DNA of 64,000 nt, the filler included, from Basidiobolus ranarum (taxonomy: Eukaryota): the NCBI GenBank assembly GCA_040143965.1. It is 4 parts of 4 records of this genome, joined end to end, with 100 filler letters (N's around TTAATTAATTAA, not from the genome) between each part and the next. Parts side by side here need not be neighbours in the genome. Positions count along the whole stretch, not along the records: positions 34,003 to 50,865 come from JASJQH010007202.1; 3 more parts are not named here. The stretch is one strand, 5' to 3'. Below are positions 1 to 64,000 of this stretch, piece by piece. How positions within the stretch are numbered: the first letter of the stretch is position 1; every line of letters starts with the position of its first letter. The translations under genes and the position numbers were made by a program. The notes under the pieces are model-generated. The model had not been told where the DNA came from. It ran no database searches and was given only the letters and a program-made list of their open reading frames with translations.

Positions 1-310
1 AGCAGAACATTTTTTGGTAGCTGTCTTCCCATTCTTTCCCTCCCTTCTTGGCAGTTTTGGCTCTTGAACATTTAACTAGCAATTTGCCCTTAACATATAG
101 ATAAATTTTGTTAAAGGCACTTGGTTCTTTTTTAACCAGGAATAAAGCATTGGTTTCAGATGGTTTTGCATTGCTTTCTTCTCCTACAACAGTGTCCTAA
201 AGTCTTTTCTCTTGCAGCAGCATTTTTATATTAATTTACCAAACTTGATAATTGATTCCATCCAATTTTTCAGAAGAGAGAAAAGTTCCACAAATTTGCA
301 AAGTAGACAT
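1..310 (-). pseudogene. Ty1/copia gag N-terminus, degenerate (two in-frame stops), running off the window start
   Basis: From ATG at 310: MSTLQICGTFLSSEKLDGINYQVW*INIKMLLQEKRL*DTVVG...AKTAK. This matches the copia gag pattern KLDGxNYxxW...M.L....LW..V.G and lies directly behind the LTR and PBS. Confidence 0.8.
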
Positions 311-328
311 TACAGAGAGTGCAAGCTT

Positions 329-341
329 GGAGCTCATAACC
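329..341 (-). mobile_element. Primer binding site of copia element (half-tRNA iMet type)
   Basis: GGTTATGAGCTCC follows the LTR end (...TTTAACA) immediately. It is complementary to the GCTCATAACC anticodon arm of initiator tRNA-Met. Confidence 0.75.
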
Positions 342-681
342 TGTTAAAGTATTTGGGAGCCTGTGGGAAGTGATTTGGAGCAAAAAGAGAAGTTTGTGGT
401 TTTCACTTATTGATTTGTTGAGTTGAAAGTTGACATGTATAATTTTGTCAACATGTAAACAAACTAATATGTAGAGTGTGTAAAGGAAGGTCCCAGGAGC
501 ATGTGTGCAAAGTTTGGGGCTTCTCTGATAAATCTATATATATGAGAACTTATAAGTTGGTAAAAATATTCCAAGTAAATTCCAATTGAGAATAATGGAT
601 AATGTCTTGGTGAAATATAAGACACCTAAATACTAAGCTATATATGACTATATAGGTGTTTAGACAATGCCAATTTCAACA
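342..681 (-). mobile_element. 5' LTR of Ty1/copia retrotransposon (~340 bp)
   Basis: TGTTG...TAACA termini; homologous to the copies at 4837, 5188, 33457, 50759 and 59605; followed by PBS and gag. Confidence 0.9.
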
Positions 682-2232
682 ATAACATGGTTCCCCATTG
701 GAAATTTAGGTCATTACCTAAGCGTCTGGCCATCTTACTTCATAGTGTAGTTGATTTTCCTTTAGTATACACTATAATATTTGCATTTCAGTGACCTTTG
801 AAGTGATATATGAATATGTGAACCTAGCAGTAATACACTCAATACACATGTGTAAGATTTCTAATGAAATCTCTGCATCAGAGAAAACACAGAGGGGCAT
901 TGTATGGTACCCAACCAACAATACCTTAGGTATCATTCGGGATCTGCCTACAGACTCGAATAAATAAATCAGTCTATTTGTATTGCTTTGAAATGTATCT
1001 TAGGGTTAAGAAAATAAGGAACTATTGGGAAGATTCCAAAAAAAGGATCCCAGATCTTAGATTAATTTCACAGGTTACAGGAAATGTGTAATATGATTGA
1101 TTTCCCTTAGTTTTCACAGCAAATCATTCATAGGACGCCTTTGCTTGCTTCTCTCCATTTGGCTATCATCGACTTATATTTATCCATCGGTCCGTCCTTA
1201 GTAGTCGGAATCGGACTCCGTATTGGCTCCAGCTAAGAATAGATTAAATTTAGGGAATATTGCCAGGTTGCTACAATTAGTATGCTCAGATTCGGCGTTA
1301 TACCTATAACTAATACGTCATACTACTCCAGAAAGAAGGACAAAGGCGCAGTCGAGATTGCCTCATATGTATCTGCTTGAGCTCTGCCCGACTGTCACAT
1401 TAGATCAGTGAGGAAGTTACAAGAATTAAGACGCAAGATCCCGCCACAGAGCTGCTCATCTTTACGACCTAGCACAACATGGAGCTGTAGGAGGCAGAAA
1501 GTAGCCTAGCATGTGAAATAATCGAGCTAAATACCCACATCTGCCACAATACATCATGATGTCACGAACTGTGGCCATTCCACCCAAAACTTCCTGCTTC
1601 GAATGTCGCAAAGCTACTCACAGTTGCTCTCTGGCTAATTACTTCATTGGCCTAATCCTGAACCAGCGATGGTTCATCTAATATAAGAGCTCAACATAAG
1701 AAATCATTATTAGCACAGCGTTGTTTCCTTCATACATTCGACGCTTGTCATCGACAAAAGCCAATCCACCGTTAATTCAGCTTCAAAGGCTGAGGGCTAC
1801 CTATCAAGCCCTTGGATCTGATACTAAAACAATACTGTAAATGTATCGGCTTGGAATGGCTAATTGAGAGTTATTTTTGAGTGCAGGTCAGTTGCGCCAA
1901 ACTTTCATTAATCAGTCATTCTATTTAGAAAATCCGAATCAATTAAAATAGGATAAAGGATCTTTTCTTATTGATTGGCCACTTTCTCAGTCATGGGTTA
2001 TACAACCGCTTTTGTAAGTGTACCGAGTGCTCCCCACATTTTACCAATGAGTAGAATCTTATAATGAAACACTAATGGCTTGATCCTTCATCTAAATCCA
2101 AATAGGGCTCCTTTAACCCTCAACCCTGAATTAGTAATCCTACACATTATTGGTATATATTGCCGCCTCTACAACTCCATCCCCTATATTTATTTTTCTG
2201 CTTTGACCCACTAGAGAGCACTTTGTATCATT

Positions 2233-3873
2233 ATGAAATCTATACTGAGCCAGTTGTCACTTTTTGCCACTGCTCTTCTCACCGTTAAAGCTCAAATCGA
2301 CAAAGAAGGGCAATGGGATTTAATTGGCCACTCTGGTGTGTCGGCCATGCACATGGCTTTAACACATACCAACCATATAATCATCCTTGATAGAGTGCAA
2401 AAGGCCTCTAAACTATATCTTCCTAATGGTGATTTTGCTTGGGGATCAGAATATGATCTAGAAACAAATACTGTCCGTCCTCTAGATTTGAAGAGCAATA
2501 CTTTTTGTTCCGCGGGAGGATTTTTAGCTGATGGGGTAAGTGCGTAAACGGACGAATCTCTATTTCAATACCAACTAATAATTATTTCTTTAAAGACATT
2601 GATAAACGTCTCCGGTTCTCAAGGTAGAAGAAAAATAAAGGAGGGATTTAATGGCATTCGCTCCTTCAAACCTTGTACAAATAAGTTATGCGATTTTAAC
2701 CAAGACTTTAATATCACACTTGATAGTAGACGGTGGTATCCTACTGTTGAGGGCTTAGCTGATGGAAGGCTGATTATCCTGGGTGGATCGACCACAACTT
2801 GTGCTGTCAATACTGTGGAGATTAATGTTCCCTCGTTCGAGCTCTACCCTCCGTTGCCAAATGACCCCTTTAGAGGTCAAAAGGAGTTACAATTATTGAA
2901 GGATACTTTGCCTAACAACCTCTACCCAGCGGCTCATTTACTTCCCAATGGAAATATGTTTATTTTTGCAAGTACCAAGTCAGTAATTTTGAATACCAAG
3001 ACGTGGACTGTAGAAAAAGAACTACCAGATATACCTGGAGGTGTCCGTACTTATCCGCTCACTGGTGCTTCTATTCTTCTGCCTCTCACACCGGAGAATA
3101 AATATCAATCTGAGGTACTGATATGCGGTGGTAGTACCAAATATAACAGAAATAGTCCCGGAATCACTTCATGCGGTCGTATTAACCTCGATGATGAAAA
3201 TCCACAGTGGGAGATGGAAGAGATGCCATTTCCTAGAGTGATGCCCGATATGATGGCTCTTCCTGACGGAAAGCTGATCATATTAAATGGTGTACAAGTC
3301 GGCACTGCCGGATTTAACCGCGCTAGTAATCCAGCCCTGTCACCTATTATCTATGATCCCAAAGCTCCTAAAGGAGAGCGATTCACAACGTTAGGAGCCT
3401 CGAGCATTCCCCGAGTTTATCATTCTACTGCGATTCTTATCCCTGATGGTAGAATATTTGTTGCAGGTAGTAATCCAAATACCGACGCTACATTCGAAAA
3501 AGTCGATTATCCAACCGAGTATCGCATTGAAGCCTTTTCACCACCCTACTTGTTCCCAGAAGTACCACGCCCAATTATCAAGGATGCCCCAGAGAAGATT
3601 ACGTACGGAAAGATCTTTGAACTGGATATAGAGCTCTTTGCTAAGAACCCGGAGATTAAAGTGGTGTTGATTCACTCCGGCTTTGTCACTCACAGTACAC
3701 ATATGAGCCACCGACATGTTACCTTAGAGCAAGTGAAATTAGAGGGAAACAAAATTACCGTGACCGCGCCACTTAATGCCAATATTGCTCCTCCTAAGCA
3801 CTATATGGTATTTGTACTGGAAAACAATATCCCCTCTGTGGCCAAATGGGTACATTTGGTGAACAAACTTTAA
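2233..3873 (+). CDS. Secreted copper-radical oxidase (glyoxal oxidase-like, CAZy AA5_1); intron 2536-2595
   Basis: Signal peptide; motifs SNTFCSAG, RWYPT, NLYP, RVYHS, FVTHSTH and C-terminal APP..YM.F; a GTAAGT...AAG intron joins the two ORFs in frame. Confidence 0.9.
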
Positions 3874-4836
3874 ATCACACCTCATCTTTATCCTACAATT
3901 GACTGAAGGTACTTTTTGAGACGACTAATGTGTAACTAGATACTATAAATACTTGTTTAAGAGAAAGAACATTTCACATTCCTGCGTAATAGTCAAAGTT
4001 CCATTATTTCTTGTACCTATTCCAACACAAGTATTTACGCTTGTATCCCTTTTTATCAATACCCTTGGTTGACCTTTTCATGAGTGTACTTCTCCCACCA
4101 ACAGCTCTGTACTAAGCTATCTCCATATAAAGCTCACCCTGATAAAATATTTGAACGGTGTAAAGCAAACAGTACTCATCATGAGTAATTTATAGCTCTG
4201 GCTCTTCGATCATTAAATCACTTGATGTCACTTATATAAATGAATAAATATAAGTTACCCAAGCACAGTTGCTATAGACTACAAATATATGGAGTTAAAT
4301 CGGCATAGAAGTATCTCATGTGGTAGAGCTGAATTAGCGAGACTTACTACAAGCTACGTTAGAGGTAGCTCTAGATACCATATTTATAAGTAAATATATG
4401 TTTAAATGAGGAATGAGTTTATTTAAAAGGTTTGCTCAGTGTTCTCAACTATATATCTATGGCTAGATAATAATGAGCAACTTGTGTTCTAGAGTATCAT
4501 CACACGTATTCGTTCCATTTTTCAAGTATGAAGTATTCAACACACACCACACCATCCGATGACTACAGGCTACTTGATGGTAATGTACTAACAAAACTAA
4601 TTAACCACCTTTCACAAAGGTTGCGTTCTACATACTGCAATTTGAAAGTACCCTTTGCATATAGATTAGTGTCCTCTATGAGAATATAAATATAAAATGA
4701 ACAGGGCCAAATCCTCATCTTGTTGAAATATTAGAGCTAAGCACCTAAATATTCATATAAAATGTTTAGCATATCTAATATTGAAAGATCAAAATTTTCA
4801 AACCTATCCGAAGCGTACATTTTTGTTGTTACTTTA

Positions 4837-5172
4837 TGTTCAAGTATTTTTGGGAGTTGTTGGAAGTGATTTGGAGAACTAGAGAAATTGGTGGTTTTCA
4901 CTTATTGATTTATTTGAGTGTAAGTTGACATTTATACTTTTATCAAACGGGAGATAAACAAACATGTAGAATATATTCAGAAAGATTCCAAAATATGTGT
5001 ACCAAGTTTGGGGTCTCCTGGACAAGTTTGAGAAAATCATATCATCTGAGAACTTCCATGTTGGTCTCTATTCTAAGTAAATTCCTCATTAAGATATTTA
5101 ATAATAACATAGTGAGATTTAGGTAGCTAACTATATGACTATACAGATGCTTGGGCCAGGTCATTTTCAACA
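4837..5172 (-). mobile_element. Solo copia LTR (diverged)
   Basis: Homologous to the LTR at 342-681; TG..CA ends; flanks CTTTA/CTTTG (near-perfect 5-bp TSD). Confidence 0.8.
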
Positions 5173-5187
5173 CTTTGTTGAATTGAA

Positions 5188-5509
5188 TGTTGAAATCAGC
5201 ATTGCCTATATAGTCATATATAGCTTAGTACTTAGTTATCCTCTATTGAACTAAGATATTACCCATTACTCAATATCGGAATTTACTTAGAAGTTCTCAG
5301 ATATATATACCCTGATAACTTGTGCTAGAAGCCCCAAGCTTTGCACACATGTTCCTGAGACCTTTCTGAATACATTCTACGCGCTAGTTTGCTTACATCT
5401 TGACAAAACTATAAATGTCAACTTTCTACTCAATAAATCAATAAGAGAAAACCACCAATTTCTCTAGTTCTCCAAACCACTTCCAACAGGCTCCCAAAAT
5501 ACTTTAACA
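5188..5509 (+). mobile_element. Solo copia LTR with perfect 5-bp TSD
   Basis: TGTTGAAATC...TTTAACA flanked by TTGAA on both sides (5183-5187 and 5510-5514). Confidence 0.9.
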
Positions 5510-8039
5510 TTGAAAATATTTATTTACTCATATATTAATTTTTTTAGTTATTCTGATCACTTTCAATTCATCACAGATATTTACATTACATCTTACTATT
5601 TGGGTTGCCATATCTGATGTTTGCATTCTTAACTCATTATGTCCCTCACATAAGCATAGACTTTAAGATCTTATTTAGAATAAGCATGTACCGAATCTGA
5701 CCTAAAGTCACCTGAATAGACGATAGGTGACACTAAAAACGCGATTGATTTTTGTGCATATAAGGGACCAAGCAAAAAATAGAAAGAGAAAGCAGAAAGT
5801 GGGGAACTTCTCAAAATGACCAAATAAGCATGACACAATCTCGGGTACAGGAAACAGAGAATTAGAGAAAGTAGACGAATCTCTTCAATAAGAATTTCTG
5901 TATCTAGACACCTCACTAAACAAGAAATCCATTGGCCTTGGCTATTGATAACATGTTCAATATTTGAAGTATGAAAATGGAATACGATGTCGTTATTTCA
6001 ATATCTGGTTACGTTGGCACCTGGCCAACTCTTCATAGATTTAATTACTATGTCGGGAAACAAACTATATCAATAAATGCCATCATCAAGATCCACCATA
6101 CCCATGGGTGATATAAGGTTGGAGTACTTCATATTTATTCCAATTTCATGGAGCGTAGATTTCCTGAACAGGGGGGCAACTAGTTTCAGTAATAAATCAA
6201 GGTACAAACTCCATTTGGAGATTGAGGATTGTGGTGTAGTATACGTTAGGTGTAACCACATTTGAAAGGATATCACATGGAGATGGCGATGATACGGCAC
6301 TGTTTGGTAAGATGTCTCAACGATATGTTCATGACAAGATGACATATCGATGGCATTCTAGAATACCTAGCACAAATCAAATAAACTTTTGAAACAACCC
6401 ACACATGCGGGTTATGAATAGAATACTATCATATACCATTAACTATATACTCTACATACCGGAACATGCTCTACTGTACTATGCTTAAACTCATTTCATA
6501 CATTGGCTGCAGTGTTGTGGAGTAGATGGAGTAGATCTGATTACTAATGCATTTACAGATCTTCATTACTTCATGGATGTAGGATAGTATTCACCAAGGT
6601 ATGGAATTCTCGTAGGACACTCGCTGCTTTAGGTTGTAGTGCTCCCAGAGCTAGTCGTCGGTAATACCTGTCCAAAAATTTCCCAACTTGTCCAGCCAGA
6701 CGTGGAGCTGAAAATGCCAACTTTAGGTCAGTGTTTGGCAAGGAAAATATGAGGCCATCGATATAAACTAATTTCATCTTTTTTGAGAAATTCCTCGGCA
6801 TAGGTCCTTGCGTTACATTGGTGTAGGTAAGAAATATAGGTAGGAAAAATATGTAGCAAGTCAGAGTGACCTGTAGATGATAACCAATCTCACTCCATTG
6901 AAAATCCTAGCAATCAATGGAAATATTCTGGTGTGAACTGAAACTTACAATGCAATAGTAATCTAGTGATCCATTAATATGACACAGAGTTGCTAAAGAG
7001 CACTTCCTCGCCCTCCAAATACTCGTATGTACTGGAATGAGCAGACGTAAGTTTAGAAAAGGTAGTATATTAAATGCCAATCCGAAAATATCCGAGTCAA
7101 TCTAGGTGGAATTATCGGAGTAAAATCAAGGCCATCCTTGGAAAGTAATTGCATCTGTGTAACAACACTTGATACAACGTGATAAGATGCTTCGTTTGTA
7201 TCAACTATATCCATTCCTACTCGTAACTAGCTCATAACATTCCAAGATAATTCGGGTTTAGTAAAACCTCGGTGTTACAGAAGCAACCCCAATCCGTCAT
7301 CTCATTTGTAAATCACAAAAGTATCCAGTAGGTGTTTACTTAATGAAGGAAGTGCAAGGACATTTGGGATTGTTTTGCTGCATTTTATTAAACGCCAGTT
7401 GCCATGTGTATGTTTCAAAATCGTACCCAAACTTATCATACCGGGGGTGATGTATGGCAGTATAACAGTGTTAATGCATAGTAACCGGTCAGCGACTGAA
7501 TTAATCTCCCCAGCCGGTAGCATCCTATTCCGCTAGATACATAGATACATTGTCCCTTTCAAGACATTGCCCATAACTCTTGTAATCCCGATTATATGAG
7601 CAGCACCTTTGGTACTACTTGAACAGTTAGGTGAATTTGGATTGTTTATCGAGCCATAAGAGGATTTCATCTCGCTCGCAGTAATTAAACTTGATGGCTC
7701 TGTTTCAATTTTAAATGTTTAAGGGTCTAACAAATATCCTGTGTAGTTTGCGAGTCTATGACTGAGATCATATCAAAGGAGATAGTAATTAATATAGGGA
7801 CATTAAAACTCGTGATATATTACAACAGAGAATGTCAAGGAGTATTAGAGGAGGAATTCTGTACAAATGGAGATATTGTATGTCTATAAAAGTGGCGATT
7901 AACTTGTAAAGGAGATTGTGAGACAAAGGAAGATGCTTGTTCTCATAAATGCTGAGACTGGATGAAGTAAGGCACTAGGCCTCGATGCAAAGATGATGCA
8001 AGAACGATAATATACTTCGTACGGATTGCTTCAAACGAA

Positions 8040-8657
8040 TTATGCCAGATCTTCTTTGGCTCCTGGACGCCTCATTGCTAGCTTAATCCCTTGCTTAGCA
8101 AAGGTTTTAGAAAGCTCTGTAATCACTGTAACTCCTGGAAATGATTTTGCCGGATAGACAGTAAACGGTGCTGAATACGTCCAAGCCCGCACTATGGAAT
8201 GTGGGAATTGGTCCGTTTGACTGAGATCAGTAAATAGGAATCTTAAACAATAAGTTCCCTCAGTCCTAATAGATAGATCTGGAAAGATGAAGAAAGCTCC
8301 TTTTTCACCTTTGTCATCAAGAAGATGGTACACTGATGAGACCAAAGACCCAACCAAGTTTCTCGAATATATGCCGGTATCATTTGCCACAAAAGCAGAA
8401 CTTGCCCCTTGTCTTGATTGAACACCAGACGTATTGAGCAACACGTTGCAGTTTGTTTGGCAATCCGAGGACCATAAATCCGCGTGAACAACGAAGGATG
8501 TGGAGTCAATGGGGATGTTATCGGAAGTTGAATTCTCTTTCAATGCGGTCAGTTTTACGATGGGTGGAGGATCTACAGGCCTCCTATCACGTTCACCAAA
8601 ACCACACATCCGGGCACGTTCGGGCTGTTGGACCACTTCCAATTTATATTCAAACAT
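8040..8657 (-). CDS. Velvet-domain transcription regulator (205 aa, apparently intronless)
   Basis: LEVVQQPERARMCGFGERDRRPVDPPPIVKL, RNLVGSLVSS, FFIFPDLSIRTEGTYCLRF, PFTVYPAKSFPG...TELSKTFAKQG make a complete velvet domain. Confidence 0.92.
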   Translation of the reverse strand: MFEYKLEVVQQPERARMCGFGERDRRPVDPPPIVKLTALKENSTSDNIPIDSTSFVVHADLWSSDCQTNCNVLLNTSGVQSRQGASSAFVANDTGIYSRNLVGSLVSSVYHLLDDKGEKGAFFIFPDLSIRTEGTYCLRFLFTDLSQTDQFPHSIVRAWTYSAPFTVYPAKSFPGVTVITELSKTFAKQGIKLAMRRPGAKEDLA

Positions 8658-9667
8658 GAGGGGATGGGACGGGACGTGTGAGCTAGGTTAGATGCACGGT
8701 ATATCTGTATGAATTGGTATATAGAGTATCAGAACTCGCTTGAAGTGGAATTCTACGAGGAAAGTGAACATTATATATCTATGAAGGCCGTCATAGACTG
8801 TCATTCTCTTTGCGTACCGAATGTGATTCTATTCTTGCCTATTCGGGCTCCATCGTTCCATATTCCACCATTCTCTAAGAATCCATTTCTAGAGTTAGAT
8901 ATATCGTACGCGCTATCTTAAATGAAAGTTTACCCTACCAAATAGATTATGTACAACCAGGATTCAGACACAGAAACCAGATTAGGAACAAGTGATTAAT
9001 TTTTAAGATTAATTATGGGCGACTCTGGAAATGAGCGGTAACGAGAAGTTATCACGATCCAGAGGGCCACGTTCTCGGGAGCTGCGAGGGAAATATCGCT
9101 TTTATCTATTTCTCACAATACGCGAAATAAATAGCTTGATTCATAATCTGAGCAATCCATCTAGGCTGGGCTGTCCAAGGAGTCAATATCAGAAGTCGGT
9201 CTCCTCACATGAGTTTGATGAATTCCTGTGCAAATGTTTAAGGATATAGCAAGTATGTTAGGAATGGCCAACTCCGAGCTCATCTGCCGAAACCGTAGAT
9301 CCAGTATGTATCCTGGTAATGGGAGGCAAACCCTTTACTGTCCATCCCATGCCGATATAATCTAAAGATGTCATGATAAGCTTGCGGTACACAGATGCTT
9401 GAGTCAATGGTCAATCTGTAAGAAAGTAGCAAAACTAGTCTCATCAGTGTACATATTTCTTGTGCCAATACAATGAGACCATTCCTAACGCCATATTGTA
9501 TCTAGTACAAGTAGATATTGTCTTCTTTAGCATAAATCAATGCAAGGCGACAGGATGGAGATAGGGATTAGGGCTGGCAGTAAATTGAGTATCCAAGTTC
9601 CGCATTTTCAAACTATTCTTGACTTTATTTACTTTATAGTGTTGACGGATTAATTATCTGGTAATCA

Positions 9668-10648
9668 TTACTCGATTTTTTTGAATTCAGGCTCCGAAGG
9701 CAGGGTGAAAGGAATGAATCTTGGTACTGCCTTCTTGTATACCTTATAAAGTGGGTACTTGCTCTCTGTCAAGATTTCGGTTACCAAAGTAGAGGCTTGG
9801 AATAGGAAAGTTAATGATAGGGTGCCGATGCTGGTCCAATGGAACCAAGTTGTCCCATTCATGCTTGATATACCAAACAGATAAATTCCCCACCAAAAGC
9901 TCATCTCTCCAACATAATTGGGATGTCTTGAGAGTCGGAATAATCCACTGGTGAGAAATCCACGTCCATAATCACCCTCAAGAACACCTTTGGTACGAAT
10001 CAATTCATATTTACGCTCTTGGAAGTTCCATTGCTGCTGATCACTGACTATCTCTAAAAAGATCGACGATAGACAGATCCCAGCTGCCACAGTATCCAAC
10101 CAATTATAGGGCACTTCATCACCAACTCGTAGCACCACATAGCCTGGGAAAACTAAGGCTAAAAGAAGGAGATTCTGCCAGATTGCAATGAAAAAAACAT
10201 TCAAAATTTGAAATAGTATTGGATGTAGATAGCTTCTAATAATCGGCCAACGGTAATCTTCACCTGTCCACGTGTACCCACCTTTGCGGTGAAAGTTGTA
10301 TGTTAGTCTAGCTCCCCACATTGTAGTCAAGTAAAGAACCAAGCGTACTCTAGTGATCTGGAGCATCTCCCGAATCTCTCCCATCCCAAAGCACCATATC
10401 CATAGATAGTAGACAGGAAGAATGGACCATAGTTTGTCGACTTGCGAATAGTTTCCACTTATGACCGAGAGTAGCCAAGTTACAAAAGTTGCTATACCAC
10501 AAATCACTAATGCATATACGAACGGATCAGAGGTAGATAGTGTCAATATATTAGGATATATAGTGTCCAAGCTCCATCCTTTGAGACTGACTTCGGTCCA
10601 AATGGTTTCTAAAAACCCATATGTCGAGCTCCATGTACTATAATCCAT
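9668..10648 (-). CDS. DUF1295 / steroid 5-alpha-reductase-like integral membrane protein
   Basis: NYSQVDKLWSILP, WGARLTYNF.RKGGY..EDYRW, SDQQQWNFQ, GFLTSGLFRLSRHPNY; multiple TM helices. Confidence 0.88.
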   Translation of the reverse strand: MDYSTWSSTYGFLETIWTEVSLKGWSLDTIYPNILTLSTSDPFVYALVICGIATFVTWLLSVISGNYSQVDKLWSILPVYYLWIWCFGMGEIREMLQITRVRLVLYLTTMWGARLTYNFHRKGGYTWTGEDYRWPIIRSYLHPILFQILNVFFIAIWQNLLLLALVFPGYVVLRVGDEVPYNWLDTVAAGICLSSIFLEIVSDQQQWNFQERKYELIRTKGVLEGDYGRGFLTSGLFRLSRHPNYVGEMSFWWGIYLFGISSMNGTTWFHWTSIGTLSLTFLFQASTLVTEILTESKYPLYKVYKKAVPRFIPFTLPSEPEFKKIE

Positions 10649-11206
10649 CACACTCTCCTTTAGTTATTGTTAGAGAGCTTTTAATTCGTTTGTGGCTTAG
10701 ACGAGTAAAACTTGAAGTATCAAAGTATGTACCTCAGTGATGGAGATATTTGCGTTATTATCAGCTTTCTAGCGCCCAAACCATACCCCTTGAAAAGATT
10801 GCCTTGCGCAATCATACCGATAACCAGCCAATCAGAATTTTTGCTCATGTCGGCTAACTAATTTCGCATTCACTGATAACTGCGGCCACCATAGTTGGAA
10901 TAATTGATATCTAGTGTTTTTAGCTGTAAATATGTGCATATTTAGTATCTATAGTCAACATGGCCAAACTGACTTTCAAGCTTAATAGAAGTATATTTTT
11001 GTCGTTAATGCTATTCTGCCTCTGTTTTTTTAGTAGACTTAGTGTGCACAATCCAGTGGAACCAATATAGGTGTAGTTGTATCTTTATTTATATTCACTT
11101 GTATAATGAGAAGATAAAGAGTTCTTGAAATGGAAGGAGATATTTACTGATGAGAAAACTTCTATCGTGGGTGTTCTATTGATTGCTTTTGGGATTTGCA
11201 ATTGAG

Positions 11207-12655
11207 TTATTTAGTCTTCTTGATCTGTGCGCTTGGGCACCACTGTGAAACCGGGCATTCTGAACAGTTTGGCTTTACACCTTTGCACATTATTTGGCCA
11301 AACCCTACTAGTAACGGGTTAATACCCCTCCAGTAATCCTGAGGCAACCAATCTTCCAATGCCTAATCCAATAGAAATCATGTAAATATGAGCAACATTT
11401 CGACATTCATATATTGTAGTTTTACCAATCGTGTCTCTTCTGGATCCGTAGTCTTCACCCAACCTAGGCGATTGCTTATGCGATGAACATGAATGTCAAC
11501 GCCTATACCTGTATTTCTAAAGCCATAGTCAGTAAATTATTAGACGAGACAGTTACAGCCAGATATCATACTTGAACCAGGCACATTGCATCGTCAAGTA
11601 GGCCTAAGAATCTAGGTCAGGTTTATCATTTATGTACAAAAATATTAGAACTGGGATACGCTACCATTTTGGGACCTACACCAGGCAGCTTTACCAAATC
11701 TTCTACAGTATCAGGTATGTCACCGTCATATTGTTCAACACATATATTGGCGGTACGTTTGATAAAACTAAAAACCAAAGGAAAGTGAGATTTCAACTCA
11801 AACGGTATATGACAACAAACATGTCTCAATTACGAGTAAACAAATGTCTTCATATTACCCTTTCTTGGAGCGATGGAATCCAACTTTACCGATACATTCG
11901 GCTAATAATTCATCGTTCATTTCTAATATCGATTTAGCAGTGATCTTCCCCAGCTTATTCAGTTTCTTGATAGCATCTGCGGTGACTTCATCCTTAGTCC
12001 TTGAGGAGAGCATTAATGAGAGGAGAGTTTGGAATCTAAAGGACTAACAAGGCTTGGTTAAGAAATAACTTTAAATGGTTGTTTGTACACAAAAGTCAGT
12101 TATTTGGAGCATATAACCTACCTTCGGTTCGGCAGTGGTATCACCTAACCTTTCACATCCCATAGTATCTACAGCAGCACTGTGTGTCCGCCTGTACTCA
12201 ACTATTTTTTCGTATACCATTTTCCAATTTTTTGGTTCTTCTTGAATCTCTCTTTTCATGCCTCGCTTACTACTGGTTTTTCTTGGTTTCTTATCGATTA
12301 ACGTCTCCTTCTTTATAGTAATTTTTTTTACTGGATTATTTGTAGGAAAATATTTCAAAGAGGACTGATCGGTAAGAGTATTTTCTTCTTCTTTCAACAA
12401 TAAAGGGAGGTCAGTCGTAGGAGATTCGCTTTTCACGATTTTGAGTCTTTTCGTATCCTCTTCTTGTTTCAAGGGGATTTCACCTCTAGTAGGGATTACT
12501 TTGGAAAAAGAAATGGGGGATACTTCTTCACGTTTAATTGTATCTTCCGAGTCAGAAGAAAATTCACTAGGTACTGAAGATAAACTTGAATCTGAACTGA
12601 AATCCAATGCTCTTTTGGACTCTTTCTCACTCTTGGTTTTTGACCTTAAATTCAT
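11207..12655 (-). CDS. NTH1: Endonuclease III-like DNA glycosylase/AP lyase (multi-exon)
   Basis: [28 protein letters not shown], HhH motif [28 protein letters not shown], and 4Fe-4S motif [25 protein letters not shown]. Confidence 0.9.
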
Positions 12656-13106
12656 GATAAACTACTCGCGTAATAAAACTAAGGTCAGGGTGAAGTGAGT
12701 GAACAATCTAGTTAAGCCAAGGTTAGGAACTTTCAAAAAATCTCAATATTAAATTCGTGATTATCCATATAATTGATAGTGATTCCAAATTCGAATGAAC
12801 CTTCTCAGGCTTAATAAAGCCTGACACGTGTACAGAATATTATGATTATGGTATTGAAACTAGTCACTGCTTTAATAAATTCTGCGTAACCAGAGCCTAG
12901 CATTAAAGTTGACATTGGTATATACATCCAAATCAATCCCGGAAAATCAGTTTACTTCAAACGATAGCTTATCACCAATCATCATTGATGGATCCATATA
13001 AACATGAGAGGAACTAGATTCAACCTAGATTTATGGCTTATAAAGATCCTACGTGTTGAAGAATGACACACGTTAGATACCCAGTCTTGTTTTATAAACC
13101 TTCAAC

Positions 13107-14541
13107 ATGTATAAAGTCGCCGCTCGATTCTCCTTGAAGAATTCCTCTTGTCTTAACGGAATTTCTCTTAAAAAATCCGTTTTATCAGCCAAACGTTATA
13201 TTAGTAATACCCCCGAATTTACTGTAGACCACTTGGTCATTGGTGGTGGAGTAGTTGGTTTGGCCGTGGCCGAGAGGTTGTCAAGACATTCGAAAAGCTC
13301 TACCATTCTCGTTGAAAAGAACTCAAGGATTGGTGAAGAGACTAGGTTTGAAGAATAATTCCACTTTCCTCGATATATTGACATTACTTGACGCTTAATG
13401 TGTCTAGCATTGTTTTTTGATTAGGGAAATTTTCTTAAATTTATTTACTATTCTTGTAGCTCTCGTAATAGTGAAGTGATCCATGCCGGTCTTTATTACC
13501 CAGAGGACTCTTTGAAAACCAGTTTATGTATTCGCGGAAAAAATATGCTCTATGACTTTTGTAAAGAATACTCCGTACCTCACTCACAAATAACCAAGTG
13601 GGTTGTCGCCAAGAATGAAGAGCAAGCAGAATATTTGATCCGTTTAGAAGAGAAAGCGAAACGATTAAACGTACCGGTAGAATTTATATCGCTAAAGGAT
13701 AGAGAGAGACTTGAACCAGCGGTCAAGGCTAGAGAGGCTTTGGTAAGCCCTACCACTGGAATCGTTGACTCGCATGGACTGATGGAGCGTCTAGAATGGC
13801 TAATTAATGAGAACGGCGCAGATATTGCTTGTATGACTTCGGTTGAGTGAATATCAAAATCCGATAATGAGCAAGGATACTTAGTGAAGCTCAATACAGA
13901 TGGTGATGAAAGCTTTGTTCTGGCTAAGACTGTTGTTAATTGCGCAGGTTTATGGGCAGATCGTATCGCCAGTATGGTAATGGACCAACATAGTAATGAC
14001 TTGAAGAAATTGAAGATCTATTATGTCAAGGGTCATTATTACGGCTATCGTGGCTCACCAAAAGTTTCTAGGTTAATATATCCTTGTCCCGAAAAAAACC
14101 TTGCTGGCTTAGGAACCCACTTAACTGTGGATCTGGCTGGTAAAATGAAGTTCGGTCCAGATGTCAAATACATCAATGACCCTAATGACTATCACATAGA
14201 AGAAGGCGAAAGACTAGATGATTTTCTAAATGCCATCAGAGAATACTTGCCCGAAGTAAGGCAGGAGGGACTTTATGCTGACTATGCTGGTATTAGGTAA
14301 AGGTTGTTGAATATTTCATCAGGCAGTGTTCTTCGAAACTAAATTCGACCATTTCCTTCGTACATACAGACCCAAGCTTCAGGCCCCTGGTGACCCATTT
14401 AGAGATTTCGTAATCAGAGAAGAAATTGACAACAACCTGCCTGGATTTATCAACTGTGTAGGCATTGAAAGTCCAGGATTGACCTCGTCTTTAGCTATCG
14501 GAGAAATGGTGGAAACGATTCTTTATGGGAAGTCCAACTGA
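13107..14541 (+). CDS. L2HGDH: Mitochondrial L-2-hydroxyglutarate dehydrogenase-like FAD oxidoreductase; introns 13346-13459 and 14297-14369; in-frame TGA at 13848-13850
   Basis: Transit-like N-terminus, GGGVVG FAD motif, ETSSRNSEVIHAGLYYP, VVNCAGLWAD, GLGTHLT, YAGIRPKL, GIESPGLTSSLAI. Confidence 0.85.
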
Positions 14542-14875
14542 GCTAAATAAAACGAGCATAATTTTATTGGTTTTTGGAATTTAGTTATTAACTCTTCGTC
14601 ATGTTGGATCGACTCTAGCTTATCGTGAATGAATAAACTTCAATTTAATACTCAAGAAACTATGCTAAACAGCAGTAATAGTAAGCGGAAACCCAAATAA
14701 TCAGAAAAGTTACAGATATGATGACTTGTAGTTCGTTGAAACAGCAAGTCGATGAAAAATAAGTGCCTATTGGGAAGGTGCAGAGAACTGAAGTATTAGA
14801 GGTATTCAAAAAAAAGTTCGAATAGTAGCTATTTCGTAGCGTTCTGTAAAAAAGATGTCTATCAGGCTATTGAAT

Positions 14876-16925
14876 TTAATAAGAGCTTCTTAAACGAAGA
14901 TTCTCTTCACGTAGCCGCTCTAATTCCTCCTCCATTTTTCGGGTTTGATCCACTTGAGACTGAAGCCAGTCTTCGCGCATTTCCTCCTACATAAATTAAT
15001 CAATTCGCACATTTCGTTAGTCCTATTAACATGAATTTACTCACTTCAACATAAAAATTTTACCTGTTGGATGAACATTTGCCTAACCATCTCTAGTTGC
15101 ATAGATCTGATCTCCTCGCGAATGGAGGATTGTACCTCATTAACATAATCTCTAAGGCACTCTTGCACGACCTGTTGAACCACTTGAACCTGAGTTTCTG
15201 AGAAATGTCCGCCAACATCTCCAGAATCTCGATGCAAAATATGGTCGTTAATTCGTGATGATATCCCTAGTGAATCAGTACTAGGTGTACTGGCTTGAGC
15301 TAACAAACTTCGACCATTAGGCTTAGGAGTTCCATTCGATACAATGCGAGAATGGGCTGAAGGGTGTCTAACAGCTCCATTGGGTGCCTACATATTATCG
15401 GTAGTTAGTGAACCAATCAATGTAAATAAAATTTGAACTTGTCAAAAATGCGAAAAAATATACCTCTGCTAAATACATCTTGGTTGGTGAATAGGGGCTT
15501 TTCAGATTACTAGAGGTAGCGCTACCTATGGTCCTTGGAGAGTTTGCCAAACCAATGGGAGTGCTGTATAAGACATCAGTATGGCGAGATATATTAGTGG
15601 GTGTTGTGGGTCCACCAGTTACGGACAGACTCCGCTGACGGACTTCCTCCCTATCTTGACTTAGTGCTTCAGGAGTAACTCCACTACCCGTCACAATCAT
15701 TGACTTTGGCCGAACAGCTTGGCGACCGCCAATGTTGCGTGTCGAAGGGGGAGTGGTCATACCGGGAGCTATAAGAGACTCTATTAAATGAAAATGCTAA
15801 GCTTAGAGAAAATTGCTGTCAACGCACAGAACATATTATGTACCTAATTGCTGTTTTCCTCGGATAGGGGAATATCCTATATTGCTATCTAGTGTGAATC
15901 GACGTGTATCAGGGGATATTGATTCATCTACAATGGATGTGCAATAAGTAAGTAAATAAAAGGAGCTTAAACGCACTAGCTGGCAAGACGGGAATAGCAT
16001 TAACTACTTACCTAGGCGATAGGTGGGTTTTGTGTGAAATTTAGACTCTTCATTGGATGAATCAAGATCTTCAGCACCAGGTAACGAGGGACCATTTCGA
16101 TGGTGAGCTTGAGAAAGCAATTCAAGATTAGAATGGCATTGCTTGTACTGAATGTCCAAAGTACGATCATAGACTTACGTTCATGGAGTAATGATGGTGA
16201 ACTGAAATCTACACTTGGTGAACTAAACAAGGGGCTGTTGGGAGAATTCACCCCAGGGATATTGAATCGCCCAGTGCTACCAGCAATTCGGGCAATGCCA
16301 GGGTTTCTCTTGGCACGAGGTGTCTTAATTGGAGCACCAGTCTAACAAAGGTCAGTTTAGTATAGATCAGCTTTTGATGAGAACAAAAAAGTGCACTTAC
16401 TTGATATAGAATACTTCTAACTCGATCGCCCTCTATTTGTGTTGTTTTTATCGGCTCCTTTAGATCCAATTTATATGCGAATATCACCCCTTTGCACATC
16501 GTGAATGAGAATAATGCCTAAAACCACAAAATCCTACATTGAATTTAGAAGAGGCTCACCTTGATTTGTCCCAACAATAAATATAGGAGACTCTGCTGTG
16601 CAAGCTAAGGCAGTCAAAGGAGCTGACGCAGTCCAGGTGCGGACAGATCTGCGGCATAATATATATATGTTTACTTTGCGTAAATTACTCAAAAGTGAAG
16701 ATCAAAATGACGATTACCTTTTACGATCTACATCAAAAACAAAGATTTTCCTGTCTAACCCAACCGAACATAACATCATATGGTTGAATGGAGAAAATTG
16801 GAGACCAGTAATGGGTGCGTGATGAACATTATGCTCGACATGGACTGTGCGGGGAAGTTCTTTAGTATTCCAAAAGTATAGATGACCTGCATCACCAGCA
16901 GCTACTAGATGACACCGCTTAGTCG
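14876..16925 (-). CDS. NEDD1: NEDD1/GCP-WD-like WD40 protein (gamma-tubulin ring complex adaptor), 5' part cut by the linker
   Basis: WD40 exons (AGDAGHLYFWN, HHAPITGLQFSP, SVGLDRKIFVFD, APLTAL), an S/T/P-rich linker, and a C-terminal coiled coil IREEIRSMQLEMVRQMF...EELERLREENLRLRSSY resembling the NEDD1 C-terminus. Confidence 0.72.
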
Positions 16926-17025
16926 NNNNNNNNNNNNNNNNNNNNNNNNNNNNNNNNNNNNNNNNNNNNTTAATTAATTAANNNNNNNNNNNNNNNNNNN
17001 NNNNNNNNNNNNNNNNNNNNNNNNN
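16926..17025. other. Artificial contig linker (44 N + TTAATTAATTAA + 44 N)
   Basis: Six-frame stop spacer, repeated identically three times in the window. Confidence 0.98.
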
Positions 17026-17371
17026 AAGCAAATGCTTTGATAATCCCTGGATCATATTTCGGATAAATCCCTAAAATATCGTGTGTCCCCTTGGTACTAC
17101 CCCCTATCACCTTGGAGTTCCCTGAAATCCTTTGGCATTGGTTAGGGCAGTTCGAAGAAATGATATAAATACTCGAAGTAACTTTCTTTCCCGCTCCACT
17201 CAAGTAGTGTCCACTAACGTATCTGAATTCAATCGGAGCAACTGAAATCCTTCGTTATTACTTCTGAATAACCTGCTTTTCTTTCACATCATTATTTCGT
17301 CCTAGGACAAAAATTTCTACATTTCATAACAAACACTTCTCCCCCCCTTTTATTTCGATTCCATCGTGATT

Positions 17372-19093
17372 ATGCATCTTACTTTCCCGCTACACAGATA
17401 TGTCTTCCAAAATGACGACAAGGCGGTTGAGGCTGCGTTGGGTGGCCCTCTTTACAATCAAATCAATGAAAGAGACCATCGTGGTAATACCCCCTTACAA
17501 TTGGCGTTGATTCTTGGTCGTGTCAGAATCGCCAATATCTTGTTGAACCGTGGCGCTGAATGTCTCGGTCTAAAAAAGAATGGAAACGAGCCTCCTTCCT
17601 GGACCTCACTGGATGAAGCTTGTGCGTTGGAAGATAGGGACCTCGTTCGCAAGGTTCTACAAAAATCTATTGACCAACATGTGCGCGATTGGTGCGCACC
17701 ACCTGTGGATCGTTTGCAGGCTGCAACACCTGGTCCAATGGCTAGTGAGGTACAGGCTAACCCTAACATTCCACCTGAGGGAGGTCCATTGGCTAGACTC
17801 AATCAAGGATTTAACGAGAACACGGATTTGACTCTTCACTGGAAGTTTACTAGTCGTCTTTCCAATGCATTAGCGCGTCACGCATTACCTAGAGATGCGG
17901 TACGTATTCGTAAGAAGTCCTCCTACTTCCGCTTAGACTTTGGAGAGACTTCCCTCGGAATGTTCGGTGGATTTGACAAAAAAGATGAAAGAAGTGCGGA
18001 CGTAGTTAACAAGCGTCGTCAGTATCTTAAGAAGCATGAAATTCAAAGATTCAGTTTGGTCATTCGTGTCGATGATCCTAATATCCCTCAAGCATTCCCT
18101 GCTCCCCCAGCGGTATTCTTGCTGGACCATGAGCGTGAATGGGTTCAAGAGCTCTACCCCGAATTTTATCCCGAGGCATTACTTGAAAGTGCCGTATCCA
18201 CCTGTCTCAGAGCACCCATGGTAAAATACTGGATTCCTTTACGTAACATCGAAATCAAAGAGAAGAGCGAAAAGAAGAAAAAGGGTTTGAGCATGTTGAT
18301 GAAGAAGAAATCTGGATCCACCACTTACAAAATTAAGAATGCTTCCGTGTCTATTCTCATTCGTGAACTTGAGGAGCGCGTCTGTGCTAATGGAGGTAAC
18401 GGTATTGCCTCAAATGCGTTGATCAAAAAGCTGAAAGCCTTAGGCTTCAGTGGCTTAGAGAGCATGTTGGGCGGTGATGGGGACATCCCAAAGGTCAGTG
18501 GTAAGGGTGGGAACGGTTCGGATTCTGAATCAGACTCTGACTCTGAGGATGAGACGAGCAGCAATGTCTCATCCAATGTGAATGGTAAAGATCATGGATC
18601 CAAAGGCAGTCCTGAAGACCCCAACATTCAAGCTGAATTGGTGAAGATGTCTGCCACCGATAGTTATGAAGAATATTTCAGCGGAAATATCAAAAAGAAC
18701 GTTTGCTTCAACAAGGCAGAAACTGTTACACAGTACATCAAATTTGAACTTAAAGAGCCAATCAAAGTCAAATGGGCACCTACCATCCCTGGAAGCACCA
18801 AGAGCAAGAATTTAAGCAACGGCAACTCTGGCTTCCCCATATCCTTCAACCAATTCTCTCCTATTTTCGAGCACCTCTTCAGTGGTGGTATATTAGACTG
18901 GGCTGGCTTTGCAAGCATTTGGAATGAATGTCGCAAGAAAGACGCTACCCCAGGATTCCCAGTCAAAGTGAACATTCCATTACATCCAGTGATCGGAGTC
19001 CGAATTAGCTTTAAAGAATGTCATGTAGGGATGAACCTATCAGATGATCTGTTCCAAGATCAAGGATACGCCAAGAATGTCATTATTCACTGA
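17372..19093 (+). CDS. ANKRD13-family ankyrin / GPCR-chaperone domain protein (intronless)
   Basis: FPLH, DHRGNTPLQLA, WTSLDEA, HWKFTS, PRDAVRIRK....RLD, GFPI, PGFPVKVNIPL, DDLF in ANKRD13 order; acidic low-complexity insert. Confidence 0.75.
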   Translation: MHLTFPLHRYVFQNDDKAVEAALGGPLYNQINERDHRGNTPLQLALILGRVRIANILLNRGAECLGLKKNGNEPPSWTSLDEACALEDRDLVRKVLQKSIDQHVRDWCAPPVDRLQAATPGPMASEVQANPNIPPEGGPLARLNQGFNENTDLTLHWKFTSRLSNALARHALPRDAVRIRKKSSYFRLDFGETSLGMFGGFDKKDERSADVVNKRRQYLKKHEIQRFSLVIRVDDPNIPQAFPAPPAVFLLDHEREWVQELYPEFYPEALLESAVSTCLRAPMVKYWIPLRNIEIKEKSEKKKKGLSMLMKKKSGSTTYKIKNASVSILIRELEERVCANGGNGIASNALIKKLKALGFSGLESMLGGDGDIPKVSGKGGNGSDSESDSDSEDETSSNVSSNVNGKDHGSKGSPEDPNIQAELVKMSATDSYEEYFSGNIKKNVCFNKAETVTQYIKFELKEPIKVKWAPTIPGSTKSKNLSNGNSGFPISFNQFSPIFEHLFSGGILDWAGFASIWNECRKKDATPGFPVKVNIPLHPVIGVRISFKECHVGMNLSDDLFQDQGYAKNVIIH

Positions 19094-21049
19094 GTATCTG
19101 CTTCCCTGTCGTAGCTTAATTACTTCCATCTCTAAACCATATATTCATTCATCTCTTAACCCTAATTTAATCATTCTATTTTAAAAGCATATTTATCATT
19201 TGTTAAACATTCCCTACACGTCGTAACTGGAATCCTTGCAGTCACCTGAAGTAATCGGGCTTTTTATACACTGCCAACCTTAACATCTACATGTTATTCA
19301 ACGTTCAGGATATGTATTTATAGATTTCACGCATTTTCTCCCCTCCTGCAATGACATTGTTTATTCCATGCACAATACCAAACGTATCTCCATTTATATT
19401 CACCGATATTTCCCATGACATACAAATGATTAAAATCGCCATAAAAATCGAAAAATATTACCGAAATGTTCGCTCACTATTATTAAGCAAATTGACTGGC
19501 AGGGTCCATGGTAGTTGCAGAAGTGCAGTAAAGTCAGTGTTTGTGACATCCTTAGGTTATCTTCTTCCTAATGTGCTCCGCATATTTGTACTAATAGGAG
19601 CCTAGCAAGTTACTCAAATTAAACATCATTTCCGAAGAACGAATCATTGTGCTGAGGAATTTTTCTTTCAATCCATTCCACTCCATCAACACTTTTTTGA
19701 AACCGAAATTGCATGGTGATACGAGTATCGGATGTTGGCTTTTTCTCACTTAACACGTGTGTAACAGCATCTTTGGGTAACTCCCTAAAAGGATTTTCAT
19801 GAGTCCAATTCCCAAAGGATCTGAAGCATAAAAGACCCAATAGATCACATATAAGAGTAGGGATCATTAACATTGTACATCAAATTACTGATCTGATTCA
19901 TCAGTATTTCGACTATAATCTATTCCGTCTCTGCATGGATCAAGTACCAGCTCGTAACAACTCCACTTGAATTACGATCAGTATCTATCTTGTCTAGGTC
20001 CATGATGAATTTAACAAATTTGACTGACAATTCCCATGGAGTCAGGGTTTGCTGACTGCCTAAAAAGCATTAAATTACCGTAAACCGTACCCAAATGATG
20101 GATAAAGACATCCATGGTACTGGGAGGATTAGACATGGGCCGAGAGTTTTGTACAAATATGCGTTCTTTTGTCTGCTCATTGATTGAGGATAGAATGTTG
20201 ATTTCAACCATTTCTTCGACAATCCCATCATTTCAGAGCTTTACCTAAACTATTGTTATCAACGCAATGAGTGAATACAAATCTTGTAGGTTGACCAATA
20301 GGAATTATGAGATGTTACTGCAGCTAAATTGGTTATAATGCTTTTTCCAATCGGCTTTCATATATTTACGATACCTCAGTTTATAGAATGGGTCAGAGTT
20401 TGGTTGAGCATTCCACAACTCTACTAGTAAAATGTAATCTTTGCTGTGAATATTTTCCATAAGCTAGATTAGTTCTTGTATACTTTGGTGAGAAAAGGAT
20501 ATCGTGTGTTATTAAATATCTAATATGCATTCAAGAATGGAATGGTAACATTGATGAGCTCGTCGACGACTTATGAGATGTTCCGCAAAATAGTGGTCAG
20601 CTACAATTAAGTAGGGAATTAAGCTATTACGAGATATAAATGTTTATGGATTTCTTGAGGTAAGTCTCGCCACATTAGTCAAACTGGTATTTCTCTCCTG
20701 AACCAGTAAGAATATCTGTGCCTTTGTACTGACCATAGGTAAAGTAATGGTAGATTTAGGATACATGCAAATGAGGCTGTTCATATACATAGATGTAGTT
20801 GGTATCTTGTTCATGTAGAATACCCATGAGACTATAGGATTCACCACATCTATGTACATTTGTAGCTCTGCTATTGAAAAGTTATGCTGGAAGAGCATTG
20901 GTTTGAGGTAGTTGATTAAACAACTACTCACTTGCTTTATTTCAATGCATATACATATTTTACAAATACAAATTTATCAATGGATGCGAAATTACCCAAA
21001 ATTCAATACAACAAATATTTGACATCAAGTCGGAGGTTTCCGAAGTCAC

Positions 21050-22904
21050 TTACGCCATGAAGCTCATATTACGCTTCGACTTGGAGTTGTCCACTTGTGT
21101 GCGGGATTTACTAGACTTTTTATGGATGGCTGGTGATTCTGGGATGGTTAAGTTTTTTTGGGATGGTCGGGGTAATGAGTCAGGTCGATATAAGGTTTCC
21201 GGAATGGGAACTGGTTTGTGAACAAGTGTCTGACGATACTCTCGGAGTCTTTTTTCTTCTTCCTTTGCCATCTCCTGGCGTTTTACTTCCCACACAGCGG
21301 CAGTTTGCTCTTTTTCTTGTTGGACTAGAGCCTCCCAATCGTGCCGTTCATGGATACGTTCTTCAGTACTTAAATGAATCGGCTCAGGTATGGTGAAGGT
21401 TCTCTCAGAGTGCTTTGGATACCATACATTACTAAAATCAGGCATTGGATTGGCTCGAGGAATAGTCATTTGTTTGGCTACTTCCTCCTCCTGCTTTAAC
21501 TTACTTTGGAGAAATTTCTGATACGATTCTCCCCGCAGATCAGTTTCGAGACGAAATGGAACAGGTTTGGTGAGTGGGCGAGGTTCAACGAGAGGAAGTG
21601 GATCTGGACAATCCAAATCAAGCATGGGGCGAGCTTGAATATGATGGAGGCGATCGGCTTCCTCTTGTTCACGTTGTAGCTTTTCCCGGAACTTTTGAAG
21701 TTTTCTTTCTCTGATAGAATCCCCAACGAAATGAAAAGGTTCAGGAACCGTAATACCCGGCATGTGAACGTTGACATTCTTCTTCTTTTGGGGTTTGGCT
21801 CGGGTAATTTCCTCCGTCGATGTAGATTTAGGCTTGGGCTTGGTGATGTTAGGTGACCGGGGGATAGTTATTCCGTTTGGTTTGGCTTTTCTAGCAACTT
21901 TCGTATCGCAATGATCAGCAACGTCGAAATCGATTCTACGCTTCTTATTAGGTTTCGTAATATTAGGAGATCTAGGTATAGTAATACCACTCGATTTCCC
22001 AGGCAACTTCTGACTGGCCTTTTTCTCCACGGTCTCGTCTTTATTAACTTTTTGTTTGATCACTTTGGTGATGTTTGGGGATCTAGGTATTGTCAAGCCG
22101 TTTACTCTAAGATGGGTTCGTATTTTCCGTGGCCTAGACTCCTCCTCCGCATCCTCTACGGATTCCTGACTTGGATCATATTTAGCCCTGACTTTAGTCA
22201 TCAATTTGGGAGATCTGGGAACTGTGAGTTTACTCTGAATTATGCTCGCCGATGGTTTTTTGGTTGGCTTGATCTTAAAGCGTTCCGGAGTTTTTTTGAA
22301 AAAGTTATCCACACGTGAGGCCATAGACACAAATGGAGATTTCGGCATAGTGCTGGGTATAGTTGTACCTATCTGACGTCCTCTTACTGAAGTTAAAAGT
22401 CTAAATGGTTTAGGGACGGTAAGATCAAATGGATTCGTACGATTTCTCTTCTTAGTTAAGAGCTCGTCGGAATTATCGATTAGCTCTTGAGATTTGGTTG
22501 TTTGTTGTCTAGAGCGTTTAGAAAAATTCGGTGACCTTGGAACTGTCAATTTTTTGGTGGACCTAACGGGAATAGCTTCACTAGCATAGGTATCCTCCGG
22601 GTGGTCATATGCAGACTCCTCCTCCCAAGAAGTACGTAGGTTAGCAGTTTGGAATATGGTGTTACGAGAGGGGAGTTCCTCAGGAGAGGTGCCGATAAAA
22701 GGATTGTCTAAAATTTTCAAAAAATCATTAGAAACCGAACTGAAAGTGTAAAAAGGGCACCTCTGATTTATAGATTCACTCTAAAGCAGATAGAAAAAAA
22801 TTACCTTGGCCATCATCACTCACCAAGTCTGAATCGTCTTGAAGAGTTGGATTATCTAATTCGTTGGGTATGTCATTAAAAATTCTATCAGACTCTCCAA
22901 TCAT
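21050..22904 (-). CDS. TPX2: TPX2-like microtubule-associated protein; intron 22804-22708
   Basis: Repeated TxPxSP / TxPxPF motifs (LTVPRSPNF, LTVPKPFRL, ITVPEPFHF, LTKPVPFRLETDLRG) and C-terminal KRLREYRQTLVHKPVPIP...LTIPESP. Confidence 0.72.
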
Positions 22905-25900
22905 GCTGGAAGTGACAAAGTGATAGAAAAAAGGGAAGAAAAATGATGTGATGTAAATATCACCAATCAAACTATATAAACGGCCTAAAAAGTGGAGATT
23001 GGAAGTAGATGTGAAATCAGAAGAATGGGTGAGAATCAAAATAGAATGAAGTTAAAGAGAGACAAATTGCATTCTTTTAAACTGACCTTAGCGGCTTAGG
23101 GTCGAACGATTGTTTACACCGCAATTTGATTTTTGATGGGTTTGTTTACGTTTCCTGTGTGTGCGCTTTCATTGGCTCTCAGCCCTGATATAATATTTGT
23201 GACTTAAAGGTTACAACAACATAATGCAATTAAGAACTGGGTTCGAATTTAGATTGAATTTCTAGTCCCTTCAGATGTGAGTGATTTCAATAAGGAAATT
23301 AATTGCTAGCGGATTGTTGTTTATAGATGCTTCTGACATGGCAATACATTATTATATACCTCTACAACGGCGATGTACGAGATACTCTACCAAATAGGAG
23401 ATGAGGCTACTAAATTAACGAACAGGCTTCGAAATTAATATAGGGGCTATATCACTAGTGAAAACAATCCCACGTGAAATACGGCAAAGTTGGCTGTACT
23501 TATAACGAAATCTGTCTTTAAACAAGTGCTTAACTAAGCTTAAACTCTACATTGCTTGGGTAATGGTGCCCAGGAATCAAAGACTTTAATTAACTTCTCT
23601 GTAGGGTAATAGCTGGAGGGATAGTAGTTTCTTTGGAGTCTCCTTGAAACGAGTGTTCTTCACCAGGAAGTCAAAAACAACAATCACACCAATTAGTAAA
23701 AGATAGATAGATTAGAGGTTTCAATCATATCCAGACTTACTGGCTTGTTACTTTGGTTGAATAGAAAACAAAACTCGGCGTATGAAGGCGATGGCTGTGC
23801 AGGTGCAACTCCTCTACCAGAAAATAAACAGGTACAACCAAGTCAAATCTGTTGGCATTAGAACAAAATAATGAAAATACAAACTATAAAATTATCAAAT
23901 ACCAGTATTTAGTTTATTATCAGCATTATAGAAAAACTGGCAAGTTGTTCATATCTTCATGTTCAATAATAATAATTGGCTAGGGACAAACACTATTTCC
24001 TATTACTATGTCGCCAGAAACCTCGACTGAAGCCTGTACTTCTGGTTCTTCAATTAGAAAATAGTGAGATGGTCCATGACTAATATAAAGCTTGCCAACA
24101 AAATCAAGAGGTAAACGAACTGAAGTAAATTCTAAATCATCCTCATTCATTGGCTATTTTGTTAGTAGTTGACTTACCAGCGTCCAAGAAACCCCATGAT
24201 TTGATATTGTATAGATTTGAATTTAAATCGATTTCTGATTTTTCAACCTGCCTGCCCATATTGGTGACATCAGCTTATATATTGGTTTTACTATGAGGAA
24301 CATGAGCCAGATGGAGTGAAGTTGATATTCAGGTTTTCGAATATTGTTGGGCTTTATTTAAACCTTATATAATCAGCCTATAGCTTGAAGTGCATGATAA
24401 GCCAGCGAATACTTTATATATATGCCAACCTTCGGTTATATTCTTCATAATTAGCGTAAATTCGTGGATATTTTTATCTCATTATACCAAGGCGGTATTT
24501 TGATATCAAATCATTCAATGCCTTGTTGGTTTTTGGGCCACATGTCAGTGCCACCCTTAGATAAGAGAAACATCGGTCTTGAAGGTTTGGCCTATTAACT
24601 CCATACCTGGCTGAGAAGGATGACAGGTTTGATTATCTGAATAATAGCATTGATATGGATTATTCGCATGAATTAGAATAACTAAAGAGTTGCTCTTGGA
24701 TGGTTCGTAGTATTGTGTTTAGGAGGGTGATCATCAGATGGAAGCTGCTCAGATCAATGCTAACCTTACAAACGGATTTGATAACAGGGGCTCCAAACCA
24801 TTAATGATACAATTACGGAATCAAGTATACCATATAGGCTTCTGGATTCTAGCATATTCTATTCCGAATAATTCCGAGAAAAATTCAGGTCTTGCTTTCA
24901 TCAGGGTATATGCGAACACGACAGAAGATCAATATCCATAACGAGCACCATATGTCCTGGCTACGTGAGTAATGTGAAATTGATCTTTTAAATGCAAGAA
25001 TCTAGACTCATCATCGGCCAGTGGTTGTAGGGAGCTTGTTGTTACTCTTGGTTTCTATCTATAGCAGAGGTGGTAGCGTGGATTGAAAGACAGTGAATAG
25101 GGGAGGGCGAAGGTTTATCATTACTGTGCTTTTCAGCATTATCCAGGTTAAAGAAACACGAGGGATCAGGAGATATGCGGCAAGTATTTTCAGAATGTTC
25201 CTCATTAAATATGATGGGAAAGAACAAATATGTGTATCCATGGTCTTGGTACAGGTTGGTAGTACATGTAAATACTGAACTGATTCGTATGGACACCAAT
25301 ATGTCTTTACGAAAAGTAAAAGGGTTTTTGAGACTGACGGGATCATAGACAATTCCACATATATTGTCAGTACCTATTGCTTAAACAATTGGTCTCTACT
25401 TGCTTTTAGCATACAAATTTCAATATTAGTTGGAAACAAATGACAACAAATTACGTCAGGCCTCTTCTATGCTCTATTGATGGAAATGCCAGTCATACAG
25501 TGGAAACCTGGTACTTCAACCGCGGAGATATGAACGAATCTCAAAGTTGCTCTTGTGCGCATAGGTTAGAGATGAAAGGTTTAGAAGCTAGCACTAAGTT
25601 GCTAAAACTATCTTTCTGATACGTAAGTGGATGATTTCACGAACTCTGATGAAAAGTCATCTGACCAAGCCATTTTTGGTATTTACTGAGAAATTTATCG
25701 TAAGCCAACCAACAGTTCAGTTTTGGGTAGGTAGGGTGATGGTGAGAAAATAGTGATGTTTCATTTAATTGCTAAATTGTGGTTGAGTATTGAGGGGAAA
25801 GAGTGACATGAAAACCCGTTGTTGTTGCTAAATTCGGATGACGCCCTTGGCTTCCCATCCCCCTAGATAAGTACAGTTTGTATTGTGGAACAAGTCTCTT

Positions 25901-26540
25901 GTGTATACTTGAAATATTCTACCATGGTTTATTCGACCGAACATGCTTGTTCCCAGTGTGTACAAAACGTAGTCTGATCATTGGAATATTGTCGAGCCGA
26001 CTCAACCTTCTACTCCAGTCCATATGGCCCTTGAGCAAAGACACTATCCGTACTTCCCTACCAATGCTTCTACCAATACAATGTATACATTTCATTTCGA
26101 TGTTGCTTCCCAGGATTGTGTTTATTGTTGCCAACATGGTTGTTCTCAGGTTACGTTGTCCACTAGGTTGAACAGTCCTATCCAAGTCACGTCCTGAAGC
26201 ATGACCATCAGATGTTTCAAAATATCCGCCAATCAACGCTGAGTTCTCGCAATCCCTAGGTCCTCGTTATTCCCACAGTCATTTACAAATTGGGCCCATT
26301 GTTTTTGATCTCAATCAAGCTTTATGTTGAAAACTGGTGACTATCAATACGTATCTAATGGGTTCTCACGGTAGCCTCCTGATTATTCTGAGGGGTATAT
26401 ATTGGTATGGTTCTGTCCTTTACCAAGTAAAGCTCAGTCATTCCTGTTCCATCTCCAACACTCTTGAAAGTTTAAGTTTGGGAGATCGTTACTGAGTATT
26501 TTATATCTTCTTGAATCACTTGCTTATTTTGTGTCTTGCT

Positions 26541-28347
26541 ATGCTCTCCAAAGTTACCACGGTCGGGGCCAAACGTGTCCTCGCTAGGAATGCTCTGAAT
26601 TCGATAGCCAAATCTTCCGCCTCTTTCAAATATTCTACCGCAGTACATAGTCAAGTTTTTGAAAAGTTGGAGCTAGAGGAGGAGAATCCTGGTGTATTTA
26701 ACGGACGTTGGTTCGCAAGTGGCCCCGTTGTCAAGTCAGTAAACCCCTCTACCAATGAAGTAATTGGATCGGTCAGAACGGTAAACTATCCATAGTCTTG
26801 AATGAGTTTGCTTAAGGTGGTAATCTAATGATATCAATTATAGGGTACCGTTGCTGATTTAGACGAAACTCTCAAGGCAACTGAAGAAGCTAAACTCATC
26901 TGGAGAGACGTATGTCATTCAGCAACTCTTTAAATATCAAATATACATTGAAATTTAACCTTTCATTTCATTACAGCTTCCAGTCCCTAAGCGTGGTGAA
27001 ATAGTACGTCAGATGAGGGTGGCTTTGAACGATAAAATCAACGATCTTGGTTACCTCGTATCTCTAGAAATGGGTAAAATTCTCCCTGAAGGCGTTGGTG
27101 AAGTTCAAGAATATATTGATATTGCTGATTATGCCGTCGGCTTGAGTAGAATGATCAACGGCAAGGTAATTCCTTCCGAGAGACCTGGTCATTTTATGAT
27201 GGAACAATGGAATCCACTTGGTACCGTTGGAGTAATTTCCGCATTCAACTTTCCAGTGGCTGTTTACGGTTGGAATAGTGCTCTTTCACTAGTGTGTGGT
27301 AATCCAGTCATTTGGAAAGGTGCCCCAACTACCAATTTGACCTCCGTAGCCGTAACCAAAATTCTCCAGAAAGTACTTGAAAAAAATAACCTTCCCGGAG
27401 CAGTATGCTCCTTAGTATGTGGTGGAGCTGACGTTGGCCAAGCAATGGCTGAAGACCAAAGAATCGATTTACTCTCATTCACAGGCAGCACTAATATCGG
27501 CCGTCAAGTTGGAATGACAGTTCAAAACAGATTTGGTCGTTCTTTACTTGAACTTGGTGGTAATAATGCTATCATAGTAATGGATGATGCCGATATTGAT
27601 TTAGCTGTTCGTTCTATTCTCTTCGCCGCTGTTGGAACAGCAGGTCAGAGATGTACCACTACCAGACGTCTCTTCCTCCACGAAAAGGTTCACGACCAAT
27701 TCATTGAGAAGATGTTGAAGGCATATGAACAAGTTACAGTAGGAGATCCATTGAAAGATAACATCTTATGCGGTCCTTTGCATACCAAGAATGCCGTAGA
27801 GCAATTCAAGAAAGGCATTGCTGAAGTGAAAGCTCAAGGAGGTAAAATTTTAATCGGTGGCAAAGCTTTGGAGGATAGACCTGGAAATTTCGTCACCCCT
27901 ACAGTCACTAGTATTTCTCCAGATGCTCCTGTCGTGCAAAATGAGATATTCGCTCCTATCCTCCATACTCACAAGTTCAGCACCATTGAGGAGGCTATAA
28001 AACTGAATAATGCTGTGCGCCAAGGACTTAGCAGCAGTATGTTTACTACAAATCCTGCCAACATATTCAAATGGACAGGGTAAGCAACACATTCACATTC
28101 TATTTAGTACCTATTGTTAACATTGGTCACTTTTTTCTTTAGTCCTTCTGGCTCTGACTGCGGTATTGTTAATGTAAACATTCCTACCAACGGAGCTGAG
28201 ATTGGTGGCGCTTTTGGAGGAGAGAAGGAAACTGGCGGTGGACGTGAGTCTGGCTCAGATGCATGGCAACAGTATATGAGAAGACAAACTTGTACTATTA
28301 ATTACAGTGGTAAACTACCACTGGCCCAGGGAATTACTTTCGGTTAA
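26541..28347 (+). CDS. ALDH7A1: Aldehyde dehydrogenase family 7 (antiquitin / alpha-aminoadipic semialdehyde dehydrogenase); introns 26781-26842, 26910-26976, 28080-28142
   Basis: [74 protein letters not shown]. Confidence 0.95.
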
Positions 28348-28786
28348 GGGTGAAAGTAAATTTATGTCATCTATTCATAAGAAAGATACTTCTTTTCATC
28401 TGCACCTCTTCAATGTACAATTCAAGAAAATCAATTATCAGTAAGATTTCAAAGAAAACATTAAAATCCATTTCCCCACTCATACAGTGTGTCTAGAAGT
28501 ACTTGAAATACATTGCGCGATAGTTAAGGGTTTTCATTTGTAATGAGAAGAATAGAAAAAAATAGAACAAGTCGAACATTCAAGCACGTCTCTTCAGCGA
28601 CTATCTGTACAAAATCCGAATGGTACACAACGATAATCAGGATAAAAGTAAGCTAGATGGTTGGACAACAAGCCCAAAGAATTTACTAAGATGAAAATAA
28701 AAACTTGAAGAAACACCCTCATTGAAGGCAAACATTGGCGTAAAAACACAATCTAGTTGGGCAACTATCACCATTTCATACAGGTC

Positions 28787-31450
28787 TTAGAACACAAACC
28801 GATCAAAATGTACTTCTAAAGATCTACCGGCAAGTAGAAATCCATTGAGACGTTGGACTGCGACATGAGCGTCTATCGATGAGCAATATCGAACAATTCC
28901 TATGCCTTTTGATTTTCCATTGACCTCGAAGATTTCTGCTCGGCTAACCGGACCTATCTGTGAAAATAGGTGCCGGAGTTCTTGCCAGTGTATGGAATAC
29001 GGAAGCTGGAAATACTAATGCGTGAGAAGATAGATTCCTAGTACTTATTCATCTAATTTGACTCACATTTCTAACAAATACTTGAGTTGCGCTAGATGCA
29101 ATTGGGTTGGCTTGATGGGAAAGGGTGTACGGGCTGACAGAAGGTAGTGAATGCGACTGATTTGACGGCATCATATCTTGAAATGTCGGTGAATGCAAAA
29201 GCCCCTGCACCGATGAAAGTCTGGATATGTTCATGAAATCGGTTGTCTTGGAGTCCAATGAAAGAGAGGGAGGGAATACAAAGGACTCATTGCTGTGGTT
29301 AAGTGAATTCAAAACAGGACTCCTAAAATGCGAATATGATGGAATGAAATGAGGGTTTGAATGAATTTGGCTAGATGACAAATGATGAAAGTTGCTTTGC
29401 ATAGGACCAAAGTTTTTGTGGCCTATCGGAGGTTGATGCGAAAGGATAAAGGAAGGACTGGGTCGTCGTTGTATCGGTATGTTGGAGTATGTAGAGCACT
29501 TGTGGAATTGAACATGCAACGTGCGTCCATTGATTTGAAACCCGTTATACATTGCTATGTTCAAACAAATTCAGAAGCGCATTATAATAGCAGCGAAAAG
29601 TAAATACAACCAACCAATTGCTTTACGAGCATCCTCTGGTGCCGCAAACAAAACGGTACCAAAACCACGGCTCTTGCCATCAAATGACACAGCAATATCA
29701 GCTCTTAATACAGTTCCAGCACTTCTAAAAAGATCTTTCAAATTTTGCCATCGACATTGGAATGGAAGCTGTTGAAAGAAGTAATTAAGTTCCAAGCAAG
29801 AATCTTTTCCAAGAGGAAGTGTAGTAGACTTACATTACCGACAAATATTTGGCGTTCGTTGGGATTGATCATTGCCAGTCCATTCTATAATAATTACATC
29901 AATTATGGGCTGATGAGTGACTTATTGAGGAGTGCCAAAAGCTTACCGATATATTCTCAAGATCCTCTGCGTTAATCAAAGGAGTCACACGATATTCAAC
30001 ATAGCCACGGTCCTCCCTAACTTCCAAAGTACGGCCATACCATGTATATCCGTTGAGCATATCTGCGAATAAAGTCAATTACCAAGGTTATCCGGTACTA
30101 GCTAGCCCTAAGCTCTATTGCTTACCAACTGCATTCTGCGCATCCTCAACGGTGGCGAATAGTACAGTGCAATGCCCTTTGGGGCGGTTCTCTTGCGTTA
30201 ATCCAAGATCAGCGCGAAGCACATTGCCTGGTGATTATAGAGCATTTGAGTATGGATTTGACGAACTACAAACGAGAAACAGACAGCCACTTACCGGCCT
30301 TCCGAAATAGGTCTTTGACTTCCTTCCACTGAACACGAAACGGTAACTGATAGTATAAAGAATACCATAAGGAGCTGCTTATAATAGAGTATGACAGCGA
30401 TAAACTTACATTGCCGACAAATATCTGGCGAACTTCAATCGGCTTGGAATACTGAACAAGAGAGGTTGCAGAAGAAAATACATCGGTTGCCGACCCACTT
30501 TCATTGGTGATAGATGAGTCTCTAGACTTGTTAGTTCCAAAGGGGTTGAAATGATACATAGTGGCCTTGTTGCTTAGTCTTTCGAGCTCAAACGAGCGAT
30601 CCTAGAACATAATAGTTTTGAATAATAGAAATGATACAGTTACAGTAGCATCGTTGAAGTAAAAGCTTTGCGATTTCCAGAATACCACGGTATTTACCAT
30701 GTAAAACGAAGTAGAATCAATTGGGTCTACGGGGAAATCAAACAAACTTCGATCCTTTGAGAGTAGTCCAAAGACAAAACTGAAATGTCAATGCATATTT
30801 AACGAATCAAGTGCTGATGAGGACTTACTTCGCGGACCTCGATAAAACGTCCATACCATTGAAAACCATTTAATTGAACTAAAATAAACAATTAATTAAT
30901 TTCGTGAATAAAATCCAACTTGGACCTGCACCAATCGGCGATTATAAACCACAATTAAATATGCCAAATAACAAATAATACCTAAAGCAGCTTGAGCGTC
31001 CTCAGGTTGGGCAAAGACAACAGTTCCACATCCCTGAGAGGTGCCGTTCGGAGACAGCATAATGTCCGCCCTCGTAACTGTTCCAAATTGCCTAAATAAA
31101 TCCTAGTATATAACGTTACTAACTGCGAAATACAGAAGGGTCGTGTGCTTCTTATAAAGAAGTATTAGCAAGCCCGGTAGAGGGAAATTAAGTTTGAACC
31201 TTTAAATCTTGCCAAGCGACTGCAAATAAGGAGACAGGTAATAGCATTAGAATGAACTGAGGGAAGAGAAGCATTATATTCGGGGTAGCGCATAGTTTCA
31301 CCTCCCCGGATTTTTTGAGAAAGTTTTATTCACCTTTATATGGTATCTGGAGTTGGAAGAGGAGAAATGTTAAACTTGGCTGAGGAGACAAATGCTGGAA
31401 TGTGCACATACGTTTCCCACAAACAAACGTCGTTCCTCTAAACTATTCAT
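28787..31450 (-). CDS. Four-RRM RNA-binding protein (GBP2/HRB1/hnRNP M-like), many short exons
   Basis: Four repeats of (L/I/V)FV(G/R)N-(I/L)P...WQ.LKDLF..AG.V.RADI...G.S.G.G.V.F...A..A...NG....GR.L.V from ATG 31450 to TAA 28787-28789. Confidence 0.85.
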
Positions 31451-33383
31451 TTTGACGACCAGACCTGAGTATTTTTAATTGGAATAGACGGAGTCTTGAG
31501 AATATTTGCAAGTCTGGTCCTCAGGCTTCTCTTTTCAAACAGCCAAGAGAATTCGTCAACGTTAAAGGAACAAGTAGCTACGTTGAACCGAATCACTAAA
31601 ATTATTGCTCGGTCACACAAATTCGCTGACTACAAATCCTTCAAAAATTAGATATCGAAAAAAATAAGCAACCGATTGGGAGACAATCTACCCCACAAAA
31701 ATAGATACGATATCAAGCAAGACATATCATAGCTAGGTTGATCAACGAGATGACCTTCACTGCTCCCGCTCAAAAATTGCCCAAACGACTCGAGCTACAC
31801 CTGGTATTCCGTCCTAGATTAATCCAAATTAGCATAAAATTATTTATTTACACTTTGGGAATGAAGGGCTCCCATTGGTCCCACATCAGCCCTTTGGCTA
31901 CTACCGTGGGGGTTCCAGTTGCAACTGTATTTGCCCCATAGGAATTGCATCAAGATAGATTTGTAGATCACCAGCATCGAGTACTTTGTCGGGATGAGGG
32001 CTGTATATTCCAACAGACACGCTGTTTGTTACTTCGAATGAGTTGTTCACTGCGAAGATTTGTATTACTAATCAACATCCTGCATTTGATTTACCCATTG
32101 AAGTTCAACAACATCCATCACCAAGTGCTGAATGAAAACCCAACTAGGCTGATTATTAGTAGCATAAAGAGTGCAGGTTTTATCAGGTTTTGGAGAAAGA
32201 ATAATGGCCTAGGTCTTGGTATATTTGGAGATATCAACGAGAATCTTTACTTTACCGTATCCTATAATATCTAGGCCGATGAGAGAAAGGTATTTTTATA
32301 CAGTAGAATATTAATACGTGGCTTTCTTTCAATCACACAGTATAGATCTCGGTAGTAAGACCATTATCGACGTTTAACTTTGAATCTCTTTAATCTCCAA
32401 CCTGTGTTATTGCCCTATCTCCTTTTCCCGCTCATAATCAACTTCCCAGGTTGTATAATCATTACCGAAGGTCTTGAAATGCGACATTACAAGCAATGTT
32501 ATATCGTAAATTAGCATCTGTCTCTTCAAACTTAAAGGTTGCAAGGATCAGGAAATTGTGAACCTCACACAGGCAACTCTCATTATTTTCGGCTTTATTA
32601 ACAATAACGCTGCATTTTTCAATCCAGAGATTAACTGTGCATGACAAAGAATTACTCGCGTAATCTATTACCTTTCATTCAATTTCACTCTCTGGTTCAT
32701 GCTTTAAAGCTGGTTTCTCAAAGTGAGCTGCAAGCCTGTGGTGTATTAACAATCAGGTTACTGTTGAATTTTTGGAAGTGTATACGTCCAAGTTGTTACA
32801 ACAAGATTATTACCCTCCTTGCACTTGATAAAAGGCCTTGTCCTAAAGATATATAACTCCGATGCCAGAGAAATGACTAAAAACAGTATTGATCACAGGG
32901 ATTTAATGATAGATAAGATGTTCAAGAGTCATTGTTTGTATGTAGCGGGAGAAAATCTTGAACTTGGTCAAGTTCCAGCACGTAATTAATCCGTTTCCTG
33001 CGGGTAGAGCTTGGCTATTTTTGAATATGTGTATTTATGTGTCTGAGTCAAAGTCGTTCCCTCTAGTCACAAGTTCAAATTGCTTTTTAACAGAGATATG
33101 GGGTTTGACAATCAAATAATCTCAATCTTCGACATAGTCATTGAAACATTAAGACTATCCCTGATGAAATACATCATGACACTCTCATTTTATTTTCTAT
33201 GCCTGGGAGCAATGACTTTATATATAGAGACAACTTGCGATACTCTTTTAGTTGCCCCATTCTTAACAGAATATGGTGACTTCTATAGCAGAGAGGTAAA
33301 TTAATTGTTTGAGATATCCAGATATTTGTATTGCTAAGGGAATTGTGAAGTACCTGAAATGGATACAATTCTTACCATTATTA

Positions 33384-33456
33384 TGTTGAAATTAGCATTG
33401 CCTAAACACCTATATAGTCATATATAGCTTAGTACTTAGTTATATTATAATTCACT
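33384..33456 (+). mobile_element. 5' portion of a copia LTR interrupted by a nested element
   Basis: TGTTGAAATTAGCATTGCCTAAACACC... matches the LTR start and stops abruptly at ...TTCACT where the next LTR begins. Confidence 0.8.
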
Positions 33457-33902
33457 TGTTAAAGTATTTGGGAGCCTGTTGGAAGTGGTTTGGAGGATTA
33501 GAAGAATTGGTGATTTTCACTTATTCATTTATTGAGTAGAAAGTTGACATTTATAGTTTTGTCAAGATGTAAACAAACTAACATGTAGAATGTGTTAAGG
33601 AAGGTCCCAGGAACATGTGTACAAAGTTTGGGGCTTCTAGCACAAGTTTCAAAAATCCATATATCTGAGAACTTCTAAGTTGGTAAAAATAATCCAAGTA
33701 AGTTTCAATTGAGAATAATGGATAATATCTTAGTAGATTATAAGATAATTAAGTACTAAGCTATATATGACTATATAGGTGCTTAGGCAAAGCTAATTTC
33801 AACACTCTCCCTCAACTAAATAGTCATATAAACTAATCCTAATAAAGGTCTAAATTTCTCAAATTTCTGTCTAGCTAATGGTTTGGTTAATATATCAGCA
33901 AT
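33457..33902 (-). mobile_element. 3' end of Ty1/copia element: RNase H C-terminus (33816-33902), PPT (33805-33815), 3' LTR (33457-33804)
   Basis: IADILTKPLARQKFEKFRPLLGLV (copia ADxxTKPL motif), then TTGAGGGAGAG immediately followed by TGTTG. Confidence 0.92.
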
Positions 33903-34002
33903 NNNNNNNNNNNNNNNNNNNNNNNNNNNNNNNNNNNNNNNNNNNNTTAATTAATTAANNNNNNNNNNNNNNNNNNNNNNNNNNNNNNNNNNNNNNNNNN
34001 NN
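33903..34002. other. Artificial contig linker
   Basis: 44 N + TTAATTAATTAA + 44 N. Confidence 0.98.
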
Positions 34003-35336
34003 CAACATATCGAATACTTCCTCGTATATCTTCTCACCTTGGCCGTAACCATGAGCCCAATTATTACCAGCTCCACTTCCATCTTTAGAAACAAATATGT
34101 TTTCTGGATTGTAGAGATTCGCAAATGCCGAAGTAGTAATATTGTTGATAACCTATACTCAAAATTTAAAGTAAGTTCTTTCCGGATTTGAAAGTGATAA
34201 GCTACTTATGCACTAACTCTAGGCTCTAAATCGACCAATATAGCTCTAGGTATGTAATGTTCGTCGTCAGCCTAAATTGATTGAAGTCTAAGTTAAACTC
34301 ATCTTTATAAGAAATTAGAGAGACTCTAAGAACCTGATAGAAAAACACATCCTTTCTGTCAACTCCCTCCACAGCAAAATCTTCAAGAATGCCATCCTTG
34401 TTTATACCATGTTCGGCACAAAGTTGAGACCAAAATTCTACTCCAACTAAGACGCAAGGTGAATAATTACGTATTTCATTGCATCAAAAGGACAATACTG
34501 CATACTTTGGTTACCGCATTGGCCGGCTTGGATAGTGATAATTTCGCGAGGCATTATACTTTGCTCGTTGAAGAGGTTGACAACGAGTAGAAATACCAGC
34601 ACTGTTGTGACGATTCATCTGTCTACCAATAGACTTGTTTTCGCATACAAACATTCATCTAGTTTTACTCATTGAGCATTAACCAATCCGAATCTTTACT
34701 TTAATTGGACCAGATCTGAGCACTCGATATTTGTTTCGGATGGAGAAAAGCATAGAATTTCAAGCGCAACAGAGTGAATCTATGACTGCAAAATTACTAT
34801 CTTCGGATCTGACTCTTCGCTATTCTGGACTGAACTCACCAGAAAGCTCAATATATACATTTACGATCAATAAATGAAGACAATTAATTAATTCGGTAAA
34901 ACAGGATTCGTGAGATTGAAATAAACATTACTGTCAAACACTTATTACTAGTCAACATCTTTCCAATCAACCAATCACAATGACTCTTGCCAAGTTCTTG
35001 GAGGAAGAACTAACTTGCAAACTTAATAAACCAACCAGTGATTTCTCTTGTGATCAGTTTTGTTTGTGCTTATTTTGTTTCATTGAATACTTAAACAGGA
35101 ATTGGATTGTATTTCTTTAGTATCATACATTCTCCACTCCGTAAACTCTCAAAACGAAAGTAGTAGTTCACTGTTTAACCATTTCCCCTCCATTATCATT
35201 GATAAGGTACTTTATAAAATAAGTTCATGAGGTTTCTTTTGTACTTTTGACCACGTATTTCTATGGTCTTGTTGCATCACACGTAGTTACAATTGTATTT
35301 ACTCAATAATTGACTGTACCATTTACAGGAACCTCT

Positions 35337-36127
<791 letters not shown>

Positions 36128-36803
36128 GAAAGTTGATAATATGTGTAATGTATTTCATGTGTGATATATAAGATATTCCTCTACTATGAAATGATTTCTA
36201 CCCTTGAACTACCCATCATTCATTTTTATCTTCATAAGATAAATTCTTGATCATTTCGTAATTGGTTTACTAAATAGTTTGAACGCTTGATAAATATTCA
36301 CGTTTAACTTTGAGAATCTTTTGGTAACCATTGACACTTCACTTCTAGTCAATAAATCGATTCTTAACCTATCTCTGCCGAATATCATTTCGGAGATGCC
36401 GATATGCTTGGAGGCTGCCCATGGCTATTGCCGTTACTTGCCACTAATGATGGATTTAGAAAGATTCTTTAGATAAGTGGTTTTTTCATCAATGGAGTAA
36501 ACAGTAAGCATTGGCGTCTGGAGATGTGATGGAAGGTTGTAGGGTGTAGCAGCACTGAAAAAGGACCATTTGTCCAACAATAACGATATTTATGTGAAAG
36601 GCGTTGATTTAAGATAGGATGATTTATTTACAGAGCTAGCATCTGATGAGGAAAGACTACCATTGGGATTACTCTCCAAGACCTCAATGAGATATCTGAC
36701 CTTCATTGTTAATATACAATCATCGTGAATTTCATATCAAGATGAATATGAAAAATAGGCTATATGGTTGTGAGATGATTCATCCTCTTTTTACTGGTGC
36801 GGC

Positions 36804-38875
36804 TTAGCTTCGTCTCAACCAATTCCAATTCCAGTTTGTTATTCTCCGAGCTATACCTGATCTCCCAGATGTTAGGCCAGGTGAGTTTCCATTGTTAATA
36901 TGAATGATCTCCAATCCAGATGTCGAGTTTTCTAGCATGATCGAGGGTACCGCTTGACGTCGTTGTGATGGTGTCTGGCGCTCTAGAAGCTGGCGACGTC
37001 GCAACGAATGGGATGTAACGGAAATTCGGCTCTCTATGGGTCCTAGTAAAAAGAAATAACTGGATTTGGGGTTGGTTAAGAGGGATTTGGAAATCGATAT
37101 TTAGCAAATTTCATCACATACCCTATGACAACATAATCTACGCAACGAAGTAGTTGCCATGAAATCTGATGGACATAGCTCAGCGACAACGGTAAAATAA
37201 GGTAATCCACCAATTGTACCTAAATCAGATTTTGCAACATAAGCTATGGTTGGTTAACAAGTACTAATATTGTTTCCTACTATAAAAGAGACAAATCCAA
37301 AACATAGCACGATTCGACATGTCCATCTGAAAATGTTCAACAAAACCCTTCAATACTTATAGTAATTAACAGAAAGGATGAAATTAGAGCTTACAAGATC
37401 AATTGGAATTTGTTAACATATGCCTTGACCAGTAGCTCTGTCGAAGATTTCTCTCGGAGTTTGCGAATGTAGAATCGTAATAATTTAAGGTGGATACGAG
37501 AGTTCCAATACACATAAAAGTAAGTAATAAAGTAGAAAACAGATACGGCCGCCTAGTTCATAACACTTAGTTAGCAGTGCCTCAGTAAAAGAAGCGTGGG
37601 ATATACCTACTACTGTAGCCCCGCCTATAATTTGTTGGGAAGCCTCTGCTGCTGCAACAAACAATGCAACACCTACATGGTTGTCAAAGAATAGTCAGCG
37701 TTAGGTACATTGGAATCGGACTGTCGATATCTCCATACCAAAGATGACTCTATTTTCTTGCGAAGTGAGTTTCATACGAGTGATCCCATAGCCTTTGGAA
37801 ATCGCTAGTCGGAACAGGAAATACAAGTAGGAGGTAGCAAACACTAAGAACCCTCTGAATACTTCCAACCAGCCAGGGTTTTCTCCTTCGATAAAGCCAT
37901 GTTGATAAGGTACATCATATGAATGCCATTTTAATCTAAGTTGATACCTATTTGCGACATATAGCTGAAGGCAAATGCGCTGAATAAACAGAAAAGTATT
38001 TGCAACACTGGGTACAACGAGAGAAGCCAATGGATGGTGATTTTCATCTATCGGGATTCGTAAAACGATGATCAGAGAATGGTATATGATGAACAGAGTC
38101 ATATACTGACCTCGCGATGCTTATACCAATTGATAATCCAGGGAAGGAGAATCAAAGGCCATATTCCAAGCCCAAACACTAAATATATTGTTGGCAATGG
38201 GACGGAGCAGATCGGCAAATGCGTGATTCTCCCATCAATGATATTGAAGAATGATCCATAAACCTTTCACAAACAAGTTTAGTTCCTAGAACCTAATTCA
38301 GATAGACAAGGAATGGTCGTATAGTTACCGAAAACTTCACTCCAATACCACCGCAATTCAGGAATAGTATGTTGTATGCACCAGGAGCGCGAATCGTGAA
38401 AGTTATAGCAGGGTCACCGATATTCAGTGGGTTTCGTAATTTTTCAAGTTTAAAAGTGTCAAAATACAGAGTACTTTCTCCCCAATAGGAACTATTTATC
38501 GCACAATAGTTTTGGCCCCAAGAGTGGGACATATCAATCATCTATTTCATATTGGTGAGTATATAGCCTGGCAACATGGGTAAGCACTATGTTATAACTT
38601 ACAGTCGACCAATCTTTCCGCTCTACTACAATGACCTTGAAAAATCGATCATAGCCATTTTCGGGAATGCCAATGAAATTACCCATGCTAAGACGTCCTT
38701 GTCCGCCTTCGCCGAAAGCGAATTGTGTTAGAAAATAAGGATCTTGATGGCTGAAAAGAGCTACCTTAGAGGGAGATATGATAATAGCCTCGCTTGGTAT
38801 GATGATTGACAGGGAAACAATCAATATCACAGTTGAGAAGACCTCTGGCCAATAAGGGTTCCGTCTTCTGTACAT
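36804..38875 (-). CDS. GPR107/GPR108-like (LUSTR/GOST) seven-transmembrane protein, multi-exon
   Basis: Signal peptide; luminal domain with FAFGEGG and YNILFLNC; HLPICSVPLPTIY before TM1; ISKGYGITRMKLTSQENRVIF loop; further TM exons. The 3' exon boundaries are approximate. Confidence 0.6.
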
Positions 38876-39941
38876 ATTTAGTTGCTGTCACTAGTGTAAG
38901 AAGAAAGATTCAGGATTCGGCCCAAAATGCTTTGACGTTGGCCGATACAGTAACTCAGTTGAACTCTGAACCTGCTTGAATGGTATTCCTCTGTAAGCCA
39001 ACTCCTAGCCTTGTCTTCAGATCGAAATATTAAACGATTGGGATCAAAAGACCAAGGGCTGACAGAGTGTAGATTCGCCTTTGATCTACTATGAGGTAGG
39101 TAAAGCATCATGATCCATAAATAGTGAATAATTGCTCTTTACCGCGTATAAAACGAATATGAACAGATCTGAATGATCCCTAGTCGATCAGGTCTTTCAA
39201 AATGATCTTTGTTTCCCAGTTGAGGATGGCCATCGATGGTATTCTTTCAACATTCAATCGTATAATCTGAACATAATTCCACTGTAGTTGGGGATCGTTG
39301 ATTTGCCAAGATGGCTGAAGTATCGGGCGATTGTTCGATGTAAAGATACAATTACCAATTGCTTATTCCATTTGTTTGGCTTGAAACAATGACCTTCAAC
39401 CTATTCATTGATGACACTGATGATTCATCATGTGGTATGCTAATAAGTGGTATCAGAGACTGCATATTATTGTGATGTAACAATTCTAGTTGCAGGCTGC
39501 ATCTATGTGACTGTCAGTCACTCTTGAGCCCGAGGCTTGGGGGCATTCGGCCAGAGCGTAACGATTATATACATTTGGCCCTTAACGATATCTGGGGCAA
39601 TGGGCCTCGAATTCTAGTTGATTCAAAGCGATCTGCTGCAGTAGCAGGCTGAACTTGTGACAACAAGTTTCCATTTTCTCTTGTAAATGCATGTTTTCAT
39701 CAAAAATACGAATAATGGGTGCGAAAGCCCATAACCCCAATGCACGAGCCATGGCTCTACAGGGACAAAGGACGAATAGGCATTGGTAAAATTTCAAAAT
39801 GGCTTTATAATTGGATGAAAATGGTAATCAAGGCAGGCAATCAATGACTAAATGATGCTACACTAACTAGCTCATTAATCGCAAATGCATTACTTGGCTG
39901 CGATTATGAGAATAAAGATACGTTTCGAAATAGAAAAAAGA

Positions 39942-42112
39942 TCAAGAGTTAACGTTCTTCTTTCTGCGGAGTTTGCGCCACTGACCGCTGGATAGATTCA
40001 TTTCAAATACAATGTGTTCGAGGACTGTGCGGGAGGTTCGGTTATCGAACTTCTGCTCTTCATTCATAATGATTTGGTAGGTTTCGCCACTGTGGCCAGG
40101 AGGCATTGTAACTGCAATAAAATAGTACGTTAGTTTCGAGTCATGCAGTGCGTTTGAATGGAAGGCTAATACCTGGTTTACCACAAAGGAAATCAATAAT
40201 ACGTTGACGATCGTTTCCATCAAGTACATTAGTATTCTGCAACACAGCAAGCTGGGTTTGTTGCTGTTCTGGGCTAATACTAGTGTCTAGTTGAGGAGAT
40301 GGGATAATGGGTGGCGAGTTAGTAGAATATGAAGGCTCTGGATATGCAGGTGTGCCTAAATGGAGAAATTAACTTTAGAAAGGAACCACTTGATAAATGA
40401 ATCAAGCTTACCGAGTGGATTGTTATCTTCGGTATCTTCTGTACGGTTCATATCATCTGGTCTGACAGCTACAAATAAAGGTTTTAGATGTTACGTTTGT
40501 TCCATGCTATGTGGTATGTGCTGTTTACGTACTATCTTCACTATGCTCTATAATTGCAAATCGTTATGTTAAGCACTGTACCAAATCTTCAATACAACAA
40601 AGTGAAAATTACCTTCACCGGTACCATCAGAGTAAGTATTGGTTGTTACTAATCTAGATGCTGCTCTGGCTTCACGAGCAGCTTCATCTATTCTTCGTTT
40701 GGCGATGCGTTTTTCTTCGCGCTCCTTTTCCCTTTCACGCTTTTTCTCTATCTCAACTTGCTTCTTTTCTTCGGCCTCGTTCTTGCGTTTAAGTCGTTTG
40801 AGTTCTTTCTCATGTACTTCATCTATTTGGATAATTCGAAAAGATATATCATTTAACAGGACGTTCCCTACTAATTAGATAAATAAATAATAACCTTGTT
40901 GTCGCTTCAATTTTGTTTCCTCCTGCTTCTTAATTATAGAACTTCCTTCATCAAGATCGAGTAGTTGAATCCTTTGCTGTCTTTGATAGCCTCCAACACT
41001 ATTACTAATAACACCTATTATGGATTCATACAGATTAAAGTTGAAAGTCATGTATTTTGGATTGAATAACTACGCCTTAATTAGCATACCTTTACTGAAT
41101 GCGTTAGCAGGACCCTTGTTAGGCTGGGCCGAACGTAGGAAAGAGTTTGTAGAATTTTTACGACGGTTGACAAATAACGATGATGACGCGGCAGCAGAGG
41201 ATCTAGCTATACCGATACCAGATACGGGACCAGCTGGTGTGGGATTTGAAGTCATGGCGAAAGCTTGCAATTTATCTTGGCGTTCAGTATGGGCTACACC
41301 TTTGGAGTTTTGAACCTTAAAGTGCATTTTGACGGTAGTTCGTGTTACCTCAGTAGCCTGTAGCGACTTTACAACTCCATTATTAAGGTAGCCGAATTCT
41401 CTAGGGTGGAAACCAACTCCGGTATTTTTTACTAAATAAAATTTTAGTATTCCACAAACGAAATTCGAAATTTGAAGTGAAGTAGTTCTACTATTTTCAC
41501 CCTTAAATTTGGCATACGTACATGAGTCTTTTAACGCGAACAGTGGCTGAGAGCATCGTTCGACAAAAACTTGTGGTTCGAAATTAAATTTGCCAGTTGT
41601 AGAGAATCCATGGAAAATCTGGGCAACTAAACGAACCCATTCGTCTGCATCTTCCACAGCACAACTTAATAGCTAAAAAAAGAAACATAAGATTGTTACT
41701 ATTTTATTTCCAACATGAATTAATAACACCCATGGCCAGATATAACAAGCCGACCGTTGCGGTTAGGTTAAATAACATATCGGGCGGCATTGAAAAATAA
41801 TATCTAGCATATAAAAATTGCTGGATTTGAGTGTCGCATTTATTTTGCCTCAATATTCTACCATTAAAATAAATCTTTCTTTACCTCTTCAATTCCAGAG
41901 CTCATCTCTGTAAGATCACTCTTTTTAATCCCAATTAAAGCAAATAATACTCCAAGTTTGATCTGTGTTTCATAATAATTCCAACGCTCTTTAATGTCAA
42001 CCAAAGTATTATTTGTGAACTCACCAGAAGCAATTGTTGGCGATATCCAGGGATCTGTTAACAGCTGGCCCAACCATTCTTGTACACTTTCGGCTCGTTT
42101 TCGGTCTGTCAT
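39942..42112 (-). CDS. NELFA: Negative elongation factor A (NELF-A)-like protein, ~7 exons
   Basis: N-term QEWLGQLLTDPW...TQIKLGVLFAL...EDADEWVRLVAQIF...FHPREFGYLN...KMHFKV; mid IQLLDLDE; C-term NTNVLDGNDRQRIIDFLCG...YQIIMNEE...HIVFEMNLSSGQWRKLRRK. These correspond to the NELF-A blocks as I recall them. Confidence 0.82.
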
Positions 42113-42715
42113 GGGTGAGGGGATTTGGAGGTTAAGAAGTACTACAACGAACGAAAATGTAGGTATTAAAACACATACATTGAGTGAGTCGCAAATGCAA
42201 GAACTATAAACTGGTGGTCGAGTCACGTGAAAGTAGTCAAATTTTCATTTTCCAAATATTGAATAAGAATTTCGAATCACTGGGTTAATTTATCATTACA
42301 CATTTGAAATAATAGGGTTGTGGTCTGATAGATCAATGATTTGAAGAGGAATCTTTAACAAAAGTAGTAATTAACTAGTTTACTCTGTTTATATGAATAT
42401 ATATAGATACCTGTAAATTCAGAGTTTTTTCAAGAATTCACAAGAGTACGACTGCTTTTATTTTAACACTACATCAATGAGTTCTTGTGACAACTTTATC
42501 TTTAGTCCAATGGAAACCCGCCTCGAAAACTCAATTGTTCAATATTTTAACCCTCATATATATTTATATATGCAAGTTGAGTGTCACGTTGACAATCCCC
42601 TCTTTCTCTCCTTGATAAACGATTTACTACGCACTGTACTATATATGAACTCGTATTAGATATCCTTTGTTCCCATTCACTTTATTCATATTTACTATTG
42701 GTTATACCAAACGTA

Positions 42716-44160
42716 ATGTCTACCGACTTAGTTGGCAATATGAGGAATGCAGTGTTTACTGCTTTGTCTGGTTGCATACCTGTACCTATTCTTCAGATTA
42801 ATGGACGAACCTTTAAGCGGGTTAAACTTCTGGGTGAAGGGTAGATTTTTTTACATTTTCGTGATTTGTCAAATATTCAGAAAAAGTTATTTAACTCTCA
42901 AACTTTTAGGGGTTTTAGTATGGTATATTTGGTTAAAGACGAAGCTACCCATAGAGATTTTGCCCTTAAACGAATTCACTGTCCATTAGGGACGGATGCA
43001 GTTCGTCAAGCTATGAATGAGGCAGAACTATACCGCCTTTTCAACCACCCTAATATTGTCAAGATTATGGTACTACATTATGATGTAACGTTTACGATTA
43101 TCTTTTCACTAACACTTATGGAGACAGGATTCTTGTGTTATTCAAGAAAAATCTGGTGATAAAATCGTGTACCTATTTCTACCGTATTATAAAGTATGTA
43201 TTGATATTATTTAATGTTTTTCCGTAAACCAAATTCATTTTATGATATGAATAGAACGGCACTCTACAAGATGTCATCAATTCAGCTGTAGAGACACACA
43301 CAAACTTGCCAGAGCGTAAGATGATCCGAATGTTTCATGGGATTTGTCTGGCTATTAGAGAGCTTCACACTTACGAACTACCAAATATTCCCATATCTTC
43401 GGACGAGTTCACCAGCAGTGACAACCGTATCCCGTACTCTCATCGAGATATCAAACCAGGGTAAATACATTTTATTAGATGAATGTACGAAAGCCAGAAA
43501 TAACTTAATTCTTCGAATGGTAGGAACGTTTTGATTGCTGATGATGGTACTCCAATCTTAATGGATTTTGGAAGTTTAATTCGTGGTCCGGTTACCATAA
43601 GAACACGGCAACAGGCCTTACTAGAACAAGTTAGAATCTATGAAAGCTATTATCTTGAAATCCTAGTAATACGTGATATCTATATATAGGACCGTGCAGC
43701 TGAGCATTCCACCATGAGCTACCGTGCACCAGAGTTATTTGATGTCAAAACTGGCAGTGTTTTAACTGAGGCTGTTGATATATGGGTAAAATACATTTAC
43801 AACTTCTTCATTTTCTGGTTACTTACGAATATTAGTCACTTGGTTGCCTATTGTATTCCATGGCATATGGACAGTCACCTTTTGAAGCAAATATGAATGA
43901 ACAGGGAGGGAATATTGCCCTAGCGGTACAAAACGCCAAGTACAACTTTCCCAATGAAGATGAGTGAGTGAGATCAGCTCCTATGGATTCCATTTGGTCG
44001 TATAATAACGTGATTGTCCTGTATTCACTATAGTTATTCAGAAGATCTACGTAGTCTCATAAAATTCATGCTAGTTACGAATCCAGAGGAACGTCCAGAT
44101 ATTCACCAAGTAATTCAGAAGAGCGAACAGTTAATAGGGCGCTTAGGTACTCGTGATTGA
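42716..44160 (+). CDS. NAK-family Ser/Thr kinase (STK16/Env7-like), multi-exon
   Basis: INGRTFKRVKLLGEGGFSMVYLV, FALKRIHC, HRDIKPGNVL, LMDFGS, AAEHSTMSYRAPELFDVKTG, DIWSLGC. Confidence 0.9.
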
Positions 44161-44452
44161 AGAGGAAATGACTACAAAGTATTAATATCCAGTTACTAAT
44201 CAGAGATAAGCACGTCTCCTATATATTTCAATTAAAAAATCATCTTTTCCCCCAATCTTGACCTCTGATTTCATTATTATTCACGAATTGGTATGCCAAT
44301 TGAGTATTCGTAAGCTAATAATTTGAAAGCTATTGATTGCAAGTTTATCTTAAAAAGAAGGGTTTTAATAGACCATTGACGCCAAAAACTCAATCTTTCT
44401 GATAATATCAGGAAAATTTTGTTTGGCTATTCTTCAGATAGTAGACTGCTTA

Positions 44453-45836
44453 TTATTGTGCAGATGGTAAATTTCGAAATATCCTACTGAACACCACCAG
44501 TCCTTTTGGCACCACTGGATCAGCAGATAGATGTACATCTATCCAGTTTTGAAGATTTTGACGAAGCTGTTTCTCATCGCGACTAACCGAATTCATACCT
44601 CGTTCTTCGTTAGCAAGTCGTAACTCATCCAGTGATAACTCGCTGATCCCAGCTTTGAAGAGATAATTGTCATCCTCTCGTAAATAGTCAAGATGCTTTG
44701 ATAAACGGCGTTCTAGCATGAACTTGGGACCAAAGCCTGTTAATCCCATGAGCCGACAATAAGCAGACAATTGGATCTTTTCAACAGCACTCAATTGAAA
44801 ATCGGCTCCAAATCGACGACTCAACTGAAAGATCCCGTCAACAGTATTAAAGTCTTCCTTGGTCACCTACGGAAACACAAAACATCACTTTATCATCATC
44901 TAGCATGAATCCAACCAAGAGTCAATAGGGTCCTACCATGTGGTCTCCATCTTCGAGAGTTGCTAATACACTCTGGACAAGGGCGTCCCGTGTTTCATTG
45001 ACCGTTTTGATTTTCGTTTTCTATTTCAAATACAACATATGAGTTGAAATGGTCAGTTTTTTTTTTTTTGGGGGGGGGGTTGTTCAATAGAAAGATCAAC
45101 AAAGACCCATTTAGTACCATTTGGTTTTCAGTGACACAGGTAGACGGAACCACACCAGGTGCGAAGATCAGAATGAATGGAATAGATTCGGGGGAAAAAA
45201 TCAGCAGTACTGCAAAAGGGATCAACTTTCGAGAATCCGAAAATGCTTTAGAGACCTAAACCAAGCATTTCATGGAAAAGATATTAAGATATCACTGAAT
45301 TGGTGGGTGAGGAGATTCTATTGAGGTACTTACCAATTGAAATTCGCCTCTAGTTAGCTCTTGTCCGTTATCCTGCTTAATCTTTAACAGTTTGGCTTCT
45401 CTTTTGTTGGTGAAGATTTTCTTGATACCATCTTTATAAAATACCAACATTTCCTTGATAACTTTTGAATAGCTTTCATTCCTTTTAGAACCTAACGAGA
45501 AATTGAACGAATTTGCGACATTGATCGAAGAAGCTCCAGGTTTGGAGATTCCCACAGAGTTACTGACGGAAGTATTGAGTGTCGAGGCGTATTTGTAGCT
45601 CTGAAAACTGTACCATGATAATTATGTAATAGCTCGCAATTGACATTTAGAAATCAACTTAAACCATACCTAGTGTGAGAGACTGAGGTTCGTTTGGGCA
45701 GGATCCTAAACAAGAATAAATGTAATTAGTAACAATTCCCTTCGAGAATCAACTGTTACACAAGGGATGCGATTTACGATATCTGCTTAGAATAGCATCT
45801 ACTGGTTGGGAGTGGCTTGAAGGCAACGCGATTCAT
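44453..45836 (-). CDS. LETM1-domain mitochondrial protein (LETMD1-like), multi-exon
   Basis: FYKDGIKKIFTN, LTRGEFQL, KLIPFAVLLIFSPESIP...VPSTC, RRLSKHLDYLREDD..L..G...LSLDELRLANEERG. Confidence 0.8.
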
Positions 45837-48800
45837 TTTCAGATAAAAGTTTCTTGTGGATATGAATATCACAGCGAGCAAGTCAATGATACAGCTTTTG
45901 AGTTGAGTCTCATTGTTTATATATATCTTCAATCTTCGATTTTCCTTAGAAGGTAAGCCGCAGTGGAGTGGAACTTCTGGTACCTCCGACATCACCCATT
46001 TTTGTTTATTTTGAAATTCCTTATATATATTGAGATGGGGGATTCCGAGATTCGTTGATTGGCCATCGGTGTTGTAACTTTATTAGCTCAAGTTAACTCG
46101 ATTGTCGTGCAAAGCTGGATTTACTCATTGATCTAATCATTCTCGGATATTACATTTTCAAACAGTTTTTTTCGAAGATTCCTTCAGTTAGCAAGATTAC
46201 TGAGTGGTAGTCTTCTGGTGGCTATGATTTGTGGGCATAGTAACATCCCTGCTAATAGGATTTGTATCATTTGATGCGCAACTTGAACATTTCTTAATTT
46301 TTTCGTTCCTCATATTCGTGTGATTGATCTTAACTTCAGTATTCAGGTATTCTATAATTCCTGATTCATGAATCTCCAATAACCCTGTTGAATGTGCTTC
46401 TTGGATACTACGGATTGACAGCTGAGTTGATACTATAAAACTTGTACACAATCCTATCAAATGCCATTTCTTTGCAAAAATCTTAGTGACTTTAGTAGAC
46501 GCGGACAATATGGCCCTTGATTGTGAGGTATTTGTGGTGATCAACATGGATTAATCAGGAGGTATTAAACGCTAGATCACTTTGGATGATCCCAGTATAT
46601 CCATTACAATTGATTCAGACAAGAATAAAGACACTTCTATATAGACTTCTCGCTCAATCCACTTCGCCTTAATCTGTTAACTAATTTCGCGTCAATTCTG
46701 AATGGTTTGCATTTTTCTTTCATGTTGATATTAATAAATATAATAGGAAAAACTAAACCATTTTCTTTAGATATTACTGAGACGGGCATCATGAATCACA
46801 AATAAAGCGTTACCAAAAGAAGTACTAGAAAAAGTAAACTATTGAAGTTCCATTTTCTACGTAAGCGACTGCATAATAACAAAGTAGACCTCAGTTCACA
46901 ATCATCGAGATCATTAAACAAGGCACTTTTGGAGCACATATGGAATACTCCAATTTCTCTTTTACCAGTAGTTATTCAACGTTTGCTGTACAAGAACTTG
47001 GTACAAAATTGATTAGGACGTATATGAATAGGATGTTACATGGGTATATAGTTTGAAGCGTACTTCATACCATTACGTTGAACAATTTTATTACAATTTT
47101 ACCAACAATCAAGCAAACGTGAACTCATTTTCTAAAAAAAATAGAGATGGCCGGTTTACAGTTGGTTATGAACCGAGATGTAAGTTATTGATGAGGGAAT
47201 CTATAGATAAACTCCAGAAGCTTGGAATAAAAAGACAGATCCGAATCCTAAGAGGATAGAGGCAACAACGGCCAGAGGGAATTCCTTAGTCACTGACTTA
47301 CTGGAGCTATGGAAGTGATTAAGAATTATAACACAAGGAGGAAAGGATAACATCTTTCTATACAAATATCAAACAATGCAAGATTCAACAAAAAGGATAC
47401 AAACTAAAGCCGGCTACTCCGATGAAGCCGAGAACAAGTAGAACTAAGGCTGCAAACGGGAAGAGAGATGGTGGGACGAGTGGCTTGAAAGGCTCTCCAG
47501 TCCATTGCATCTATTCATCAACAAGGTGTCAAATTTTACCATCTGGTTACAGTATAAAGACATTAAAAGAGTTCAGAAACTAAGAAACCTACTGCTTCCA
47601 TATTGTATAAAGCTCGATTAAATGAAAGAAGATACAGGAACAAAGTTGGGTCAGTATGAAGACAAAAAGTATTGCTAGACTTGGTTATTTACCAAATCAA
47701 ATCAATTCGAATCCTAATAATCTTTTCACTGCAACCGACGTTCCCTACATTGATTCGTGAATAGCTTCAGGCTTTGAAATCAATGGCGATTCAAATCGTA
47801 AATATCAAGATAAATGCCCATTTTGATTCCATTGAAGTTGAAATGAACCGCATTAACCACGGTCACGCATTTGGAGCCCAACTCTGATTAGTCTAAATTG
47901 CACAGCACCCTTGGCCACACTTACTGATCCCACTCATAAACACGATTGGAAAGCTAAATGAGATCAGTGGTTTTTCAATGCTGTGCAAGTCTTTGTATCG
48001 AGAGCAGCTAGCCCAGAACATCGAAGATATTATGTCTACTCATCAATCATGTTGGAGCTCACTCTCTTCTAGACTATCTCTTGAAAATAGCTTGGAATAG
48101 TCAGCGATATTGCCGATATATGTCATACTGTTTCCATTTCATTCAGGGGCTCGTTTGACAGACTTCACTCAGTATATGGAGATAGCACCGCTGCATTTGC
48201 ACAGCCTGACACCTGTTACTGAGAGGTAGATGAGTCACTCTTAGTTGAAACTTACTGGAGTAGCGCAGCATTACTTGTATGATACAGCACACTTTCTCCA
48301 ATGGAGAATGCAAGGGCCTCCTGTATCGCACATCCGCTCTCTCACTTCAATGAGGGTTAGCCATATGGGGCTTCTGGCCTAGTAATCTGTACGCTATTAA
48401 ACAATAAACTACAAACAACCAGGCCTTCTGTTTCCCAAATGGCATCCTGATGCAATGTATCGTTTTATATGAGTGGGGTACACAGGTTGCAAGTACGGCG
48501 ATGCAGAGAAATATACGGCATATCTGAACGGAACATTTTTAATTAACATCTTCTGTCAATGACCCATGGAACTAAGGGTTCAGTCATTACAGCATATATT
48601 CATGTAAATAGTAATCGGAGTTTTATTTAGCACAATATTATTTATATTGGCTTTGGTATCTCTAGTTAATCTAACCAAGACTGGTGTTTCCACACCACGT
48701 TAATTTATGGAGTTGGACATTGGAGTTCAGTTTGATATTTAGTAATATAATTCCACTGCACGACCTCGACGTTCACTCTTATCTACCTTTGTCTGCCAAT

Positions 48801-48892
48801 ACTAAGAAACTTCCTCTTTCTTCTCTAACAAGCGCTTCCCATTCACAGACTGTTTACCTGTACGCTGAACTGACTGTATTCTATTTGTTGTA

Positions 48893-49926
48893 ATGGATCC
48901 GCTTTTACCTGATCTGGCTCCTCCATTCAATACTACACCTCCTCCCTACAGAGAGCGTATGGCACAGTGTTCACTCACTGATGACTTTGCCCTTATCGTT
49001 CAAGCGTTCCTTGCATTTACAGCTTTCTCAACTTTATTGCGTAAGTTCTGGTGAAATGTCCTATCACAACTCGTTCAACTAAATAGAACTTACTTATCTC
49101 AGTTAAAAGGCAAAAGGAGAACCCCAGGAGACCGCTGCTTATCTGGTAATTTGCCTTCCCAGTTTAGAACTGCCATTTATTCTTTTGCTAACTACTCTAT
49201 AGGTTTTTTGATACCTCTAAACAGGGCTTTGCTGCGTGTTTCGTTCATTTCTTCAATGTTTTTCTAAGTTATGCCAGTTTGCTTGCCGACGAACAATCCA
49301 ATCCCTGCGACTGGTAAGTTTCACTGATTCTGAATTGTGGATATGGATGTTCCATTGATATTTTGAACTATGCATACATAAGGTATTTCTTAAATGTGTT
49401 TATGGATACCACATTTGGTGTAGCAACCATGTATTTTCTCATAAAGTTTTCCAATAATCTTATTCACCGCTACAAGTGGTATGAATTACGAATTGGTGAG
49501 TATGGCCATCCACCAGATGTGTTGATCTGGTTGCGGCAATTAGGGTGGTTTATTGGCATGTCGATGGTAAATAAGTTGCTTCTGCTTGTTATCTATTCGA
49601 TTCCCTTCGTTCTCCCTATTGTTCGTGCTTTACTAGCACCTTTTAGACCCTTGCCAAAGATTGAGGTGGTATTTGTCATGTTGCTTTTCCCGTTGGTCAT
49701 GAATATCATGCAATTCTGGTTAATTGATCAACTTCTAAAGGAGAAATTCATGGACTCAACACTAGATGATGACCGGGAGGTCATGGAGATGGATGATGCG
49801 GAGTTTTTACTTGAAGATGATGAAGACGATTCCTTCGAGAAGGGCAAAGAGAGAAACTCCCAAGAAGAGGGCTTAGAAGAGGGTGTCATTAATGTTACCC
49901 GTCGCTTAACCCAGACCATTTATTAA
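48893..49926 (+). CDS. STIMATE/TMEM110-family (vacuolar YPL162C-like) membrane protein, 4 exons
   Basis: CSLTDDFALIVQ, KRQKENPRRPLLIWFFDTSKQ, NPCDWYFLNVFMDTTFG, GEYGHPP, VMLLFPLVMNIMQFWLID; acidic tail. Confidence 0.88.
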
Positions 49927-50758
49927 TTCTAGTAAATAGATATATACTACTTTCCTATCCGTTTTCCTCTCACCTCCACCCTAGCAGACTCGCACCGGCA
50001 AACTTTCAATAGATGACCAAGTATCTTGAAGCTTCCTAAATCAAATAACTTGTGTATCAAATAGCTGTCCTCCATGTTGATCCATCTAATTATTTCTTTA
50101 AAGATTGTATTATACTGTTTCATGTCGTAAATGTTCATTGAAAGTAAACCATTAGAACTCCACAGTTTGGAACAATAATCCGAGTGGGGTCTGTTTAGAT
50201 GCTTATATAACTAATCGCCAGAGTAGCTGATGAAGTATGCAGGAAGCAAATTCTAGCTTTCTATGTCAGCCACTAGATAGGCAGCAATGTTATCTACTTG
50301 AAGCTTAATACATTTCCATTTCATACTCGTATTACAGCCAGCATACTGAATCACATTGTGACCATCACTACACTTCCGCTTATTCTCTATCCAATAAGAG
50401 CGCTCAGTCAGCACTATTAGGGAATATTTGCGATGAACCAATATCACACAAGCATCCTGTGATTTTCTGGAAATTGTTTCAAGATTCCTAGGAGTTTCAA
50501 TGATTGCGATTTGGACTACATCGAATTCATAGAAGATTGCACTTGGCTAGTCAAATAGCAATCCAACTCAATGGGAACAGCTATGTACATATATATATAT
50601 ATTGATAAGAATATTGGTGGATCTGGAACAAATTCACATCAAATCAATGAAAGCTGCTAAAGGGCTCTCAGGACCTCAGCTACTTACAATTATTCTACAC
50701 CTACTGCAATATTAATATGGCTGTATGATGTTATTCAGACAATCATACATGCAGTAAA

Positions 50759-50865
50759 TGTTAAAGTATTTGGGAGCCTGTTGGAAGTGGTTTGGAGAAT
50801 TAGAGGAATTGGTGGTTTTCACTTATTGATTTATTGAGTAGAAAGTTGACATTTATAGTTTTGTC
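50759..50865 (-). mobile_element. Copia LTR end, truncated at contig end
   Basis: TGTTAAAGTATTTGGGAGCCTGTTGGAAG... nearly identical to the sequence from 33457 onward. Confidence 0.88.
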
Positions 50866-50965
50866 NNNNNNNNNNNNNNNNNNNNNNNNNNNNNNNNNNN
50901 NNNNNNNNNTTAATTAATTAANNNNNNNNNNNNNNNNNNNNNNNNNNNNNNNNNNNNNNNNNNNN
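50866..50965. other. Artificial contig linker
   Basis: 44 N + TTAATTAATTAA + 44 N. Confidence 0.98.
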
Positions 50966-51643
50966 GTGGAAGAACATTTACTTTACTATGCTCGTCTCAA
51001 AGGAGTGAAGCCATCGGAAGAAAAAAGCATGGTAGAAAAGGCATTAACGAATGTGTCTTTACATAAATTTAAAAATAGATTATCGAAAGGACTTAGTGGT
51101 GGTGAGAAACGACGCTTATCAATTGCCATTGCCCTGATCGGCTCTCCTACGGTGGTATTTTTGGATGAACCTACTACAGGCCTTGATCCTGAAGTGAAAC
51201 GTCTCATCTGGGATATCATTAGTGACGCTAAACATGGACGTACCATTATACTGACTACTCACTCCATGGAGGAAGCAGAGGTGTTATGTAATCGTATTGG
51301 TATCATGGCACATGGCACTCTTAGATGTATCGGACCACAGTTGAGATTAAAGCAAATATACGGGAAAGGCTTTAAGCTTACATACAATTGTATCGCAGAA
51401 ATGTCAATGGAGGCCTCTAAATTCATCGAAAGTCTGTTGCCTGAAGGTTGGAAAAAGATCGATAACTTTATCACCAATGCATCTTATGAATTTTTACCAT
51501 TACCTGGATATATACCCTTGTTATTCGAAAAGATTAACCTTCACAAAGATCAATACGGCATTATAGATTGGGGTCTAAGTCAAACCAGCTTGGAGGAGGT
51601 ATTCTTGAAGATTATTCAAGATGCGGATGCTAATGCGGAGTAA
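50966..51643 (+). CDS. ABCA-subfamily transporter, C-terminal NBD fragment (5' truncated)
   Basis: [58 protein letters not shown]. Confidence 0.92.
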
Positions 51644-52209
51644 AGTCTTGATTCTTTCGAATCTTCATTATCATTATGACCCTAACAGTAGCTGTAGCCC
51701 TATCCCTGACCCTAACGTTATTTAATTTGTGATATATTTATTCATCTCAGCTACATTCAATTATGAACGTAGCTTATTTAGCACTGTATTTCAATATCAT
51801 TCTATTCCATAACATTATTCCCACCATCATTGAATTGCCTCCCCTCCCCTTCTCGCCCTACTTTCATTCTTTATAAACCAACACTTCATTAATTAGGGTT
51901 TCCCTACTTTATTTATTCACATTCACAAATATAAACACAAATCTATTCAAGTTACTTTTTTCACAAACGAATGTTATATCTTTATTATCAAAAGAGTTTT
52001 AGTGAATCATAAAAGTGAATTTCGATATATACTTACACCGGAAATACTAAGTCTTTATTGGTTAATCAATATAATAAGGCTTCGTATAGATAACAATAGG
52101 ATGATGCGATTCTAAAGGAGATGCGTTGAGTAATAATTCTTGGATGGAATACTCATCACTTGGTTGTGGGGAGAGGGGGGGAGAGAGATAGGATATGGTA
52201 CAATTAAGA

Positions 52210-54704
52210 TCAGTTAATAGGTTCATATCCATTCTGTCGTTTCTTGTACCATCTAAATCCTACAAATCCAACTGCACAGATAGCAAGTAATGAAGTAACA
52301 GATATTGCACCGGTTACTACCCACCTCCATCCACTAACTCCGGAGTTCTTATCACTAGGAAGTAGCACTCTATCAATGGCAAAAGCTCTACCATTTCTAC
52401 TAGCTCCAGTGTTGATGATTTTGGCTTGATCATCATAATAGCGTGCACCCTCCACCAAAACTGCAAATCTATTATCGTTAACTTTATGGATAACAACATG
52501 GGTGTTTTCTAATAAAGTTTCATAAGCCATTGCATCCTTGAGCTGCTCCACTTGATCTGGAATAATATGAAGTTGAACTAGCTGTTTTAGAGCTTCTGGT
52601 GATTCATATAATTCGGTCATATTAATGTTACTGAATGCCTGGTCAGTGGGAAGGAGAATCGTATAGGACTGGGTTCCGGTCAGAATATCTTTCAAGCCAA
52701 CATGCTCAAGAGCTTTCATAAATACTGAAGCTTTGGTGCCCAAAATTAATGATTTCAAGGAGATGTCGATTGTAGATGGGACTTGGATTCTATCTACAAC
52801 ATGGACAACACCCGTCGTGATTAGAACATCTTTCGTGACTACCATAGCCTCAGCTCTGTTTTGATTACCAAGCAAAACTTCACTAGCAATGAAAATCTTG
52901 TCTTCTGTGCGAGTGACGTTTAATGGCTTGGAAAAAAGGGTCTTGTATTGGGTGACCCCTTCAGGGATATCTCCAGAATATACTAAATCACCTAGCATGT
53001 GATACCGCAGGGTACTCTGAAGTTCCGAGATGGATTCGGGAAGCAGGAGGTATTCTGAAACTATCCCAAGCTGTGCAAACGCTTCATCACTCGGTACGAA
53101 GAGGGTGATGGATTTACTGTCTTTCACTAAAGAATCGAGTTTGCTCGAATGAACTGCAGATAGATAAGAGGATACCTCCTTGTTGGTGTCAGCAATCTGA
53201 AGGATACTTTTAGGCATTGGTATGATAAAAGAAACTGGATATATAATACTATTTCCGATTTCAATCGGTTCCCCAGAGATACCGATGTCATTAAAGCTGA
53301 TGTTGTCACCATCCTTTTTTACTTGGGTTTTTTGACTAGCCCCCCTCAGTAAATCGGATTTCATTTCGGTTTCCAAAAGCTGACCACTACTGAGATCATT
53401 GATTGCGTATTTCCCTGGTACAATATGGTATTTTAACATATCTTTCAGTTCTTTGGATCCTTTGGGCGGCAAGTTGAATACTTCAACATTAAGGACATGA
53501 TCTGGAGGCGCTAAGATGGTACGAGGTTGATTGATGTCAGTAATCAATTCTTCCAAACCTTCGTCAATAATCATATTAACAAAGTTCGTATAATTGAGGG
53601 CGAGCAGATATTTCTTAGCATTAAACAAAAATCCAGGTGGAAGAATCATATTCTCCAAGTGATGTATAACGCCGTTGGATGCTAAAGTATCCCTTTTTGC
53701 CACGACAGAGCCATCCACCTTCAAGGTGTTGTCAGAGCTGAAGGTAATGGTCAAATTTTGACCATCCAAAGTGGAAACTATATACAGATTTCATTTAATC
53801 TGTTAGTGCTCTAGCATAAAGGAGTAGAGTATTACTTACCTTCAGTTTCTCCAAGAGGAATATCAGAAGTATATACAAGCCCGGGATGAATATGCCGTGA
53901 TAGAATAGATAAAAGGTCTTCTCTTCCAACATCTGCAGTTAAATACTTCATTTCAAGTTCACTGAACTTTTCGAATTGTGTATTGTCTGGCAAAAAAACG
54001 GTGAACGGTTGGGGTTCTGTTAATTTATCGGACAATGAAGCGGTTCCTAATAGTTCTTGAAACTTCGTATATTCCGCCATCGATTCAATAACAGATACTA
54101 ATCATTAAAGTTACGTGTAAGTTAACTTTACTCAACAAAGTAATTAACTACTCTACAGTACCTAAATTTGTGGGAGGAGTCATAAAACCATCAACAGCGT
54201 GAACAACACCTAAAATTCATAAACGATTATTACTTGAGTACAGAGAGAAGTTCAAGTCGTGTAAATACCTCGCGTAGCCAATATATCTGGAGTAGTGATC
54301 TTGACGTCCCCAAATACTATTGTGCCTGCTTCCGTTGCTGATTTCACTTTAAATCGCTGACCTTCTCCCTCACCAAGGGTATTATTGAAACTCAAAATAC
54401 TTTCAATGGTTTGTCCAGGATAAAACTCTTTCGCAAGATGTGTACCATTTACAATATGGTAAAGGAGTTCCCACGGTTCTATAGGTTTTTCACGTTTGGA
54501 AAATGCCTCATTAGTAGGGGCAAGTAGCATGCAATTAGGAAGGCTGTTGATTATAGGGATTAGTCTTGTTTTTTGAAGACTTCGAATTAACGCAGTGAAT
54601 TGAACATCAGCAGAGATTACGTCAATCACCGTAGTAGCTGAGTTGACTGTACTCAGTAAAAAGGCGGAAAATACAATCAGGGCTGGACCTAACAGCCTTT
54701 TCAT
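52210..54704 (-). CDS. Type I membrane protein with multiple fasciclin (FAS1) domains, 4 exons
   Basis: Signal peptide; repeated H1 (TxxxPxxxAF) and H2 (GVxHxxD) FAS1 motifs; C-terminal TM helix and short tail KKRQNGYEPIN. Confidence 0.88.
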
Positions 54705-55061
54705 TGTTATAATGTAGTTGAATGATACAGGAGATAATACAAGTAAAGTTAGACTAGATAAGGAGTAATGGAGAGAATAGGAAAGAATAGGAAAATAGCA
54801 GTCTTGTCCAGGAGGACTTGCTAGAAATAATCATCAAAAGGAGTGACGATTCGTGAGCACGTGAATATGTTTCTTACAATACTATTGATTGCGATCACTC
54901 TAAGCGATTACCACTAAATGAATCAGATTTGGTAAGAACTGCGGTCACTAACTGTATGAGATAATCCAATCTGTGCGAAAGAGAAATCAGCTGTATTTAA
55001 GTAGTATTTAGGTGTAGTTTATTTCAAAAGCACCCATTCAAATGCACCTATGGTATTGCAC

Positions 55062-56331
55062 TTAGGCACACAGGAATTTAGCGTGATGATTTAAGTGGTC
55101 CTCAATGAAAGTGTGAATAAACCAGTAACTGTGATCGTAATTAGGTTGAATACGAATGTCAACATTCTCAACACGTTTCAGTTTACAGGCAGAATCGAAA
55201 TTTTCAGTTAGAAGCTGTTGGTCCTTGTAAAATTGATCTTCGGATCCCTGCAGTACAAAGTAGTTTAGTATGGAAACAACAACTCAAGCAGTAGTGTCAA
55301 CATAATTAAAGCTTGTGTACAGACCTGATCAATCAAAATGTTCAAAGCAGGGCCATTGTACTTCTTCACCAACTCAGAAGCATCATACTCATTCCAGGCT
55401 TCTTGGTTCTCCCCAAGATAACCGGAGAAAGCCTTCTTGCCCCATGGACAGTTGATAGGATTAGCGATGGGAGAGAAGGCAGAAACACTCTGATAAAGTC
55501 ATTCTGTCGTCAGTCATGGTATTCAATCGAGTTGTCAAGAATAGTTTTTACCTTGTATTTTCCAGGATTCTTCAACGCACAAATCAAAGCCCCATGACCA
55601 CCCTATCAGCAAAATAAAGTAAATACCGGTATTTAAGCATCGAAAAATCAATCAATTACCATAGAGTGGCCGAAAATCGAAATACGCTGCCCATCAATAG
55701 GGAGACTTTCATTAACTAGGGAGGGAAGCTCCTCTGTGACGTAACTATACATGCGATAGTGCTTGCTCCACTTGGGCTCAACAGCATCAACGTAAAAGCC
55801 AGCACCTACAGACCGAACAGGTGAATATATTTTGTGAAGAAAAATTCTAGTGGCTATACATACCACTTCCGAAGTCCCAGGAGTCATCCTCTCCTTCAAT
55901 GTTTACGCCTCCTATATTAAAAAGAATTAATAACTTGCAACATGGGTAATGGAAGTAAGAATCAACACTAACTTGGACTAGTGTCAGGGCACACAAGCGC
56001 AATGTTATGCTTCGCAGCATGAGGAATGGCACCGGCTTTGGTAATGAAATTATCTTCGTTACAAGTCAAACCAGAGAGGAAATACAGACCCTAACAAATG
56101 AGAAACAACTGTGTTAACTCACTACTGATAAAAACCTAACCACTGCTAAGCAAACATAATTGATGTTCTAACTATTTCACTTACAGGCACTTTACTTCCA
56201 CTGGTGGCAGCTTGTGGCATAAAAACATTAAATTTCATCTCACATCCTAAAGTCTTTGAAACATGTGAGTATTTGGTAACAGTGCCATTATGGCAAAAAG
56301 ACTGAGAAAGTTGTTTCAGAGCAGAGGTCAT
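55062..56331 (-). CDS. ESD: S-formylglutathione hydrolase (esterase D), multi-exon
   Basis: [74 protein letters not shown]. Confidence 0.93.
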
Positions 56332-56598
56332 TTTCAAAACCAAATTAGGTGGAGCCAGGCATTATCTGGGCGCTTTATATAGCTATGCAAGATGACGAAG
56401 CAAGGTTAATCAAAGTAAATGAATTCATTCGCAATCTCACAACAAAATCAATGGCAACAACGAATGTGAATCAGCGCTCATCACGTGCTCGCATAATAGA
56501 TATCAGAAGGTAGTCAGTACATGCAGCTATTTTCACGCAATATATTCTGTTGGGGTGATGACCTTGATTGGAGATGTCCATCTAAAATATATCACCAA

Positions 56599-56638
56599 AA
56601 TTAGCGGAATTGGCGAAATTGGCGAAATTAGCGGAATT
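56599..56638. repeat. Short tandem array of 9-mers AATT(A/G)GCG(G/A) x4
   Basis: AATTAGCGG AATTGGCGA AATTGGCGA AATTAGCGG AATT in the divergent ESD/PI4K intergenic region. Confidence 0.8.
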
Positions 56639-57259
56639 AAAGTCAACAATATCCCACTTGAAAATTCTTAAACTTATCTTCGTTAAACCTTATCTGAACT
56701 TCGCTTCTTTCCTAGTGTAAGTTTCAAACTATTGTCTATTTGCTCGACTAAATGTTATTCTAGGCACTGTTTCGAATTAGTAAGTCATTCTGCCTATAAT
56801 GGTCCTCTCACCAATGCTCTTCAGCACTCCAACAATACACGGGCTCAGGGCTATATTAAAGCTATTTGCAAGCTTAATCGATTATAGTATAATGATGGGC
56901 TGCTAATGACATGAGCTCATTTCTAGTTTGAGATCTTGTTGCAAAATTCTGACTTCATCAATGATCGCTTATTTTTCCATGGTGACACGAGCCCAACCCT
57001 AGATTGACTGCTCTTTTAAAGATACCTGCGTAGCTTATCAGAATCTCCAACTTTCTAATCTTCCCCACTTCTCTCCAATCTTTCAGTTTCTAAAGTCCAA
57101 TAGTTTCTCAAAATCATTACTCCCATATCTCTTTATCAATAAGTAAACTCTTTTTTATACAAACGAAACACTTTCGACCAAATTATTATTAGTTTCTCTT
57201 CAACCTCAAACTTAGTAGATTGCCCAATACCGTTTGGAAAAAGAATAAACCAACACAAT

Positions 57260-58933
57260 ATGATTGACTTGGCCCATCCTTCTCGGACCACTTCTGTGTG
57301 CCTTGAATCTGAAGAGCCTAATATGGAAATATACTTTTCTACCGCACAAAGTTTCCCTGAAATGGTAGAGCACATGCGGGGTCTATTGGATGCTACAATT
57401 ACGAGTAACATCGACACAGAGCCTAGTTTCACTGCTTCAAAATTAATTATCCACAGTCTTTCTTCACGAAAAGGAAGAGAAAAAAATTCAAGAAGACAGC
57501 GTAGAAGAGTTGATTCGGTAGTTCAAATCGGTCCAGACGGAATGGAAGAGATCGAAAACAAGGTATTTTCTATGAAACTGGGGAAACTGGGCTATTCTTG
57601 ATTCTTATCCATTCATATTGAGCAGAAATGCAAGTCTTCTGGGTCCACTGACCCAAGTTTTTCTGACGTTATCACATCGGTAAAAGATGCTATTGATAAC
57701 AACATTCATCCAGTTCGTATTGTTCAAGGATCTTCCGGTTCATATTTTTGTCTGAATTTGGAGGGGAAAAAAGTTGGAGTGTTCAAGCCTAAAAATGAAG
57801 AACCATACGGGCAACTCAACCCTAAATGGACTAAGTGGGCACATAGGAATCTCTTTCCTTGTTGTTTTGGCCGAAGCTGGTACTGTCAAGCATATATGTC
57901 GTTTCCTCACAATTAATTCTCACATTGGAACAGTTTGATTCCGAATCTAGGGTACATCTCTGAGGCGGGTGCATCATTAATCAATCGTAGACTAAAGTTG
58001 AATATCGTGCCTCAAACAGAGGTAGTGGACCTTGCATCGCCCAGTTTCCATTATAGTTATCTTGATTTGAAAGCATCTCAGCGAAAGAAGCGACCAATTC
58101 CATTGCCTACAAAGATTGGCAGTTTTCAATTGTTCTTGAATGATTACGTTAACGCAAACGCCTTTCTAAGAGACCATCCATGGCCGTACGATTCCATAAA
58201 TCACGACCACCATTTGAACGAGTTGAAAAACTCGCGAGTGGAAATTCGAGATAACATCTCCATTCACTCGTTTAGCTCTGTTTGGACTTCTACGCTACAA
58301 AGGGAATTCCGTGAGCAAGTGCAAAGACTTGTGGTATTAGATTATCTTATCCGGAATACTGGTTAGTAAAGCTTCTTGGTTTATTTTTATTGCGCAAAAC
58401 TAATATTGCTTATAGATCGAGGGCTGGACAACTGGATGATTCGTTATTACTTTGATGATTCTCTAGAGCCACACATTGACATCGCAGCCATCGACCATGG
58501 GTTGGCTTTCCCTTATAAGCATCCTGACCGCTGGCGGTCATATCCTTATGCTTGGCTTAGCCTCCCTTCCTCCTTAATCGGCGGGCCGTTTGTCCCCTCT
58601 TTGCGTACTGAGCTTATAACCTCGCTTACTTCCCATCAGTGGTGGCGAGAAACGTTGAAAGAGTTACGCCAGCTATTTAGTGTGGATCGTGATTTTAACG
58701 AGCTGATGTTTGAGCGACAAGTAGCTCTGCTCAAGGGTCAAGCCTGGAACCTAATCCAGTCACTCACAGCAAATGAAGGGCCTATAGAGCTATGCCAACG
58801 AAAAGGGGTTGTTGTATGGGGAGGTGAAGAAGGTGCGCCTCCAGAAGAAGAGCTGGTTCGAGGAGATCTTGGCAATACTCTCTGGATGCGTGTTGAAACA
58901 CTCCATACACAACCTTGGTTCACTGGATGTTAA
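57260..58933 (+). CDS. LSB6: Phosphatidylinositol 4-kinase type II (Lsb6-like), 4 exons
   Basis: [86 protein letters not shown]. Confidence 0.92.
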
Positions 58934-59378
58934 CGCCAAGGCCCCCTATTTCTATGTTAATAATTCCCATATTTTCACTTTTCATTTAGAAGTTAATACA
59001 AGATGTAATTTACATATGTCTATCCTTTCCCGTCAGTTTTTCCCTCAGTCATTCACGATACAGGAGCTATTATAGCATTCAAGTCCAAAGAAAATAAATT
59101 TGTGAAACTGACTAATGTTTAAAATATTCGATGATGGGTCCACATAATATTTTCTGATGAGACAGCTCATAACACTGGGTTTGGATTCGGAGTGGGGTAA
59201 CACTATAATTAACCGCCTGCCAACCTGAATTCTGCCAAGACAAGTGCTACGTTAATCATGATACCAAGTGAGCAGGTTCTTGTAGAGTTGAGATATTTAC
59301 TGATATACATGGACATGTTGCCAAAAAACCTGTAAGCCAGATATAGGTTCTATTTTACTAACACATATCTTATGTTAC

Positions 59379-59604
59379 AGTATTTAGTTATCCTATATTT
59401 CACTAAGATATCACCCATTATTCTCAAGAGGAATTTACCTAGAAGCTCTCAGATATATAGATTTTTCAAACTTGTGCTAGTAGCCCCAAACTCTGCACAC
59501 ATGTTCCTGGGACCTTTATTAACGCATTCTACACGTTAGCTTGTCTACATCTTGACAAAACTATAAATGTCAACTGAATACTAGATAAATCAATAAGTGA
59601 AAAC
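59379..59604 (+). mobile_element. Internal fragment of copia LTR (both ends missing)
   Basis: Colinear with the middle of the LTR at 5188-5509 (…CTTGTGCTAG…CACATGTTCCTG…CTATAAATGTCAAC…). Confidence 0.8.
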
Positions 59605-59796
59605 TGTTGAAATTAGAATTGCCTAAACACCTATATAGTCATACATAGCTTAGCACTTAGTTATCTTATAATTCACTAAGATATTATCCATTATTCTCAT
59701 AAGGAATTTACTTAGAAGTTTGAAGATATATAGATTTTGATAACTTGTGCTAGAAGCTCCAAACCACTTCCAGCTGGCTCCCAAAATACTTCAACA
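59605..59796 (+). mobile_element. Copia LTR with internal deletion
   Basis: TGTTGAAATTAG start and ...ACTTCAACA end; jumps from GCTAGAAGC directly to TCCAAACCACTTCC, missing ~130 bp. Confidence 0.82.
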
Positions 59797-60704
59797 TTTT
59801 TGAATTAACAATATCTCTGCACTGACTTCATGATTTAACTTGATGCTTGTCACACAATCTACTCAATGACCCAACCGCAGTCTTTGATGTTAAGAAAGAA
59901 ATTTCAGCACCAAGTTACATAGATTTGTACTCTATGGTCACTAAGTTGATTATATATTCCAATAAGACCTGTATATAGCTCTATTCAGTATCACTAGGTG
60001 CACTCCGTAGCTTTTTGAGACTTTAGAAGGTCAGTCAATTCATTTGGCTTGTGATACTGGAGGTAAAATATACTTTGCCGATATTTGTTGCTACAAGAGA
60101 AAAAAAATAAGTCTTTAACAATTTTTATTCCCAATCATGTTTATATATACATTCACATTATGTAAACTTTGAGAATGTTTGTGAGCAGTTAAATCAGTAG
60201 TAACCATAAATGGATGGAATACTGACAAACTTCATCTTTGTATATAAGATATATGTAATAGTTATCAATATTGATAAAGCTGCTATATTGAAGTTTTGGT
60301 TTCTTAGTTAACTCATATCAATACTCAATGTTATCGTATATCATGGGAAAATTGATTCTAGATTTAATGTACTTCATGTAGTAATACTATTGGTATTTCT
60401 TCACTCTTATAGAATACATTACCAACCAACAGTAATCATTAAATCTCAAACTTGCATGCGCTTCTTGCTTTATTTAAGCCATTTAACTTATTAATATAGC
60501 TTCTGGCACATCATGTTGCTATTCTGTTTAAAGCTATCAGACCAATATTACAATTTTGCATCAGTTCATTGAATAATACATCATTGATGGTATCACTCAT
60601 AGTAACAATCAAAAATGAATAAATTTTTTTGATATTTCATCATTACAAGATATGCAATTTTCCAAAATTGAGTAATAATTTCATCTAAAAATAAAAAAAT
60701 ATAA

Positions 60705-60777
60705 CGACCCAGGTGGGGGTCGAACCCACGACTTTCTCCTCCGGAGGGAGACACTCTTTCCACTGAGCTACAGGGCC
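60705..60777 (-). tRNA. tRNA-Arg(CCG), intronless
   Basis: GGCCCTGTAGCTCAGTGGAAAGAGTGTCTCCCTCCGGAGGAGAAAGTCGTGGGTTCGACCCCCACCTGGGTCG: cloverleaf with anticodon stem TCTCC/GGAGA around CT-CCG-GA, GTTCGA T-loop, downstream poly-T terminator. Confidence 0.93.
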
Positions 60778-60780
60778 TGG

Positions 60781-61756
60781 ATACATATGCCACGAAATCG
60801 GATTATCAGACAAAAGCGATGGCAATTTTAGAGACAACATAATGTCTCAATCAACTCAATATTTCGTACACATATAACGCATAAGCAAACCTTGACCTCC
60901 ACCTAGTTTCATATCTACACCTTTCCCACATGTCTCGCAATCACCGAAACAAGATAAGAGATGAATATATCTCCAGAACTACTGGAAGAATCATTACTAA
61001 ACTTTAAGGAAATAATTCCCTATTATTGTTCTACTATAGGTATAAATTTTTAAAACAAACCGACGGCAGAGACAAAAGGTACAAGACATCGGAAACGGGC
61101 CGTCAGTGTTATATACATGCTTTGAAATTAGCACACTCCCAAATCCGGCAGGAATGCCACTCGATTTTCCCCTGATCAATCCTATAAAAATAGCACAATC
61201 AAAATAAAAATCAATTAGTCAATTTATCAGTGAATCAATTCCCGAAATTGCACTCACCTCAGGAACCAGCCTCAATACATATGTTACGAAATTGGATTAC
61301 TCAACAAATATGATGGCAAGTTCAGAGACAATATAATGTCCTGATCGTCTCAATATTTTGGACACATATAGTCAAACCTCAACTTTCGCCAAGTTTCATA
61401 CCTTTACTTCTCCTACACGCCTCATAATTGCCGAAACCGTTACAAAAGTGCACATATCTCCCGAACCGCTGGATGAAACATTACCAAACTTTAGGGGAAT
61501 AATTCCTTACTATTATTCTACTACGGGTAAAAATTTCAAAATGAACTGACCCAAAAGTTACAAGACATCCGAAATGGGCCGTCATCTTTGTTTTCAGGTT
61601 TCGAATTTATCACACTCCGAAATCCGGCAGGGATGCCACTCGATTTCCCCCTGATCAACCTTATAAAAATTGCACAATCGAAATAAAGTTCATCAGTCAA
61701 TTTATCAGTTAAGTCCCGAAATTGCACTCACCTCAGGAACCAGGCTCAATACACAT
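60781..61756. repeat. Tandem direct repeat of two diverged units (60781-61274, 61275-61748) plus the start of a third
   Basis: Colinear blocks ATACATATG..ACGAAAT.GGATTA, AGAGACAA.ATAATGTC, ATCCGGCAGG.ATGCCACTCGATTT, CCCGAAATTGCACTCACCTCAGGAACCAG in both units. Confidence 0.9.
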
Positions 61757-63589
61757 CTAAATGTCAACTTGAAACGTGTTCCATTTAACTCGGATAATAT
61801 TACCTTGAATTTAGGCCATACTTAACCATAGACGTACCAATAGTTCACTGACTTTAAAGTATAATAGATTTAAGGGCCCTGCCCATGGATTATTCTTCAG
61901 CTAGTACCATATGAGGGTGTACAGTTAACAACACAAAACTATATATTCAACAGTAAAGCATGCAACCAAGAGCACAGTTATCAATCCAAGCACAGTTGTC
62001 AACTCAAACTTGAAAGCATGAATAGATTTATCAATAGTAGGTACCGGTAGATTCAACACCATGACTTAGTAAAGCTAGGTGTCAACATTACATTTATTTT
62101 TAAGAAATAATAATAGTGAACTTTAGGTAAAATAAGTATACAACCATACTTTTCACCGAATCTATTAAGCAAGTATCTGAGATGAGTGGAATTTCAAAAA
62201 TTACCGAGCTGATAAATTGGTTAATACCTTATTATTTGCACTTCTTACACAACTTCTGTATAGTAAATCATATTAGTACTAATAATATACTGTTGATTCA
62301 TTACACACGGTGCATATTGGATTACTGAGAAGAGAACTTCTCTTTAAAAGGTGGTGTTAAAGGTTTGTCCGTACAATATACAACATCTATAAACTAGGTC
62401 ACACGGTTATGTATAAGGCAAAGAACTTGTATAATACCTGTAACATTCTATATCTGCTCCATTTGATGACATGTCTAATCTAGTACTCAATAGCATCTGC
62501 GTTCAAGCGGCTTTACCATATAATATATACCACTAAGATTGACCGTCGATAGTAGATTTTGTTCATCTCCTTTACTACAGGATGTAATCCATTGGCATCT
62601 GATCACTATCGAGATGAGCTATGCGAAAGGTAATATATAAATGTTGGCTACGAATGTTGGCCATGGGCCTGGATCTCTATCATCTTATGCTTGCTTTATT
62701 TCTCGTGCGTATTCCAGATTTCAACACATACTGATCCTTAAGTTAAGGTACTTCATATTCTTGTGGAACATTAGCCCACAGACTTCACAAACGTGAACTC
62801 TAACCCCTGAATCACTGTTGTTGGCCTGATTTGGTGATAATGGCTTGGGTTTGATTTAATAAATGAAACATTCTAGTATTGTTTTACATGTGTTTACATG
62901 TTGTCTGCAGCCTTCAATTAATTCTCTTTGTTTTTCACTACATGTGACTATATCACCCATCATGTATCGCGATTGCCGGATTAAAGAAATCTAGATCAAT
63001 CGAGCTCTGTACATTAATCCGGGAGTTGAACCATGCTTCCAGTCAACGATCACTCGCTATTGACTAAGCCAATCAAATCTAGGTATGCCTTATGACACAT
63101 CATCTACACCATTACTGGGAATGATTTTCAACAAAGCCTGAAACATGGGTAGTGGAGGGGGAGTGTTGGAGTGGTGTAACCCAGTCAAATTAATTAAGCG
63201 GTTATTTCATTATAAGCTTTACTGGGAAAGTAGCTAGTCCATTCTATGCTTCACTCTTTATTTGGTAAAGGCAAACAAGTATTTCACGACTAACCTAATA
63301 CGTAAATCAGATGTACCTATTACTAATACTGATGCCCTGATTAGGAAGAATGAGTAAGTAACACGATGTAAAATAGTGCGCAAAGATGAATCACTTTATT
63401 TTGACGTTTTTAGCATTTGTATTGTTTCGTTGTATAGATAGGCTGTATACGCTGAATGTATGTTAATGTATGTTTGTATTGGTTAAAGAAATCAAAAAGT
63501 ATCATGCTCCATTTTGCACTATCTACGCTATTAATCGATAATGAGCCAAGGTGTGACAACCCCTGACTGAATGGAACAAGTGTGTTATT

Positions 63590-64000
63590 TTACAAGTTAC
63601 TGCGAGGTCTGCATTCATTTTCAAAGTACTTCTTCACATCTTTACGGATGTCTAGTGCACATCCGTATGAAAGAGTGTAGCCAGACCCACCATGGCCATA
63701 ATTATGGAATATCTTAGGGTTCTTTTCATCTTGGCCTACGCGGGGCTCATCACGGAATGGGCGAATTCCAACGCGGTAATAGTAATCAGTGAATTCGGCG
63801 TTAGCCAAATCAGGGTAAAGATTGACACACCCTGCCTTCATTCTTTCCAGGTACTGATGTTCTTTTTCATTCCACTTTAATGTTTCTTGTCCCATCTGGG
63901 CATAACCACCGAGAATAAGAATGTCATCATTTCTTGGTACAATGAACTCAAATCTTCCCTCATCAGCCTTTCTTTTCTCTTCGGCAGTGGCGTTGGCATC
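63590..64000 (-). CDS. D-amino-acid oxidase family protein, C-terminal part (5' end beyond window)
   Basis: FIVPRNDDILILGG, VGIRPFR, HNYGHGGSGYTLSYGCA; ends -SNL (PTS1-like). Confidence 0.88.
   Translation of the reverse strand, partial: DANATAEEKRKADEGRFEFIVPRNDDILILGGYAQMGQETLKWNEKEHQYLERMKAGCVNLYPDLANAEFTDYYYRVGIRPFRDEPRVGQDEKNPKIFHNYGHGGSGYTLSYGCALDIRKDVKKYFENECRPRSNL

Follow-up and report, generated by a model that had tools for sequence, protein, structure and literature searches.

Does a fungus possess a full-length NELF-A, and with it a part of the machinery for promoter-proximal pausing? This question was raised by a locus at positions 39942–42112 of the 64-kb stretch of Basidiobolus ranarum DNA analyzed here (the window), where a first-pass annotation had proposed a spliced, full-length NELF-A-like gene. 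Fungi have been treated as NELF-less on the basis of Saccharomyces cerevisiae and Schizosaccharomyces pombe alone in passages of Chang et al. 2012 (PMC3371697), and a functional (HDAg-like) NELF-A has been placed in animals and Capsaspora in those of Chivu et al. 2024 (bioRxiv 10.1101/2023.02.19.529146). The absence of NELF from the two yeasts, as stated in the annotation, agrees with these passages and with those of Vos et al. 2016 (PMC4940160). Searches of an open-access and bioRxiv library gave no discussion of NELF in early-diverging fungi; Supplemental Table 1 and Figs S5–S6 of Chivu et al. may list fungal NELF.

Threading of the NCBI protein K7432_006958 (Basidiobolus ranarum) through the window resolved a minus-strand gene of 9 exons and 8 introns running from 42112 to 39942, with the start codon at 42112–42110 and the stop codon at 39944–39942, so that the limits proposed before coincided exactly with the two ends of the coding sequence. 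Introns 1 to 8 measured 212, 90, 75, 72, 65, 64, 56 and 61 nt and carried GT-AG boundaries in 8/8 cases, and the joined exons gave a 1476-nt CDS with an exact translation, identical letter for letter to the annotated protein of 491 aa and followed by the stop. UniRef already names this protein “NELF-A N-terminal domain-containing protein”, and it is therefore not a database novelty.

Exon 1 (41885–42112, 228 nt, residues 1–76, donor GTAAAG) encodes W22 at 42049–42047, the counterpart of human W24, and exon 2 (41522–41672, 151 nt) encodes the DADEW block with W88 at 41639–41637, the counterpart of human W89. The 90-nt intron 2 (41432–41521, GTACGT...TTTAG), defined by the annotated protein, is in frame and stop-free, so a plain ORF track runs through it; the 200-aa ORF at 41672–41073, previously read as exon 2, contains this intron at 41521–41432. 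The 30 codons of intron 2 have no counterpart in the B. meristosporus orthologue. Exon 3 (41090–41431, 342 nt) comprises the last part of NELF-A_N (Pfam match to 41379), HPREFGYLN, HFKV, a disordered linker and an SLF...FLR motif (41186–41133). Exon 4 (40895–41014, 120 nt) contributes IQLLDLDE at 40970–40947, corresponding to the human VKLLDISE block, and the beginning of a long helix that occupies the ER/K-rich exon 5 (40613–40822, 210 nt) and is predicted for residues 261–340, equivalent to 40955–40644 of the window. The 15-nt micro-exon 6 (40533–40547) was placed from the annotated protein only, and exon 7 (40412–40468, 57 nt), placed from the threaded protein and the predicted model, lies within an acidic disordered linker. 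Exon 8 (40173–40355, 183 nt) encodes linker and the two helices of a C-terminal domain that begins near 40281, and exon 9 (39942–40111, 170 nt with the stop) encodes the three-stranded sheet of this domain, which ends in the VFEMNLSSGQWRKLRRK block and was aligned to human residues 421–522.

Several searches identified the product as NELF-A. Pfam NELF-A_N (PF23553) was the sole family detected at E≤0.1, matching at 45.2 bits (cut-off 27, E 1.2e-11) over residues 19–144 and profile positions 14–139 of 146; over single exons the profile was split into two consecutive halves, with exon 1 alone giving 17.8 bits at profile positions 14–66, and the B. meristosporus orthologue scored 48.6 bits. Against 177,635 PDB sequences, the best phmmer match was human NELF-A (6gml_U, E 7.8e-14), and NELF-A accounted for three of the four matches at E≤1. 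Two colinear stretches were aligned, residues 19–185 with human 21–183 and residues 389–487 with human 421–522, the second at 22.1 bits with an independent E of 6.7e-4. The same alignment with 6gml_U contained the human counterpart blocks listed in the first-pass annotation, and the blocks quoted for the fungal protein (WLGQLLTDPW, IKLGVLFAL, DADEWVRLVAQI, HPREFGYLN, KMHFKV, IQLLDLDE and the C-terminal VFEMNLSSGQWRKLRRK) were all present in K7432_006958. In hhalign, 16 fungal-clade rows aligned to 13 animal-like rows across 179 columns with a probability of 99.9 (E 2.1e-33), pairing residues 12–191 of K7432_006958 with 11–193 of the animal-like representative P0066, whose own match to human NELF-A runs the full length (E 5.4e-258).

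The AlphaFold2 model showed pLDDT >90 over most of residues 31–100 and 401–490, with 10-residue block means of 81–96 over residues 11–120. In a Foldseek search of the PDB, this model retrieved NELF-A chains in all five matches at E≤0.001 (9j0n_U, 6gml_U, 5l3x_A, 8uhd_U and 8uha_U; E 6e-8 to 3e-6, probability 1.00, target TM 0.55–0.62); the matched chains, of 177–199 residues, represent the N-terminal part only. The nearest ESM Atlas clusters were likewise NELF-A_N (0.92 Nematoda; 0.90 Arthropoda), an observation consistent with, and not independent of, the other searches. The values for Pfam (E 1.2e-11), phmmer (E 7.8e-14) and Foldseek (E 6e-8) place the similarity to NELF-A far above chance. 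Thus, the profile and AlphaFold comparisons were both significant, the proposal of a full-length NELF-A-like gene in a fungus was borne out by profile, pairwise, structural and, as described below, phylogenetic tests, and on sequence and predicted structure K7432_006958 is a genuine full-length NELF-A homologue.

The first ~190 residues make up the NELF-A N-terminal helical domain and the “extended region”, with the fold of the human protein. According to Vos et al. 2016 (PMC4940160), the invariant W24 and W89 of human NELF-A insert into pockets of NELF-C. The phmmer alignment showed that both pocket tryptophans are kept, as W22 and W88. W88 was nearly invariant among 42 sequences, and the position of W22 was occupied by F in two aligned rows (P0014 and P0016) of the clade sister to Basidiobolus. 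In human RNA-binding patch 1, R65 and R66 correspond by eye in the alignment to K64 and S65 here, so that one basic residue is not kept. The HDAg-like, Pol II-binding region of human NELF-A, which we take to span approximately residues 89–248, showed colinear homology in phmmer and hhalign up to human residue ~193. Homology is weak for human residues 189–250, which the phmmer and hhalign alignments do not include: they were matched to the fungal protein solely in MAFFT columns and by one weak motif, the correspondence of SLF...FLR to the animal-like PLKGIP...FRSP stretch, itself seen in MAFFT columns only. As reported by Chivu et al. 2024 (bioRxiv 10.1101/2023.02.19.529146), the HDAg-like domain was detected in animals and Capsaspora only and NELF-E was confined to metazoans; because of these distributions, a fungal complex, if present, may lack NELF-E and may bind Pol II differently from the human one.

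The order of parts in the fungal protein is colinear with that of human NELF-A (WHSC2; 5L3X chain A, 6GML chain U). The two proteins have in common the N-terminal fold, the extended region, the pocket tryptophans, the HF.(L/V)K block, the (I/V)(Q/K)LLD(L/I).E motif and a C-terminal domain ending in FEMN...GQW, although identity over the N-terminal part is only about 20–25%. The tail of the fungal protein, which follows residue ~190, is mostly disordered and contains the short conserved motifs SLF...FLR and IQLLDLDE, an ER/K helix and the compact C-terminal domain. The lineage-specific ER/K helix, 80 residues long (261–340) and modeled with block pLDDT of 77–94, stands in place of the short basic stretch found in animal-like proteins, and the long proline/threonine-rich spacer that precedes the C-terminal domain in animal-like proteins is missing. 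The first-pass annotation had called this segment a basic coiled coil; its composition (56% E+K+R, 16% hydrophobic) is instead that of an ER/K-rich charged helix.

Conservation in the tail was concentrated in the motifs and the C-terminal domain. D260 of IQLLDLDE was nearly invariant, and F430 and W480 of the C-terminal domain were invariant, among the 42 sequences; identity to B. meristosporus reached 76% in the N-terminal domain, 94% in the motif region and 88% in the C-terminal domain, compared with 53% and 39% in the linkers. The C-terminal domain was modeled as two helices and a three-stranded sheet (block pLDDT 87–96 over residues 401–490). We also folded a 114-aa homologue of it, P0124, from an alignment of 44 rows and obtained pLDDT of 84–96 (10-residue block means) over residues 41–114. 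Foldseek returned 0 PDB matches at E≤0.001 for the P0124 model, and the best Z in VIA-align, run against 48,161 chains, was 3.7, with none at Z≥5. The COMM domain and the TFIIA small subunit recurred as weak rows within noise, and these comparisons assigned no known fold to the domain. By sequence, the C-terminal domain is homologous to the C-terminus of human NELF-A, and its conservation from fungi to humans argues that it is functionally important.

To place the gene among its relatives, we used a word-index protein search, which at E≤0.001 returned 11 proteins including the query; the 10 others were all fungal where named (Basidiobolus, Rhizophagus, Funneliformis, Diversispora, Entrophospora and Mortierella), and PF23553 was recorded for 10 of these 11 in a precomputed table. 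A further search with a 42-row alignment returned 10 proteins at E≤1e-5 and no further named organism. P0159 (1050 aa, E 4.5e-7) covered 5% of the query and was set aside as probably spurious. The named fungal relatives are B. meristosporus K493DRAFT_310502, Rhizophagus clarus, R. diaphanus, R. irregularis, Funneliformis, Diversispora epigaea, Entrophospora and Mortierella antarctica. These “NELF-A N-terminal domain-containing proteins” share with K7432_006958 the family, the architecture, the motifs, the C-terminal domain and the tree clade; they differ in length, with 491–493 aa in Basidiobolus and 527–626 aa in the other fungi, and outside Basidiobolus their identity to K7432_006958 is 25–31%. 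B. ranarum has a second copy (P0003, K7432_000208), whose annotation lacks the N-terminal domain, and the B. meristosporus protein is closer to this copy (86%) than to K7432_006958 (74%). In a tree of 44 rows, 34 of them unnamed representatives, K7432_006958 grouped with the Mortierella and Glomeromycotina proteins in an 18-row clade (SH-aLRT 98) that held 8/8 named fungal rows, and the vertebrate-like rows formed a separate 16-row clade (SH-aLRT 99). The placement in the fungal clade, together with a Velvet-factor gene at 8043–8687 of the window, indicates that the gene was inherited within fungi rather than acquired through animal contamination or transfer.

A foreign origin deserved attention, as Basidiobolus inhabits the guts of amphibians and reptiles. 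Contamination, or horizontal transfer from an animal, would fit the fact that NELF-A is best known in animals, and the recovery of just 11 proteins in the word-index search points the same way. However, the nearest relatives in that search were fungal, at E 1e-47 to 1e-49, compared with 3.5e-14 and 1.6e-10 for the vertebrate-like P0047 and P0066, and the E of 7.8e-14 for human NELF-A was obtained against the much smaller PDB set. The separation of the fungal and animal-like clades, the 38% GC of the window, its fungus-specific Velvet gene, the short fungal-type introns (56–212 nt) and the presence of an orthologue in B. meristosporus all speak against import, and this explanation is effectively refuted. 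An annotation artefact, or a pseudogene left after duplication, would accommodate the 15-nt micro-exon and the stop-free in-frame intron of the model, and likewise the greater closeness of the second copy to the B. meristosporus protein. Such decay is nevertheless very improbable given a frame intact across 491 codons with canonical boundaries at every intron, domains that are conserved while linkers drift, and a colinear B. meristosporus orthologue of 493 aa.

More substance attaches to a true homologue whose other subunits were lost or became too diverged and which acts outside the canonical NELF complex; it may, for example, be a stand-alone adaptor associated with Pol II or chromatin through its C-terminal domain. 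The C-terminal domain and mid motifs show no less conservation than the NELF-C-binding domain, which suggests selection in part for functions that NELF structures do not resolve; the chains matched by fold cover the N-terminal part only, and this part is absent from the annotation of the second B. ranarum copy. Against this stands the NELF-C interface, reported to be 3690 Å² and largely hydrophobic, with its two key tryptophans kept here. Such an interface would be hard to conserve without a partner, and we therefore consider a partnerless NELF-A unlikely. The explanation that best fits the whole of the evidence, and which we regard as probable, is a B. ranarum NELF-A orthologue that descended vertically within fungi and would act in a NELF complex.

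For such a vertically inherited orthologue, the mammalian AC lobe, whose mechanism is described in PMC11881899, provides a model. The N-terminal part would dock with the horseshoe of NELF-C/D, and the two would make up the “AC lobe” of the NELF complex, which, as in mammals, would lie at the Pol II secondary channel in competition with TFIIS and would help to hold early elongation complexes, while the tail may serve as a flexible tentacle touching Pol II or DSIF. The outcome in B. ranarum could be a regulated, focal pause or no more than a weak “proto-pause”. That this fungus has a working NELF complex and pauses Pol II in the metazoan manner is plausible, with indirect support from the conservation of the NELF-C-binding domain and its two pocket tryptophans alone.

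NELF-A homologues in the unicellular eukaryotes Dictyostelium and Chlorella, reported by Vos et al. 2016 (PMC4940160) and Chang et al. 2012 (PMC3371697), imply that NELF is older than animals and that certain lineages have lost it. Set beside the published descriptions of these protist proteins, the fungal one also has its C-terminal domain and mid motifs in common with animals. The advance is incremental because the antiquity and patchy loss of NELF are already accepted and the protein already carries a domain name in UniRef. As a genuine full-length NELF-A is found here, fungi beyond the yeasts have kept at least one part of the pausing machinery. The colinear proteins of Basidiobolus, Mortierella and Glomeromycotina, in which the NELF-C interface is intact and the tail motifs and C-terminal domain are conserved, would date the full-length subunit at least to the fungus-animal ancestor, and it is close to shown that full-length NELF-A was not a holozoan innovation and that this ancestor already had the NELF-C-binding domain as well as the tentacle motifs and the C-terminal domain. 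Culturable fungi that carry the gene make it possible to ask if NELF-dependent pausing goes back to the opisthokont ancestor. The larger proposition, that the full-length subunit is ancestral and that early-diverging fungi also run A, B and C/D (probably without E) in NELF-dependent promoter-proximal pausing, is a tentative one, to which we give somewhat less than an even chance. If it is true, the view that fungi lack pausing would be valid just for lineages that underwent loss, such as the two model yeasts.

Threading the NCBI protein K7432_006958 (P0001) through the window placed its coding sequence at 42112..39942 on the minus strand, in nine exons separated by eight GT-AG introns of 56–212 nt, and the translation of the joined exons was identical to P0001 over its 491 aa. 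The interval 39942-42112 proposed in the first-pass annotation coincided exactly with both CDS ends, and the gene was split as that annotation had described, the sequence blocks it had picked out being scattered across several stop-to-stop frames of the minus strand. Its reading of ORF 41672-41073 as one exon did not hold, because this frame contains intron 2 (41432-41521, minus strand), a 90-nt in-frame and stop-free segment that a plain ORF scan reads through and whose 30 codons have no counterpart in the B. meristosporus protein K493DRAFT_310502 (P0002). Retention of intron 2 would lengthen the NELF-A N-terminal module by 30 residues within its extended region. Support for the junctions, including those of a 15-nt micro-exon in the P0001 gene model, comes from the database entry together with canonical splice sites and colinearity with the orthologue. 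With the longest frame (41672-41073) as query against longer proteins, the search returned two proteins with a precomputed Pfam PF23553 assignment, P0001 and P0002.

Splicing brought together a domain match that was fragmentary in the separate frames. Exon 1 alone and the next ORF alone scored below threshold against Pfam NELF-A_N (17.8 and 13.4 bits), and their matches fell on successive stretches of it (profile positions 14-66 and 74-102, respectively). The spliced protein scored 45.2 bits (cut-off 27; E 1.2e-11) over residues 19-144, with no other Pfam family detected in it at E≤0.1. A phmmer search of all PDB sequences gave four matches at E≤1, three of which were human or mammalian NELF-A (6gml_U, 8uha_U and 5l3x_A; best, 6gml_U, E 7.8e-14), the fourth being a coiled-coil protein at E 0.6. 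The 6gml_U alignment consisted of two independent significant stretches, pairing query 19-185 with human 21-183 and query 389-487 with human 421-522, the latter including the counterpart of the C-terminal block noticed at first pass. The human NELF-A blocks listed in that annotation were visible in this alignment, so its listing of them was right. Compared profile to profile, 16 fungal-clade rows and 13 animal-like rows matched over 179 columns (probability 99.9, E 2.1e-33); P0066, the reference row of the animal-like set, matched human NELF-A over its full length (E 5.4e-258).

The AlphaFold2 model built from a 42-row alignment (mean pLDDT 72.8) showed three confident parts joined by low-confidence linkers: the N-terminal helical domain, a long helix at residues 261-340, and a C-terminal domain at ~400-490 composed of two helices and three strands. 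Foldseek returned five PDB matches at E≤0.001, exclusively NELF-A chains with probability 1.00. According to Vos et al. (2016, PMC4940160), the invariant W24 and W89 of NELF-A insert into pockets of NELF-C in an interface burying 3690 Å2; in the 6gml_U alignment both are matched by tryptophans of P0001, W22 and W88. The protein combines a NELF-A-type N-terminal module, its partner-binding tryptophans included, with a flexible tail that carries conserved motifs and a conserved C-terminal domain. The NELF-A_N profile, phmmer at both ends and the fold agree on a full-length NELF-A-like gene in a fungus, and P0001 is a NELF-A family member by every sequence and fold criterion tested.

Conservation extended beyond the core. 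The 42-row alignment was nearly invariant at P136 (in ‘P.E..YLN’), F164 (‘HF.(L/V)K’), D260 (‘LLD’) and a number of positions in the C-domain, and invariant at F430 and W480. Alignment columns paired ‘IQLLDLDE’ with the vertebrate-like ‘VKLLDISE’, whereas the correspondence between ‘SLF..RRK....FLR’ and the animal-like ‘PLKGIP...FRSP’ was weaker. Residues 261-340 (40644-40955, minus strand) form one continuous predicted ER/K-rich helix of 80 residues, described at first pass as a basic coiled coil; its composition (56% E+K+R, 16% hydrophobic) fits a charged single helix better. This helix was present in the fungal clade and some neighbouring rows, whereas the animal-like NELF-A rows were gapped and carried a short basic stretch instead. 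It resembles a single-alpha-helix spacer particular to this lineage more than it does a coiled coil. Identity between B. ranarum and B. meristosporus was 76-94% in the domains and motifs and 53% and 39% in the two disordered linkers, as would be expected for a gene under selection.

The C-terminal domain (residues 400-491; 39945-40281, minus strand), which consists of two helices and a three-stranded sheet, has been conserved between fungi and human. When it was folded alone from a homologue, Foldseek found no PDB match at E≤0.001, and VIA-align against 48,161 chains gave a best Z of 3.7, with no convincing structural relative. The NELF-A structures hit in the fold search are chains of only 177-199 residues, and the domain therefore seems to lack structural characterisation in the PDB.

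Of the 8000 candidates scored in a word-index search with the full protein, 11 reached E≤0.001. All were fungal, with two B. ranarum proteins, a single one each in B. meristosporus and Mortierella antarctica, and seven in Glomeromycotina; 10 of the 11 carried PF23553. In an exhaustive representative search, 213 proteins reached E≤0.001, of which 58 were at ≤1e-10 and 10 at ≤1e-30. For the tree, 44 rows were selected from 157 proteins, namely the longer ones, most of which have the domains at both ends; fragments and all other rows were omitted. In this tree, made by a ‘quick’ method with SH-aLRT as the only support and five long branches flagged, P0001 and P0002 fell in an 18-row clade with all named fungal rows (SH-aLRT 98), and the two vertebrate-like rows fell in a separate 16-row clade (SH-aLRT 99).

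The exact translation match to P0001 makes the window B. ranarum DNA, of the lineage Fungi, Basidiobolomycota. Other frames of the window match ordinary fungal genes, namely Velvet factor, glyoxal oxidase, aldehyde dehydrogenase, Ras, STIMATE, fasciclin, ABC transporter and PI3/4-kinase. On this, the word-index matches and the tree, contamination or animal-to-fungus transfer was rejected. The Velvet-factor domain (8043-8687, minus strand; 216 bits), from a fungus-specific regulator family, is an internal marker of a fungal window. The frames for a glyoxal oxidase/galactose-oxidase-like protein (2548-3870, plus), an aldehyde dehydrogenase (26959-28080, plus), a four-repeat fasciclin (52213-53790, minus) with a second fasciclin frame adjacent (54255-54830, minus), and a PI3/PI4-kinase spread over adjacent frames (57917-58930, plus) all seem to be spliced genes of an ordinary fungal kind. 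Two more proteins in the window are an ankyrin-repeat protein whose C-terminus matches ANKRD13 (17330-19090, plus) and one with a TPX2 domain (21053-22780, minus). Both families are associated more with animals and plants than with the yeasts, and these genes may likewise have been retained in early-diverging fungi.

A second B. ranarum NELF-A-like gene, K7432_000208 (P0003, 293 aa), lies outside the window. As annotated, in a gene model that may be truncated, it starts at a Met aligned to P0002 residue 200 and would therefore lack the NELF-C-binding domain. Its identity is 86% to the B. meristosporus protein but only 74% to the window's copy, so the duplication seems to predate the separation of the two species, or the assembly may hold two diverged subgenomes; the window's copy is the more divergent of the two.

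P0001 is already in NCBI as a hypothetical protein and in UniRef as ‘NELF-A N-terminal domain-containing protein’, and a pre-metazoan origin of NELF has been published (Chivu et al. 2024, bioRxiv 10.1101/2023.02.19.529146; Vos et al. 2016; Chang et al. 2012, PMC3371697); P0001 therefore adds a member to a known family. Two points appear to be absent from the open-access and bioRxiv literature searched: any treatment of NELF in early-diverging fungi, and the colinearity of their NELF-A with the animal protein all the way to the C-terminus. The first-pass observation was confirmed, and the proposal of a candidate promoter-proximal pausing system was partly supported, namely as regards NELF-A family membership (profile, phmmer and fold).

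By analogy with human structures, the N-terminal module would bind NELF-C/D to form the AC lobe, and the tail would act as a tentacle contacting Pol II or DSIF, a term and a role that reportedly come from a 2018 paused-complex paper. In one of its binding modes in mammals, the AC lobe obstructs the secondary channel of Pol II, the site of TFIIS binding (PMC11881899). Chivu et al. (2024) describe NELF-B and -C/D as widespread in eukaryotes and secondarily lost in the two yeasts S. cerevisiae and S. pombe, NELF-E as confined to metazoans and the HDAg-like domain of NELF-A to animals and Capsaspora, and pausing indices as higher in species with only the B-C/D core than in species without NELF. 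Given this subunit distribution and these indices, the most likely picture is a three-subunit fungal NELF (A, B and C/D) that would give a modest pause.
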